A DNA stretch of 64,000 bases from Obrimoposthia wandeli (taxonomy: Eukaryota), in NCBI GenBank assembly GCA_977020255.1, contig CDROCS010000122.1:682001-746000 (forward strand), in the 5' to 3' direction. The first letter of the stretch is position 1, and each line of letters begins with the position of its first letter. Shown in pieces: positions 1 to 64,000 of this stretch. The translations under genes and the position numbers were made by a program. The notes beneath the pieces were generated by a model. That model was not told where the DNA came from, made no database searches, and saw only the letters and a list, made by a program, of their open reading frames with translations.

Positions 1-46
1 CTATCGTGGCGATAACCTCAAGATGTTCGATAAAGACTAAATCCAT
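1..46 (-). CDS. folB: Dihydroneopterin aldolase, N-terminal fragment running off the window start
   Basis: Reverse complement reads MDLVFIEHLEVIATI, matching the FolB N-terminus; divergent from plsY as in enteric bacteria. Confidence 0.85.
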   Translation of the reverse strand, partial: MDLVFIEHLEVIATI

Positions 47-280
47 TTTCAATCGCTAATTTTGTTAGAGGTCGGATACCTAATTTGAGCAAAAGCGCGT
101 ATTATCAGGTTGTAATCGTCAAAAATCATGACATTCATTCATCAGGTCATCATATTGCTTAGCAACCTGAAGCGGTATTATACCACACGCGTGAATTACT
201 GGAATGAAACCAGGTGATTATCATCAGATAAGCCGGAATGATACAACAGTGACATTATCGCGACCGAGCTGGAATTTTAC

Positions 281-892
281 ATGACGCCATTAGTTCTTCT
301 GATCATCATAGGGGCCTACTTATTAGGCTCTATATCAAGTGCGGTTTTAATCAGCCGTCTTTATCGCTTTCCCGATCCCCGAGATTCAGGTTCAGGTAAT
401 CCTGGTGCCACCAATGTTTTACGCTTAGGCGGTAAAAGTGCAGCGGGCATGGTACTGATATGTGATGTTCTAAAAGGTATGTTGCCAGTTTGGCTAAGTT
501 ACTTCCTCAATATTAATCCCTTTTTATTGGGCATTATTGGTATTGCAGCCTGCCTTGGGCATATATATCCGATCTTTTTCCATTTTAGAGGTGGAAAAGG
601 TGTAGCAACAGCGCTTGGTGCACTGGCCCCTATTGGCTGGGATCTGAGTGGGATGCTAATTGGCACTTGGCTGCTAACTGTCTTTATTACTGGCTATTCA
701 TCGCTAGGTTCACTGATTACGGCACTTGCAGCCCCAATGCTGACATGGTTCGTTAAACCTGAATATACAATGGCAGTCTCGATGCTTTCTTGCCTTATCG
801 TATTACGTCACCATGACAATGTACGTCGATTATTAGAAGGCAAAGAAACAAAAATCTGGCAAAAAATAAGCCGTAAAACCAAACTAAAATAG
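281..892 (+). CDS. plsY: Glycerol-3-phosphate 1-O-acyltransferase PlsY
   Basis: Motifs [15 protein letters not shown] and FRGGKGVAT; membrane protein of 203 aa. Confidence 0.97.
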
Positions 893-972
893 CGTGATTT
901 CTACGGCCCATCGGTTATTAAACTAGCGTATTAAAACATCAAATAATGTTTAATTAACAACCACCTTAATAT

Positions 973-1992
973 TTACTTTTTTAACGGTTTCAACTGATCG
1001 ATCGGCCAGCGTGGGTACGCTTTTACGCTCAAGTCCATCAATTCTTGATTTTTCAATCGCTGCATTCCTGCATACGCGATCATTGCACCGTTATCCGTAC
1101 AAAACTCTGTACGAGGGTAAAAAACCTCACCATTCAATTTTGTCATCAAAGAGCCTAGCTCTTGGCGTAAGTATGTATTTGCACTTACTCCGCCCGCGAT
1201 GACTAAGCGTGTCAACCCCGTTTGTTTCAGTGCGCGTTTACACTTAATTGCCAATGTATCAACCACCGCTTCTTGGAAAGCAAATGCAATATCAGCACGC
1301 GTTTGTTCGTCATCGTCGTTAGCTCGAATGGTATTTGCAGCAAACGTTTTTAACCCCGAAAAACTGAAGTTTAAACCAGGACGATCTGTCATAGGGCGAG
1401 GGAATTTAAAGCGCCCTTTCGTGCCCTTTTCAGCCAGTTTGGATAACAACGGACCACCAGGGTAATCTAAGCCCATTAGCTTGGCGGTTTTATCAAAAGC
1501 CTCACCTGCTGCATCATCAACAGACTCACCTAAAATTTGATATTCACCAACAGCTTGCACTTCAACCATCATGGTGTGGCCGCCAGAAACCAGCAGTGCC
1601 ACGAATGGAAAATCAGGGGCATTATCTTCTAGCATCGGAGCCAGTAAATGCCCTTCCATATGGTGTACTGCCACAGCAGGTAAACCCCACGCATAAGCAA
1701 GGCTACGACCAATGGTTGCACCCACTAATAACGCACCAACCAAACCCGGGCCAGCAGTGTAAGCAACACCATCAAGATCTGCAGGTGTTAATCCCGCTTT
1801 TTTCAATGTTTCTTTGATCAACGGAATGGTTTTTTTAACATGATCACGAGAAGCTAACTCAGGTACAACGCCACCATAATCAGCATGTAATTTCACCTGA
1901 CTGTAAAGCTCATGTGACAGTAAACCTTGCTCATCATCGAAAATCGCAACGCCAGTTTCATCACAAGACGTTTCGATGCCCAATATACGCAT
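973..1992 (-). CDS. tsaD: tRNA threonylcarbamoyladenosine biosynthesis protein TsaD
   Basis: [16 protein letters not shown] and [10 protein letters not shown] motifs; divergent from rpsU. Confidence 0.98.
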
Positions 1993-2138
1993 AACAACCT
2001 CTATACTATTAGGGTACCAATCTGATAAATTACGCTGTCTCTTGGAGCAAACAACGCTTCAAACTGGGATTAAGGGGAGTAATTGAAGCTTATGTTACCG
2101 CCCTTGACAGAAATTAACCAGTTCATGGTGGTGAATGC

Positions 2139-2168
2139 TTTACAAACACCCCTAGATCAGATTAGAAT
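2139..2168 (+). promoter_or_regulatory. Candidate sigma70 promoter of the rpsU operon
   Basis: TTTACA-N18-TAGAAT, same architecture as the E. coli rpsU promoter. Confidence 0.6.
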
Positions 2169-2243
2169 TTCGCACCATTTTTAAAATTAGCTGACTATAT
2201 TGATCGTCAGCATATAACCGAATCACTCTGAGGTGAGTATTAC

Positions 2244-2459
2244 ATGCCAGTAATCAAAGTACGTGAAAACGAACCGTTCGACGTAGCACTACGTCGCTTT
2301 AAGCGCTCTTGTGAAAAAGCAGGTATCCTTTCTGAAGTTCGTCGTCGCGAGCACTTCGAAAAGCCAACTACTGTACGTAAGCGTGCTAAAGCAGCGGCAG
2401 TTAAGCGTCACCTGAAGAAATTGGCTCGCGAAAACGCGCGTCGCGTTCGTCTGTACTAA
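2244..2459 (+). CDS. rpsU: 30S ribosomal protein S21
   Basis: [27 protein letters not shown]; SD GAGGTG. Confidence 0.99.
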
Positions 2460-2485
2460 TTCGCAGATAACGAAAGGACCGCGTA

Positions 2486-2929
2486 ATGACTCTGACTGAA
2501 CGTCTTAAAGACGAACAAAAAGCGGCAATGAAGGCGAGAAATAAACCTCGCCTTGGTGCCATCCGTTTAGTACTTGCTGCCATAAAGCAACGTGAAGTTG
2601 ATGAAAGAATTACGCTTTCTGATGACGACGTGCTAGCAGTATTAGTTAAAATGGTTAAGCAACGCCGTGATTCTGTAGCTCAATATGAAGCTGCAAATCG
2701 ACAAGATCTTGCTGATGTTGAACTTGCTGAAATTGCAGTACTTGATGAATTTATGCCTCAACCACTGAGTGATGACGAAGTTGTCGCTTTATTGGATGAA
2801 GCAGTGATTTCAACTGGTGCCGTCAGCATGCAAGACATGGGCAAGCTCATGGGTGTATTGAAACCGCTTATTCAGGGTCGTGCCGACATGGGAAAAGTTA
2901 GCCAATTAGTGAAAGCTAAATTAGGTTAA
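2486..2929 (+). CDS. yqeY: GatB/YqeY domain protein
   Basis: LKDEQKAAMKAR, KMVKQRRDS and DMGKLMG patterns; usual position after rpsU. Confidence 0.92.
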   Translation: MTLTERLKDEQKAAMKARNKPRLGAIRLVLAAIKQREVDERITLSDDDVLAVLVKMVKQRRDSVAQYEAANRQDLADVELAEIAVLDEFMPQPLSDDEVVALLDEAVISTGAVSMQDMGKLMGVLKPLIQGRADMGKVSQLVKAKLG

Positions 2930-2947
2930 ACTAACCCAGCTCTACAG

Positions 2948-2990
2948 CAAGCCGTGCAATCCATTAGGAACGCACGGCTTGTTTGTATTT
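2948..2990 (+). terminator. Intra-operon terminator ahead of dnaG
   Basis: CAAGCCGTGC/GCACGGCTTG 10-bp stem then TTTGTATTT; analogous to the E. coli rpsU-dnaG terminator. Confidence 0.75.
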
Positions 2991-3057
2991 TTTCTTCACC
3001 ATTTTCAATCTAATAAACACCCTATTCCTTCAATTACTTTCAGGTATCTCTCACTGT

Positions 3058-4809
3058 ATGTCAGGAAAAATTCCTCGTTCATTTATCGATGATCTCATCA
3101 CACGACATGACATCGTTGATGTGGTTGATGCGCGGGTGAAGCTTAAAAAACAAGGTAAAAACTTCGGTGCTTGTTGTCCTTTCCATAATGAGAAAACCCC
3201 ATCTTTTTCTGTCAGCCAAGAAAAACAGTTCTATCATTGTTTTGGGTGTGGTGTGCACGGTAATGTTCTCGACTTCGTCATGGAGTTTGATCGACTTGAA
3301 TTTGTCGAAGCCATTGAAGAACTTTCCTCACAGCTAGGTCTTGAAGTTCCGCGAGAAGACGGCGGGAAACCTTCTGGTCCACGAACAGCAGAAAAAAGAA
3401 GCCTGTATGACCAAATGGGGCTTATTTCACAATTTTATCAGTCTCAATTACGTACACCTGACGGACAAACCGCTATTGATTATTTAAAAAATCGCGGGTT
3501 ATCTGGCGAAGTTGTACAAAAGTTTGGGATAGGTTATATCCCCGATCAGTGGGATATGGTTCGCAGCCGTTTTGGCCGAGATCCTGAATCGCAAAAAGCA
3601 CTTGTTACCACAGGCATGCTAATCGAAAACGACAGTGGCCGACGTTACGACCGTTTCCGTGGACGAGTGATGTTTCCGATTCATGATCGCCGTGGGCGTG
3701 TCATTGGTTTTGGTGGACGAGTATTAGGTGATGGTACACCTAAATACCTCAACTCACCGGAAACCCCAATTTTCCATAAAGGACGTGAGTTATACGGCCT
3801 CTATGAAGTGTTACAAGCGCATCGAGAGCCAGTAAAACTGTTGGTTGTCGAAGGGTATATGGATGTTGTTGCACTTGCACAGTTTGGTGTTGATTACGCC
3901 GTTGCTTCACTAGGTACAGCAACAACCAGTGATCACCTTCAAACCTTATTCCGTCAAACCAGTACAGTCGTATGTTGTTATGATGGTGACCGAGCAGGTC
4001 GTGAAGCTGCCTGGCGAGCAATGGAACAAGCCTTGCCCTTCCTAACAGATGGTCGCCAATTGAAATTCATGTTCTTACCCGATGGAGAAGATCCTGACTC
4101 ATGCATACGTGCCGAGGGTAAAGATGCCTTTGAAGAACGTACGACTCAGGCGATGCCATTAACAGAGTTTCTCTTTAACACCTTGATGCTACAGGTTGAT
4201 ACAAGCAGCAAAGAAGGTATGGCCAAATTGAGTATTTTGGCGGTACCTCTCATTGATAAAGTACCAGGCGGAACACTCCGACTATACTTACGTGAACTGC
4301 TAGGTAAAAAATTAGGCTTACCTGACGAAGCGCAACTTCAGCAGCTAATATCTAAGCAAGGTATTGAAACTAAAAAAATTGCAACACCAGAAATTAAACG
4401 CACCCCTATGCGTGAAGCCATCGCGTTACTGATTCAAAAGCCGAATTTCGTCAATAGTCTTGAGTTTGAGATAGCGGATTTCGAAGGGATTGATGTCCCT
4501 GGGTTAAATTTATTGCTATCAATAGTTGATAAATGTCGTGCTAACCCCAATATCTCTACTGGTCAGTTATTAGAGCACTGGCGTGGTAATAAGCAAGAAG
4601 CCATGATGGCCCGTTTGGCCACTTGGGAACTGCCTCTGTCAGATGACGAGGATCAGACTCTAAATGTATTTTTAGACGCTATGGACCGAATTATTGGTCA
4701 ATGTGTCAAACAACAAATAGAAAAGTTGCAGGCTAAATCGAACACTGTCGGCTTATCAGTCGAAGAGAAGCAGGAGTTACAGTTACTTATACTGAACCGT
4801 CCTGGCTAG
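3058..4809 (+). CDS. dnaG: DNA primase
   Basis: CHC2 zinc finger (CCPFH...CFGC), TOPRIM VVEGYMDV and DPD motifs; start moved to ATG 3058 (MSGKIPRSFIDDL) from the track's 2983. Confidence 0.98.
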   Translation: MSGKIPRSFIDDLITRHDIVDVVDARVKLKKQGKNFGACCPFHNEKTPSFSVSQEKQFYHCFGCGVHGNVLDFVMEFDRLEFVEAIEELSSQLGLEVPREDGGKPSGPRTAEKRSLYDQMGLISQFYQSQLRTPDGQTAIDYLKNRGLSGEVVQKFGIGYIPDQWDMVRSRFGRDPESQKALVTTGMLIENDSGRRYDRFRGRVMFPIHDRRGRVIGFGGRVLGDGTPKYLNSPETPIFHKGRELYGLYEVLQAHREPVKLLVVEGYMDVVALAQFGVDYAVASLGTATTSDHLQTLFRQTSTVVCCYDGDRAGREAAWRAMEQALPFLTDGRQLKFMFLPDGEDPDSCIRAEGKDAFEERTTQAMPLTEFLFNTLMLQVDTSSKEGMAKLSILAVPLIDKVPGGTLRLYLRELLGKKLGLPDEAQLQQLISKQGIETKKIATPEIKRTPMREAIALLIQKPNFVNSLEFEIADFEGIDVPGLNLLLSIVDKCRANPNISTGQLLEHWRGNKQEAMMARLATWELPLSDDEDQTLNVFLDAMDRIIGQCVKQQIEKLQAKSNTVGLSVEEKQELQLLILNRPG

Positions 4810-4901
4810 TATGTAGTCAACAATTAAGAAATTTGTTATAATTAATGGTTTGCATTTCAGCATACTAAATTCTCACTCAGACCCGAAGTTGGATACCGTC
4901 T

Positions 4902-6740
4902 ATGGAGCAAAATCCGCAGTCTCAGCTAAAGTTACTTGTCGCAAAAGGCAAAGAGCAAGGCTATCTGACCTACGCCGAAGTAAATGATCACCTACCGGAA
5001 GATATCGTAGACTCCGACCAGGTTGAAGACATTATCCAAATGATCAATGACATGGGCATCAAGGTTGTAGAAACCGCACCTGATGCCGATGAAATAATGA
5101 TGACTGAAGATAATACAGATGAAGACGCTATTGAAGCGGCGGCTCAGGCATTATCTAGCGTAGAAAGCGAGATCGGTCGTACGACTGATCCTGTTCGTAT
5201 GTACATGCGTGAAATGGGTACAGTAGAACTACTGACTCGTGAAGGCGAAATTGATATCGCCAAACGCATTGAAGATGGCATCAACCAAGTTCAGTGTTCT
5301 GTAGCAGAATACCCTTCAGCCATCGCTTACTTACTTGAACAGTTTGATAAAGTTGAAGCCGATGAGCTTCGTCTTACCGATATAATCTCTGGCTTTATTG
5401 ATCCAAATGAAGAGCAAACTGCTGCACCAACAGCAACTCACATCGGTTCAGAGCTAAGTGAAAAAGATCTTGCAGACGAAGACAAAAATCTAGAAACAGA
5501 CGAAGATGACGAAGAAGAGGAAGATACTGGTATTGATCCAGAACTTGCTCGTGAAAAGTTCCTTGAGCTACGCCACTCGTACGAAAAAATGGCATTAGCC
5601 ATCAATACGCATGGTCGTCACAATGCAACGACTGAAGTCGCTGTAGGTGAGCTTTCTGAAATCTTTAAGCAATTCCGTTTAATTCCAAAACAGTTTGATA
5701 AACTTGTTCGCTCACTACGCGATTCAATGGATAAAGTACGCACGAACGAGCGTCTTATCATGCGTATGTGTGTTGATAACAGTAAAATGCCAAAGAAGAC
5801 ATTCATTAAATTCTTCGCTGGTAATGAGTCATCTCCAGACTGGATTGATGAAGCACTAAACTCTGGCAAGCCATACGCAGAGCGTCTAAAAATCTATGAA
5901 GAAGATCTTCGTCGCTCATCACTTAAATTGCGTATTCTTGAAAAAGAAACAGGCTTATCAATTGAACGTATAAAAGACATCAGCCGTCGCATGTCTATCG
6001 GTGAAGCAAAAGCGCGCCGTGCGAAGAAAGAGATGGTTGAAGCAAACTTACGTTTGGTTATTTCGATCGCTAAAAAGTACACCAACCGTGGTTTACAATT
6101 CTTGGATCTAATCCAAGAAGGTAACATCGGTCTGATGAAAGCCGTTGATAAATTTGAATACCGTCGTGGTTATAAGTTCTCGACTTATGCAACGTGGTGG
6201 ATTCGTCAGGCGATCACTCGTTCGATTGCAGACCAAGCACGTACTATCCGTATTCCAGTGCACATGATTGAGACGATCAACAAATTGAATCGTATTTCTC
6301 GTCAAATGCTACAGGAAATGGGTCGTGAGCCTATTCCGGAAGAATTGGCTGAGCGCATGCAAATGCCTGAAGACAAAATCCGTAAAGTGCTTAAGATTGC
6401 GAAAGAGCCAATCTCAATGGAAACACCAATTGGTGATGATGAAGATTCACACCTAGGCGACTTCATTGAAGATAACACGCTACAGCTTCCAATGGATGCA
6501 GCAACAGCAACTAACTTGCGTGCGGCAACTAACGATGTTCTAGCGGGTCTTACGCCACGTGAAGCGAAAGTACTTCGTATGCGTTTCGGTATCGATATGA
6601 ACACTGACCACACTCTAGAAGAAGTGGGCAAGCAGTTCGACGTAACGCGTGAGCGTATTCGTCAAATCGAAGCCAAAGCATTACGTAAACTTCGCCACCC
6701 AAGCCGTTCAGACGTGCTACGTAGCTTCCTTGACGAGTAA
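4902..6740 (+). CDS. rpoD: RNA polymerase sigma-70 factor
   Basis: [10 protein letters not shown] start, region 2 [12 protein letters not shown], region 4 [19 protein letters not shown]. Confidence 0.99.
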
Positions 6741-6763
6741 TCCACTCGTCATTGGTCGTTAAT

Positions 6764-6792
6764 AAAAAGCGAGCTAATAAGCTCGCTTTTTT
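6764..6792 (+). terminator. Intrinsic terminator after rpoD (bidirectional form)
   Basis: AAAAAGCGAGC-TAATAA-GCTCGCTTTTTT. Confidence 0.9.
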
Positions 6793-6884
6793 TATGACTG
6801 TGAATTAGAAACACTTTATTTATAAGTCTTTATAAATAAAGTGTTAACTGCCTAAAAAGCAAACAGAACATCTGCTTTATTCAC

Positions 6885-6913
6885 TAGACAAGCTCGAAAG
6901 CATCCCCTATAAT
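6885..6913 (+). promoter_or_regulatory. sigma70 promoter of the tRNA gene
   Basis: TAGACA-N17-TATAAT, 12 bp upstream of the tRNA. Confidence 0.8.
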
Positions 6914-6925
6914 CTCTCGCACACT

Positions 6926-7001
6926 GGCCCCTTAGCTCAGTGGTTAGAGCAGGCGACTCATAATCGCTTGGTCGTCTGTTCAAGTCAGACAGGGGCCACC
7001 A
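6926..7001 (+). tRNA. ileX: tRNA-Ile2 (anticodon CAU, lysidine type; often annotated tRNA-Met)
   Basis: 76 nt GGCCCCTTAGCTCAGTGGTTAGAGC...CTCATAA...GTCTG-TTCAAGT-CAGAC-AGGGGCCACCA; matches E. coli ileX as I recall it, except compensatory T-stem changes; CCA encoded. Confidence 0.95.
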
Positions 7002-7007
7002 AATTCT

Positions 7008-7041
7008 AAAAGCCTGATGAAGAAATTCGTCAGGCTTTTTT
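7008..7041 (+). terminator. Terminator after the tRNA
   Basis: AAAAGCCTGATGA...TCGTCAGGCTTTTTT. Confidence 0.85.
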
Positions 7042-7400
7042 CGTTCTGGCCTTTCCATATCCTGTCTTCGTGTTGGGGCAATTAAGTCCCTTTCGAGCTA
7101 CTCCACTGAAATTCATCAGCAAGTTTCCGCTGAGTATATTTCTAGCAGAAATTCTATACTGCATATCACAAGCCATACCACTCTCAAGCCCATTAGTAAC
7201 TGACAAAAAACCAATAAGCGGTTCCTGACAAAAACAAAGAAATAGATCTATATATAAATTATGAATGATAGTTTACGTTACGTTCAAATAATCGATGTTA
7301 TTGTTTGATTAGATGCTTATGATGCGAGAAACTTGCACTTACTTCGTTATGTAACTTCACTCGCATAAAAAACAGGCTTTCTTTAGGTGGAAATATAAGT

Positions 7401-8336
7401 ATGTCAAACACCAATATTTTAGTTGAATCTGGAACTAATGAACTAGAAATTGCCGAATTTCAAATCATTAAAGAATTGCCCGATGGCGGAACGAAAGTAA
7501 ACAGCTATGGCATTAATGTAGCTAAAGTGCGGGAAGTTATTCGTTATCCCGAAATGACTGATTACCCTAAAGGCAACAAGCATATAGTCGGGGTATTTAA
7601 GTCAAGAGATAAGGTTACCCCTCTAATCCATTTAGCTAAATGGTTAGGGTTATCCGAAAAACAACCATCTTCCAACCAATTTGTTATCGTCACCGACTTT
7701 AATGGCGTGACAAACGGCTTTTTAATTGACTCCATTAGCCGTATTCACCGAGTTTCATGGTCTGATTTAGAAGCGGCTAACGAGATATCTTTAGCTGGAG
7801 AAGATAATTGCATTGTGGCGTCAGTTAATTTAGATGATCGACTAGTGTTTATTCTAGATTTTGAGCTAATTATTGCAGAGATGAATTCAGATATTAATAT
7901 GAGTCAATATAACCTCAGCACAGACAACAATGTTGACTTATCACCAGAGAAAAAAAGAAGAAGGGCACAACATACAATCCTAATCGCGGATGACTCTAAG
8001 TTTATATTGGAGCAATTAAGTAATGTTGTATCTGAGTCTGGTTATCTGATTGAAACAGCTACCGATGGTGAGCAGGCACTTAAATCTTATGAATCGAATA
8101 AACAAAATATTAGCGTTATTGTCTCTGATGTAGAGATGCCAAAAGTAGATGGCTTATTTTTATGCAAAACTATAACAAGCCAGCCAAATCATCCACCAGT
8201 GTTAATTTTCTCGTCAACGATGACAAAAGAAAATAAACTGAAGGCATTCGAAGTTGGTGCTACAGAAACGTTAACCAAACCTGAAATTCATAGATTAATT
8301 CCATTGCTTGATGAGCTACTGTTCCCTAACGGATAA
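7401..8336 (+). CDS. cheV: Chemotaxis protein CheV (CheW plus receiver domain), orphan
   Basis: ESGTNELEI and YGINVAKVREV CheW start; receiver IADDS, SDVEMP..DG, TKP. Confidence 0.88.
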   Translation: MSNTNILVESGTNELEIAEFQIIKELPDGGTKVNSYGINVAKVREVIRYPEMTDYPKGNKHIVGVFKSRDKVTPLIHLAKWLGLSEKQPSSNQFVIVTDFNGVTNGFLIDSISRIHRVSWSDLEAANEISLAGEDNCIVASVNLDDRLVFILDFELIIAEMNSDINMSQYNLSTDNNVDLSPEKKRRRAQHTILIADDSKFILEQLSNVVSESGYLIETATDGEQALKSYESNKQNISVIVSDVEMPKVDGLFLCKTITSQPNHPPVLIFSSTMTKENKLKAFEVGATETLTKPEIHRLIPLLDELLFPNG

Positions 8337-8370
8337 GTCTTACATCTACACTATGCAACTTTTCGATTAG

Positions 8371-8396
8371 AGCCAATAAATGTACGTTTATTGGCT
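8371..8396 (+). terminator. Hairpin downstream of cheV, probable terminator
   Basis: AGCCAATAAA-TGTACG-TTTATTGGCT perfect 10-bp stem, weak U tract. Confidence 0.55.
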
Positions 8397-9053
8397 TCTG
8401 TCTATATTCACATTATCACCAATAAAATCAAAGACATAATAACCAGACCCATTACCTGATGCCCTACAAGACCACGTCAAATTCAAACTTACTACCTCGT
8501 ATCATGATAAAGCAAAAACCCAACAAGCGTGGAATGAACCGCAATGTGAACTCTAGATTCATTACCGCCGACGCCGTCAACGCGTCGTAACAGATAAAAC
8601 GGTATTCCCTTACAGCAGACTACTCATTAAAATGTAACAAAATTTCGCTACCCTGATGCCTTAGTAACAATCTTAATGACGAAATAACGCACTGTGATAA
8701 CGAAATAAGGAAGGTTGTTTGTAAAAAATAGCGAAAAACCGCTCAACAATTGACGAATGACAAAACTTTATTCCTGATAACATACATAATTGTTCTACAT
8801 TGCTTTGAATATTCGCACAAAAAACATGACAGCTATCACAAGGTGATAACGGATAGGAAATCTGCTATACTAGCTGCTTGTTTATCACTTGATTTTATGA
8901 ATATAAGGTCAATTAGTGAGAACAATGTAGTGGGAACATGACAATTTATGATCAACAGAAATGCCTTATGAAAGTGAATAACTTACTTTCATAAGGCAAT
9001 ATTTTTGTAAAAATTTTGTATTATCATCGCAGTCGAAAGCCAGTTAGTTGCAG

Positions 9054-9075
9054 TTTTGTGATTAACCTCTCAGTA
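9054..9075. promoter_or_regulatory. Candidate CRP site upstream of pykF
   Basis: TGTGA-TTAACC-TCTCA, 9/10 match to TGTGA-N6-TCACA. Confidence 0.5.
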
Positions 9076-9170
9076 TGAGGCCGTTATTCAACATTATTGA
9101 TACCTCGCTTTCAGGTATAACACTGTGATTAAATTTCCCTTGGGTAAAGATTGTCTGGAGACTGTCCTCA

Positions 9171-10583
9171 ATGAAAAAGACCAAGATCGTATGTACGATT
9201 GGACCAAAAACTGAATCTGTAGAAATGCTGACTAAACTAGCTAACGCTGGTATGAACGTAATGCGTTTAAACTTCTCTCACGGTAACTTCGAAGAACACG
9301 GTCAACGTATCGTAAACCTACGTGAAGTAATGGCTGCATCTGCTCAGCCTCTAGCTATCTTGCTAGATACTAAAGGTCCTGAAATTCGTACTATCAAACT
9401 AGAAAATGGCGAAGATTTCGCTCTAGTTGCTGGTCAAGAATTCACATTCACAACTGATATTACAGTTGTTGGCAACCAAGACTGCGTTGCAGTAACTTAC
9501 CCAGGTTTCGCTAAAGACCTTACTAAAGGTAACATCATCCTTGTTGATGATGGTCTTATCGAAATGGAAGTACTAGAAACAACTGAAACTGAAGTTAAGT
9601 GTAAAGTACTTAACAACGGTGACCTTGGTGAAAACAAAGGTGTTAACCTACCTGGCGTTTCTGTAAAGCTTCCTGCTCTTTCTGAAAAAGATAAAGCAGA
9701 CCTAGTATTCGGTTGTGAGCAAGGCGTTGATTTCGTTGCTGCATCTTTCATTCGTAAAGAAGATGATGTTAAAGAAATCCGTGCTCTACTTACTGCTAAC
9801 GGTGGCGAGAAGATTCAAATCATCTCTAAAATCGAAAACCAGGAAGGCGTTGATAACTTTGACTCTATCCTAGAAGCTTCTGACGGTATCATGGTTGCTC
9901 GTGGCGACCTTGGTGTTGAAATCCCAGTTGAAGAAGTTATCTTTGCTCAGAAGATGATGATCGAGAAATGTAATCGCGCACGTAAAGTTGTTATCACTGC
10001 AACTCAAATGCTTGATTCTATGATTAAGAACCCACGTCCAACTCGCGCAGAAGCGGGTGACGTTGCGAACGCAATCATGGATGGTACAGATGCAGTAATG
10101 CTTTCTGGTGAATCAGCTAAGGGTAAATACCCAATTGAAGCTGTAACTATCATGGCTCAAATCTGTAAGCGTACAGATTCAGTGTTAAAAGCAGAACTAG
10201 GTTCTCGTCTAGACAGCTCTCGTCTACGTATTACTGAAGCTGTATGTAAAGGTGCAGTAGACACTTCAGAGAAGCTAAATGCTCCTCTAATTATTGTTGC
10301 TACTGAAGCGGGTAAATCTGCACGCTCTATCCGTAAGTACTTCCCAACAGCGAAAATTATTGCTGTAACTACAAACCAGAAAACAGCTGCTCAGCTTTGT
10401 CTAACGAAAGGTGTTACACCTATCGTTGTTGATGCTATCGACAGCACTGATGCATTCTACAGCCGCGGTAAAGAAATCGCGCTAGAAACTGGTCTTGGCG
10501 CTAAAGGCGATATCGTTGTTATGGTATCTGGCGCACTAGTTCCTTCTGGTACAACTAACACAGCTTCTGTACACGTACTTTAA
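9171..10583 (+). CDS. pykF: Pyruvate kinase I
   Basis: [29 protein letters not shown] and [11 protein letters not shown] motifs. Confidence 0.98.
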
Positions 10584-10600
10584 GTCGTATACTGAGTTTT

Positions 10601-10628
10601 AAAATGGGAGCTTCGGCTCCCATTTTTT
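10601..10628 (+). terminator. pykF terminator
   Basis: AAAATGGGAGC-TTCG-GCTCCCATTTTTT. Confidence 0.92.
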
Positions 10629-11086
10629 GTATCTGGATACTTACAATACCAGTCTAGACAAGTATCTGATCATCCTTGCTGGTTAAAATTGCTTATAACT
10701 GCGTTAGAAATTTGGCAATTAGAACCACTAGTTACTTCAATTTCTGCCTTGTTATTATCAATTTTTCCTACGCAATAATCTGACCATTTACTTATCCAGA
10801 ATGGTATAACGTATCGAATACTCACACTTTTCTATATCCTCCCTATCTGCATTTACTCACAAATTCATCTTTTCTATATCGCACCCTAACCGCATAAATC
10901 GTATACTTCATAATAAGCAGATACTTCTAGGGTATAAACCGTCACTCGCTGGTATTTCAATTTCCACCAGAGCGACTAGCCTAATAAGTAATACTTTCTT
11001 GCTGACTAATATTCATCGAAATATCCTATGCAAATGAAAACTCATACTTAGCATTAGGGAATAACAATAAAAATGAGAGGAATTTA

Positions 11087-11740
11087 GTGTCTAGTCCTAC
11101 TTTGACTAATAAGATTATGGAAGTTATACGACAAGATATTCTGCTTGGAGAGCTTTCTCCGGGCCAAAAGCTTGTCGTTGCCGACTTGAAAGCACGCTAT
11201 AACGTCGGAGCCTCACCCATTCGCGAAGCGCTGGTTCAATTATCATGGAAGAAATACGTCAAATTCGCCCCTCAAAAAGGCTGCTGGGTTGCACCTATTT
11301 CGGTAGATGAACTTGAAGATCTGTTTGAGACTAACCTGATTTTATCCCGCGTATTATTAGAACGAGCAATCATCAATGGTGACGAGGCATGGGAACTCAA
11401 TATTCTCACTACCTATCATAAGTTAAGCAAAATAAACCCTGCGGCATCAGATGTTGATTTTACAGAATGGGAAAATCGGCACAGTGAATTCCACCTTGCT
11501 TTACTTGCCGGTAGCCAATCACCAGTAATGCTGGAACTATATCGTGAAGTTTATGAGCAAATTGAACGTTACCGCCACGTTTGGGTAAGCCGCAATCGCC
11601 ACTTTGAAGAACGTTATCATGATAATGGTGAACATGAAGTGATGATGAAAGCAGTGCTAGGACGAGATACACAACGGGCTCTCGACTTACTGAATAATCA
11701 CTTTAAGCGAGCTGTCGAAATCATTAAGGCATACATCTAA
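11087..11740 (+). CDS. GntR-family (FCD) transcriptional regulator, CsiR/GlaR-like
   Basis: wHTH GASPIREAL; FCD domain W...H..FH.ALL and H..MMKAVL.RD; GTG start with SD GAGAGG. Confidence 0.88.
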   Translation: MSSPTLTNKIMEVIRQDILLGELSPGQKLVVADLKARYNVGASPIREALVQLSWKKYVKFAPQKGCWVAPISVDELEDLFETNLILSRVLLERAIINGDEAWELNILTTYHKLSKINPAASDVDFTEWENRHSEFHLALLAGSQSPVMLELYREVYEQIERYRHVWVSRNRHFEERYHDNGEHEVMMKAVLGRDTQRALDLLNNHFKRAVEIIKAYI

Positions 11741-11778
11741 TTCTTATATCGATTGCCATTTAACGGACACCGATAGAT

Positions 11779-11805
11779 AAAGCTCGATCGCCATGATCGA
11801 GCTTT
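11779..11805. terminator. Hairpin between the convergent GntR gene and small ORF, likely bidirectional terminator
   Basis: AAAGCTCGATC-GCCAT-GATCGAGCTTT. Confidence 0.75.
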
Positions 11806-11849
11806 CTACAAACATACTTCACCACCGTCGCATACATTCATCAAATAGA

Positions 11850-11981
11850 CTACCAACCAAAGATTTCCTTATGATGCGTATTCAGCAGAAGTACTGCGAG
11901 TAGAAAATAAATTGCACTCACCTTAAAGCCAAGTATCAATAAACACAGACTCATAAATCGCACTAGAAATTTGTTTACCAT
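11850..11981 (-). CDS. Unannotated 43-aa hydrophobic small protein MVNKFLVRFMSLCLLILGFKVSAIYFLLAVLLLNTHHKEIFGW
   Basis: ATG at 11981 with GAGGAGG 7 nt upstream; TAG at 11850-11852; own hairpin downstream; below the ORF-track length cut-off. Confidence 0.75.
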   Translation of the reverse strand: MVNKFLVRFMSLCLLILGFKVSAIYFLLAVLLLNTHHKEIFGW

Positions 11982-12087
11982 TATCAATCCTCCTCTATAA
12001 GCAAGAATCCTTTCGCACTAACCTTTCCGCACTCCATACATTAGGCTATAGATATTCAGTACCAACACCAAATCAATGCAGCCCTAT

Positions 12088-12107
12088 TATTAGACTTTAG
12101 TCTAATA
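12088..12107. promoter_or_regulatory. Operator-like palindrome upstream of the small ORF
   Basis: TATTAGACT-TT-AGTCTAATA, perfect 9-bp arms. Confidence 0.55.
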
Positions 12108-12195
12108 CCCATGTTTTGAGCACTGTTTGTATACTGGTCTCTCTTCTACCTTGTCGGTGATAAAAACTCACTTTCACATGACTATAACTAACAAG

Positions 12196-12240
12196 AAAAA
12201 AATAAGCCCGATATAGGGTTTACCTACATCGAGCTTATTT
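12196..12240 (-). terminator. ilvIH terminator
   Basis: AAATAAGC-C-CGAT...ATCG-A-GCTTATTT with an A run that gives a U tract on the minus strand. Confidence 0.7.
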
Positions 12241-12258
12241 AGTACGTCTAATTTAATG

Positions 12259-12756
12259 TTATGCTTTTAGTGCGCGCTCTCCACGAGCAATACCGACAAC
12301 ACCACTCCGTGCTACTTCAACAATATCTGTAGCCTCACTAACTGCAGCAATGAATGCATCTAACTTTTCACTCGTGCCTGCTAGCTGAATAGTGTAAATT
12401 TGGCTTGTAACATCAACAATTTGACCGCGAAAAATATCTGCCGTACGTTTCACTTCAGCACGGGCAAAACCACTCGCTTTCACCTTAACTAACATTAGCT
12501 CTCGCTCTAAATGTTCAGCTTCGGTTACATTACTCACTTTCAAAATATCAATTAGCTTATGTAATTGCTTCTCAATTTGTTCATAAACAGCATCATCTTC
12601 AACATGAGTCGTAATGTTTAAACGGGATAATGTTGAGTCGTCTGTCGGTGCAACAGTCAGTGTTTCAATGTTATAGCCACGCTGAGAGAACAGACCAACA
12701 ACTCGAGAAAGTGCGCCGGGTTCATTTTCTAGTAATACCGATATAATTCTGCGCAT
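12259..12756 (-). CDS. ilvH: Acetolactate synthase III small (regulatory) subunit
   Basis: [22 protein letters not shown] domain; start at 12756 forms a TAATG overlap with the ilvI stop. Confidence 0.96.
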   Translation of the reverse strand: MRRIISVLLENEPGALSRVVGLFSQRGYNIETLTVAPTDDSTLSRLNITTHVEDDAVYEQIEKQLHKLIDILKVSNVTEAEHLERELMLVKVKASGFARAEVKRTADIFRGQIVDVTSQIYTIQLAGTSEKLDAFIAAVSEATDIVEVARSGVVGIARGERALKA

Positions 12757-14474
12757 TATGTTCTCTCCGTTTTGCTTAACCACATTTCGCTCATTGAACC
12801 ACCACGGATCAACATTGGATATACATGCTCGGTTTCATCAATACTAATATCAACGAACACCAACTTATCTTTCATGGCTAGCGCTTTTTCCAGCTCACTA
12901 TCCAGTTTCGCTGGATCTGAAATACGCACCCCAACATGTCCGTAAGCTTCTGCGATTGCAGCAAAATCAGGCACTGAATCCATGTACGAATGTGAGTGAC
13001 GACCTTGATAAATCATATCTTGCCACTGCTTAACCATACCAAGAAAGCGGTTATTTAAGTTAATGATTTTAACTGGGATATCGTACTGAAGTGCCGTTGA
13101 TAACTCTTGAATATTCATCTGAATACTGCCGTCGCCAGTCACACAAACGACTTCTGCATCAGGCAAGGCAAATTTCACCCCCATGGCAGCAGGAAGACCA
13201 AAGCCCATGGTGCCGAGACCGCCCGAATTAATCCAACGACGTGGTTTATCAAAAGGATAATACAATGCAGCAAACATCTGGTGTTGACCAACATCAGAGG
13301 CAACATATGCATCGCCATTGGTTAGTTTATAAAGTGATTCAATAACCTGCTGAGGCTTAATACGTTCGTTATTGGTTTCATAACTTAAACACTTACGTGA
13401 ACGCCATGACTCAAGATCTGCCCACCAACTCGCAATCGCCTCTTGATCATTACTGCTCTCTTGCTCATCGAGCATTTTAAGCATGCAATCTAGAACCGTT
13501 TCAGCAGAGCCTACAATTGGAATATCCACCGCGATTGTTTTTGAGATAGAAGATGGATCGATATCGATATGCATGATCGTGGCATTTGGACAATATTTAT
13601 CAACATTGTTCGTGGTTCGATCATCAAAACGAACACCAATACCAAAGATCAAATCTGCATTATGCATCGCCATGTTAGCTTCGTATGTACCGTGCATGCC
13701 TAACATGCCAAGACAGTTTTTATGCGTACCCGGAAACGCGCCTAACCCCATCAGTGTATTAACGACAGGAAGATTCAACGATTCTGCTAATTTTAAGATT
13801 TGCTGATCACATTCAGAGATAACAGCACCGCCACCAACATACAGAACAGGCTTCTTCGCAGATAATAGTGCTTTTAGGCCACGTTTAATCTGACCTTTGT
13901 GCCCTTGCGTTGTTGGGTTATACGAACGCATCGCAATCGATTCTGGGTAGTGATAAGGGAAGGTTTCAGCCGGATTAAGCATATCTTTAGGGATATCGAT
14001 AACAACTGGGCCAGGGCGACCACTAGAGGCTATATAAAATGCTTTCTTGATGATCTCAGGGATATCTTGAGCTTTTTTAACTAAGAAACTGTGCTTCACA
14101 ACAGGGCGAGAAATACCCACCATGTCACACTCTTGGAAGGCATCATTACCAATCAAGTTACTCATAACCTGACCAGAGAAAACAACCATAGGAATAGAAT
14201 CCATGTAGGCGGTCGCAATACCCGTGATTGCATTCGTCGCACCAGGACCTGATGTAACGAGCACGACACCTACATCACCTGTAGCACGTGCATAACCATC
14301 TGCCATGTGTACAGCGGCTTGCTCGTGGCGGACGAGTACGTGTTCGATATCACTCTTCTCATGCAGAGCATCGTAAATATCAAGTACTGAGCCACCAGGG
14401 TATCCGAAGATATGCTTTACGCCTTGATCGATCATTGAACGAACGATCATGTCTGCGCCAGACAACATTTCCAT
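12756..14474 (-). CDS. ilvI: Acetolactate synthase III large subunit
   Basis: [25 protein letters not shown] ThDP motif. Confidence 0.97.
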
Positions 14475-14983
14475 ATTCTGTCTCCAGGTTGATTACACCC
14501 TCCCGTATAGCGAATTACTTTCAAAACAATTTTTTACTATTGACGAAAACGACTACGACATCCTATTAGAAATGCTGTAACGGTAATCGCACTGTAAAGC
14601 CTGTTTATGGTGTAAATAATGAGCTATACGGGCTGATATAACATAGTTAGGGCTTATTTTTAGCCTAAATTGAAATCATCATTTTTTCATTCTATGCGAA
14701 CGACCACTATCAATAACAAGTTGCCGTTACCCGCAACAACTGTAACGCTTTTTTAGCAATTAAGTCTATCGGTGAAAGTGACTTCACATCATTGCTCTAT
14801 AAGTTAGTTAATTTCACTGTGTTCATGTCAATTAACGATCTAAAAACAGGCCTTATAAACTGCAATGAGTTATAAATTTAGTGATTAACGCTTTTGGGAA
14901 AGTTGTTCGGGGAATAAGATATTGAAAAAATGAGTCGTATCGCAGAGGGGCTGTTTATTCAGTTACCATAACGCAGACACAAT

Positions 14984-15005
14984 AAAGGAGCCTTTCGGCT
15001 CCTTT
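14984..15005 (-). terminator. Terminator of the acyl-CoA ligase gene
   Basis: AAAGGAGCC-TTTC-GGCTCCTTT. Confidence 0.85.
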
Positions 15006-15025
15006 ATGTGAATAAATAATGGCGT

Positions 15026-16840
15026 TTACTTGTTGGCTTTTCGATGGCTCTCTTCGTACATACGCTCAATTTCTTGATGGTAGCGATCATGAATCACTTT
15101 ACGACGCAATTTTTGCGTTGGTGTAAGTTCACCTTTATCCATCGAGAAAGCCTTAGGTAGCAAGGTGATTTTTTTTACTTGCTCAAACCGTGCTAAATCT
15201 TTTTGTAACTCTACAACACGCTTTTCAATCAGCTCAACAATTTGGCTATTTTTAACCAATTCAAGACGGTCTTTATACTTAATATTCAACTCTCGAGCGT
15301 GCTCTTCTAGAGTATCAAAACAAGGGACAATCAAGGCAGATACAAATTTTCGGGTATCTGCAATAACAGCGATTTGCTCAATGAAATGATCTTTACCGAT
15401 AGCACCCTCAATCACTTGTGGTGCAATGTATTTACCACCAGATGTTTTCATCAAATCTTTAATACGGTCGGTAATAAATAAGTTACCTTGCTCATCAAAA
15501 TGACCCGCATCACCAGTTTTGAGAAAACCGTCTTCGGTGAAGATATTCGCTGTTTCTTCGGGCATATTATAATAGCCACGCATCACCATAGGGCCACGCA
15601 CGAGTATTTCGTTACTCTCACCGATCTTAATTTCAGCACCGGGCATAGCCATACCAATTGAATCAGGATTAAAACACTGATCATCCCAGCACGATACTGT
15701 TGCCGTTGTCTCGGTCATACCGTAACCCAGTTTCACGTTAATCCCAATGGCATGGAAAAAGCGACCAATGCCTTCATCCAGTTTTGCACCACCACATGGC
15801 ATGAACTTGATGTTCCCGCCCAGAATATCGCGTAATTTTGCTAACACGAGCTTATTGGCAAGGTTGTGACTCATGGTGAGTAATTTCGACGGTTGACGGT
15901 GTTCTTGATGACATACCGCCATACGTGCCCCCATATTCACCGCCCAAGTAAAGATCAATTTACGGTGAAAGGGTGCGCGAGATACTTTGTCGTGTACTGC
16001 CGAGTAAATTTTTTCATAGACACGTGGAACAGCAGCCATCACATTGGGTTTAACATCTGCTAATGCTTCTTTTAGCTTATTAGTATCCGTTAAGTAATGG
16101 TTTACCGCACCACGGTGCAGAGCATAAAACGTCCATGCACGTTCAAATACATGTGATAAAGGCAGAAAGCATAAAGACGTATCGCCTTCATCTAACGACA
16201 GATTCTTATCATGCCCGACTAACTGAGCTGCAATGTTAGCGTAATCTAGCATTACACCTTTTGGCGTACCTGTTGTGCCTGAAGTATAAATCAGCGTCAA
16301 CAAGTCATCCATCGCGGTATCATTAAGACGCTGCTGAAGCTCAGCTTCCAGTTCTGGAGTTGCAACACAAAGAAAGTCATTAAAGCAGCAGACGAGTGGA
16401 TTATCAGGCAGCACCAAATCATCAGATAAAGTGACAATCCGCTCTAATTTCGGACACTCTTCAGCAATATCAACCGCGACATCAAGTTGTGCTTGTTCGC
16501 CAACAAATAAGATACGGACATCGGCATCATTAAGCACATACGCTGCTTGCTGAGCTGTATTCGTCGGATAGATAGGAACAGTAACGCAACGGTTATAAAG
16601 CGCGGCAAAGTCAGTCACCGTCCAACGGGGCATATTGTTAGAGAAAATGGCGACTTTATCTTGGACATTCATACCATGGGCCAGCATTGCAATTGCTAGT
16701 TGCTGGATCTGCTCACCAAACTCATTCCAAGTTATATCTTGCCATTGTTCCTGTGCCTGATGACGCAAAGCAACCTTGTCGCCTAAACGAGCAACTTGGG
16801 TACGAATTCGGTTTACTATATGAAAGTCGTGTTCAGCCAT
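15026..16840 (-). CDS. Long-chain fatty acid--CoA ligase (AMP-dependent synthetase, FAA1-like)
   Basis: [24 protein letters not shown] and [11 protein letters not shown] motifs. Confidence 0.92.
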
Positions 16841-16857
16841 AACTACCTATCCATTTT

Positions 16858-16875
16858 AGCTTACACTTGTAAGCT
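16858..16875. promoter_or_regulatory. FabR-type operator
   Basis: AGCTTACA-CT-TGTAAGCT perfect 8-bp arms, 17 bp upstream of the ligase start; resembles E. coli FabR sites (AGCGTACA-NN-TGTACGCT). Confidence 0.7.
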
Positions 16876-17156
16876 CACTTGAGTTTTGAAGTCTACAGTT
16901 GGTGTAAAAAAAGGCAACCATAAAGGAGTATATTTTATCTTTTATGTTATTTTGATCTCTGTAGTAACCCTTGTCAGTACAGGCTTTATACGAGTTTTTA
17001 ATAGAAATTAAACAAGTGTAAGAAAGTGCAACAAACTAAGAATATAAGCCGACGTTAAAACACAGCGTGAGATTCATTGTTCATTTAAGTTTAGCGGGTA
17101 TGCAGAGATAGAAATAAGATGAAATAGTGATTACGATCGGCTGTTAATAATAAAAT

Positions 17157-17181
17157 AAAAAACCGACTTTCGTCGGCTTTA
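17157..17181 (-). terminator. leuO terminator
   Basis: AAAAAACCGAC-TTTC-GTCGGCTTT. Confidence 0.75.
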
Positions 17182-17202
17182 TATATTCAGAAAAAAGCAA
17201 TA

Positions 17203-18159
17203 TTAAGCAGTCGTATCGCCACAAATACTTAATAACTGATCACGCATCCAGATATGCCCTTTATCTTTTTGTGAAGACTCATGCCAGCTTAAGTAACCAC
17301 TTACTGTTGCAGACTCAAAGGGTAGAGGCAACACTTTAAGTTGTAGGTTTGTAGCAACCGATTCAGCTAGCCAACGAGGTGCTATAGCAACCAATTCTGA
17401 CTGACCAACAACATACATGATATTGCTTAAGCTAGCGCCTTGGTATGCTTGCTGACAAGAAACCTGCTTATTATAAATATGATCTGCAAACATCTTCACA
17501 CCAGGCATCGATTTTAATACCGCGTGCATTTCTGATGTAAATTCTTCTTCTGAAATACTGTCGCCAATACGTGGGTGGTTACCAGCAGCAATCACAACAA
17601 GTTCATCACTGAATAATTCTGTACTACAGAAACCTGGTTCATCAAACCGCACGTAATCAATAACAAAATCGATTTCTTGATAACGCATTTTCTGTGTTAA
17701 TTCTGCGTCCAATTCCGCTTCAAGCTGCACACGAATACTCGGAGCTTGTTCTGTTACATCACGGAAAATACGAGGCGCAAAACGCATATCTGATGGGCTG
17801 CATAGCGCCAGTTTAAAAGTACGCGTTGACGTTTCTGGCGAAAAAATTGACGACGGTAATTCATTTTTCACTAATTGCAGTGCTTGGCGAACAGGACCAA
17901 ATAATTGCTTTGCACGTTGTGTTGGCTGAATTCCACGTCCATGACGAATAAAGAGTTCATCGTTAAACATGACCTTAAGACGCGCAACCGCATTACTGAC
18001 TGCAGGTTGAGACATACCTAAATTATGGGCCGCTCTAGTAATGTTTTGCTCTTGCATAACAGCATCAAAAACAGTCAACAAATTAAGGTCAACACTTCTT
18101 AAATTTGATTCCATTTTATAACTATCAGCAGGGTGAATAGAAGAGCTTCTACGCGTCAT
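17203..18159 (-). CDS. leuO: LysR-family regulator LeuO
   Basis: LRSVDLNLLTVFDAVMQEQNITRAAHNLGMSQPAVSNAV; position between the ligase and leu genes; SD AGAGG. Confidence 0.92.
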   Translation of the reverse strand: MTRRSSSIHPADSYKMESNLRSVDLNLLTVFDAVMQEQNITRAAHNLGMSQPAVSNAVARLKVMFNDELFIRHGRGIQPTQRAKQLFGPVRQALQLVKNELPSSIFSPETSTRTFKLALCSPSDMRFAPRIFRDVTEQAPSIRVQLEAELDAELTQKMRYQEIDFVIDYVRFDEPGFCSTELFSDELVVIAAGNHPRIGDSISEEEFTSEMHAVLKSMPGVKMFADHIYNKQVSCQQAYQGASLSNIMYVVGQSELVAIAPRWLAESVATNLQLKVLPLPFESATVSGYLSWHESSQKDKGHIWMRDQLLSICGDTTA

Positions 18160-18730
18160 GTTTTGCCTCTAAAAATAAATATACTGGGTGCATTTTTAAT
18201 GCTATCACCTGAACTTTAAGAGCCAATAACTTACTCTCAAATGTGTTTCCCTTAGTAGGGAGACCCACAGTATTATTCAAATAGATTGATGAAACCAATA
18301 CCCAAACATGTGCAAATGTAACCATCCATAAATAAGAATCTAAATTCAGAATACAAATCAATATAATTCATATGGATAAGCACGATCTAAAAAGATCAAA
18401 AATAACTATAATTAATATAAATGTATAATTATAAGCAATAAATACCTCATTTTTACGGATTCAACCACAATTAAAAGTGTCACTTTCATCGCTGCAAAGA
18501 TTCATTAATAAGTGTCCGTTATTAAAGATGAACAATGAAAATGCCAGTTTAGCTGATACTTTTCTGTCATTCTTTCGCTGACGACATCAGGAAAAATAAC
18601 GAGTCTCCAGAGCTGTTTCCATAATTCATCACAGTGATATTACTCCCCCCTCTTGCATCAATCCCCTTTTGCGAATTGATGTAATCGGGGGAGGACAATC
18701 TTCTCGGCTTAAGCTTGTTTTCATTGAGGC

Positions 18731-21700
18731 TTAAGCAGCTAACACTTGGTGTTTTTTCACTAAGCCAAAATCAGCTAAGATGGCGTAAGCCGCAGGTATC
18801 ATGAACAATACCAACAGGGTCGAGGTGAAAATACCAAACACAATGGAAATAACCAAAGGCTGTATCACCTGTGCCTGTAAGCTTGTTTCTAGCAGCAAAG
18901 GCAATAAACCAGCAGCCGTTGTCAGCGACGTTAAAAAGACCGCTCTGAAACGTTCACGACTGGCTTTTACGACGGCATCATGCACTGAATCTCCATCATC
19001 AACATGATGTCGAATGTATTGCACCAGCAAAATTGAATCGTTTACCACAACCCCAGCTAATGATACGAACCCCATAATACTCGGCATACTTAACGCGTGA
19101 CCTAACAACCAATGCCCCCACAACACCCCTATCAAAGCTAATGGAATGGCTAGCAACACAATGAAAGGTTCAAGGTAACTTCGGAACTGAAAGCTAAGTA
19201 TGACAAAGACACCAAAGATCCCTATAGCAAAACCAACCCCCATTGATTGTCCGGTTTCGGCGGTATCTTTTGCCTCGCCTTCAAAATTGAAACGTAAATT
19301 TGGGTATTTCAGTTTTAACTGAGGCATTAAATCAATACGAAATGCTTTTAATATTTCAGTAGAACTCACTTTGCTACTTTCTAAATCTGCAAATACACTC
19401 AAGGTTCGTAAACCATTTACTCGTTGAATTCGAACATAATTTCTTTGATATTCTAATGTTGAGATAGAGGCTAATGGAATTTGGCTTCCATCACTTAACA
19501 TTATTGGAAAGCTTGCTAGAGTTTGTAAATTCGCCGCTTCTTGCTTATCAAACCGTACTTCAACTTCAATATTTTCTGGACCGATTTGGATTTCATCTGC
19601 TGTTTGACCAAAATACGCAGCACGCAATTGGCTTGCAATCATCTGCCCATCAACACCAAAGCTTTCAGCGCCCGGACGCAGCTTCACCAGCACTTCTTGC
19701 TTACCCATTCGCATGTCATCAAGAATGCCAAACACACCATCAAATTGACTGAGGTATTGCTGAATCTCAATAGATGCAGCTTTCAATTCGGTGAGATCAT
19801 CGTTTTGCATCTGAATTTCAACCGCTCGCCCACCAGGCCCCATCACGGGTTGCTTAAACACCAAAGAAACAGGATCGGCAATGGTGCCTATTTCATCTCG
19901 CCACGCAGCAACAAATTCATCGATCACCGTATTTCGAGCTTCTGCACCACGCAAATCTAACCGTACAGTGGCAACATGTGGGCCGCTCTCATCAGCATCT
20001 GGGTTAAAATTATATTGCTCGGTAATATGCTCGACAAGTGCATTACCGCCTTCTTGTTTATCACTCCATTCAACATTGAGTTTTTCAGCAGCGATGACAA
20101 TTGTCTGTACAACCTTTTCAGTTTGAGCCAATGACGAACCGGGCGGTAATATCACCCTCGCTTCTGCAATATCACCATCAAGCTCAGGGAAACCAACAAA
20201 CTTCAGCGCCCCACCAGCCAATAATGACAGCGAAATAAACAGCATGGCGATCACACTGCCTAAGAATAAATAACGCCAACGCACAACCGCTTCAACCGCA
20301 GAAACCAACTGATTATTTCGAAAGGAATCAAACTTATTCAAAAACCACACTTTAAAAGCAATATCGGGTTTTTCATTCTCTTTTTGCTTTTGTAACGAAT
20401 GACTTAGGTGATGCGGTAAAATTAAAAAAGCTTCCACTAGGCTCAGTGTCAGAACCAAAATGAGCACCTGAGGCACCACTTTCAATACCGCCCCCATTTC
20501 TCCTTCAAGAAACAATAAGCTACCGAAAATGCACACCGTGGTTAAATACGATGATAAAACACCAGGGAAAACTTTTTTCACTCCATTTGTCACCGCGTTG
20601 GTGATCGATTGCCCCCGCTCAAGATGCGCTGCAATGGATTCAGCGATCACGATGGCATCATCCATCATGATACCAATTGCCATTAACAAGGCGACTAACG
20701 ACATGATGTTGATGGATAAGCCAAGCCCGGCCATCAGAAATAAGCTACCGAGAAAAGCCACAGGCAAACCAGCTGCAACCCAGAACGAATAGCGGAAAGT
20801 GAAGAACAACCACATGGTGGCAAAAACCAACACAACCCCTTGCCAGCCATTACGTACCATCATGGTAAGACGATCCCATAGCACTGATGACAAGTCATTA
20901 GTCATACTCAGGGTAACCCCTGTTGGTGCTACTTTTCTTTCATCATCAACAAATTGCTGTACACGGTCTTTAATTCGCAACGCATCATCGGCTTTATTTT
21001 TACTAATCTTCAAAATCGCGGATGGCTTGCCATCAAATAAGATCTTTTGTTCATCAAGCTCGAAGCGATCTGTCAGGGTTGCAATATCACCCAGCCGTAA
21101 TACCCCACCCTCGCTATCTGCACCAATAACCGTATTGGCCAAGGCGGTTGGTGTGATCTTTTGCTCATCAAAGCGGATCAATAAATTCTTATCACCTAAC
21201 TCAATATTTCCACTGGGTAACTTTATATTTTGCCGCGCTAAACGATCGGCAATATCACCCACGCTTAATCCAAGTTGACGAATTGCCACCTCTTTTAATT
21301 CAATGCGGATCTGATGATCTGAAAAGCCACCCACCGCAACTAACGACACACCATAATCCAATTTCAGTTTGCGCTTCAGATCTTCGGCGTAGGCTTTTAG
21401 TTGTGGCCAACTGGTATCAGCACTGATCGCCACATCCACAACGGGTTCATTCCAATCCAATTCACGTACGATGGGAGATTCGATTTCATTCGGAAAATCA
21501 TTAATGCCGTTAATCTGAGTTTGTACATCCACTAACATTCGCGATACCACATCACTATTGGTTAATTTCAATACTAGGGATGCCGATCCTTCTACCGCTT
21601 CACAGCGCGTTTCCACGATATTGGATAATCCATCAACCGCATCTTCCATTCGCATACAAATGCTTTCTTCGACTTCTTGGGGCGAAGCGCCAGGATAAAT

Positions 21701-21841
21701 AACAGATGCAATAATATAAGCGGGGGAAAACTCAGGAAAGGTCTCACGTTTAATTTGCGGCAGTGCCAATAAACCCAGCAGCAACAGCGCTAGCATTAAT
21801 AAATTCGCCGCAGTAGGGTGGCGCGAAAAATAACGAATCAT
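18731..21841 (-). CDS. RND efflux transporter permease subunit (AcrB/AcrD/AcrF family)
   Basis: 1036 aa; TM4 GIMMDDAIV, GVVVNDSILLV and RFRAVFLTSLTT motifs. Confidence 0.93.
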   Translation of the reverse strand: MIRYFSRHPTAANLLMLALLLLGLLALPQIKRETFPEFSPAYIIASVIYPGASPQEVEESICMRMEDAVDGLSNIVETRCEAVEGSASLVLKLTNSDVVSRMLVDVQTQINGINDFPNEIESPIVRELDWNEPVVDVAISADTSWPQLKAYAEDLKRKLKLDYGVSLVAVGGFSDHQIRIELKEVAIRQLGLSVGDIADRLARQNIKLPSGNIELGDKNLLIRFDEQKITPTALANTVIGADSEGGVLRLGDIATLTDRFELDEQKILFDGKPSAILKISKNKADDALRIKDRVQQFVDDERKVAPTGVTLSMTNDLSSVLWDRLTMMVRNGWQGVVLVFATMWLFFTFRYSFWVAAGLPVAFLGSLFLMAGLGLSINIMSLVALLMAIGIMMDDAIVIAESIAAHLERGQSITNAVTNGVKKVFPGVLSSYLTTVCIFGSLLFLEGEMGAVLKVVPQVLILVLTLSLVEAFLILPHHLSHSLQKQKENEKPDIAFKVWFLNKFDSFRNNQLVSAVEAVVRWRYLFLGSVIAMLFISLSLLAGGALKFVGFPELDGDIAEARVILPPGSSLAQTEKVVQTIVIAAEKLNVEWSDKQEGGNALVEHITEQYNFNPDADESGPHVATVRLDLRGAEARNTVIDEFVAAWRDEIGTIADPVSLVFKQPVMGPGGRAVEIQMQNDDLTELKAASIEIQQYLSQFDGVFGILDDMRMGKQEVLVKLRPGAESFGVDGQMIASQLRAAYFGQTADEIQIGPENIEVEVRFDKQEAANLQTLASFPIMLSDGSQIPLASISTLEYQRNYVRIQRVNGLRTLSVFADLESSKVSSTEILKAFRIDLMPQLKLKYPNLRFNFEGEAKDTAETGQSMGVGFAIGIFGVFVILSFQFRSYLEPFIVLLAIPLALIGVLWGHWLLGHALSMPSIMGFVSLAGVVVNDSILLVQYIRHHVDDGDSVHDAVVKASRERFRAVFLTSLTTAAGLLPLLLETSLQAQVIQPLVISIVFGIFTSTLLVLFMIPAAYAILADFGLVKKHQVLAA

Positions 21842-23181
21842 TGAGCTGTATCTCCTAATGCTTCGTTATTTTGGGCGATCTTTTTACCGTTACGCGTCAC
21901 GACTTTCACAGCCATACCCGACACTGCTGGTAATAAATCATTGAGTATCAACAGTTGCTGATCAACAAGATCGCCCTCAACAACCACCCTGCCATCGCGA
22001 CGGAATAAAACGATCACCGTTTGAATTTTTAGCGCGTTATTATCAACCGTATAAATTTTATCGCCATGAAGCGCACGCTCCGGAATAATCCAATGAAGGT
22101 TGGCTTGCCCTTCAATTTTCGCCTCAACAAACATGCCATTAACTAAGGGAGGCGCAGACTCGGGCACTAATGCGCTATAGTCTTGTTCTACTTCAATAAT
22201 CACCCCCACCGTGGCTTGAGTAACACTCACGGTATCACTAATGCGGGTAACCTTTGCTGGCCACAACTGCTGAAAACTACCGCTGGATAATTGAATATTG
22301 GCGGTAAGCGCCAGCTGATCTGCCCGCGGTCGTCCATCTGCATGGGCTGTATATTGGGTTAAGCTTGATGCCAATACTTGCATATCGTGCAGCGCGACTT
22401 GCGCATCCACTTCGACTTTCTCAATGCCGTATGCGACTAGCATCGATTGCTGAAGGTTAACCACCTGATTTTGCTCAATATCAACATTTGATATACGTAC
22501 ATCAATGGGTAAAGTGATCACCGTTTTTTCTAATGATCTCTTTGCCTCAGCAACTCGTGACTCGTTCACGTATAGCTGAGCTAACGTAACATTACGTTCA
22601 TTGGGTAAAATAAATAGTTGATTTTCAATATCTTGAACTGTTTTTTGATTTGATAACCAAGATTGCTTTTCTAAATCGAGTTCAGATTGTGAAGTGAGCC
22701 CTTTACGGCGTAATTCTTCTTTACGGGTCACTTCTTTCTTACTGATCACTAAACGATTTTTTTCAATTTTCAACGTGGATTTTAAGTTCACGTCTTCTTG
22801 CACCAGCTTGGCTAATTGCGCCTGACTAGAACGTAAATCAGCCTCTGCTTGTGCTAACGTCAATTCATAATCAAGGGGATCAATTTTTAGAATCACCGTT
22901 CCCGCATCCATCACTCGCCCTTTTTCTAGATTAGGGTGACGATAAATAACTTTTCCGGTGACTTCTGCAATGGCTTGCCATTCAACTTTCGGTTTAATTC
23001 GCCCAAAACCACTGATTAAAGGCGCTATTAACTGTTGTTGTAATTGGATAACATCGACAGCACGTTCGCGGCTAACCGCTGCTTTTACAGAAGGGGCTGG
23101 ACGCCACTTTATTGCCACCACTAAAACCATGATGCCAAATAAGATGGCTGGAACTAACAATAACTTCCTGTTTAATTTCAT
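21838..23181 (-). CDS. RND periplasmic adaptor (membrane fusion protein)
   Basis: N-terminal TM anchor, lipoyl-like AEVTGKV, coiled coil; 4-nt overlap with the RND start. Confidence 0.9.
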   Translation of the reverse strand: MKLNRKLLLVPAILFGIMVLVVAIKWRPAPSVKAAVSRERAVDVIQLQQQLIAPLISGFGRIKPKVEWQAIAEVTGKVIYRHPNLEKGRVMDAGTVILKIDPLDYELTLAQAEADLRSSQAQLAKLVQEDVNLKSTLKIEKNRLVISKKEVTRKEELRRKGLTSQSELDLEKQSWLSNQKTVQDIENQLFILPNERNVTLAQLYVNESRVAEAKRSLEKTVITLPIDVRISNVDIEQNQVVNLQQSMLVAYGIEKVEVDAQVALHDMQVLASSLTQYTAHADGRPRADQLALTANIQLSSGSFQQLWPAKVTRISDTVSVTQATVGVIIEVEQDYSALVPESAPPLVNGMFVEAKIEGQANLHWIIPERALHGDKIYTVDNNALKIQTVIVLFRRDGRVVVEGDLVDQQLLILNDLLPAVSGMAVKVVTRNGKKIAQNNEALGDTAQ

Positions 23182-23822
23182 GCTGAACAGTCCTCTATTT
23201 CAGCTAAGATCCCTTGCGTTAATACTCTTACATTATGGTCTGCTAATTCCATTAAGTACGCTTCATCCAATTTAATGCCTTGTAATTCAAGCATGGCGGG
23301 AGGCGCTAAAAATGGAAATATCATCATACTAATGAATGTCATTCTGGCTTTATCAGGGCTAATGCCTTCTCGCAGTTGGCCTTTCAACTTCATTGGCTTA
23401 AACATCAATTCAGTTGCCGAATCAGCAATCTTGCTAAACATATTTTCAATCGTTTGCCGCTGCAATGCATCCGGCTCCATCATCATGGCACGAGAGATTA
23501 ATTTAGGCAGGTCTGGGTTTGGCGCCATAATGCGGTAATACGTTCGCATTAACTCACCAATACTCTCAATGTCTCCCTTGTTCAACGCCTTGGCAAATTG
23601 GCTTTGAATAGGCTCAACGGTTTCACGTAACATGGTTTCAAACAATCCCGCTTTATTACCGAAGTAATAACGGATGAGTGCCACATTAACATCAGCACGG
23701 TTTGCAATCATACGCGTAGACACTTTATTGTATGGTAGTGCAACAAACAGTAATCTCGCTTGATGAATCAAGCGCTGCCTTGCATCGGATTCACCCGTCG
23801 GACGCCCAGCCTTTCCTGCCAT
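23178..23822 (-). CDS. TetR/AcrR-family regulator heading the efflux operon
   Basis: HTH VSTRMIANRADVNVALIRYYFGNKAGLF; 4-nt overlap with the MFP gene. Confidence 0.93.
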   Translation of the reverse strand: MAGKAGRPTGESDARQRLIHQARLLFVALPYNKVSTRMIANRADVNVALIRYYFGNKAGLFETMLRETVEPIQSQFAKALNKGDIESIGELMRTYYRIMAPNPDLPKLISRAMMMEPDALQRQTIENMFSKIADSATELMFKPMKLKGQLREGISPDKARMTFISMMIFPFLAPPAMLELQGIKLDEAYLMELADHNVRVLTQGILAEIEDCSA

Positions 23823-23901
23823 AATCTTTTATCTACCTTTTGATATTCAAATACATCAGTCGTTAATGATGTCGATAACACATCATCAAATGACGTCTCT
23901 G

Positions 23902-23990
23902 AAATTATTAATCGCTTGATTAATAATTTACTCGATCAACCGCAATTTAGTTCACTTAATTTATTCACTCTAATTTAATCAAATGATTAA
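23902..23990. promoter_or_regulatory. Two TTAATC-N4-GATTAA palindromes, probable TetR operators
   Basis: AAATTATTAATC-GCTT-GATTAATAATTT (23902-23929) and TTAATC-AAAT-GATTAA (23975-23990). Confidence 0.65.
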
Positions 23991-24214
23991 TTAATGACTG
24001 TGACTTCCTCTGCACCTTGAAGATTCACTCTCGCCAATAGATCACCCAACTGTTACAAGAATGGAAACAATAAAATAAGATATACGTATCAAACACAGAT
24101 TCCGATTCATTAGAGTAATGCCACGTTAAAATAACCGCCTAGTCGCACCTGAATTAAAAACACATCAAAATCATACAATTAGTCATTAATGACAAATAAA
24201 TAGTCAATTAATGG

Positions 24215-24244
24215 TTGACGATCGTCCTGTCTATTTGGTATTCA
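24215..24244 (+). promoter_or_regulatory. leu operon promoter
   Basis: TTGACG-N18-TATTCA with extended -10 TG. Confidence 0.6.
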
Positions 24245-24278
24245 TTTGTTAATCAACTTTGTGGAAGTCATTTAAAAA

Positions 24279-24341
24279 ATGAAAATTCGTTTCTATTTAC
24301 TCTTAAGCCTCCTCTTTATCGTGAATAATTCGCGCGGGTAG
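24279..24341 (+). CDS. leuL: leu operon leader peptide MKIRFYLLLSLLFIVNNSRG
   Basis: 20 codons with five clustered Leu codons, followed by the attenuator. Confidence 0.9.
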   Translation: MKIRFYLLLSLLFIVNNSRG

Positions 24342-24372
24342 CTTATAGGTGAGAAACACCACATAAGAATCT

Positions 24373-24402
24373 AAAAACCCGCGCAGTCTGCGCGGGTTTT
24401 TG
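24373..24402 (+). terminator. leu attenuator terminator
   Basis: AAAAACCCGCGCAG-T-CTGCGCGGGTTTTT; CGCGCGGG at the leader end can pair with CCCGCGC as antiterminator. Confidence 0.9.
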
Positions 24403-24474
24403 CATATTACAGGGCCAGCGCAAGCGGATGCAGACTAAGCCTTACACAGGCAGGCCAATAAAAAGGAAGTAGCA

Positions 24475-26019
24475 ATGAAAGATCAGGTCATTATTTTCGA
24501 TACCACTCTACGCGACGGTGAACAGGCTCTATCCGCTAGCTTAACGGTAAAAGAGAAACTACAAATTGCCTATGCGCTAGAGCGTTTAGGGGTTGATGTT
24601 ATCGAAGCCGGCTTCCCTATTTCATCGCCAGGTGATTTTGAGTCGGTACAAACCATTGCCAAGCATATTAAAAACAGTCGCGTATGTGCGCTGTCTCGTG
24701 CAGTTGCAAAAGATATTGATGTTGCCGCTGAATCGCTAAAAGTGGCAGAAGCTTTCCGTATCCATACTTTCATATCTACTTCTACTATCCACGTACAAGA
24801 CAAACTACGCCGCAGCTATGACGATGTTATCGAAATGGGTATTGCTGCCGTGAAACGTGCCCGTAACTATACCGATGACGTTGAATTTTCTTGTGAAGAT
24901 GCAGGCCGTACGCCTATTGATAATCTATGCCGTATGGTTGAAGCCGCAATCAATGCGGGTGCTAGCACCATTAATATTCCAGACACGGTTGGCTACACAT
25001 TGCCAAACGAATTTGGTGGTATTATTGCGCAACTGTTTGAACGTGTTCCAAATATCGATAAAGCGATTATCTCAGTGCACTGTCATGACGACCTAGGTAT
25101 GTCTGTTGCCAACTCAATGGCAGCGGTACAAGCGGGGGCGCGTCAGGTTGAAGGTACAATTAATGGTTTGGGTGAACGTGCAGGTAACTGTTCACTAGAA
25201 GAAATTGCGATGATCATTAAGACACGTTCTGATTTCTTGGGTGTCGAAACTAACATCAAGCACAATGAAATTCACCGTACCAGCAAAATGGTTAGCCAAC
25301 TGTGTAACATGCCAATTCAAGCCAACAAGGCCATTGTCGGTGCCAATGCCTTTAGCCACTCATCAGGCATTCACCAAGATGGCATGATTAAAAATAAGAA
25401 CACCTACGAGATCATGACCCCTGAGTCGATTGGTCTTAAAAATCAAGCGTTGAATCTAACCAGTCGTTCTGGTCGTGCTGCAGTGAAGAACCACATGGAT
25501 ACACTGGGCTATATCGACGGTGACTATAATCTAGATACCTTGTACACCGATTTCTTGAAGCTTGCCGATCGTAAAGGGCAAGTTTTCGACTACGACCTAG
25601 AAGCGCTAATGTACTTCGCCAATCTTCGTGATGAAGATGACCACTTTAAGCTGAACTACCTAAGTGTTCAGTCGGGTAGCATCATGGCGACCACCAGCAT
25701 TAAATTACAGTGTGGCGATGAAGAGAAATGTGAAGCGGCTGTTGGCAATGGTCCTGTTGACGCGTTATACCAATGTATCTACCGCCTAACCGGTTATGAG
25801 ATTGCGCTGGATAAATTCGACCTTACCGCAAAAGGTGAAGGCGAAGATGGCTTAGGCCAAGCAGACATTATTGCGAACTATAAAGGTCGCAAGTACCACG
25901 GTACTGGTTTAGCAACAGATATCGTTGAAGCATCAGGCCAAGCACTGCTTCACGTAATCAATAGCATTTACCGCGCAGATCAGATAGCTGAAATCAAAGA
26001 ACGCATTGCGACGGTTTAA
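24475..26019 (+). CDS. leuA: 2-isopropylmalate synthase
   Basis: [17 protein letters not shown] and GERAGN motifs. Confidence 0.98.
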
Positions 26020-26137
26020 CCAAACAACCTTATTCAACGTTAGGTTGATTCAACGCTATTTTGTGCAAGAACAAAGAGAAAGTGCGGAGTTTATAAGTAT
26101 AAATGAGCACTTTCGATACAGGGCTTGTGCGAAATAG

Positions 26138-27277
<1,140 letters not shown>

Positions 27278-27373
27278 GAGTCATCGCTAAGTACTCGATA
27301 TCAATTGTACCTGCCATTAAACACGCATATAAAAAGTGAAACGGCAGGTATTAATGACAAGGAACATCGAACA

Positions 27374-28804
27374 ATGTCAGTAAAAGCCGGAACATCAAAA
27401 ACACTGTATGAAAAAGTCTACGATGCCCACGTCGCGGTAGCTGCAGAAGGTGAAAACCCAATACTGTACATTGACCGCCACTTGGTGCACGAGGTGACAT
27501 CACCACAAGCCTTTGATGGTTTACGTGAAAAAGGCCGTAAGGTTCGCCAAATCAGTAAAACCTTCGCGACCATGGATCACAACGTCTCAACCCAAACCAA
27601 AGACATTAATGCATCGGGTGAAATGGCGCGTATCCAAATGGAAACCCTTGCAAAGAATTGTGAAGAGTTTGGTGTCACCCTATATGACCTAAACCATAAG
27701 TATCAGGGTATTGTGCATGTTATGGGGCCTGAGTTGGGCATTACCTTGCCAGGTATGACCATTGTTTGTGGTGACTCACACACTGCCACTCATGGTGCAT
27801 TTGGCTCGTTGGCATTCGGTATTGGTACCTCAGAAGTGGAACATGTACTTGCAACGCAAACACTGAAGCAAGCACGTGCAAAAACCATGAAAATCGAAGT
27901 GGTTGGTAAAGTCGCAAAAGGCATTACCGCTAAAGATATCGTATTGGCGATCATTGGTAAAACAACGGCAGCTGGCGGTACAGGTTATGTGGTTGAATTC
28001 TGTGGTGAAGCCATTACCGATCTAACGATGGAAGGTCGTATGACCGTCTGTAATATGGCGATCGAATTAGGTGCTAAAGCCGGCCTTATTGCCCCAGACC
28101 AAACCACTTACGACTACATTAAAGATCGTAAATTCTCACCGACAAATGCAAACTTTGATGCTGCCGTCGAGTACTGGAAAACCTTAAAAACAGATGATAG
28201 TGCCACGTTTGATGCCGTTGTTACGCTAGAAGCTAAAAATATCAAACCGCAAGTCACTTGGGGCACAAACCCAGGTCAAGTTATTGCTATTGATGAGTTA
28301 ATTCCAGGCCCTGACAACTTCAGCGAGCAAGTTGATAAAACATCGGCTGCAAAAGCACTGGCTTACATGGGATTAGAAGCAGGCAAAAAATTATCTGATT
28401 TCGATATTGATAAAGTCTTTATCGGTTCTTGTACCAACTCTCGTATCGAAGACATGCGTGCCGCAGCGGCTATTGCCAAAGGGCGTAAAGTTGCAGCACA
28501 TGTTCAGGCATTGGTTGTTCCAGGATCTGAGCAAGTAAAAGCACAAGCTGAAAAAGAAGGATTAGATAAGATCTTCATTGCAGCGGGTTTTGAATGGCGC
28601 CTACCGGGTTGTTCAATGTGTCTGGCAATGAATAATGACCGCTTAGGGCCTAAAGAGCGCTGTGCTTCAACAAGTAACCGTAACTTCGAAGGTCGTCAAG
28701 GTCGTGATGGTCGTACTCACTTAGTCAGCCCAGCGATGGCAGCAGCAGCCGCATGTGCTGGTCACTTTGTTGATATCCGCGACTTAGATAACACAACGGC
28801 TTAA
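27374..28804 (+). CDS. leuC: 3-isopropylmalate dehydratase large subunit
   Basis: [14 protein letters not shown] and GCSMC Fe-S motifs; start set at ATG 27374 (SD AAGGA). Confidence 0.97.
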
Positions 28805-28821
28805 TCAAGAGGGAACGAACA

Positions 28822-29424
28822 ATGACAGGTTTTAAACAACACACAGGATTAGTGGTTCCACTTGATACCGCCAATATTGATACTGATGCCATCATTCCTA
28901 AGCAGTTTCTGCAGAAAGTGACGCGTACAGGCTTTGGTCAGCACCTTTTCAATGACTGGCGCTTTCTAGATGATGCTGGACAACAAGAAAACCCCGACTT
29001 CATTATGAATGCACCCCGCTATCAAGGTGCGAGTATTTTGTTGGCACGTGAAAACTTCGGTTGTGGTTCATCGCGTGAACACGCACCGTGGGCACTGGCT
29101 GATTACGGCATTCAAGTGATGATCGCACCAAGCTTTGCAGACATTTTTTACGGCAACTCAATCAATAATCAAATGGTTCCGGTTCGTCTAACCGATAAAG
29201 AAGTTGATGAGCTGTTCCAATATGTTGAAGCTAACGAAGGTGCCGAGATCACCGTTGATCTTGAAACGATGCAAGTCACGGCAAATGGCAAAAGTTATTC
29301 ATTTGAGATCGATGAATTCCGTCGTCACTGCCTATTAAATGGATTAGATAACATTGGCTTAACGCTGCAACATGCAGACAAGATTGCAGAGTATGAAGCG
29401 AAAATTCCTGCATTTTTGGTTTAA
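28822..29424 (+). CDS. leuD: 3-isopropylmalate dehydratase small subunit
   Basis: [13 protein letters not shown] and [11 protein letters not shown] motifs. Confidence 0.98.
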
Positions 29425-29476
29425 CCATTTTGCTCGAAATACACTAAGCTAATTTCTATAATGAAAAATGAATAAC

Positions 29477-29509
29477 AAAAAAGCACTTCTTAATCGAAGT
29501 GCTTTTTTT
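29477..29509 (+). terminator. leu operon terminator
   Basis: AAAAAAGCACTTC-TTAATC-GAAGTGCTTTTTTT. Confidence 0.9.
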
Positions 29510-29613
29510 ATACTTTATATTTTTATGCAATATAATCTTCTTATACAAGGTCTTTTCAATAACCACTCTGAGAAATCGCACTTAATTATCTGAACTTAGG
29601 GAAGAGAACAACA

Positions 29614-30396
29614 ATGCGCTCACTTATTTCTATCGCCTTACTGCTATTTTCAACCCTGGCTTTGGCGGCGCCAAAAGCGGAGTTATGGGCATATTGGCAA
29701 CCCAGTAATAACGCCAATTCAGCTCAAATCTCTCATGACCGTTGGCAACAGATATTAGATAAGTACTTAATCACAACATCTAAACAAACTCTGTTTCGCT
29801 ACAGTGCCGTTACCACAAACGACAAAGACAACCTGGATCGATACCTGCGCGATCTTGCCAGAATCGATCCTCGCCAATACAACAAAGATGAACAATTTGC
29901 CTATTGGGTGAATTTATACAACGCCCTTACCGTCCAACTGATCCTTGATAACTACCCGATAAAGTCCATCACTAAACTCGGTGGCTTTTTTAGCTTTGGT
30001 CCGTGGGATGACACATTAATTACCATTACTGATCAGCAATTAACCCTCAATGACATTGAGCATCGAATTTTACGTCCGATCTGGCATGATCCTCGCATTC
30101 ATTACGCCGTAAATTGTGCCAGCTTTGGTTGCCCAAATTTATTAGATACCGCGTTTAATGGGCAAAATAAAAATACCCTACTCGAACAAGCAGCGACTGA
30201 TTTCATCAATAGCAACAAGGGCGTGAGTCTTACAGGAAACCAAGTACGCCTTTCGTCAATATATGATTGGTTCAGCAGCGATTTTGGTAATCTATCTGAG
30301 CTACAGACGCATTTAAACCAGTATCGAAAAGAACCCAACATCCAATTAAATTCGGTAAGTTATGGCTATGATTGGTCATTAAACCAAGCGAAATAA
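29614..30396 (+). CDS. Exported DUF547-like protein
   Basis: Signal peptide; AYWVNLYNALT, LNDIEH, DPRIHYAVNCAS.GCP, LSSIYDWF and Y.YDWSLN patterns typical of DUF547. Confidence 0.8.
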   Translation: MRSLISIALLLFSTLALAAPKAELWAYWQPSNNANSAQISHDRWQQILDKYLITTSKQTLFRYSAVTTNDKDNLDRYLRDLARIDPRQYNKDEQFAYWVNLYNALTVQLILDNYPIKSITKLGGFFSFGPWDDTLITITDQQLTLNDIEHRILRPIWHDPRIHYAVNCASFGCPNLLDTAFNGQNKNTLLEQAATDFINSNKGVSLTGNQVRLSSIYDWFSSDFGNLSELQTHLNQYRKEPNIQLNSVSYGYDWSLNQAK

Positions 30397-30561
30397 TAAG
30401 TTAATCAAGCAAAATAACGATATAACTAAGTAAAGTACCCAGCCAAATCGCACTGTTCGCCTCTCTCTCATCGCACTTTCACATTATGTAGAAGGTGCGA
30501 TCTCATCATTCCGACGCAATCTACTAGCAACTGCTTACTTGCACGATTACAATAACAACCG

Positions 30562-30678
30562 TTCTCATTGGGGAGCCCGTATTTATAGAAACGCGTATCG
30601 CGACGAGAATACTGGCTGAGATTGCATCGCAGAACCCACAGAACCTGAACCAGGTCATGCTGGCGTAGGAATTGAGAA
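30562..30678 (+). ncRNA. TPP (thi-box) riboswitch
   Basis: P1 TTCTCA/TGAGAA, GGGGAGCC, GGCTGAGA, ACCC..AGAACCTGA, CAGGTCATGCTGGCGTAGG; directly upstream of thiB. Confidence 0.95.
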
Positions 30679-30790
30679 AAGAAGGTCGCTTAAAATAATC
30701 ATACGTAAGAGCATGATGCTCATACCTTCTCACCCTACGCGCATTTGAAATATTTCCCCTCGCAGGATGCAAGGGCATCAGGAGCGTATC

Positions 30791-31777
30791 TTGAAAAAAT
30801 CACTTCCACTATTATCTTTAGCGTTAATCGCAATGCCAGCGTTAGCAAATGACAACACCCTAACGGTGTATACCTACAGCTCATTTGCATCAGATTGGGG
30901 CCCTGGCCCTACAATCAAAAAAGCATTTGAAGCCGAGTGCGACTGTACTGTCGATTTTGTCGCACTGGATGATGGTGTTTCGATATTAAATCGCGTACGT
31001 CTGGAAGGTAAAAACACCAAGGCTGACGTGTTATTAGGCTTAGATAACAACTTAATGACCGAAGCCAAAAAGACTGGGTTACTAGCGGAACATAACGTCA
31101 ATACCAATGATGTCATTCTGCCAAATGGCTGGACAGACAAAACCTTTGTGCCTTATGACTATGGCTACTTTGCATTTGTCTACGATTCTGAAAAGCTTGC
31201 TAACCCACCCAAAAGCTTAACTGAATTAGTACAACGGGATGATATCAGTGTGATTTACCAAGATCCTCGCACCTCGACACCCGGCCAAGGTTTAATGTTA
31301 TGGATGAAATCAGTATACGGTGATAAAGCCCCTGCAGCGTGGCAGCAACTGGCAAAGAATACCGTTACCGTCACGAAAGGTTGGTCTGAAGCGTACAACA
31401 TGTTTCTTAAAGGTGAATCTGACATGGTGCTGTCTTACACCACCTCACCGGCTTACCACATCATTGCAGAAAAAGACGCGAAATATAAAGCGGCTAATTT
31501 TAGCGAAGGCCATTACATGCAGGTGGAAGTTGCGGCGAAGCTAAAAGCGGCCAAAAACCCGAAACTTGCCGATCGATTTATGGCATTCATTTTGAGTGAT
31601 GATTTCCAATCAGCCATGCCAACAGGTAACTGGATGTACCCCGTTACAAAACAAGCATTACCAGACGGTTTCGATCAATTAACGGTGCCAGCACAAGCAC
31701 TAGAGTTCAATGCAGATGAAGTTGCAGCACAGCGTCGCTCGTGGATCCGTGAATGGCAACAAGCATTAACTCAATGA
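30791..31777 (+). CDS. thiB: Thiamine ABC transporter substrate-binding protein
   Basis: YTYSSFASDWGPG, QDPRTSTPGQG and SYTTSPAYH; TTG start at 30791 after SD AGGAG. Confidence 0.95.
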   Translation: MKKSLPLLSLALIAMPALANDNTLTVYTYSSFASDWGPGPTIKKAFEAECDCTVDFVALDDGVSILNRVRLEGKNTKADVLLGLDNNLMTEAKKTGLLAEHNVNTNDVILPNGWTDKTFVPYDYGYFAFVYDSEKLANPPKSLTELVQRDDISVIYQDPRTSTPGQGLMLWMKSVYGDKAPAAWQQLAKNTVTVTKGWSEAYNMFLKGESDMVLSYTTSPAYHIIAEKDAKYKAANFSEGHYMQVEVAAKLKAAKNPKLADRFMAFILSDDFQSAMPTGNWMYPVTKQALPDGFDQLTVPAQALEFNADEVAAQRRSWIREWQQALTQ

Positions 31778-31818
31778 TGAATAATCGATTACTTAATTTC
31801 TGGGTTTATCCGCTTTGA
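31774..31818 (+). other. 14-aa ORF (MMNNRLLNFWVYPL) overlapping both the thiB stop and the thiP start
   Basis: ATGA overlap at 31774-31777 and TTGA overlap at 31815-31818. Confidence 0.4.
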
Positions 31819-33458
31819 ATAGCCGTTTTAGCACCACACTTCCCGGCGTATTCAGCGCTGGGTTGATTCTCTTATTGGTGATCAGTGCGATTACAGCATT
31901 GATCAGCCAAGCATCCGAGTTGAACCCTTTTCTTATTTGGCAGGATCCTTACCTTCGTCACGTCACTGTATTCAGTTTTACTCAGGCATTTCTCTCTACA
32001 ATATTAAGCCTGATCCCTGCCATACCCATTGCTTATGCCTTATCACGTCGCCAATTTGTTGGCCGTAACTTGTTGCTCCGTTTATTTGCGATGACCTTAG
32101 TGCTTCCCGTGTTGGTAGCTGTCTTTGGCTTGCTCGCCATTTATGGCAAAAGTGGCTTACTGGCAGAGCTTTTTGGTTTAATCGACCAACCGCTTCCTTT
32201 TAGTATCTATGGCTTAAACGGTATTTTACTCGCGCACGTTTTCTTAAATTTACCACTGGCAACCCGTTTATTATTACAAAGCCTTGAAGGTATTCCAGCT
32301 GAACAACATAAGCTTGCCGCCCATTTAGGCTTAACCGGTTGGAATAAATTCCGTTTCATTGCTTGGCCGCGTTTACGTCAGCAAATGCCCCATGTAATCG
32401 GCTTAGTGTTCATGCTGTGTTTTACCAGCTTTGCCGTTATTATGTCGCTGGGTGGTGGGCCCAAAGCCACCACCATTGAGCTCGCCATTTATCAAGCATT
32501 ACGCTACGACTTTGATTTGGCAGCCGGCGCTATTCTTGCCATCTGGCAAATGCTGATTTGCTGTAGCTTAGTCTTGTTTACTCAACGCTTTACTAAACCC
32601 CTTTCGACCCTGTCAGGCTCAATAGAACAATCGCCACAGAATTACACCGATAGCAAATATGAAAAGATCTGGGATGGCTTCTGGATTAGCTGCATTTTAT
32701 TGTTGGTGATCCCGCCTCTTTTGGCCGTTGTTGGGGCTGGCTTAAACAGCCAACTACTTCAACAATTAAGCCAACCAGCATTGTGGCAAGCTGTCACTAA
32801 TTCATTAAAAATTGCCATGTTGGCCTGTTTTTTCGCAACCTCTGCGGGTATCGCTATTTTATTAGCCAGCCGACACTGGCGAATCCAGCAACAGCAATTT
32901 AAAGCCGACGGTATAGAGTTGCTCGGCACTATGATTTTGGTCACACCCAGTCTGGTGTTGAGTACGGGAATATTTCTTTTGCTACGCCAATATACCGATG
33001 TCTTTGCGACAGCATTCTGGGTGGTGGTAACCGTGAATGCATTGATGGCACTACCCTATGTAATTAAGACCCTAAGCCAACCCATGCTGCACGTCGCTCA
33101 ACAATATAATCCGTTATGCCACAGCCTTGGTATGAGCGGCCTATCACGCCTGAAGTTGGTCGAGTGGCGAGCCTTGCGTAAACCCATCGCGCAGGCATTA
33201 GCCATTGGTTTTGTTTTATCGTTAGGTGATTTAGGGGCAATCGCTTTGTTTGGTAGCCAAGATTTCCAAACATTGCCCCTGTATTTATTCCAGCTGCTGG
33301 GTAGTTATCAGATGGACGCTGCGGCTGTGGCAGCTTTGCTATTACTACTGCTGAGTTTAGGATTATTTAGCCTGGTCGAACACGTATTGATAAGCAGCCC
33401 TAAAACACAGAACTCTCACCGCACTCTGTTTAAACGCAGTAAAGTAGGACGTCGATAA
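31815..33458 (+). CDS. thiP: Thiamine ABC transporter permease
   Basis: Two permease repeats, WQDPYL and LGGGPKATTIELAIYQAL; TTG start. Confidence 0.94.
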   Translation: MNSRFSTTLPGVFSAGLILLLVISAITALISQASELNPFLIWQDPYLRHVTVFSFTQAFLSTILSLIPAIPIAYALSRRQFVGRNLLLRLFAMTLVLPVLVAVFGLLAIYGKSGLLAELFGLIDQPLPFSIYGLNGILLAHVFLNLPLATRLLLQSLEGIPAEQHKLAAHLGLTGWNKFRFIAWPRLRQQMPHVIGLVFMLCFTSFAVIMSLGGGPKATTIELAIYQALRYDFDLAAGAILAIWQMLICCSLVLFTQRFTKPLSTLSGSIEQSPQNYTDSKYEKIWDGFWISCILLLVIPPLLAVVGAGLNSQLLQQLSQPALWQAVTNSLKIAMLACFFATSAGIAILLASRHWRIQQQQFKADGIELLGTMILVTPSLVLSTGIFLLLRQYTDVFATAFWVVVTVNALMALPYVIKTLSQPMLHVAQQYNPLCHSLGMSGLSRLKLVEWRALRKPIAQALAIGFVLSLGDLGAIALFGSQDFQTLPLYLFQLLGSYQMDAAAVAALLLLLLSLGLFSLVEHVLISSPKTQNSHRTLFKRSKVGRR

Positions 33459-34196
33459 GTGAATACCACCATGATACAGCTCGATCAACTCAACCATTGC
33501 TATACCCATCAGGGCAATGCCTCTCACAATGAATCGTTATTGATGTCTTTCGATCTTATCGCCAATAAAGGCGATATCATTGCGTTAATCGGCCCAAGTG
33601 GCGCAGGTAAGAGTTCATTGCTTGCCATGATTGCAGGTTTTCTTAAACCAGATAGCGGTGAACTGCACCTCAATGGCGATCTCATCACCACACAAGCACC
33701 CGCCGATCGTCCGTTATCGATGTTATTTCAAGAACATAATTTATTCCCGCACTTAACGGTGTTTGAAAATATTGGTTTAGGTATTCATCCGGGATTAAAG
33801 CTATCACGCCAAGATAAAGAGAATATTGTGGTGGCCGCCTCAAGAGTTGGGGTGAATAAATATCTTGATCGCCTACCAGAACAACTTTCTGGCGGTCAAA
33901 AGCAACGCGTCGCATTAGCACGTTGTTTAATTCGTCAGCGCCCGTTGTTATTACTGGATGAACCTTTTTCGGCATTGGATCCCGCATTAAGAAAAGAAAT
34001 GCTGGAGCTAGTCAAACATATTGCCCGAGAGCAAAAAATCACCGTCTTAATGATCACCCATAGCCCAGACGATGCCCTAAAAATATCCAATAAATGTGCT
34101 TTTATTCATAATGGAAAAATACGCGTATTTGGCCCAACCCAACAAGTGCTGGGTGAGCCAAAAGATGAAGCTTTAACGCAATATTTAGGATGTTAA
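33459..34196 (+). CDS. thiQ: Thiamine ABC transporter ATP-binding protein
   Basis: GPSGAGKS, LSGGQKQR and LLDEPFSALD; start may instead be ATG 33471. Confidence 0.94.
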   Translation: MNTTMIQLDQLNHCYTHQGNASHNESLLMSFDLIANKGDIIALIGPSGAGKSSLLAMIAGFLKPDSGELHLNGDLITTQAPADRPLSMLFQEHNLFPHLTVFENIGLGIHPGLKLSRQDKENIVVAASRVGVNKYLDRLPEQLSGGQKQRVALARCLIRQRPLLLLDEPFSALDPALRKEMLELVKHIAREQKITVLMITHSPDDALKISNKCAFIHNGKIRVFGPTQQVLGEPKDEALTQYLGC

Positions 34197-34215
34197 AGAA
34201 GACACACTAAGGACA

Positions 34216-35592
34216 TTAAAGATTTTCTTCCGCAAATTCAGCAAGACGACTGCGGACGACCCCATTGAGGTAGATATTGGCACTACCTTCAAAATTCTTA
34301 AAGCGTTCAACAATATAGGTAAGACCCGAGGTGACGGGTGAAAGATAACTGGAATCGATCTGCGCTAGGTTGCCCGAGCAGACCAGCTTGGTGCCTTCAC
34401 CACATCGAGTAATGATGGTTTTAATTTGAGAGGCAGTTAAATTTTGGCATTCATCCAGCAATACAAACGCATTCTGAATAGAACGACCACGCATGAAGTT
34501 TATCGATTTGAACTGAATATTGGCTTTATCAAAAATATATTTCATTGAGCCATCAGTACACACATCGTTTTTATGCAATGCTTCCATGGTATCGGTTACC
34601 GCGGCTAACCATGGCATCATTTTTTCTTCTTCTGTTCCGGGCAAGAAACCAATCGATTCGGCGATTTCAGGCGTATTACGTGTAACAATTATCTTGTCAT
34701 ACATGCCTTTTTCAATGACCTGCTCAAGCGCGGCCGCCATCGCCAATATGGTTTTACCACAACCCGCAGGCCCCGTAAGGATCACTAAATCAATATCGGG
34801 ATCTAACATCGCATCAAGTGCCATACCTTGATACACATTTTTAGGGTGAAGACCCCATGCTTGACGATGCATCAACCGATCATGACCAATATCTTTAACG
34901 GTAACACTATCATCATCAATACTTTGAATTCGACCAGTGAAATCACCGCCATCATCTAATAAGTATTGATTAATAAACGGTGTTTCAAAGAGGCTTCTCG
35001 GTAATGTGTGTACCGTTGAACGCCCTCTATTTTCAGAATGACACTCTGCAACACCTTCCCAAAAACGTCCTTCAAAGCGATGATAACCTTTCGTCAGTAA
35101 CTTAATATCATCAATTAACTGATCAGAACGATAATCATCTACATGGCACACACCCGCTCCTTTGGCACGTAAGCGCATATTAATGTCTTTCGTTACCAGT
35201 ACAACATCACGAGGGGCATGTTGCTCTTGCAAATATAAGACACCATTAAGAATACGGTTATCGCCCGCTTTATCAGAAAAAGCCTGAACCGTTTGTTTTA
35301 TTTCATAATCAGCAAATATCGCAACCGTGCCTTTTTTACCCATTTGGTTAGTGAATGGAATACCGGCCGATATTTGTTCTGGGGTTGCGTCGTGGAAGAT
35401 ATCTTCTAACGCCCGAATGGCAACACGAGCGTCACGAGAGACATCTCGCTTACTATCTTTGATGCGGTCTAACTCTTCCAGCACTGTCATTGGTATGACA
35501 ACATCGTGCTCTTGAAATGAATAAATAGCGAGAGGTTCGTGAAGTAGAATATTCGTATCTAGTACAAAGATTTTCCGTTCATAATCGTCCAT
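34216..35592 (-). CDS. PIN domain plus PhoH ATPase protein (PhoH2 type)
   Basis: PIN motifs FVLDTNILLH, VLEELD, LVTKDINMR; P-loop GPAGCGKT, FMRGRS, DECQN; start set at ATG 35592 (SD AGGAGG). Confidence 0.9.
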   Translation of the reverse strand: MDDYERKIFVLDTNILLHEPLAIYSFQEHDVVIPMTVLEELDRIKDSKRDVSRDARVAIRALEDIFHDATPEQISAGIPFTNQMGKKGTVAIFADYEIKQTVQAFSDKAGDNRILNGVLYLQEQHAPRDVVLVTKDINMRLRAKGAGVCHVDDYRSDQLIDDIKLLTKGYHRFEGRFWEGVAECHSENRGRSTVHTLPRSLFETPFINQYLLDDGGDFTGRIQSIDDDSVTVKDIGHDRLMHRQAWGLHPKNVYQGMALDAMLDPDIDLVILTGPAGCGKTILAMAAALEQVIEKGMYDKIIVTRNTPEIAESIGFLPGTEEEKMMPWLAAVTDTMEALHKNDVCTDGSMKYIFDKANIQFKSINFMRGRSIQNAFVLLDECQNLTASQIKTIITRCGEGTKLVCSGNLAQIDSSYLSPVTSGLTYIVERFKNFEGSANIYLNGVVRSRLAEFAEENL

Positions 35593-35733
35593 AAGCACCT
35601 CCTTGGAAACAGTCTGATAGCAATCAAATTACTATCACTCTTAAAGCGTAAGCCAAAATGACTATTGTTAATAATCTAAGTTTTGTCGTTACTATTAAAG
35701 ACCGGAGATTTTTAAATAAATGTGACAATGAAA

Positions 35734-35779
35734 ACTGTAAGGCGGATTGATCACTTTCACCGTGACCTTAATCACATCA
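35734..35779 (-). promoter_or_regulatory. CRP site plus -10 element of the PIN-PhoH gene (class II geometry)
   Basis: CGTGA-CCTTAA-TCACA (35761-35776); minus-strand TACAGT at 35739-35734 places the site centre at -41.5. Confidence 0.6.
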
Positions 35780-35909
35780 TGCAGTACCATGACTTCCCTT
35801 TTTACCGTGGCGAATTCTGGCTTACACTTAATACCAGTGTAGACCAAAAAAAATTCTACCGGGTTACACATTCTCCGATATATCAAATAATTAGAAGGCT
35901 TTTACTACT

Positions 35910-38828
35910 ATGCCATTTACTTTGGGCCAACGTTGGATCAGTGATACTGAAAGTGATTTAGGTTTAGGTACTGTTGTTGCTGAAGATAAGCGAACAGTTT
36001 CCATTATGTTCTCCGCCTGTGAAGAGAGCCGCCTGTATGCACGAAGTGATGCTCCAGTTACCCGTGTAATGTTTAATGTTGGTGATGTAGTTGAAAGCCA
36101 TGACGGCTGGTCACTCGACGTAAAAATCGTCGAAGAAAATGACGGTGTTTTCACTTATATTGGTACACGTACGGACACTGAAGAAGAAAACGTAAAGTTA
36201 CGTGAAATCTTCCTAAGTCACCAAATTCGCTTTAACAAACCACAAGATAAATTATTTGCGGGCCAAATCGACCGTATGGATCGTTTTGCCTTACGCTACC
36301 GCGCCCTTACCAATCAATATGAACAACATAAGAGCCCATTACGTGGCCTGTGTGGTATGCGTGCAGGTTTGATTCCTCACCAGTTATTCATCGCTCATGA
36401 AGTGGGTCGACGTTACGCACCCCGTGTATTACTTGCAGATGAAGTCGGTTTAGGTAAAACGATTGAAGCCGGTATGATCATCCACCAGCAAGTGCTTGCA
36501 GGTCGTGCTGAACGTATTCTGATTGTTGTGCCTGAAACGCTTCAACATCAATGGCTTGTTGAAATGATGCGTCGTTTTAACTTACATTTTTCTATTTTTG
36601 ATGAAGAACGTTGTGTCGAATCACTTGCAGATGCAACTAACCCATTTGATACCGCTCAATACGTATTATGTTCGTTAGATTTCTTGCGTAAAAGTCGCCG
36701 TCGTTTCGAACAAGCACAAGATGCCGATTGGGATTTATTGGTTGTCGATGAAGCACACCACTTAGAGTGGAGTGAAGATAAGCCAAGCCGCCAATACCAA
36801 GTGGTTGAAGCCTTAGCGGAAGCAACACCCGGCGTCTTACTGCTAACGGCAACACCAGAACAACTTGGTCGTGAAAGTCACTTTGCTCGTCTACGTTTGC
36901 TTGATCCAGACCGTTTTTATGATTACGAAACCTTTGTAGAAGAAGAACGTCAGTACGCCCCAGTTGCAGAAGCCGTTACTCGCTTGCTTTCTGGTGAGAA
37001 AATCGATGATGACGCCAGAAAAACGTTAATCGATTTGCTGTCAGAACAAGACATTGAACCAAAGCTTCGCCTTATCGAGTCTAGCGATGTTGATGATGAA
37101 CACGCACAAACCGTGCGTCATGAATTAGTTGATAGCTTGATGGATCGCCATGGTACGGGTCGCGTATTGTTCCGAAATACACGTGCTGCGATTAAAGGGT
37201 TCCCTGAACGTCATCTCAACATGTACCCGCTAGAACTGCCTTCGCAGTATAAAACAGCGATGCGTGTTTCTAACATGATGTCTGGCTCTATATCGACGGA
37301 ACAAAAAGCCATTAAACTGCTTTACCCTGAAGATATTTATCAAGAATTCGAAGGTGAGTCAGCAACATGGTGGAACTTTGACCCGCGTGTAAACTGGTTA
37401 CTGGATATGCTAAAAGCAAACCGTAACGAGAAAGTATTGGTTATTTGTTCTCGCGCACAAACAGCCTTAACCCTAGAGCAAGCATTACGTGAACGTGAAG
37501 GTATTCGTGCGACGGTGTTCCATGAGGGCATGTCGATTATCGAGCGTGATAAAGCAGCGGCTTACTTCGCACAAGAAGATGATGGTGCTCAGGTATTGTT
37601 ATGTTCAGAGATCGGCTCTGAAGGGCGTAACTTCCAATTTTCAAATCAGTTAGTGATGTTCGATTTACCGAATAACCCTGACTTACTTGAGCAACGTATT
37701 GGTCGCCTTGATCGTATTGGGCAGCAGCGTGATATTGAAATTCATGTGCCGCACCTAGAAGGTACGTCTCAAGCCTTGCTCGCGCATTGGTACAACGAAG
37801 GCTTAAACTCTTTTGAAGAAACCTGTCCTACTGGCCGTGCTGTCTATGAAGCCGTTAGTGACGATCTGATCGCGCTATTAGCATGTGAAACACATGAACC
37901 AGAAGCCCTAGAAAACTTGATTGAAAAAAGTGCAGCAATGCACCACGAGTTGAAAGCGAAATTGGATCAAGGTCGTGACCGTCTATTAGAGATCCACTCA
38001 AACGGTGGTGATGCAGCCAATGATCTCGTTACTCGGATTGCATCACAAGATGGCGGAACCAACCTGGTCGCTTTCTCTCTGGGTTTGTTTGATACCATTG
38101 GTTTGAACCAAGATGACAAAGGTGAAAATGCCATTGTCGTGACCCCTTCTGAGCACATGATGGTGGCAAGCTACCCAGGCTTACCTTACGACGGCTGTAC
38201 AATCACCTTTGATCGTGAAACAGCACTATCGCGTGAAGACTTGCACTTTATTAGCTGGGAGCACCCAATGATTCAAGGTGGTATTGATTTACTGCTGTCT
38301 GAAGGTGTTGGTGCTACAGCCGTTTCATTATTGAAAAACAAAGCATTACCTGCCGGCACGCTACTGCTAGAAATGGTTTACGTGGTTGATGCACAAGCTC
38401 CGAAATCATCAGGTATTGGTCGATTCTTGCCGAAAACACCGATCCGTATTTTACTGGATGCGAAAGGTAACAACCTATCAAACAAAGTCGCATTTGAAGG
38501 TTTCAACCGTCAGCTAAGCCCGGTAAATCGACACCTAGCAAGCAAACTGGTTAACTCGGTACAAAAAGAGATTCACGTTTTAATTGCTCAAGCAGAACAA
38601 GAAGTCGCCAAAGAATTAGTGACCGTTCGCGAATCTGCACAAATTGAAATGGAAAACAGCCTACAAGCTGAATTAACCCGTCTTCAGGCACTAAAAATGG
38701 TGAATCCCAATATTCGTGATGATGAATTAGAGCTAATTAAAAGCCAAATTCAAGATCTTACTGGCTACATTGGTAAAGCACAAATACAACTGGATTCATT
38801 ACGTCTCATTGTTGTTAGCCATAACTAA
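35910..38828 (+). CDS. rapA: RNA polymerase-associated SNF2-family protein RapA
   Basis: [36 protein letters not shown] and [11 protein letters not shown]. Confidence 0.98.
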
Positions 38829-38850
38829 TGCAACCCTTTTAATCTAGGTT

Positions 38851-38888
38851 CAAAAGCCGTGTACCAGTCTATTCTGACGCGGCTTTTG
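38851..38888 (+). terminator. Hairpin between rapA and rluA
   Basis: CAAAAGCCGTG...CGCGGCTTTTG. Confidence 0.6.
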
Positions 38889-38920
38889 TCTTTAATTACC
38901 TCTATTTTTCAGAGTAAATA

Positions 38921-39622
38921 ATGAAACCGTTACCACATTTAGACTACCACCCACCGACTGACCCTTGGTTAGATATTCTTCATCATGATGAAGACATTAT
39001 CATGTTAAATAAACCGTCTGGATTACTATCTAATCCAGGTCGAAACCCTGAGCATTACGATAGTGTGTATAGCCGTGTTTTGCGTGATTACCCAGAAGCA
39101 CATATTGTTCATCGCCTTGATATGTCCACCTCTGGTTTGATTATGTTAGCGGTAAACAAAGATGCTGAGCGTCATTTGCATGCACAGTTTCGCGAACGTG
39201 CGACCCAAAAAGTCTATTATGCCCGCATATGGGGACATCCAGACCAAGACACGGGTACGGTTGATTTACCCTTGATTTGTGATTGGCCGAATAGACCTAA
39301 ACAAAAAGTCTGTTACGAAGACGGAAAACCATCGGTAACACATTACGAAGTGGTTGCTCGTGAAGCGCAGACCACATTGGTTCGTTTACACCCTATCACT
39401 GGTCGCTCACACCAGCTTCGTGTACATATGCAAGCTTTAGGTCATCCTATAATTGGTGATGAGTTTTATGCCAATGACGAAGCGAATGCCATTGCTGATC
39501 GCCTGCATTTGCATGCCGCCGAAATTGCTTTTACACATCCAGGCACCAAAGAACCCATCCACTTTTTTGCACCCTGTGAGTTATTTCCTGATGTGCCGAT
39601 GAAAACCATCGAATTCCTCTAA
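38921..39622 (+). CDS. rluA: 23S rRNA/tRNA pseudouridine synthase RluA
   Basis: NKPSGLLS, HRLDMSTSG and TGRSHQLRVH; follows rapA. Confidence 0.95.
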   Translation: MKPLPHLDYHPPTDPWLDILHHDEDIIMLNKPSGLLSNPGRNPEHYDSVYSRVLRDYPEAHIVHRLDMSTSGLIMLAVNKDAERHLHAQFRERATQKVYYARIWGHPDQDTGTVDLPLICDWPNRPKQKVCYEDGKPSVTHYEVVAREAQTTLVRLHPITGRSHQLRVHMQALGHPIIGDEFYANDEANAIADRLHLHAAEIAFTHPGTKEPIHFFAPCELFPDVPMKTIEFL

Positions 39623-39722
39623 GCAGATCAAGAAAAATAATATCAAGCCTTGAGAGTTCATCCAGATTTGGTCTTAATATGAATGATTCACTATTCATTA
39701 CGATCAAATCGGATTGGCTCCC

Positions 39723-40730
39723 ATGAAAAACCATTCACCCATTGAACAACCTTCGATCTCTGAAAAAGCCTCTCTCACTCAAAAAATAGTCTTTCTCGAC
39801 CGTGCCACCATCCCCGAGCATATTCAGCTACCATCGCCTAACTTCCCCCATGAATGGCAAGAATACGCAACGACAAAACCCGAGCAAGTCATCAAACGTT
39901 TGCAACATGCCACTATCGCGATCGCCAATAAAGTCATTCTGAATGCCGATGTGTTGAGTCAATTACCCCAACTAAAAATGATCGCGATCTCGGCAACAGG
40001 CACAAACAATGTCGATTTGGTGTACTGCCACCAGCACAACATTACGGTGGCAAACATTCGAGGGTATGCAACAAACTCAGTGCCGGAACATGTGATCGCC
40101 ATGATGTTCGCATTAAAGAGAAACCTGATGGGGTATCATCAAGATATCCAAGCAGGAGTTTGGCAACAGAAGAAACAGTTTTGTTTTTTCACCCACCCGA
40201 TTTCAGATATAGCAGGCTCTACCCTCGGCATTATTGGTAATGGTGGCTTAGGGCAAGCTGTAGCGACGCTAGCTAAAGCGTTAGGTATGGAGGTGTTGTA
40301 TGCGGAACATAAAGGAAAAGAAACCTGCAGAGACGGTTATAGTGCTTTTGATGACGTCATTAGTCATGCCGATGTCATTACCCTGCACTGCCCTTTAAGT
40401 GAACAAACCCATAATCTGATCGGCAACGATGAATTCAATCGAATGAAGCCTAATAGTATTTTGATTAATGCTGGTCGTGGTGGGTTGGTCGATGAAGGTG
40501 CATTAGTGAGTGCATTAAAAAATGGTGATATTGCGGGGGCCGGGGTTGACGTATTTACCCAAGAGCCTGCTGATATGAGCAACCCTTTACTTGCCAACGC
40601 AAATTTACCCAACCTGATTCTAACACCGCATGTCGCTTGGGGCGCAGACTCTGCTATTCAAACACTGGCCAACCAATTAATGGATAATCTTAATGCCTAC
40701 GTCGCAGGAAAGCCTCAAAATATTGTCTAG
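39723..40730 (+). CDS. D-isomer-specific 2-hydroxyacid dehydrogenase (glycerate dehydrogenase-like)
   Basis: GIIGNGGLG NAD site, LINAGRGGLVDE, DVFTQEP, TPHVAW; start 39723 or 39714 uncertain. Confidence 0.9.
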   Translation: MKNHSPIEQPSISEKASLTQKIVFLDRATIPEHIQLPSPNFPHEWQEYATTKPEQVIKRLQHATIAIANKVILNADVLSQLPQLKMIAISATGTNNVDLVYCHQHNITVANIRGYATNSVPEHVIAMMFALKRNLMGYHQDIQAGVWQQKKQFCFFTHPISDIAGSTLGIIGNGGLGQAVATLAKALGMEVLYAEHKGKETCRDGYSAFDDVISHADVITLHCPLSEQTHNLIGNDEFNRMKPNSILINAGRGGLVDEGALVSALKNGDIAGAGVDVFTQEPADMSNPLLANANLPNLILTPHVAWGADSAIQTLANQLMDNLNAYVAGKPQNIV

Positions 40731-40758
40731 TCTTTACGTTTAGAGCGTTCAATGGTCG

Positions 40759-40790
40759 AAAAAAAACGAGAGCTTAAGCTCTCGTTTTTT
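40759..40790. terminator. Bidirectional terminator
   Basis: AAAAAAAACGAGAGC-TTAA-GCTCTCGTTTTTT between convergent genes. Confidence 0.9.
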
Positions 40791-40847
40791 AGATTACATT
40801 CGATAGTAACCATACTCTTTATTCGCTACACCGTTGATTACAGCGTA

Positions 40848-41687
40848 TTACTTAAAGCCTTTTTCTTTACGGATCATATCGTAAGCCGCTTGAAGCTCTT
40901 GCGCTTTTTGGTTCGCAATTTCCATCATTTCTGGTGGTAACCCTTTTGCTGCAAGCTTATCAGGGTGATGTTCATTCATTTGTTTACGGTAAGCACGCTT
41001 TACTTCTTGCGACGTTGCACTTTCCGTTATACCCAGTATCTCATAAGCATCCGCTAATTGATCACGGGTTGGCGCTTGGTTAAATCCACCGCCATGCTGC
41101 TGATTAAACCCACCTTGCTGAAAACGAAATGCCGCTTCTTGCATGTGTAAACGCTGCTCTAACTGACGCTCAGAGAAACCTAAACTACGCGCAATAACAT
41201 GTAATAGCTGGCGTTCATTCTGGTGCAACGAGCCATCAGCAAATGCCGCTTGAATTTGCAACTCTAAAAAGAACTGCAGTAAATCGGCTCGTCCCGCACA
41301 ATTTTGACGGACCTTTGCTAAAGTTTCCTCTAAAGGGAATGCATCTTCTTTGCCTTCACGAAATGCATTTTGCGCCTGACGACGAGCTTCTCCATGCAAA
41401 TTCATCCGATCCATAATGGCACTGGCAACACGAATTTCTTCTTCTGTTACGTGTCCTTTGGCTTTTGCCATATGACCCATAACAGCAAAGCCAGCATAAA
41501 AGAATTCGGCTTGACGTTCCTCACTGTTCGCTCGGTTGGTGCCAAAACCACCAAAGCCGCCGCCACGATAAACATTTCTTCGTGCCTTATCGAACTTATG
41601 CCCTAAAAACAGACCTAATAGCAATCCAAATGGACCACCAAGAAGGAAACCAAAAAATGCGCCTAGAATTTTGCCCCACACTTGCAT
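40848..41687 (-). CDS. djlA: DnaJ-like membrane co-chaperone DjlA
   Basis: MQVWGKILG TM start, TerB-like middle, C-terminal J domain with HPD. Confidence 0.96.
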   Translation of the reverse strand: MQVWGKILGAFFGFLLGGPFGLLLGLFLGHKFDKARRNVYRGGGFGGFGTNRANSEERQAEFFYAGFAVMGHMAKAKGHVTEEEIRVASAIMDRMNLHGEARRQAQNAFREGKEDAFPLEETLAKVRQNCAGRADLLQFFLELQIQAAFADGSLHQNERQLLHVIARSLGFSERQLEQRLHMQEAAFRFQQGGFNQQHGGGFNQAPTRDQLADAYEILGITESATSQEVKRAYRKQMNEHHPDKLAAKGLPPEMMEIANQKAQELQAAYDMIRKEKGFK

Positions 41688-41860
41688 TCTATACTCTCTG
41701 GTAATTTGTTAAATTTATTCAAGGTTTACTCGACACTGTGGCCTGAAAAGATGCCGTCGAGATAAATTTGCATTATGATAGCTGTCATTTATCGGGAATG
41801 CTTGTAAAAAGCGCAACCAAATAGCTAAGCGCCATAAACTGAGACAGGAATGTTAACCAG

Positions 41861-44227
41861 ATGTCATTAACCTCCCGCAGCTTACTAGCCACCATGATCA
41901 GTCTCGCGCTGTATGGTCCGGCTATGGCAAATGAACATAATAAATTAAGCGAAGATGTCAATGATGAGCTTGCTCTAGCCAGTGACAACGTGGATGAGAT
42001 CGAGTTAGTGCGTGGTATTTGTATTGCGCCTCAAGATCGCTCGACCGATCCCAACAATGACCCAATAAAAGTCACTGCCGATCACGCAGAAGCTCTCGAC
42101 AAAACAAAAGTCACTTACACGGGTGATGTCGTTGTACAGCAAGGTAACCGTACCATCGCGGCCGATCAGGCATCTCTTCGTCAGCCTGAAAATATTGTTG
42201 TGGCTGAAGGCAACGTCTATTTTCATGACGGTACGCTGGAAGTCGATTCTGAACGCTTACAAAGCGATCTCGATACCGAAGATTCAGAAATGGATCTCGC
42301 GGTGTATAACCTAACCTGTGAACCAGGACGCGGTGAAGCACGAAGAATTACCAAAACACACGCTCAAGGTACGCAATTTTATCGCATGAAAGATGGTACT
42401 TATACCACTTGTCCTGCTGAAGATAACAGTTGGCGCTTCTCTGCGACCACATTGGAGCGAGAAGGCGATTCACCTTTTGCTAATCTTTATAATGCCCGCT
42501 TTGAAGTGCTTGATGTACCCGTATTCTATTTGCCATATCTTCGTGTACCGGTCGGTAAAGAACGCTTAACAGGCTTCTTATACCCGTCGGTCAGTTATGG
42601 TTCTCGTGATGGTTTCGAGTTTGAAACACCATTTTATTGGAATATCGCTCCGAATTACGATTTAACCTTAACGCCAAAATACATGAGTAATCGTGGACTA
42701 CAGCTAAACTCTAATTTCCGTTATCTAACAGAATTTGGTCAAGGCTCATTAAAAAGCGAATATCTAGCCAACGATAAAGCAGCAGATAATGATGACTCTC
42801 GCTGGGCATTTAACTATTCACATAGTGGTACGTACAAAAGCCATTGGTTATTTGACGTTGATTACAGTAAAACCAGCGATTTCAGCTATTTTACAGATAT
42901 AGACTCAGATATTGGTAACCGTGAAGACAACAACTTATTGCAAACTGCTGAAGTGTCTTACCGCGAACAATATTGGGATTCAACGCTACGAGTACGTGAC
43001 TTCCAACCGTTGACCGAAACAGGTCAAGGTTCACAATACCGTTTAATGCCGCAGCTCGAGTTTAACTATTATCGCCCCAACCTGCCTTATGAGTTAGATT
43101 TCTCTATGGCGAGCAGCATCAGTAGCTTTGCCAACGATGCTTCAAATAAACCAGATGCGACTCGTGTTCACCTTGAACCAACATTAACCCTGCCATTTGC
43201 CACACCTTGGTGGTCGTTAACCTCAGAAGCAAAGTTACTTTATACTTATTACAACCAAGATCTTAAAAGCTACTCTCGTAATGGGATAGAAGAAACGGTA
43301 TCACGTACCATTCCTACGGCGCGCATTCACAGTGGCTTATACCTAGAACGTGACGCCTCTATCTGGGGGCAAAATTATACTCAAAGCTTAGAGCCTCAAA
43401 TTCAATATCTGTATGTACAAGATAAAGACCAAAGTGGCATTTACAATCCTGTTAATGATGACGGTGGAGGCTACGATAGTACCCGCTTACAACAAGATTA
43501 CTATGGTCTATTTAGTGATAAAACGTACAGTAGCGTCGATTACGTCGCCCCTGCTAATCAATTCACTCTTGGTGCATCAACACGCTATTTTGATGATAAC
43601 TTTAAGGAACGATTTACCCTGTCCTTAGGTCAAATCTTCTATATCGATAAGCCAACATTCGATGATGAAGTAGAAAGCTATTCAGCCACAGCCCTTGAAA
43701 CTGAGTTTAATTATGCCGACTGGCTCTTCTTGAAAGGCTCTATTCAATATGATGCCAGTGATAAAGAAGTGCAAATTGCCAACGGGGCGATTGAATACCG
43801 TGAAAATGGGGTATATATCCAACCCAATTACCGTTATGTCTCGAGTAGCTATTTAGATAAATACGTCACCAACCCCAACACTGAGAATGATGATGGCGAT
43901 CAAGATGGCATATCACAACTGGGGCTTTCGACCGGGTTCCCATTACACGGCGGGATCAGCGTACGTGCTGATTACTTCCATGATTTGAATGTAAACAAAA
44001 TGGTAGAAGGTCAGGTTGGTTTCACTTACCGTTCAGCTTGTTGGTTAATTGGTCTGACATATAACAAATATGCTTCAAGTTCATTAGGTTCAAGTAATAC
44101 CGAATACGATAATAACGTATCGCTGACCTTCAGCCTGCTTGGTTTACAAGGGGCGAAACCATTTGGGGCATCAAGTGATACCGGAAATGCGATGTCGTAC
44201 GGCAATTCATTTTCTTTAAATAATTAA
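41861..44227 (+). CDS. lptD: LPS assembly outer-membrane protein LptD
   Basis: OstA-like N-domain, YTTCP, LPYLRVP, YWNIAPNYD, beta-barrel; heads the surA-pdxA operon. Confidence 0.96.
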   Translation: MSLTSRSLLATMISLALYGPAMANEHNKLSEDVNDELALASDNVDEIELVRGICIAPQDRSTDPNNDPIKVTADHAEALDKTKVTYTGDVVVQQGNRTIAADQASLRQPENIVVAEGNVYFHDGTLEVDSERLQSDLDTEDSEMDLAVYNLTCEPGRGEARRITKTHAQGTQFYRMKDGTYTTCPAEDNSWRFSATTLEREGDSPFANLYNARFEVLDVPVFYLPYLRVPVGKERLTGFLYPSVSYGSRDGFEFETPFYWNIAPNYDLTLTPKYMSNRGLQLNSNFRYLTEFGQGSLKSEYLANDKAADNDDSRWAFNYSHSGTYKSHWLFDVDYSKTSDFSYFTDIDSDIGNREDNNLLQTAEVSYREQYWDSTLRVRDFQPLTETGQGSQYRLMPQLEFNYYRPNLPYELDFSMASSISSFANDASNKPDATRVHLEPTLTLPFATPWWSLTSEAKLLYTYYNQDLKSYSRNGIEETVSRTIPTARIHSGLYLERDASIWGQNYTQSLEPQIQYLYVQDKDQSGIYNPVNDDGGGYDSTRLQQDYYGLFSDKTYSSVDYVAPANQFTLGASTRYFDDNFKERFTLSLGQIFYIDKPTFDDEVESYSATALETEFNYADWLFLKGSIQYDASDKEVQIANGAIEYRENGVYIQPNYRYVSSSYLDKYVTNPNTENDDGDQDGISQLGLSTGFPLHGGISVRADYFHDLNVNKMVEGQVGFTYRSACWLIGLTYNKYASSSLGSSNTEYDNNVSLTFSLLGLQGAKPFGASSDTGNAMSYGNSFSLNN

Positions 44228-44273
44228 TTCAATTACGAACTGATTCGTAATTGCAAAAACAGATGGAACGTAG

Positions 44274-45578
44274 ATGAAAAAGTGGAAAACTTCTTTGCTA
44301 GGTATAGCAATCTGGAGCTTGGCGGCAAGCAGTATGGCAGCTCCCAAGGAACTTGATAAAGTCGTCACACTCGTCAATGACAGTGTGATCTTACAAAGTG
44401 ATGTCAATGCAATGCTGCAAACAGTGCGCATCAATGCAGCAGAGCAGAATCAGCCGCTACCCGATAATGCTTTGTTGACTGAACAGGTAATGGAAAAGCT
44501 GATCATTGAAACACTGCAACTGCAGCAAGCAGAACAATTTGGTATTCGTATTGACGATACCCGACTTGATCAAGCCGTCGCTGAAATTGCCAAAGAGCGT
44601 GAACTCACTATTCCTCAACTTCAGCAAGAGCTAGAGAAAAGTGGAATATCTTACTCTATCTTTCGCGAGCAAATGCGTCGTGATATGACCGCAAGTGAAG
44701 CACGTACTATTCAAGTGCGCCGTCGTATCAATATTTTACCGCAAGAAGTCGACATGCTGGCTGAGCAACTCAACAAGCAAACATTACAAACCGTTCAATT
44801 CAATGTTAGTCATATCCAATTACGAGTTGAAGACGGGGCAACAAAAGAGCAGCGCGAAGAAACTCAACAACAAGCACAAAAAATTGTTGATGAATTGAAA
44901 AATGGTGCCGACTTCGCCAACCTCGCTTACAGCTACTCTAAGGGTCCTAAAGCACTACAAGGTGGTGAATGGGGCTGGATGCGCCAAGAAGAAATGCCGA
45001 CCATTTTCGCTGACCAAATAAAATCAAATGGCAAAGGCGCGATTATTGGTCCATTCCGCAGCGGTGTTGGTTACCACATTATTAAAGTGAATGATGTGAA
45101 AGGATTAGAAACGGTTTCTGTTACCGAAGTCAATGCACGTCATATTCTAATCAAAACGTCGGTTATTTTAAGTGATGACGGGGCAAAACGTCAGTTAGAA
45201 AAAGCCCGCCAAGACATCTTAGCGGGCCGACAGACTTTTGCAGATGAAGCACAAAAATTAAGTTCAGATCCAGGCTCTGCCGCGAATGGTGGCGAACTAG
45301 GTTGGCAAACACCTGATCTATACGTACCTGAGTTTAAAGATAAAATTGAAACATTACCAAAAGGCACCATCAGCGAACCATTCAAAACAGTTCATGGTTG
45401 GCACATCGTAGAAGTGCTTGATCGCCGTAATGTCGATCGCACCGATGCAGCAGTAAAAAACCGCGCTTATCGCATTCTCTTTAGTCGTAAATTTAATGAA
45501 GAAGCGCAAGCATGGTTACAAGAATTACGCGCAGGTGCTTATATCGAACAACTAGGAACGAATGATGACCAAGGTTAA
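44274..45578 (+). CDS. surA: Periplasmic chaperone/PPIase SurA
   Basis: Signal peptide and two parvulin domains (GGEWGW, GGELGW). Confidence 0.97.
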
Positions 45579-46557
45579 ACGCATTGTTATTACCCCTGGC
45601 GAACCCGCTGGAATTGGTCCAGATTTAATCCTCGCATTAGCCCAACATGCTTGGTCACACGAGCTTGTTATTTGTGCTAACGCTCAGCTTATGGTAGAAC
45701 GTGCAGCTCAATTGGGATTACCGTTAGAAGTGAAGCACTACGATGCCACACTTCCAGCGCAGCCACATCAGGCTGGTACTTTGGTTGTCGCTAATCACGA
45801 ATTAAACGCACCCGTTATTACTGGTGAGTTAAATGAACAAAATGGTCACTACGTACTGCAAACATTAGAGCATGCCGCACAAGGTTGTTTAAGTGGTGAA
45901 TTTGCAGCACTAGTAACCGGACCGGTTCATAAAGGAGTGATTAACCGCGCAGGGGTATCTTTTAGTGGTCACACTGAATTTTTCGCTCAACAAGCGAAAA
46001 CTCCGCAAGTTGTTATGATGTTAGCAACAGAAGGATTACGTGTCGCATTAGTGACAACGCATATTCCTTTGGCGTATGTATCTCAAGCGGTAACAGAAGA
46101 TCGTTTACAACAAGTAATCCGAATTTTGCATGCAGATTTAATCAGTAAGTTTGGGATCGAGAATCCAACAATTTACGTTTGTGGCTTAAATCCACATGCG
46201 GGTGAAGATGGATGTTTAGGGCGGGAAGAAATCGAAGTGATTACTCCGGCTCTCGATAAACTTCGCCAACAAGAAGGCATGAATCTAGTAGGTCCATTAC
46301 CTGCAGATACAATCTTCAATGAAAAATATTTAGCCGATGCAGATGCTGTATTAGCTATGTATCACGATCAAGGGCTACCAGTGCTGAAATATAAAGGCTT
46401 TGGTAAAGCGGTCAACATTACGCTAGGTCTGCCCTTCATCAGAACGTCAGTAGATCATGGTACCGCACTGGAACTCGCAGGTACTGGACAGGCGGATATC
46501 GGTAGCCTTTGGACAGCGCTATCGCACGCCCTCGAATTGGTAGAAAAACAAGCATGA
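45562..46557 (+). CDS. pdxA: 4-hydroxythreonine-4-phosphate dehydrogenase
   Basis: [20 protein letters not shown] and RTSVDHGTA. Confidence 0.97.
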
Positions 46558-47369
46558 GCAGCGATCAAGTCCACCTAGGTCACCGCGCCCGTAAGCGCTT
46601 TGGCCAGAATTTTTTGAATGACCCATACATCATTGACGGTATTGTATCGTCGATCAACCCGCTACCAGGTCAAAACCTAGTAGAGATAGGCCCAGGCCTT
46701 GGTGCTCTTACTGAACCCGTTGGTAAGCTTGTAGATAAGTTCTCAGTTATTGAGCTCGATCGCGACCTTGCTAAGCGTTTACGTCATCATCCAGATTTGG
46801 CTGATAAGTTAACGATTTATGAAGGCGATGCAATGCGCTTCGACTTCACGCAACTTATTAAACCAAATAATAAATTGCGTATTTTTGGTAATTTACCTTA
46901 CAACATTTCAACACCGTTGATGTTCCACATTTTTACTTTCCACGAACATGTGGAAGATATGCACTTTATGTTGCAAAAAGAAGTGGTGAACCGTCTGGCT
47001 GCGGGTCCTGGCTGTAAAGCCTATGGACGCTTAACGGTAATGGCACAGTACTACAGCCGAGTAACACCGGTATTAGAAGTACCGCCAGAATCATTTACAC
47101 CAGCACCAAAAGTGGATTCTGCTGTTGTTCGTTTAACGCCATATGAAGTATTACCACATCCATGTACTAACCTTAAGTGGCTAGACCGTGTTTGTCGTGA
47201 AGGCTTTAATCAGCGTCGTAAAACGATTCGTAACTGCTACAAAGCACTATTAACCGTTGAACAGTTAGAGCACTTAGGCGTAAACCCTGGACTACGTCCA
47301 GAGAATATTACTCTTCAACAGTTTGTTAAGATGGCAAACTGGTTAGATGCGAACCACCAAAACGAATAA
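46554..47369 (+). CDS. rsmA: 16S rRNA m6,2A dimethyltransferase RsmA (KsgA)
   Basis: [15 protein letters not shown] and GNLPYNIS; start set at the ATGA overlap with pdxA (46554). Confidence 0.97.
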
Positions 47370-47519
47370 AGCGACGAGGGAAAGTATCATGCACTCAGCG
47401 ATACATTTTACGATTCCTCGACTCTGCGCTATTTAGCTCAGTTTTCTGTATTTGCAGATACTGTTCTAAATAGCTATGAGATAAATCGTCACCTCCGCCA
47501 GAAGAAAGGAAGCATTATC

Positions 47520-47903
47520 TTGAGCGCGAATTCCCCCCCAACAATTAAATGCAACGTCGTTACTCATTATATTGAGGAACAGTCTGAACCTGACAATCAG
47601 CGTTATGTTTTCTCATATACCATTACAATTAGAAACCTAGGGAAAGGTTCTGCCAAATTATTACGTCGTTATTGGCTAATAACCGATGCAAATGGGAAAC
47701 GGCTCGTGATTGAAGGTGAAGGTGTGGTTGGTGACCAACCAGAAATAAAGATGAACGAAGAATATACTTACACCAGCGGTACGATCATTGAAACGCCACT
47801 CGGCGTCATGCAAGGTCACTACCTCATGGGCATTGAAGATGGCGAAACTTTTAAAGCTGAAGTGTCTCCGTTTAGGTTAGCAATACCCAATATTCTCCAT
47901 TAA
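47520..47903 (+). CDS. apaG: ApaG protein
   Basis: [19 protein letters not shown] and GEGVVG; TTG start. Confidence 0.95.
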
Positions 47904-47911
47904 GGAATTGT

Positions 47912-48733
47912 ATGGCAACCTACCTTGTCGGTGATATCCAAGGTTGTTTAGATGATCTTCTCTATCTTCTTGAACAAGCTCACTTTAACCCTAAACATGA
48001 TGAATTATGGTTGGCTGGCGACCTCGTCGCGAGGGGACCCAAATCACTAGAAACGTTACGTTTTGTAAAAGGTTTAGGTCGTTCCGCTACCATTGTTCTG
48101 GGCAACCATGATCTGCATTTATTAGCGACGGCTAATGGTATTACCAAACCTAAAAAGAAAGATAAAATTCAAGCCATTTTAGACGCACCAGACTCAGTAG
48201 AACTGCTTGAATGGCTGCGTAAACAACCCCTTTTCGCCAGTCACCCAACACTACCATTTGCCATGTCACATGCGGGTATTCCACCTCAATGGAACTTATC
48301 GCAAACGCAACAATACGCCCGTGAAGTTGAAATCTATTTACAATCCGATGACTACCTTTGGCTGCTAAAAAATATGTATGGCAGTGGTCCCGATTTTTGG
48401 TCTAACGAACTCATTGGTATTGAACGATACCGTTTTACGATTAACGCCCTTACTCGGATGCGCTTTTGCTACCCTGACGGGCGATTAGATATGGCGTGTA
48501 AGTTATCCCCTAACGATCCTGACGTGGGCGAACTTGTGCCTTGGTTTGATCTTCCACGTCACCAGGTATTAGATAAAAAAATAATTTTTGGTCATTGGGC
48601 GGCATTATGTGGCCATGAAGATGAGAAAGTCATTGGGCTCGATACGGGGTGTGTCTGGGGAAATAGCATGACATTGTTACGTTGGGAAGATAATGCTCGC
48701 TTTGAAAAAGCGTGTCCAGTCCATGCGAATTAA
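47912..48733 (+). CDS. apaH: Symmetrical diadenosine tetraphosphatase
   Basis: GDIQGC, GDLVARGP, LGNHD, FGHWAAL and LDTGCVWG. Confidence 0.97.
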   Translation: MATYLVGDIQGCLDDLLYLLEQAHFNPKHDELWLAGDLVARGPKSLETLRFVKGLGRSATIVLGNHDLHLLATANGITKPKKKDKIQAILDAPDSVELLEWLRKQPLFASHPTLPFAMSHAGIPPQWNLSQTQQYAREVEIYLQSDDYLWLLKNMYGSGPDFWSNELIGIERYRFTINALTRMRFCYPDGRLDMACKLSPNDPDVGELVPWFDLPRHQVLDKKIIFGHWAALCGHEDEKVIGLDTGCVWGNSMTLLRWEDNARFEKACPVHAN

Positions 48734-48809
48734 GCGACGCGATAACGTTATTATCCAATGAGATAACTAGCTGTCAGTTTCATATTAAATACCACTGACA
48801 GCTAATACT

Positions 48810-49304
48810 TTAAGTCAAATCAGTATTACGATCTAAAACCACAAATTGCATATCATGCGCGTTCTTTTCATCAGCAGAATAGTGCTCAGTATGACTTTTA
48901 ATCCAATCATCTCCCCAATCAGGAAAGCAGGTATCACCATCAACATCAAGATCGATAAACGTTAAATAAAGGCGATCAGCACTTGGTAAGCACGCCTCAT
49001 AAATACTGCCGCCACCAATGACCATTAACTCTTCAATATCGCCAGCAACATGCTTTGCCGCTTCTATATCAGCAACAACCGTAATACCTTCGACGCTAAA
49101 CGCAGGGTTGCGACTAATTACAATATTAAGTCGACCAGGTAATGGGCGACCAATTGATTCAAACGTTTTACGCCCCATCACTATTGGCTTACCCAAGGTA
49201 GATTTCTTAAACCATGCAAAATCTGCAGGTAAATGCCATGGCATCGCATTATCCTTACCAATAACTCGATTTTTAGCCATTGCCGCGATCATACTGATCT
49301 TCAC
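48810..49304 (-). CDS. folA: Dihydrofolate reductase
   Basis: IGKDNAMPWHLPAD, MGRKTFESIG.PLPGR and VIGGG. Confidence 0.98.
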   Translation of the reverse strand: MKISMIAAMAKNRVIGKDNAMPWHLPADFAWFKKSTLGKPIVMGRKTFESIGRPLPGRLNIVISRNPAFSVEGITVVADIEAAKHVAGDIEELMVIGGGSIYEACLPSADRLYLTFIDLDVDGDTCFPDWGDDWIKSHTEHYSADEKNAHDMQFVVLDRNTDLT

Positions 49305-49338
49305 TTTCTATCTCCTTAAGTAATACCCATAGATAAAT

Positions 49339-49812
49339 TTATACTACTGATCGGCGACGATAAAACAATAGCCCAGGCATTGCCAGTCCAATAGCCAAAG
49401 CTGCCACAATAAATACAGCCTTCAGAACGTTTTCTATCATCAAGCCCCATAATTCGACGCTATAACCACTATGATTAATTTCAACCAATGCAATCATCGC
49501 TTTAAACGCAAACACACCAGGTACCATAGGGATCATTGCAGCGACGGTAAAGACTTTTGGATGGGCAAGAAAACGATGTGACCAATGCACACCAATCATA
49601 CCGACTAACGTTGCGGCACCTAACGTTGCCCATTCAATCGGTACACCCCAGTGCAACAATATAAAGCGACAGCCATGGCCTAACGCCCCACCAATCGCAC
49701 AATACTTTAAGGCTTTTTGAGGTACATTAAATACCAGCGCAAAACCAACCGCTGGGATCATCGAGAAAAACATATCGTTGAGTAATGCCATAAAAAAATC
49801 AAGATAGATCAT
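49339..49812 (-). CDS. yjjB: ThrE-family exporter small subunit (YjjB)
   Basis: IPAVGFALVFN and IPMVPGV; start set at 49812 (ATGA overlap with yjjP). Confidence 0.88.
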   Translation of the reverse strand: MIYLDFFMALLNDMFFSMIPAVGFALVFNVPQKALKYCAIGGALGHGCRFILLHWGVPIEWATLGAATLVGMIGVHWSHRFLAHPKVFTVAAMIPMVPGVFAFKAMIALVEINHSGYSVELWGLMIENVLKAVFIVAALAIGLAMPGLLFYRRRSVV

Positions 49813-50600
49813 GACAACCACCCCCATACACCGAGTACATTCATCGCTGCAACAATCCCCATACTGGTCGATAATGTTAACAAGGTCGCCATGGTCCAAC
49901 GAGCAATCCCCATGTTCAAATACCCCTTCACCATATCAGAAATGGCATTAATTAAAGGGAATCCTGGTACGAGCATTAATACTGATGACGCCATGGCTAA
50001 AAAGGGAGTTTCACCAATTTGGTATACCTGACCTAAGCCCGAGATCAACGTCGTCACAAAAGCTGTAACACCAAAATTAACGAGCGGATTAAAATGACAA
50101 TGAGCAATTTCTTGTCGCACAAACATGCCCACAGAAGAAGCAATAAACGTCAGAAAGAATACTGGCCAATCACCACCAGCTAATCGGCTAAATGAAGCAC
50201 AAGATAAGCCGATCATCACAATCACGAGGAAACGGTTATACCGCAGAGGTTTGATCTTTTCTAAACGATGATGCACGCTGTCTATATCTAATAACCCCCG
50301 CTCAGCCATAATGCACACTCGCTGGATCTCGGTTACGACTTGCATGTTGATCCCTCGATCTTGGCAACGACGGGTCGTTGTAATACAACGACCATGATTC
50401 AAGGTGGTGATGACCATAGAGCTTGCAGACAGCGACACCTCAACACTCTCAACGCCTAATGCGACACCTAAGCGGCAAGTTACATCAGTGACTAACGTGC
50501 TTTCAGCACCGTGCTGGAGTAGCCTCTGCCCTGCAGCCACAGCCAATCGTGATACTTCTCTTTGCTCAGGCTCTGATAACCGCCTCAATCCCGTTGTCAT
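49809..50600 (-). CDS. yjjP: ThrE-family exporter large subunit (YjjP)
   Basis: LQHGAES, LVPGFPLINA; start set at ATG 50600 (SD GAAGGG). Confidence 0.88.
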   Translation of the reverse strand: MTTGLRRLSEPEQREVSRLAVAAGQRLLQHGAESTLVTDVTCRLGVALGVESVEVSLSASSMVITTLNHGRCITTTRRCQDRGINMQVVTEIQRVCIMAERGLLDIDSVHHRLEKIKPLRYNRFLVIVMIGLSCASFSRLAGGDWPVFFLTFIASSVGMFVRQEIAHCHFNPLVNFGVTAFVTTLISGLGQVYQIGETPFLAMASSVLMLVPGFPLINAISDMVKGYLNMGIARWTMATLLTLSTSMGIVAAMNVLGVWGWLS

Positions 50601-50720
50601 GCTATTCCCTTCGTTCATTAATTACTGCTGCTATATAGTGACTCATCAATCACATTCTACTTAAAGTATCATTAAGGATAATTATCAGACAAATCAATTA
50701 TTGCCTTGTTGATTAGACAC

Positions 50721-50747
50721 AAAAAAGCCGCTCATAAGAGCGGCTTT
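50721..50747 (-). terminator. obgE operon terminator
   Basis: AAAAAAGCCGCTC-ATAA-GAGCGGCTTT. Confidence 0.88.
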
Positions 50748-50787
50748 CATTAAGATAATCAGTGTAGGCTATTGTGATAGCCAATAA

Positions 50788-52023
<1,236 letters not shown>

Positions 52024-52027
52024 TTAA

Positions 52028-52987
52028 TCAGATTGTATTAACCATTGTAATGGACCTTGGCAATTTGTGCTGGCGAATAATTTTATGGCCAATTGCACAG
52101 AATATGGCACTGCTCACCACAACCATTGCACCGAGATACCCTAAATAATTAAGGTCTGCAGCAACAAAAAATTGTGGCCAAATCAAACTAGCAAGGTCTA
52201 CAAATAATATCGTAAACAAGGGAGCAAGGGTAATAACCGCACTCACTTGTGAAGCTTGCCAACGTGCCATTGCTTCAGCAAATGCACCGTATCCTACAAG
52301 CGTATTAATACAGCAGAACATCAACATGCCCAACTGTCTCGAATCCATTAATAAAAGCTGCTCTGGTTGAGCCATCGGCGTAAGCATTAATGCACAGATC
52401 ACATAGATCATTAGTAAGATCTGAGGTGAACTGAACTGCTTAAGCAAGCACTTTTGTGCCAGCGCATACACAACCCAAACTAAAGCGGCGACAACTGCTA
52501 ATAATACGCCAAGCGTATACCCTGTAAAACTCGTTAATAAATCAACTAGCTTTTCATTAAAAAACAGGAGCAAACCGAACACCAGGCATGACACACCAAT
52601 AATTTGGTGCAAACCTAACTTTTCCTTAAACAGCCATACACTCGACAATAACAAAATGACGGGAGCTAACTGAATAATGACCTGAACCACTGAAGGGTCT
52701 AGGAATTTTAATGCACTGTTATACAGTACAAAATTACCAGCAAGACCAATACTGCCCAGCAATAACAGACCGATGTCTGGAAGCCTAGCAGATTTAACTT
52801 GAGGTAATTGCTTTCGCCAAAATAACCAAGCACCTAAACCAATAGAAGCAGTTACAAAGCGAAACCAAACGATGGTAAAAGGATCCATCACTTCTACAGC
52901 TTGTTTCATGGCAATGGGCAAAGCCCCCCAAAAAACAGCCGTCGTCAGTGCTAAAGCCATACCAGCTGCAGGGTTATAAGTAGACAT
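52028..52987 (-). CDS. yhbE: DMT/EamA-family transporter YhbE
   Basis: Ten-TM EamA repeats, ALTTAVFWGALPIA; between rpmA and obgE as in E. coli. Confidence 0.9.
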   Translation of the reverse strand: MSTYNPAAGMALALTTAVFWGALPIAMKQAVEVMDPFTIVWFRFVTASIGLGAWLFWRKQLPQVKSARLPDIGLLLLGSIGLAGNFVLYNSALKFLDPSVVQVIIQLAPVILLLSSVWLFKEKLGLHQIIGVSCLVFGLLLFFNEKLVDLLTSFTGYTLGVLLAVVAALVWVVYALAQKCLLKQFSSPQILLMIYVICALMLTPMAQPEQLLLMDSRQLGMLMFCCINTLVGYGAFAEAMARWQASQVSAVITLAPLFTILFVDLASLIWPQFFVAADLNYLGYLGAMVVVSSAIFCAIGHKIIRQHKLPRSITMVNTI

Positions 52988-53002
52988 AAACCCTCCATAA
53001 AT

Positions 53003-53030
53003 AAAAAGCCCCGCCAGTAGGCAGGGCTTT
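53003..53030 (-). terminator. rplU-rpmA terminator
   Basis: AAAAAGCCCCGCC-AGTA-GGCAGGGCTTT. Confidence 0.85.
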
Positions 53031-53051
53031 AAGATTCGTTACGAAGCTAAA

Positions 53052-53309
53052 TTAAGCAGCTTCGATAGTTACGAATTTGCGGTTTTTAGGACCTTTAACT
53101 TCGAACTTAACTTTACCGTCAGTAAGTGCGAATAGTGTGTGGTCTTTACCCAAACCAACGTTAGTGCCTGCGTGGAACTTAGTACCACGTTGACGAACGA
53201 TGATGTTACCTGCAAGAACAGATTCACCACCGAAGCGCTTAACACCTAGACGTTTACTTTCTGAATCGCGGCCGTTATTAGTAGAACCGCCAGCTTTTTT
53301 GTGTGCCAT
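53052..53309 (-). CDS. rpmA: 50S ribosomal protein L27
   Basis: MAHKKAGGS...[10 protein letters not shown]. Confidence 0.99.
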
Positions 53310-53328
53310 CTTTAAATTCTCCTAGTTA

Positions 53329-53640
53329 TTAAGCGCTGATGCCAGTGATTTTGACTTCAGTGAACCACTGACGGTGGCCCATTTGCTTACGAGAATGCTT
53401 ACGACGACGGAACTTAACGACTTTAATCTTATCGCCACGACCGTGCGTTACAACTTCAGCAGTCACTTTACCACCAGTTACGAATGGTGCACCAACTGTT
53501 ATTTCTTCACCGTTAGCAACTAAAAGAACGCAATCAAACTCAACGTTTGCGCCAGTTTCAGCTTCTAGTTTTTCCAAGCGTAAGGTTTGACCTTCGCTTA
53601 CTCGGTGTTGCTTACCACCACTTTGGAAAACAGCGTACAT
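53329..53640 (-). CDS. rplU: 50S ribosomal protein L21
   Basis: [14 protein letters not shown]...GHRQWFT. Confidence 0.99.
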
Positions 53641-53728
53641 GTCTTACTCCGCTTCTCCGCATAGGCCATTTGCCACGTAAATTTTGGGCAATGGGTATGC
53701 GCTTAATCTTGTCATCAATAGGGCGCGA

Positions 53729-53757
53729 ATGTTACGTGAAAATGGCGCTTCTGGCAA
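53729..53757 (-). promoter_or_regulatory. rplU promoter with GC-rich discriminator
   Basis: TTGCCA-N17-TAACAT followed by TCGCGCCC. Confidence 0.7.
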
Positions 53758-53919
53758 CCCATTAAAGAAAGAAAATTGGTGAAAAGGTGTTCAATAATTT
53801 AAGCCGTCTCATTATGCTTAATCGGGATTATGAATAAAGATATAATTTAGTGTAAGATTCCATAACTGTTATTGAATAATTCTCCGCCTTAAGCGGCCAA
53901 CAATTTTGCTGGATGTATA

Positions 53920-54891
53920 ATGGATTTTAAAGCTATCCAAGCGCTCACCGCCAACGATATGGCGGAAGTTGACGCGAAGATACAAGCACAACTGAACTCA
54001 GATGTAGCTCTTATTAATCAACTAGGCTTTTACATTGTAAGCGGTGGTGGCAAACGCTTACGTCCGATGCTTGTCGTTCTTGCCGCTCGTGCTTTGGGCT
54101 ACCAAGGAGACAAACACATAACAGCTGCTGCATTTGTAGAATTTATTCATACTGCGACATTATTACATGACGACGTTGTTGATGAATCTGACATGCGCCG
54201 TGGTAAAGAAACAGCCAATGCTGCATTTGGTAATGCCGCTAGTGTTCTTGTCGGGGATTACATTTATACCCGTTCATTTCAGATGATGACGAGCCTTAGA
54301 TCATTAAGGATCCTCGATGTCATGAGTGAAGCAACAAATGTGATCGCTGAGGGTGAAGTTCAGCAGTTAATGAACTGCAATGATCCGAATACGACTGAAG
54401 ATAACTATATGCTGGTTATCTACTCTAAAACGGCTCGCCTTTTTGAAGCTGCAACTCAGATTTCTGCGATTATCACAGAATCCCCTACTAACGTTGAAAT
54501 TGCACTACAAGACTACGGTCGTTACCTAGGTACTGCTTTTCAGCTCATTGATGATGTATTGGATTATGTCGCAGATGGCAAGGAAATGGGCAAAAACGTA
54601 GGCGATGACCTTTCTGAAGGCAAACCGACACTTCCACTGCTACATGCAATGCATAATGGTAATGAAGCGCAGTCAGCCATGATTCGTGAAGCGATTGAAA
54701 AATCCAACGGTATGGACAAGCTAAACGATATTCTTGCCGCTATGCGCGAAGCTGGCTCTTTGGAGTACACTCAGCAACGTGCGGAAGAAGAAGCAGACAA
54801 AGCAATCGCAGCACTCGCACCTATCGCTGAGTCTGATTACAAAGAAGCGTTGATCCAACTTGCTCATTTAGCGGTTAAGCGTACAAAGTAA
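53920..54891 (+). CDS. ispB: Octaprenyl diphosphate synthase
   Basis: GGKRLRP, LLHDDVVD and FQLIDDVLD. Confidence 0.97.
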   Translation: MDFKAIQALTANDMAEVDAKIQAQLNSDVALINQLGFYIVSGGGKRLRPMLVVLAARALGYQGDKHITAAAFVEFIHTATLLHDDVVDESDMRRGKETANAAFGNAASVLVGDYIYTRSFQMMTSLRSLRILDVMSEATNVIAEGEVQQLMNCNDPNTTEDNYMLVIYSKTARLFEAATQISAIITESPTNVEIALQDYGRYLGTAFQLIDDVLDYVADGKEMGKNVGDDLSEGKPTLPLLHAMHNGNEAQSAMIREAIEKSNGMDKLNDILAAMREAGSLEYTQQRAEEEADKAIAALAPIAESDYKEALIQLAHLAVKRTK

Positions 54892-54906
54892 AATAGAGAT
54901 TTCGAT

Positions 54907-54934
54907 AAAAAGCCTGCCTAGCGCAGGTTTTTTT
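54907..54934 (+). terminator. ispB terminator
   Basis: AAAAAGCCTGC-CTAGC-GCAGGTTTTTTT. Confidence 0.85.
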
Positions 54935-55036
54935 ATGTATCGATGATCTTCAAAGTGATCCATACGCCAACGCCGGATCGTACTTATACTTAAATTAGCT
55001 AAAATCGCTTTAATATTTAAAGTAATAGGGGGCGTA

Positions 55037-55228
55037 ATGCAAATAAAAGATCTAAAGCAGGGGATGTGGATTGAATGTCAACAAGGTGTCGTTGAAATCG
55101 TTTCAATTGATCAGGCGCATAACGCAGTGATCATTGAAAACAGAGACGATCATACACGCAACACCATTAAATGCGATGACATTACCGATCAACCTCAGCT
55201 TCATACTGGTTGTGACCGTTACTATTAA
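55037..55228 (+). CDS. 63-aa hypothetical protein, possibly a small beta-barrel
   Basis: SD AGGGGG 4 nt before ATG; flanked by terminators; protein-like composition. Confidence 0.75.
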   Translation: MQIKDLKQGMWIECQQGVVEIVSIDQAHNAVIIENRDDHTRNTIKCDDITDQPQLHTGCDRYY

Positions 55229-55273
55229 CGAAGCGAGTCATTAAATAAATGTACATTACAAATTTTAACGTAT

Positions 55274-55303
55274 AAAAAAAGCGGCATCTATAATGCCGCT
55301 CTT
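55274..55303. terminator. Terminator between the small gene and mdh
   Basis: AAAAAAAGCGGCAT-CTATA-ATGCCGCTCTT. Confidence 0.85.
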
Positions 55304-55325
55304 GGGTGAGCGTTATATGCGACTA

Positions 55326-56264
55326 TTATTTAGCGGCAAACTCTTCACCTAACGTAATATCTGAATTCAGAGTATCAAGCATGTTATTTAGTGCTTCTTG
55401 TTCAAAAGTACTTAGCTTGCCGTAATCCATCACTTCTTCTATACCTTCTTTGCCTAGTAGAACGGGCTGTGCAAAGAAACGTGCATGCTTACCGTCACCT
55501 TCAACATAAGCACACTCAACAATGCCTTGCTCACCCTGTAGGGCGCGAACAAGTGAAAGACCAAAGCGATAAGCCGCTTGACCCATAGAAAGTGTTGCAG
55601 AGCCACCACCCGCTTTAGCTTTTACTACTTCAGTTCCTGCATTTTGAATGCGTGGCGTTAATGCTTCAATTTCTTCGTCAGAAAACTCAACACCTTCAAC
55701 TTGAGACAATAAAGGTAGAATAGTCACGCCTGAGTGACCACCAATGACAGGTACTTGAATGTCACTTGGGGTTTTACCTTTTAATTCAGCAACAAATGTT
55801 TCTGAACGAATAATATCGAGTGTTGTGATACCAAATAAACGACGCTTATCGTATACACCTGCTTTTTTAAATACATCAGCAGCAATCGCTACCGTTGTAT
55901 TTACAGGGTTAGTAATAATACCGACGCATGCTTTAGGGCATACTACAGCAATTTTTTCAGCTAAAGATTTAATGATACCCGCATTGACGTTGAAAAGATC
56001 AGAACGATCCATTCCAGGTTTACGTGCAACACCAGCAGAGATTAATACAACATCAGCACCTTCCAGTGCAGGCGTTGGATCGACACCACCATAACCCTTA
56101 ATAGAAACAGGAGTTGGGATATGGCTAAGATCAGCCGCAACACCAGGAGTTACTGGTGCGATATCATATAGCGCAAGATCAGAACCTGCAGGTAAGCCGT
56201 TTTTCAACAGTAAAGCCAATGCCTGGCCAATACCACCTGCAGCACCAATTACAGCAACTTTCAT
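55326..56264 (-). CDS. mdh: Malate dehydrogenase
   Basis: [25 protein letters not shown] and [10 protein letters not shown]. Confidence 0.99.
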
Positions 56265-56614
56265 TTTCGTTCTCCTTTACGATAGAAGTATATTTTCAGA
56301 CCTGCTAAAGACGTTATAGCAAGCAATTGTTAAATACAATCGAACACAATCAGCTTTGCGAAGTCACGCACCCTCATCATAAAGTGGGTGTGCTACGCGC
56401 GACAAGGAAAAGAATGAATGGCACTTACTCCACAAAATTTAGTTATCGCAATAAACAACAATAAACTGCATAACTGATCAAATAAGTTACACTCGAAAAC
56501 ATTGAGCCAAGCTATAACAGTGATTGAAACGTCAATTTCAATGAACACTGTTTGCTACTGACCGATAGGTTATGCAAAAATACGTCACCTCGTCCCTGTA
56601 CATAAAATTTACTT

Positions 56615-57085
56615 ATGCGAAATTCAGATAAACAAGAACGCTTAATTAAAGTATTCAAAGCGATTCTAAAAGAAGAAAAATTCAGCTCCCAAGGTGAAAT
56701 TGTTGATGCCTTGAAAGCTCAGGGGTTCGACAACATCAACCAATCTAAGGTCTCCCGCATGCTGACCAAGTTCGGTGCTGTCCGTACTCGTAATGCAAAA
56801 ATGGAGATGGTCTATTGTTTACCAATTGAACTAGGTGTGCCGACTACTACAAGTCCTTTAAAGGAACTCGTAATGGAAGTGGGTCATAATAGCGCCCTAG
56901 TTGTCATTCATACTGGTCCTGGTGCCGCACAAGTTATCGCTCGTTTACTGGATTCATTAGGTAAAGCTGAAGGTATTCTTGGTGTCGTTGCTGGTGATGA
57001 TACAATTTTCATTACCCCAACCAACACAACAACAACAGAAGAGCTCTTTAATTCTGTGTGTGACCTTTTCGATTACAGCATCTAA
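56615..57085 (+). CDS. argR: Arginine repressor
   Basis: [10 protein letters not shown] and AGDDTIF; divergent from mdh. Confidence 0.98.
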
Positions 57086-57114
57086 TCAAAAACCGGGGGC
57101 TTTCAGCCCCCATT

Positions 57115-57136
57115 AAATGAGATAAAGCTCACAATC
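57115..57136. promoter_or_regulatory. Candidate CRP site upstream of the TAXI-TRAP operon
   Basis: AAA-TGAGA-TAAAGC-TCACA-AT, 9/10 core match. Confidence 0.55.
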
Positions 57137-57378
57137 AAGAAAACTTCTGCCCCTCACTCAAAACAACACCAAACCACTGATAAAAAAGACAAATAATTAC
57201 AAGCAAACAACTACCTCTCATCTTCCTATTAAATACTTGATGCATTTTTGTTAATGCAGCTTTAAATATTTCCATCAACTTTGCTATTATCTGGCTGATT
57301 TACTTCCGCAAGGATGCCTTTCCATCGATGGGAAATATTTTCCTAAATGGAGATAACGACAATCAATAAGGGACAAGC

Positions 57379-58350
57379 ATGGCATTTAGAAAATTACTAC
57401 AAATGAGTGCACTCGCAGGCGTTGTAATGACAGCAGGCATGGCGAACGCTCAAGAATTCGTAACCATTGGTACTGGTTCTGTTACGGGTGTTTATTACCC
57501 AACAGGCGGCGCTATTTGTAAACTAGTCAATAAAAATAGCAAAGAGCACAATGTTCGTTGTTCTGTAGAATCGACTGGTGGTTCTATCTATAACGTCAAT
57601 ACCATGCGTGCTGGCGAATTAGACTTTGGCATTGTTCAATCAGATTGGCAGTACCACGGCTATAACGGTACAAGTAAATTTGAAAAGCAAGGTCCGTACA
57701 AAAAGTTACGTGCTGTATTCTCATTACATACAGAACCTTTTAACATCATCGCTCGTACTGATGCAGGTATTGATAGCGTTGAAGATTTAAAAGGCAAGCG
57801 CGTAAATATTGGTAATCCAGGTTCTGGTGACCGTGCAACAATGGGGGTTGTAATGGACGCTCTAGGTTGGACTAACGCTGACTTTAAACTCACGTCAGAA
57901 CTAAAAGGTTCTGAACGCTCACAAGCACTTTGTGACAACAAAATTGACGCTTTCGTCTACGTTGTTGGCCACCCAAATGGTTCAATCAAAGAAGCAACAA
58001 CATCTTGTGATGCGAAGCTAATACCTGCAACTGGCGCCAAAATTGAAAAAATTGTTGCTGATAACCCATATTACACAGCAACAACAGTACCTGGTGGCAT
58101 GTATAAAGGCTCAAACGAAGATGTAAACAGCTTCGGTGTTGCAGCGACTATGGTTTCAACAACAGATGTTTCTGATGAAGTAGTTTACGAAGTAGTAAAA
58201 GCAGTATTTGAAAACTTCAGTACCTTCAAACGTTTACACCCAGCATTTGCTAACTTGAAGAAAGAAGACATGATCAAAAATGGTTTGTCTATCCCTCTTC
58301 ACCCAGGTGCAATCCGCTACTACAAAGAAGCCGGTCTTCTTACAAAATAA
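57379..58350 (+). CDS. TAXI-family TRAP solute-binding protein
   Basis: IGTGSVTGVYYPTG, STGGSIYN and IPLHPGA. Confidence 0.93.
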   Translation: MAFRKLLQMSALAGVVMTAGMANAQEFVTIGTGSVTGVYYPTGGAICKLVNKNSKEHNVRCSVESTGGSIYNVNTMRAGELDFGIVQSDWQYHGYNGTSKFEKQGPYKKLRAVFSLHTEPFNIIARTDAGIDSVEDLKGKRVNIGNPGSGDRATMGVVMDALGWTNADFKLTSELKGSERSQALCDNKIDAFVYVVGHPNGSIKEATTSCDAKLIPATGAKIEKIVADNPYYTATTVPGGMYKGSNEDVNSFGVAATMVSTTDVSDEVVYEVVKAVFENFSTFKRLHPAFANLKKEDMIKNGLSIPLHPGAIRYYKEAGLLTK

Positions 58351-58454
58351 TCAAGATTGACTACATTTAAGAGGCACTTCGTTGTCCCCATGCGTCGCGA
58401 TTGCGGCGCATGCTATTTAACATGCCCAGAAAAATCATAAAAACAGGATACTGC

Positions 58455-61022
58455 ATGACGAAAACAACAGACACGTCACCAGATGTTCAAGACATGGTGG
58501 CACAAGCAGATACCGGTGCACGTAACCCCGCAGGGATTGCAGGGCGTATTTTATGGTTAGTTCCACTGTGTTGGTCACTATTCCAATTATGGTACGCATC
58601 ACCGCTCCCATTTATTTTTAACTTTGGCATCCTTAACGATACCGAAGCGCGTTCAATACACCTCTCTTTTGCTATTTTCCTTGCGTTTACTGCTTATCCT
58701 GCCCTAAAAAATTCGCCACGCGATCATATTCCAATCGTTGATTGGATTTTAGCGTTAGCGGGCAGTTTTGCCGCTGGTTATATCTACATTTTTTATACCA
58801 GCCTCGCTGAACGTTCAGGCGCCCCCACTCAAATCGATGTTGTGGTTGCGGTCATGGGTATGATCCTGTTACTTGAAGCAACTCGCCGTGCACTTGGTCC
58901 ACCTCTGATGGTTGTTGCTGCAGTCTTCTTGTTGTACACCTTTGGTGGCCCACATATGCCAGATGTGATTGCGCATAAAGGGGCAAGCCTGAATAAAGCA
59001 ATGTCCCATTTGTGGCTAACCACAGAAGGGGTATTTGGTGTTGCACTGGGCGTATCCACCTCTTTCGTTTTCTTATTTGTATTATTTGGCGCAATGTTAG
59101 AGCGAGCTGGGGCTGGCGCTTATTTCATTAAAGTCGCGTTCTCTTTATTAGGGCATATGCGTGGTGGCCCAGCTAAAGCCGCCGTTGTTGCATCGGGCTT
59201 ATCAGGATTAGTATCTGGCTCATCGATCGCGAACGTTGTTACCACTGGTACCTTTACGATCCCACTGATGAAGCGCGTCGGATTCTCTGGCGAAAAAGCC
59301 GGAGCCGTTGAAGTAGCAGCGTCGACTAATGGTCAGCTTACTCCACCAATAATGGGTGCTGCTGCATTTTTAATGGTTGAGTATGTGGGCATTTCTTATG
59401 TCGAGGTCATTAAAGCTGCAATTTTACCTGCAATAATTTCGTATATTGCTTTGCTATACATTGTTCACCTTGAAGCCTGTAAAGCCGGTATGACAGGACT
59501 ACCACGCCGTTATAAGCCAACCATGGCGCAAAGTTTATTATCTTTTGTGATCACAATACTGAGCTTAATCGTGATCAGTGGGGCGGTTTATTACGGTATC
59601 GGCTGGACAAAAGATGTATTCGGCGCAGCGGCAACGCCAATGATTGGTGTGGCGATTTTAATTGCCTATGTTGCGTTGATAAAAGTCTCTGCTAGCTATC
59701 AAGATCATACGATGGAAAGCCCAGATGAGGAACTAACAGAAGTGCCTGAGCCGGGCCCTACGATTAAGTCTGGCTTGTATTTCTTATTGCCTATCGTTGT
59801 ACTGGTTTGGTGCTTAACCGTTGAACGCTTTTCTCCTGGTCTTTCTGCGTTTTGGGCAACCGTCTTTATGATTTTCATTTTACTAACACAGCGCCCATTA
59901 TTAGCCCTGTTTAATAAAGAGAAAACATTAATTGATGCTGCACGCGAAGGGGCTAATGACCTCATCGAAAGTCTTGTTTCTGGTGGTAGAAACATGATCG
60001 GTATCGGTGTCGCAACAGCAGCCGCTGGGGTGGTCGTTGGGGTAGTAACACTAACAGGTATAGGCTTGGTAATGACTGACTTTGTCGAGTTCATTTCAGG
60101 CGGAAACATCATGTTAATGCTGCTATTTACGGCAATTATTAGCTTAATATTAGGAATGGGGCTGCCAACAACCGCAAACTACATCGTGGTATCAACGCTA
60201 ATGGCACCCGTTATTGTGACACTTGGGGCGCAAAGCGGACTCATCATCCCCTTAATTGCAGTACACCTCTTCGTATTCTATTTTGGTATTCTTGCCGACG
60301 ATACACCACCGGTTGGTCTTGCCGCCTTTGCAGCCGCAGCTATTGCAAAATCTGACCCCATAAGAACGGGTATTCAAGGTTTTACCTACGATATTCGAAC
60401 GGCGATTTTGCCCTTTATGTTTATCTTCAACACGCAATTGTTGTTGATCGACATTGATTCTTGGTGGCACTTAGCCTTGACTATCATATCAGCCGTTATT
60501 GCAATGTTAACCTTCTCGGCCGCAACACAAGGTTGGTGGTTTACCAAAACAAAATGGTGGGAGGTGGCATTACTTCTTTTAATTACCTTCTCATTATTTC
60601 GCCCTGGTTATTGGTGGGATATGGTCTATGACGCCAAGCATGAAATGCCCGGTGCATTGATCGTCGACGCTGCTGATAAGTTAGCCGTTGGCCAGCCTCT
60701 TGAATTACAAGTCAGTGGTGAGAACCTGGAAGGTAAGTTTATTACTAAGCATGTACTGCTACCATTTGATGAAGATGCGATTGATCCCCATGACCGCATT
60801 GCATCAACAGGACTGATGCTTCGTCAAGACGGTGAAAAAATGATTGTTGATATGATCGAATTTGGTAGTCCAGCAGAAGCAGCAGGTATCGACTTTGATT
60901 GGGAAATCACAAAAGTGAGTCTTCCGGCAGTCAGACCAATGAAAGAATGGGTTTTTGTTCCCACTTTATTTCTCTTAGGTGCTTTAGGATGGAACCAACG
61001 CCGACGAGCAAAAGCTGAATAG
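58455..61022 (+). CDS. Fused TRAP transporter permease (4TM/12TM, TAXI type)
   Basis: RGGPAKAAV, GQLTPPIMGAAAFLM and GMGLPTTANYI; start set at ATG 58455 (SD AGGA). Confidence 0.93.
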   Translation: MTKTTDTSPDVQDMVAQADTGARNPAGIAGRILWLVPLCWSLFQLWYASPLPFIFNFGILNDTEARSIHLSFAIFLAFTAYPALKNSPRDHIPIVDWILALAGSFAAGYIYIFYTSLAERSGAPTQIDVVVAVMGMILLLEATRRALGPPLMVVAAVFLLYTFGGPHMPDVIAHKGASLNKAMSHLWLTTEGVFGVALGVSTSFVFLFVLFGAMLERAGAGAYFIKVAFSLLGHMRGGPAKAAVVASGLSGLVSGSSIANVVTTGTFTIPLMKRVGFSGEKAGAVEVAASTNGQLTPPIMGAAAFLMVEYVGISYVEVIKAAILPAIISYIALLYIVHLEACKAGMTGLPRRYKPTMAQSLLSFVITILSLIVISGAVYYGIGWTKDVFGAAATPMIGVAILIAYVALIKVSASYQDHTMESPDEELTEVPEPGPTIKSGLYFLLPIVVLVWCLTVERFSPGLSAFWATVFMIFILLTQRPLLALFNKEKTLIDAAREGANDLIESLVSGGRNMIGIGVATAAAGVVVGVVTLTGIGLVMTDFVEFISGGNIMLMLLFTAIISLILGMGLPTTANYIVVSTLMAPVIVTLGAQSGLIIPLIAVHLFVFYFGILADDTPPVGLAAFAAAAIAKSDPIRTGIQGFTYDIRTAILPFMFIFNTQLLLIDIDSWWHLALTIISAVIAMLTFSAATQGWWFTKTKWWEVALLLLITFSLFRPGYWWDMVYDAKHEMPGALIVDAADKLAVGQPLELQVSGENLEGKFITKHVLLPFDEDAIDPHDRIASTGLMLRQDGEKMIVDMIEFGSPAEAAGIDFDWEITKVSLPAVRPMKEWVFVPTLFLLGALGWNQRRRAKAE

Positions 61023-61105
61023 ATAACGTAATTACTCATCATAACGGTCTTAGCTCTAAAGAGAGTATCCATTTCCTTTAGAGCCATACAATTATAGAGA
61101 ATAAT

Positions 61106-61552
61106 ATGTATAAGCAAATTTTGGTTCCTGTTGATCTAAATGAAAAAGGTTTTTCAGACAAAGCGGTTGAATTAGCGGTTTGGCATGCAAAACAATCTAA
61201 CGCGACGATTCATTTATTGAATGTATTACCAGGTATTCACATGTCGTTGGTATCGAGCTACTTTCCCAAAGATGCAGCTCGAAAAATGATGCAAGATACT
61301 CAAAAGCAACTCAAAGCATTTGCAGAGCAATACATTCCAGATGAAGTATTACATCACTGGCATGTTACTGAAGGTAAAACTTGGACAACAATCCTTGAGT
61401 ATTCAGAGAAAATTGGTGCCGATCTCATCATCATGCCAAGCCATAAACGATCGAAACTCGATCGAGTAATGCTAGGCTCTGTCGCTTCAAAAATTGTTGA
61501 AAACTCGCCTATTAATGTATTAGTGCTAAAGCCACAGGCTCATTTTAAATAA
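61106..61552 (+). CDS. Universal stress protein (Usp family)
   Basis: MYKQILVPVD, ADLIIMPSH and LGSVASKIV. Confidence 0.92.
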   Translation: MYKQILVPVDLNEKGFSDKAVELAVWHAKQSNATIHLLNVLPGIHMSLVSSYFPKDAARKMMQDTQKQLKAFAEQYIPDEVLHHWHVTEGKTWTTILEYSEKIGADLIIMPSHKRSKLDRVMLGSVASKIVENSPINVLVLKPQAHFK

Positions 61553-61569
61553 GCCATAACAGCACAGAT

Positions 61570-61599
61570 AAAAAAGCCCACAACTGTGGGCTTTTTTTT
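61570..61599. terminator. Bidirectional terminator
   Basis: AAAAAAGCCCAC-AACT-GTGGGCTTTTTTTT. Confidence 0.9.
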
Positions 61600-61608
61600 A
61601 AATATGCG

Positions 61609-62229
61609 CTATTTTTTTCGCTGATCATATCCCCAACGAGGAACAAGACCTTGCTCAATACCTAAATGATCCAGCATTCTTGCTACCATAAAATCAACGA
61701 GATCATCGATGGATTCTGGCTGATGATAAAATCCTGGAGCCGCGGGCATTATGGTCACCCCCATTTTTGATAACTTCAGCATATTCTCAAGATGAAGCGT
61801 CGAAAATGGTGTTTCTCGTACCACCATTAATAACTGACCACGCTCTTTCATAACAACATCGGCTGCACGTTCTATCAGGTTATCAGACATACCGTGTGCG
61901 ACAGATGCTAGCGTTCCAGCAGAGCAAGGGCATACAACCATTTTCTTCGGTGCCGCAGAACCTGAGGCCACTGGCGAAAACCAATCGTCTTTACCACATA
62001 CTGATAATTGACTTACATCACACTGTAAATGCTCAACTAAAATAGCTTTTGCAGCATCAGGGCCTGCAGGTAACTTCAAACCATGCTCAGTAGCCAGCAC
62101 GACCCTCGCAGCCGACGAAATCAGCAAATACACTTGATATTCAGCGGCAAGCAAGCACTCTAATAAACGCAAGCCATAAGGAGCACCTGAAGCGCCAGTC
62201 CACGCTAAGGTAATGCGTTTATCTTTCAT
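61609..62229 (-). CDS. ubiX: Flavin prenyltransferase UbiX
   Basis: [24 protein letters not shown] and PAAPGFY. Confidence 0.95.
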
Positions 62230-62250
62230 TATTCAAACCCTTAATCACAG

Positions 62251-63609
62251 TTATTTAGCCGCTAAAGCAGCAAGTAACTTGTCATGAATTCCACCAAAAC
62301 CACCATTACTCATCACTAAAATAGTGTCGCCACCTTTAGCTTCAGTAACAATTTTATCCACCAGCTTATCGAGGTTAGTATCCGTTGTTGCAGGCTGAGA
62401 ACAGCCATCGGCAATGTCATTGACAGACCATGGGATAGTGTCTGGTTGATAGATAAACACGTAATCAGCGGCATTTAATGCAGGGGCGATATCCCCTTTG
62501 TGTACTCCAAGTTTCATTGTGTTTGAACGAGGCTCTAGCACTGCAAGAATACGTTTTTCATCGCCCACTTTTGCGCGTAAACCACCTAAGGTCAACTCAA
62601 TCGCTGTTGGATGATGAGCAAAGTCATCGTAAACCTTAACGCCTTGTACTTCGCCTTTTAATTCTAGGCGGCGCTTGGTATTAATAAATGTAGCTAATGC
62701 TTCACAGCCCAGATCTGGCGTAACACCAACATGACGCGCCGCTGCAATCGCCATTAATGCATTACTAACATTATGATCACCGACCAAGTCCCAACGTACT
62801 GTGCCGATCATTAAACCATCAAGGTATACATCAAATACACTGCCATCAGCCACTTGCTTCTTCGCAAGCCAATGACCATCGTCTCCGGTAAACTCAAGCT
62901 CACTCCAGCACCCCATATCAAGGGTCTGCTGAATGCTCTCAACACCTTTGGGTGCCAAAATGCGTCCATTACTTGGCACGGTTCTCACTAAGTGATGAAA
63001 CTGACGTTGAATGGCTTTCAAATCATCAAAAATATCAGCGTGATCGAACTCCAAATTATTCATAACAAGCGTTCGTGGGTGATAATGAACAAACTTAGAA
63101 CGTTTATCGAAAAAAGCACTATCGTATTCGTCCGCTTCGACAACGAAAAACATGCTTTCACCTAAACGGGCAGAAATACCAAAATTGCCAAGTACCCCCC
63201 CCACTAGGAAGCCCGGTTCATACCCACAATCTTCAAGAATCCACGCTAACATGCTGGCAGTTGTCGTCTTACCATGCGTACCCGCGACAGCTAAAACCCA
63301 ACGATCATGCAATAGAAACTCTTGTAGCCACTGAGGGCCAGAGGTATAACGCAAGTTACTATTCAGTACATGTTCAACGCACGGGTTACCACGGCTCATT
63401 GCATTGCCAATAACCACTAAATCAGGTGGAGGGCTTAATTGCGCAGGATCGTATCCCTGAATAATTTCAATCCCCTGAGATTCAAGCAAAGTACTCATCG
63501 GGGGATAAACATTGGCATCACTGCCTGTCACTTTATGGCCTAATTGTCTGGCTAAGGTCGCAGCCCCACCCATAAATGTGCCGCAAATACCTAAAATATG
63601 AATGTGCAT
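62251..63609 (-). CDS. mpl: Murein peptide ligase Mpl
   Basis: MHIHILGICGTFMG, GTHGKTTT, EADEYD and DDFAHHPT. Confidence 0.97.
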   Translation of the reverse strand: MHIHILGICGTFMGGAATLARQLGHKVTGSDANVYPPMSTLLESQGIEIIQGYDPAQLSPPPDLVVIGNAMSRGNPCVEHVLNSNLRYTSGPQWLQEFLLHDRWVLAVAGTHGKTTTASMLAWILEDCGYEPGFLVGGVLGNFGISARLGESMFFVVEADEYDSAFFDKRSKFVHYHPRTLVMNNLEFDHADIFDDLKAIQRQFHHLVRTVPSNGRILAPKGVESIQQTLDMGCWSELEFTGDDGHWLAKKQVADGSVFDVYLDGLMIGTVRWDLVGDHNVSNALMAIAAARHVGVTPDLGCEALATFINTKRRLELKGEVQGVKVYDDFAHHPTAIELTLGGLRAKVGDEKRILAVLEPRSNTMKLGVHKGDIAPALNAADYVFIYQPDTIPWSVNDIADGCSQPATTDTNLDKLVDKIVTEAKGGDTILVMSNGGFGGIHDKLLAALAAK

Positions 63610-63803
63610 AACGTCTGGCTCACTGGATAAATAAAGGTCATTTCACGCTTTTGTGTTACTTCGTTACCATAAAAAAGATCTTTCTATACAATTTATTTTA
63701 TACCAATAGGTAACACTTTATAAAACAGGCACACAAAATTGTCCATTAGAGATATTGTACCTGACATAAACGCCCCAGTGACAACTTGATGCAAGGATTG
63801 TAC

Positions 63804-64000
63804 ATGCCCAATATGAAAACTCTCGGTGAGTTCATCGTAGAAAAACAAAATGACTTCCCCCATGCTAGCGGTGATCTATCATCATTGTTAGGCTCGATAA
63901 AGCTTGCAGCAAAAATCGTCAATCGTGAAATCAACAAAGCTGGATTAGTTGATATTACTGGTGCGGTAGGCAGCGAAAATGTTCAGGGTGAAGAACAACA
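63804..64000 (+). CDS. fbp: Fructose-1,6-bisphosphatase class 1, N-terminal fragment running off the window end
   Basis: [15 protein letters not shown]...INKAGL...NVQGEEQ; divergent from mpl. Confidence 0.93.

What the first reader, a model, noticed from the sequence alone, without database searches (positions are those of the whole stretch)
11850..11995. Hidden 43-aa membrane protein with a perfect RBS in the GntR-ilvH gap
Seen: a minus-strand ORF, MVNKFLVRFMSLCLLILGFKVSAIYFLLAVLLLNTHHKEIFGW. GAGGAGG lies 7 nt before the ATG. The ilvIH terminator is upstream and a bidirectional hairpin (11779-11805) is downstream, so it looks like an independent transcription unit. About 29 residues are almost continuously hydrophobic apart from a central Lys, and the tail is polar/aromatic (HHKEIFGW). 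The ORF track missed it. Established: small hydrophobic proteins of this size include transporter modulators (AcrZ, MgtS) and type I toxins (TisB, Ldr, Hok). Inference: an uncharacterised regulatory membrane peptide or toxin; I do not recognise its family.
Basis: partly seen in the sequence, partly recalled or inferred. Interest (0 to 1): 0.75.

Follow-up and report, generated by a model that had tools for sequence, protein, structure and literature searches.

The report
Conserved unannotated 43-residue membrane protein gene
The 43-codon reading frame is a real gene under purifying selection for a single-helix membrane protein, found in about 60% of sampled Vibrionaceae species (cholera-group Vibrio included) and in Aeromonas, almost never annotated, in no curated family, and of unknown function.

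Summary
A minus-strand ORF (ATG 11981, stop 11850-11852) has GAGGAGG 7 nt upstream. It lies between the ilvH terminator and a hairpin shared with a convergent CsiR-like GntR gene. The contig is a deep-sea Photobacterium inside a 1.35 Gb eukaryote assembly.

It is a true gene.
- A profile of it hits 241 of 401 sampled Vibrionaceae genomes, nearly always once, full length and without stops.
- Against the nearest relatives there are 6-9 synonymous and 0-1 non-synonymous differences. Variable columns by codon position are 27/13/41 of 43.
- The ORF has no indels, while both flanks are riddled with them.
- RNA-library contigs from three runs cover it.

The family also occurs in Aeromonas, Motilimonas and others, there directly downstream of dusA. 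It has no Pfam, NCBIfam or PDB relative. The large protein search found only 18 representative clusters.

AlphaFold predicts one helix (residues 2-35). R8, Y25 and H36 are near-invariant, and residue 20 is always polar.

A 16-bp palindrome (TTAGACTAAAGTCTAA, 12090-12105) accompanies the gene across families. It also precedes a second unannotated small gene of about 55 codons, usually next to htpX.

Function is unknown. My best guess is a regulated helix-packing modulator of a larger membrane protein. A TisB-like stress toxin is the main rival. Links to PspG and PspC were tested and not supported.

The parts
11850..11981 (-). 43-codon gene for a single-pass membrane protein (stop codon included)
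   Evidence: The sequence is. The frame is intact in relatives. Purifying selection is shown. AlphaFold predicts a helix over residues 2-35 with pLDDT 90.5.
11989..11995 (-). Shine-Dalgarno sequence GAGGAGG, 7 nt before the ATG
   Evidence: Seen. A GGAG, GAGG or AGGA core lies at -18..-4 in 38 of 55 distinct loci of the family, against an 8.5% background.
12088..12107 (.). Perfect 20-bp palindrome (core TTAGACTAAAGTCTAA at 12090-12105); candidate operator of an unidentified dimeric regulator
   Evidence: It is the only match in the window. It is conserved upstream of the ORF in Photobacterium, in Vibrio-type loci and in non-Vibrionaceae loci. A second conserved site stands before another small gene in 8 genomes.
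11982..12087 (-). 5' leader or promoter region between the palindrome and the start codon; transcription start not mapped
   Evidence: RNA-library contig X16 record 3 covers 11795-12119. A candidate TTGATT-16 nt-TATCTA lies 13 nt after the palindrome, the same spacing as TTGAAC in Vibrio-type loci (read by eye). The predicted fold of the leader is unremarkable, z = -0.94.
11779..11805 (.). Hairpin shared by the small gene and the convergent GntR gene; probable bidirectional terminator
   Evidence: Seen. The stem is kept by changes on both sides across clades. It is retained in P. lipolyticum, where the gene itself is deleted.
12190..12240 (-). ilvH intrinsic terminator, which separates ilvIH from the small gene
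   Evidence: The terminator scan reports 18 pairs followed by a T-run.
11087..11740 (+). Convergent CsiR-like GntR/FCD regulator gene, the neighbour that stays linked throughout Vibrionaceae
   Evidence: It carries the Pfam GntR and FCD domains. NCBIfam CsiR scores 158 bits, below the 218 cut-off. It lies tail-to-tail with the small ORF in all 29 Vibrionaceae loci examined that hold the ORF, including those without ilvH nearby.

Best explanation
This is a genuine, translated gene for a 43-residue inner-membrane protein. The protein forms one transmembrane helix, with the N-terminus probably in the cytoplasm and the short HHKEIFGW tail outside.

It founds an uncharacterised family that is inherited vertically in Vibrionaceae and is also present in Aeromonas, Motilimonas and a few other lineages.

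In Photobacterium it is its own transcription unit: ilvH terminator upstream, shared hairpin downstream. It is preceded by a conserved 16-20 bp palindrome that most likely binds a dimeric regulator. The same palindrome also precedes a second small gene, usually beside htpX.

Inferred mechanism: the helix carries a conserved face (G18, polar residue 20, S22/A23, Y25) bracketed by invariant R8 and H36. When induced, the peptide packs against a larger membrane protein and modulates it, in the manner of AcrZ, MgtS or MgrB. It is not a self-acting toxin.

Shown: the gene is real, it is conserved, it is predicted to be helical, and the palindrome is linked to it. Inferred: topology, regulation by the palindrome, and the modulator role.
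For: **The gene is real**
- The frame, ATG and stop are kept in 10 Photobacterium species at 72-100% identity, while the neighbouring GntR drops to 68%.
- The profile hits 241 of 401 Vibrionaceae genomes, with one hit per genome in all but one. It is single copy in G001-G003.
- Nei-Gojobori counts against the closest relatives are 6-9 synonymous and 0-1 non-synonymous differences. The mean pN/pS is 0.20. Variable columns by codon position are 27/13/41 of 43.
- ORF identity to P. sagamiensis is 104/132 with no gaps. The 5' flank gives 73/148 and the 3' flank 52/171, both with many gaps.
- A Shine-Dalgarno core is present in 38 of 55 loci, against 8.5% background.
- RNA-library contigs cover 11795-12119, 11765-11980 and 11621-11965.

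**Membrane helix and topology**
- AlphaFold predicts helix 2-35 and helix 37-41, pLDDT 90.5.
- Across 107 distinct sequences R8 is in 107, H36 in 104, Y25 in 102, S22 in 98, A23 in 96 and G18 in 90. Position 20 is always K, Q, N or H.
- Net charge is +1.8 on the N side and about 0 on the C side.

**Palindrome**
- It is kept upstream of the ORF even where the neighbouring genes differ.
- A second site is conserved before the gene of about 55 codons.

**Against toxicity**
- In Aeromonas-type loci the ORF starts 4 nt after the dusA stop, with GGAG inside the end of dusA.
Against: - No partner protein is known, and no gene neighbour is conserved across all lineages.
- The transcription start is not mapped. 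The RNA evidence consists of contigs from metatranscriptome libraries, which can contain DNA and show neither strand nor ends.
- The regulator that binds the palindrome is unidentified.
- The gene has been lost in the P. phosphoreum clade, and by deletion in P. lipolyticum. It is therefore dispensable.
- A repressor-type palindrome, a long leader and a very hydrophobic peptide with a mid-helix polar residue are also what a TisB- or DinQ-like toxin looks like.
Confidence: 0.6

Rival explanations
1. It is a stress-induced membrane toxin of the TisB/DinQ type. The gene is tightly repressed through the palindrome. On induction the peptide inserts into the inner membrane, self-associates and dissipates the proton motive force, slowing growth.
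For: - The peptide has 43 very hydrophobic residues with a polar residue (K, Q, N or H) in mid-helix.
- A palindromic operator-like site and a leader of 100-250 nt lie upstream in most Vibrionaceae.
- The Shine-Dalgarno sequence is strong.
- The gene is dispensable and has been lost in some clades.
Against: - It is single copy, at a fixed place, across most of a bacterial family.
- No antisense promoter is conserved. The one promoter-like hit on the opposite strand rests on the His-His-Lys codons plus a non-conserved -35, and the whole scan found fewer promoter-like sites than shuffled sequence gives.
- Synonymous sites are saturated between clades, so no overlapping RNA constrains them.
- The fold of the leader is unremarkable, z = -0.94.
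- In Aeromonas the gene is translationally coupled to the housekeeping gene dusA and has no palindrome.
Confidence: 0.17
2. It is a stand-alone copy of the transmembrane half of a PspC domain. It takes part in, or interferes with, the phage-shock or envelope-stress response, for example by pairing with PspB or PspC.
For: - Four of nine members scanned give weak Pfam PspC hits in the same register: residues 5-32 (2-32 in one) against profile positions 28-55 (25-55), E 0.09-0.8.
- They share an LVR motif and the same 9-residue spacing from the Arg to a Gly. A Tyr follows further along the helix.
- hhalign of the family against 30 PspC domains gives P = 3.5e-4 over 17 columns.
Against: - All hits are below the Pfam cut-off (at most 13 bits, against 25).
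- The hhalign probability is only 37%, and such scores are unreliable for hydrophobic helices.
- The N-terminal half of the domain is missing.
- The large HMMER search returned no PspC proteins at E <= 0.001.
- No sigma-54 promoter was found upstream in any of 58 loci.
Confidence: 0.1
3. The transcript acts mainly as a regulatory RNA, alone or in a dual role, and the peptide is secondary.
For: It is a short independent transcription unit of about 330 nt between two terminators.
Against: - Rfam gives no match.
- Conservation follows the codon pattern, not RNA structure.
- The leader and the 3' region diverge quickly and carry indels.
Confidence: 0.04
4. It is a chance ORF in a spacer and is not translated.
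For: Nothing beyond its small size and the lack of annotation in most genomes.
Against: See: frame, start, stop, Shine-Dalgarno sequence and the synonymous bias are all conserved across hundreds of species.
Confidence: 0.02

Closest known systems
AcrZ, MgtS (YneM), MgrB: small single-pass modulators of larger membrane proteins in enterobacteria
   Same: It is under 50 residues with one transmembrane helix. It is chromosomal, single copy and vertically conserved. It is apparently regulated by a dedicated operator. Conserved small and polar residues lie on one helix face.
   Different: There is no sequence similarity. The partner is unknown, and so are the regulator and the inducing condition.
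TisB and DinQ: LexA-controlled type I membrane toxins
   Same: It is a small hydrophobic helix with charged or polar residues in the membrane span. A palindromic operator and a long leader lie upstream.
   Different: The palindrome is not a LexA box. No antisense RNA gene is evident. The Aeromonas version is coupled to dusA. Sequence conservation is much stronger and the taxonomic spread is wider.
PspC domain (PF04024), transmembrane half
   Same: It shares the LVR motif at the cytoplasmic edge of the helix, the spacing from the Arg to a Gly, a Tyr further along, and a weak profile match in a consistent register.
   Different: It scores below the family threshold, lacks the N-terminal amphipathic half, has no sigma-54 promoter and is not found next to psp genes.
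PspG (PF09583), the gene downstream of dusA in E. coli
   Same: In Aeromonas, Motilimonas and the L074 lineage the small ORF sits in the same slot, directly after dusA.
   Different: It is not homologous: hhalign probability is 0.1. True PspG genes exist elsewhere in the Photobacterium, Vibrio-type, Aeromonas-type and Motilimonas genomes checked.

Membership tests
Any curated protein family (Pfam-A, NCBIfam) | Score at or above the family's curated cut-off | tested here: not met
   Nine family members were scanned at E up to 10. The only hits were sub-threshold ones to PspC (best 13.1 bits, against 25), PsaX and RecG. All 116 database clusters carry no precomputed Pfam domain.
PspC domain (PF04024) | Full domain: an N-terminal amphipathic segment (GVCxGxA) followed by the LVR-containing transmembrane helix | tested here: not met
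   Only profile positions 25-55 of 58 are matched, and the peptide begins 4-7 residues before LVR. hhalign gives P = 3.5e-4 and probability 37%.
PspG (PF09583 / E. coli b4050) | Sequence homology to PspG | tested here: not met
   hhalign probability is 0.1. There is no NCBIfam PspG hit. Separate PspG genes are present in the same genomes.
PspG (PF09583 / E. coli b4050) | PspF-dependent sigma-54 promoter upstream | tested here: not met
   No match better than 8 of 10 to TGGCAC-N5-TTGC in 58 upstream regions. The 8/10 matches are not conserved, or lie inside the dusA coding sequence.
Type I toxin-antitoxin (TisB, Hok, Ldr, Ibs, DinQ) | Antisense or adjacent small RNA antitoxin | tested here: inconclusive
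   There is no Rfam hit. One weak promoter-like site on the opposite strand is not conserved outside the coding constraint. No strand-specific RNA data were available.
Type I toxin-antitoxin (TisB, Hok, Ldr, Ibs, DinQ) | Growth arrest or membrane depolarisation on overexpression | not testable with these tools
   This needs a bench experiment.
Type I toxin-antitoxin (TisB, Hok, Ldr, Ibs, DinQ) | Often several copies per genome with a patchy distribution | tested here: not met
   There is one copy per genome in 240 of 241 positive genomes, always at the same place.
Small membrane-protein modulators (AcrZ/MgtS/MgrB class, a functional class rather than a homologous family) | Single transmembrane helix of under 50 residues | tested here: met
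   AlphaFold predicts helix 2-35. The hydropathy maximum of 2.46 falls over residues 14-33.
Small membrane-protein modulators (AcrZ/MgtS/MgrB class, a functional class rather than a homologous family) | Physical binding to a larger membrane protein | not testable with these tools
   No candidate partner emerged, and no neighbour is conserved across lineages.

The most novel reading that the evidence does not exclude
The 43-residue peptide and the unannotated protein of about 55 residues beside htpX (motif YQxAIDxLxCHLG) form a previously unrecognised two-gene small-protein regulon. An unidentified regulator that binds TTAGACTAAAGTCTAA switches it on or off. The regulon is conserved across Vibrionaceae, including V. 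cholerae, and beyond, and it acts in envelope or membrane-protein quality control.
Probability: 0.25. Interest if true: 0.7.

Novelty: new member of a known kind. Interest (0 to 1): 0.55.

Why it matters
Small membrane proteins are systematically missed by gene callers, and few have a known role outside E. coli and Salmonella. This family is present in most sampled Vibrionaceae species, including V. cholerae, V. fluvialis and V. furnissii, and in Aeromonas. Its invariant residues point to a specific molecular contact. Yet it is absent from Pfam and NCBIfam and is annotated only sporadically as 'hypothetical protein'.

The conserved palindrome gives a direct experimental handle: DNA pull-down to find the regulator, and reporter fusions to find the inducing signal. 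It also links the gene to a second hidden small gene beside the membrane protease gene htpX. That makes the biology testable in genetically tractable Vibrio species.

Tried and rejected
- **PspG analogue.** The ORF follows dusA in Aeromonas, Motilimonas and L074, as pspG does in E. coli. There is no homology, no sigma-54 promoter, and real PspG genes lie elsewhere in those genomes. Rejected.
- **PspC relationship.** Only weak, sub-threshold similarity. Kept as a low-probability rival.
- **Rfam.** Nothing over 11000-13000.
- **Plasmid collection.** No DNA match.
- **ESM Atlas.** Best score 0.80, which is at noise level.
- **PDB sequence search** with the family profile: nothing at E <= 10.
- **Homodimer prediction.** Score 0.02, 'no answer'. 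This is evidence neither for nor against self-association.
- **The 55-residue protein as the palindrome-binding factor.** AlphaFold gives three short helices, pLDDT 77. Foldseek against the PDB finds nothing at E <= 0.001, and Pfam finds nothing. Not supported.
- **Promoter assignment by eye** around the palindrome gave inconsistent geometries between lineages. Left open.
- **Literature.** Searches for the peptide motif, the palindrome, Vibrio small-protein and Ribo-seq work, and two guessed V. cholerae locus tags found nothing on this gene.
- **Tools.** The genome search 'relatives' does not work for this genome because the window sits in a eukaryote assembly.

Full report
**1. What is in the sequence**

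On the minus strand the ATG is at 11981-11979, followed by 43 sense codons and TAG at 11852-11850. GAGGAGG occupies 11995-11989, 7 nt before the ATG.

Upstream, the ilvH intrinsic terminator (12240-12200 plus a T-run) is the only terminator-like site the scan reports. Downstream, an 11-bp stem with a 5-nt loop (11805-11779) lies between the small ORF and the stop of a convergent GntR/FCD gene (11087-11740). The ORF listing begins the frame at a TTG two codons earlier, but the ATG is the start shared by all relatives. Rfam finds nothing in 11000-13000.

**2. Where the window comes from**

The window is G000:C122:682001-746000, in an assembly of 1.35 Gb and 6912 contigs. The bacterial contig therefore sits inside a eukaryote assembly. 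The GntR protein is 97-98% identical to those of Photobacterium frigidiphilum, P. indicum and P. profundum. The organism is a member of the deep-sea P. profundum group. Earlier notes of this scan on other pieces of the genome say the same.

**3. Is it a gene?**

In the loci fetched with the GntR protein, the ORF is intact, of the same length and in the same place in several groups:
- the three profundum-group species, at 98-100% identity;
- P. sagamiensis and a Photobacterium MAG, at 84%;
- the four loci of the P. angustum group (P. angustum, SKA34, GB-56, Ph5), at 72-77%.

In that last group the GntR itself is only 68-69% identical.

An alignment of the whole ilvH-GntR gap shows an indel-free ORF whose changes fall on third positions. 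Both flanks are full of substitutions and indels. Against P. sagamiensis the ORF gives 104/132 identities with no gap. The 5' flank gives 73/148 and the 3' flank 52/171.

Nei-Gojobori counts against the nearest relatives are 6-9 synonymous and 0-1 non-synonymous differences. Over 465 pairs, mean pN is 0.16 and mean pS is 0.82. Variable columns by codon position number 27, 13 and 41 of 43.

In 30 of the 31 sequences compared an ATG stands at the aligned start; the one exception (L041) starts one codon later, and more distant members appear to use GTG or TTG. A GGAG, GAGG or AGGA core lies 4-18 nt upstream in 38 of 55 distinct loci, against an 8.5% background.

A profile of eight Photobacterium sequences hits 241 of 401 sampled Vibrionaceae genomes at E <= 0.01. 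There is one hit per genome in all but one, nearly always full length and without stops. The gene is single copy in three Photobacterium genomes and has no second copy anywhere in P. lipolyticum or P. phosphoreum.

The gene is missing from the P. phosphoreum clade, where the gap is about 74 nt. In P. lipolyticum a deletion leaves only the last 16 nt of the ORF, with TAG changed to CAG, between the two retained terminators. One genome (L062) carries a frameshift. A few database entries from V. cholerae and Aeromonas are frameshifted chimeras.

**4. Expression**

Only assembled contigs of metatranscriptome libraries were available. They show neither strand nor ends, and they may contain DNA.
- In run X16 a 326-nt contig covers 11795-12119. 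That is the hairpin, the ORF, the leader and the palindrome. It is separate from contigs on the GntR gene (11512-11761) and on ilvH (12236-12398).
- In run X18 a 224-nt contig covers 11765-11980.
- In run X17 a contig covers 11621-11965.

This is consistent with an independent transcript but does not prove it.

**5. The family**

A word search with a 21-sequence alignment found 116 clusters. None has a Pfam domain. All are named 'hypothetical', 'uncharacterised' or 'membrane protein'. They come from Vibrio (cholerae, furnissii, fluvialis, navarrensis and others), Aliivibrio, Photobacterium, Salinivibrio, Grimontia, Enterovibrio, Veronia, Motilimonas and Aeromonas. The exact protein of this window has no annotated entry in that collection; the best hit is 86% identical.

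The exhaustive HMMER search of 1.84 billion representatives found only 18 clusters at E <= 0.001. All are small proteins or frameshift artefacts. There is therefore no larger parent family. Pfam, NCBIfam, the PDB and the ESM Atlas give nothing significant.

An order-wide sample gave 34 of 401 genomes. These include non-Vibrionaceae lineages with loci of 43-45%, 54% and 57-61% G+C.

**6. Genomic context**

In Vibrionaceae the constant neighbour is the convergent CsiR-like GntR gene, with pykF beyond it. ilvH is upstream only in Photobacterium and some other loci. In Vibrio-type loci a PAS-GGDEF gene is upstream instead.

In the three non-Vibrionaceae lineages examined the ORF lies directly downstream of dusA (71% identical to E. 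coli DusA), on the same strand. In the Aeromonas type the ATG comes 4 nt after the dusA stop, GGAG lies inside the end of dusA, and a terminator follows the small ORF. This is a coupled dusA-peptide operon.

**7. The protein**

AlphaFold with the family alignment gives one helix over residues 2-35 and a short helix over 37-41, with mean pLDDT 90.5.

Among 107 distinct sequences the counts are R8 107, H36 104, Y25 102, L17 101, V7 99, S22 98, L14 97, A23 96 and G18 90. Position 20 is K (74), Q (16), N (9) or H (7). It is always polar but not always Lys.

Net charge is +1.8 before the helix and about 0 after it. By the positive-inside rule this predicts N-in and C-out (the rule is established knowledge). 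The conserved face G18 / polar 20 / S22-A23 / Y25 suggests specific helix-helix packing. That is an inference.

**8. A conserved palindrome**

TTAGACTAAAGTCTAA (12090-12105, perfect over 20 bp) is the only such site in the window. It or close variants (TTCGAC...GTCTAA, TCGAC...GTCGTA, TACGACTTTAGTCTAA) stand 50-250 nt upstream of the ORF in most Vibrionaceae loci. They also stand upstream in the non-Vibrionaceae loci L074-L077, where the neighbours are different. Some loci have two copies. The Aeromonas type has none.

In whole-genome pattern searches, eight of the ten genomes searched hold a second conserved site, TAAGACTAAAGTCTAA; in seven of them it lies 75-85 nt upstream of another small gene of 54-64 codons that Pfam does not recognise. 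Its motif is YQxAIDxLxCHLGxxxxEAxxxLGxD, and it is usually divergent from htpX. This includes the two Photobacterium species that lack the 43-codon gene.

The regulator is unknown. Neither the motif nor the peptide appears in the searchable literature.

**9. Hypotheses tested**

- PspG analogue. E. coli has dusA followed by pspG. However, hhalign probability is 0.1. No sigma-54 promoter is found in 58 upstream regions. True PspG genes lie elsewhere in the same genomes. Rejected.
- PspC-like helix. There are recurrent sub-threshold Pfam hits in one register, and hhalign gives P = 3.5e-4 with probability 37% over the LVR segment. The exhaustive search returns no PspC protein. This is a resemblance, not membership.
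- Type I toxin. There is no conserved antisense promoter, the gene is single copy, the leader fold is unremarkable (z = -0.94), and the Aeromonas version is coupled to dusA. This reading is less likely but not excluded.
- Homodimer prediction. No verdict.
- The 55-residue protein as the DNA-binding factor. No support.

**10. Verdict**

What it does is unknown.

I favour a regulated modulator of a larger membrane protein, at about 0.5 given that the gene is real. A stress-induced membrane toxin comes next, at about 0.17. A PspC-helix-like role in envelope stress follows, at about 0.1.

The family is new in the sense of being uncharacterised and absent from curated libraries. Its kind, bacterial small membrane proteins, is well known.

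Noticed in passing
L122:1261-1428 (-), L123:1259-1423 (-), L120:1252-1446 (-), L131:1584-1751 (+), L136:1594-1758 (+), L137:1252-1437 (-): A second small gene of 54-64 codons that Pfam does not recognise. Its conserved core is YQxAIDxLxCHLGxxxxEAxxxLGxD. It lies 75-85 nt downstream of the same palindrome (TAAGACTAAAGTCTAA) and is usually divergent from htpX and near bioD. AlphaFold gives three short helices (pLDDT 77), and there is no Pfam or PDB match.
   Followed up: partly
window 1-64000 (G000:C122:682001-746000): The window is a Photobacterium (profundum group) contig of at least 746 kb inside a 1.35 Gb, 6912-contig assembly. It is therefore a bacterial associate or contaminant of a eukaryote genome project.
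   Followed up: partly
L005:4655-4830 (P. lipolyticum); L012-L022 (P. phosphoreum clade): Gene loss. In P. lipolyticum a deletion removed the palindrome, the leader and all but the last 16 nt of the ORF, while both terminators remain. In the P. phosphoreum clade the ilvH-GntR gap is only about 74 nt.
   Followed up: yes
L078:2021-2170 (-) and L079-L085: In Aeromonas-type genomes the homologue (49 aa, tail GLH[KR][DE]QLLG) starts 4 nt after the dusA stop codon and has no palindrome. It appears to form a coupled dusA-peptide operon.
   Followed up: partly
L062:1468-1625 (+); proteins P0115, P0117, P0124: Frameshifted copies of the small gene occur in one Vibrionaceae genome and in a few V. cholerae and Aeromonas database entries. 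They are either pseudogenes or assembly errors.
   Followed up: no
L125:1501-1516 and 1607-2302 (+): In one Vibrio-type genome a one-mismatch variant of the palindrome (TTAGACATTAGTCTAA) lies about 90 nt upstream of a different GntR/FCD regulator gene. This could be chance or a clue to the regulator family.
   Followed up: no
L077:2213-2232 and 2303-2320; also L044, L045, L047: Some loci carry two copies of the palindrome, about 90-130 nt apart, upstream of the small ORF.
   Followed up: no
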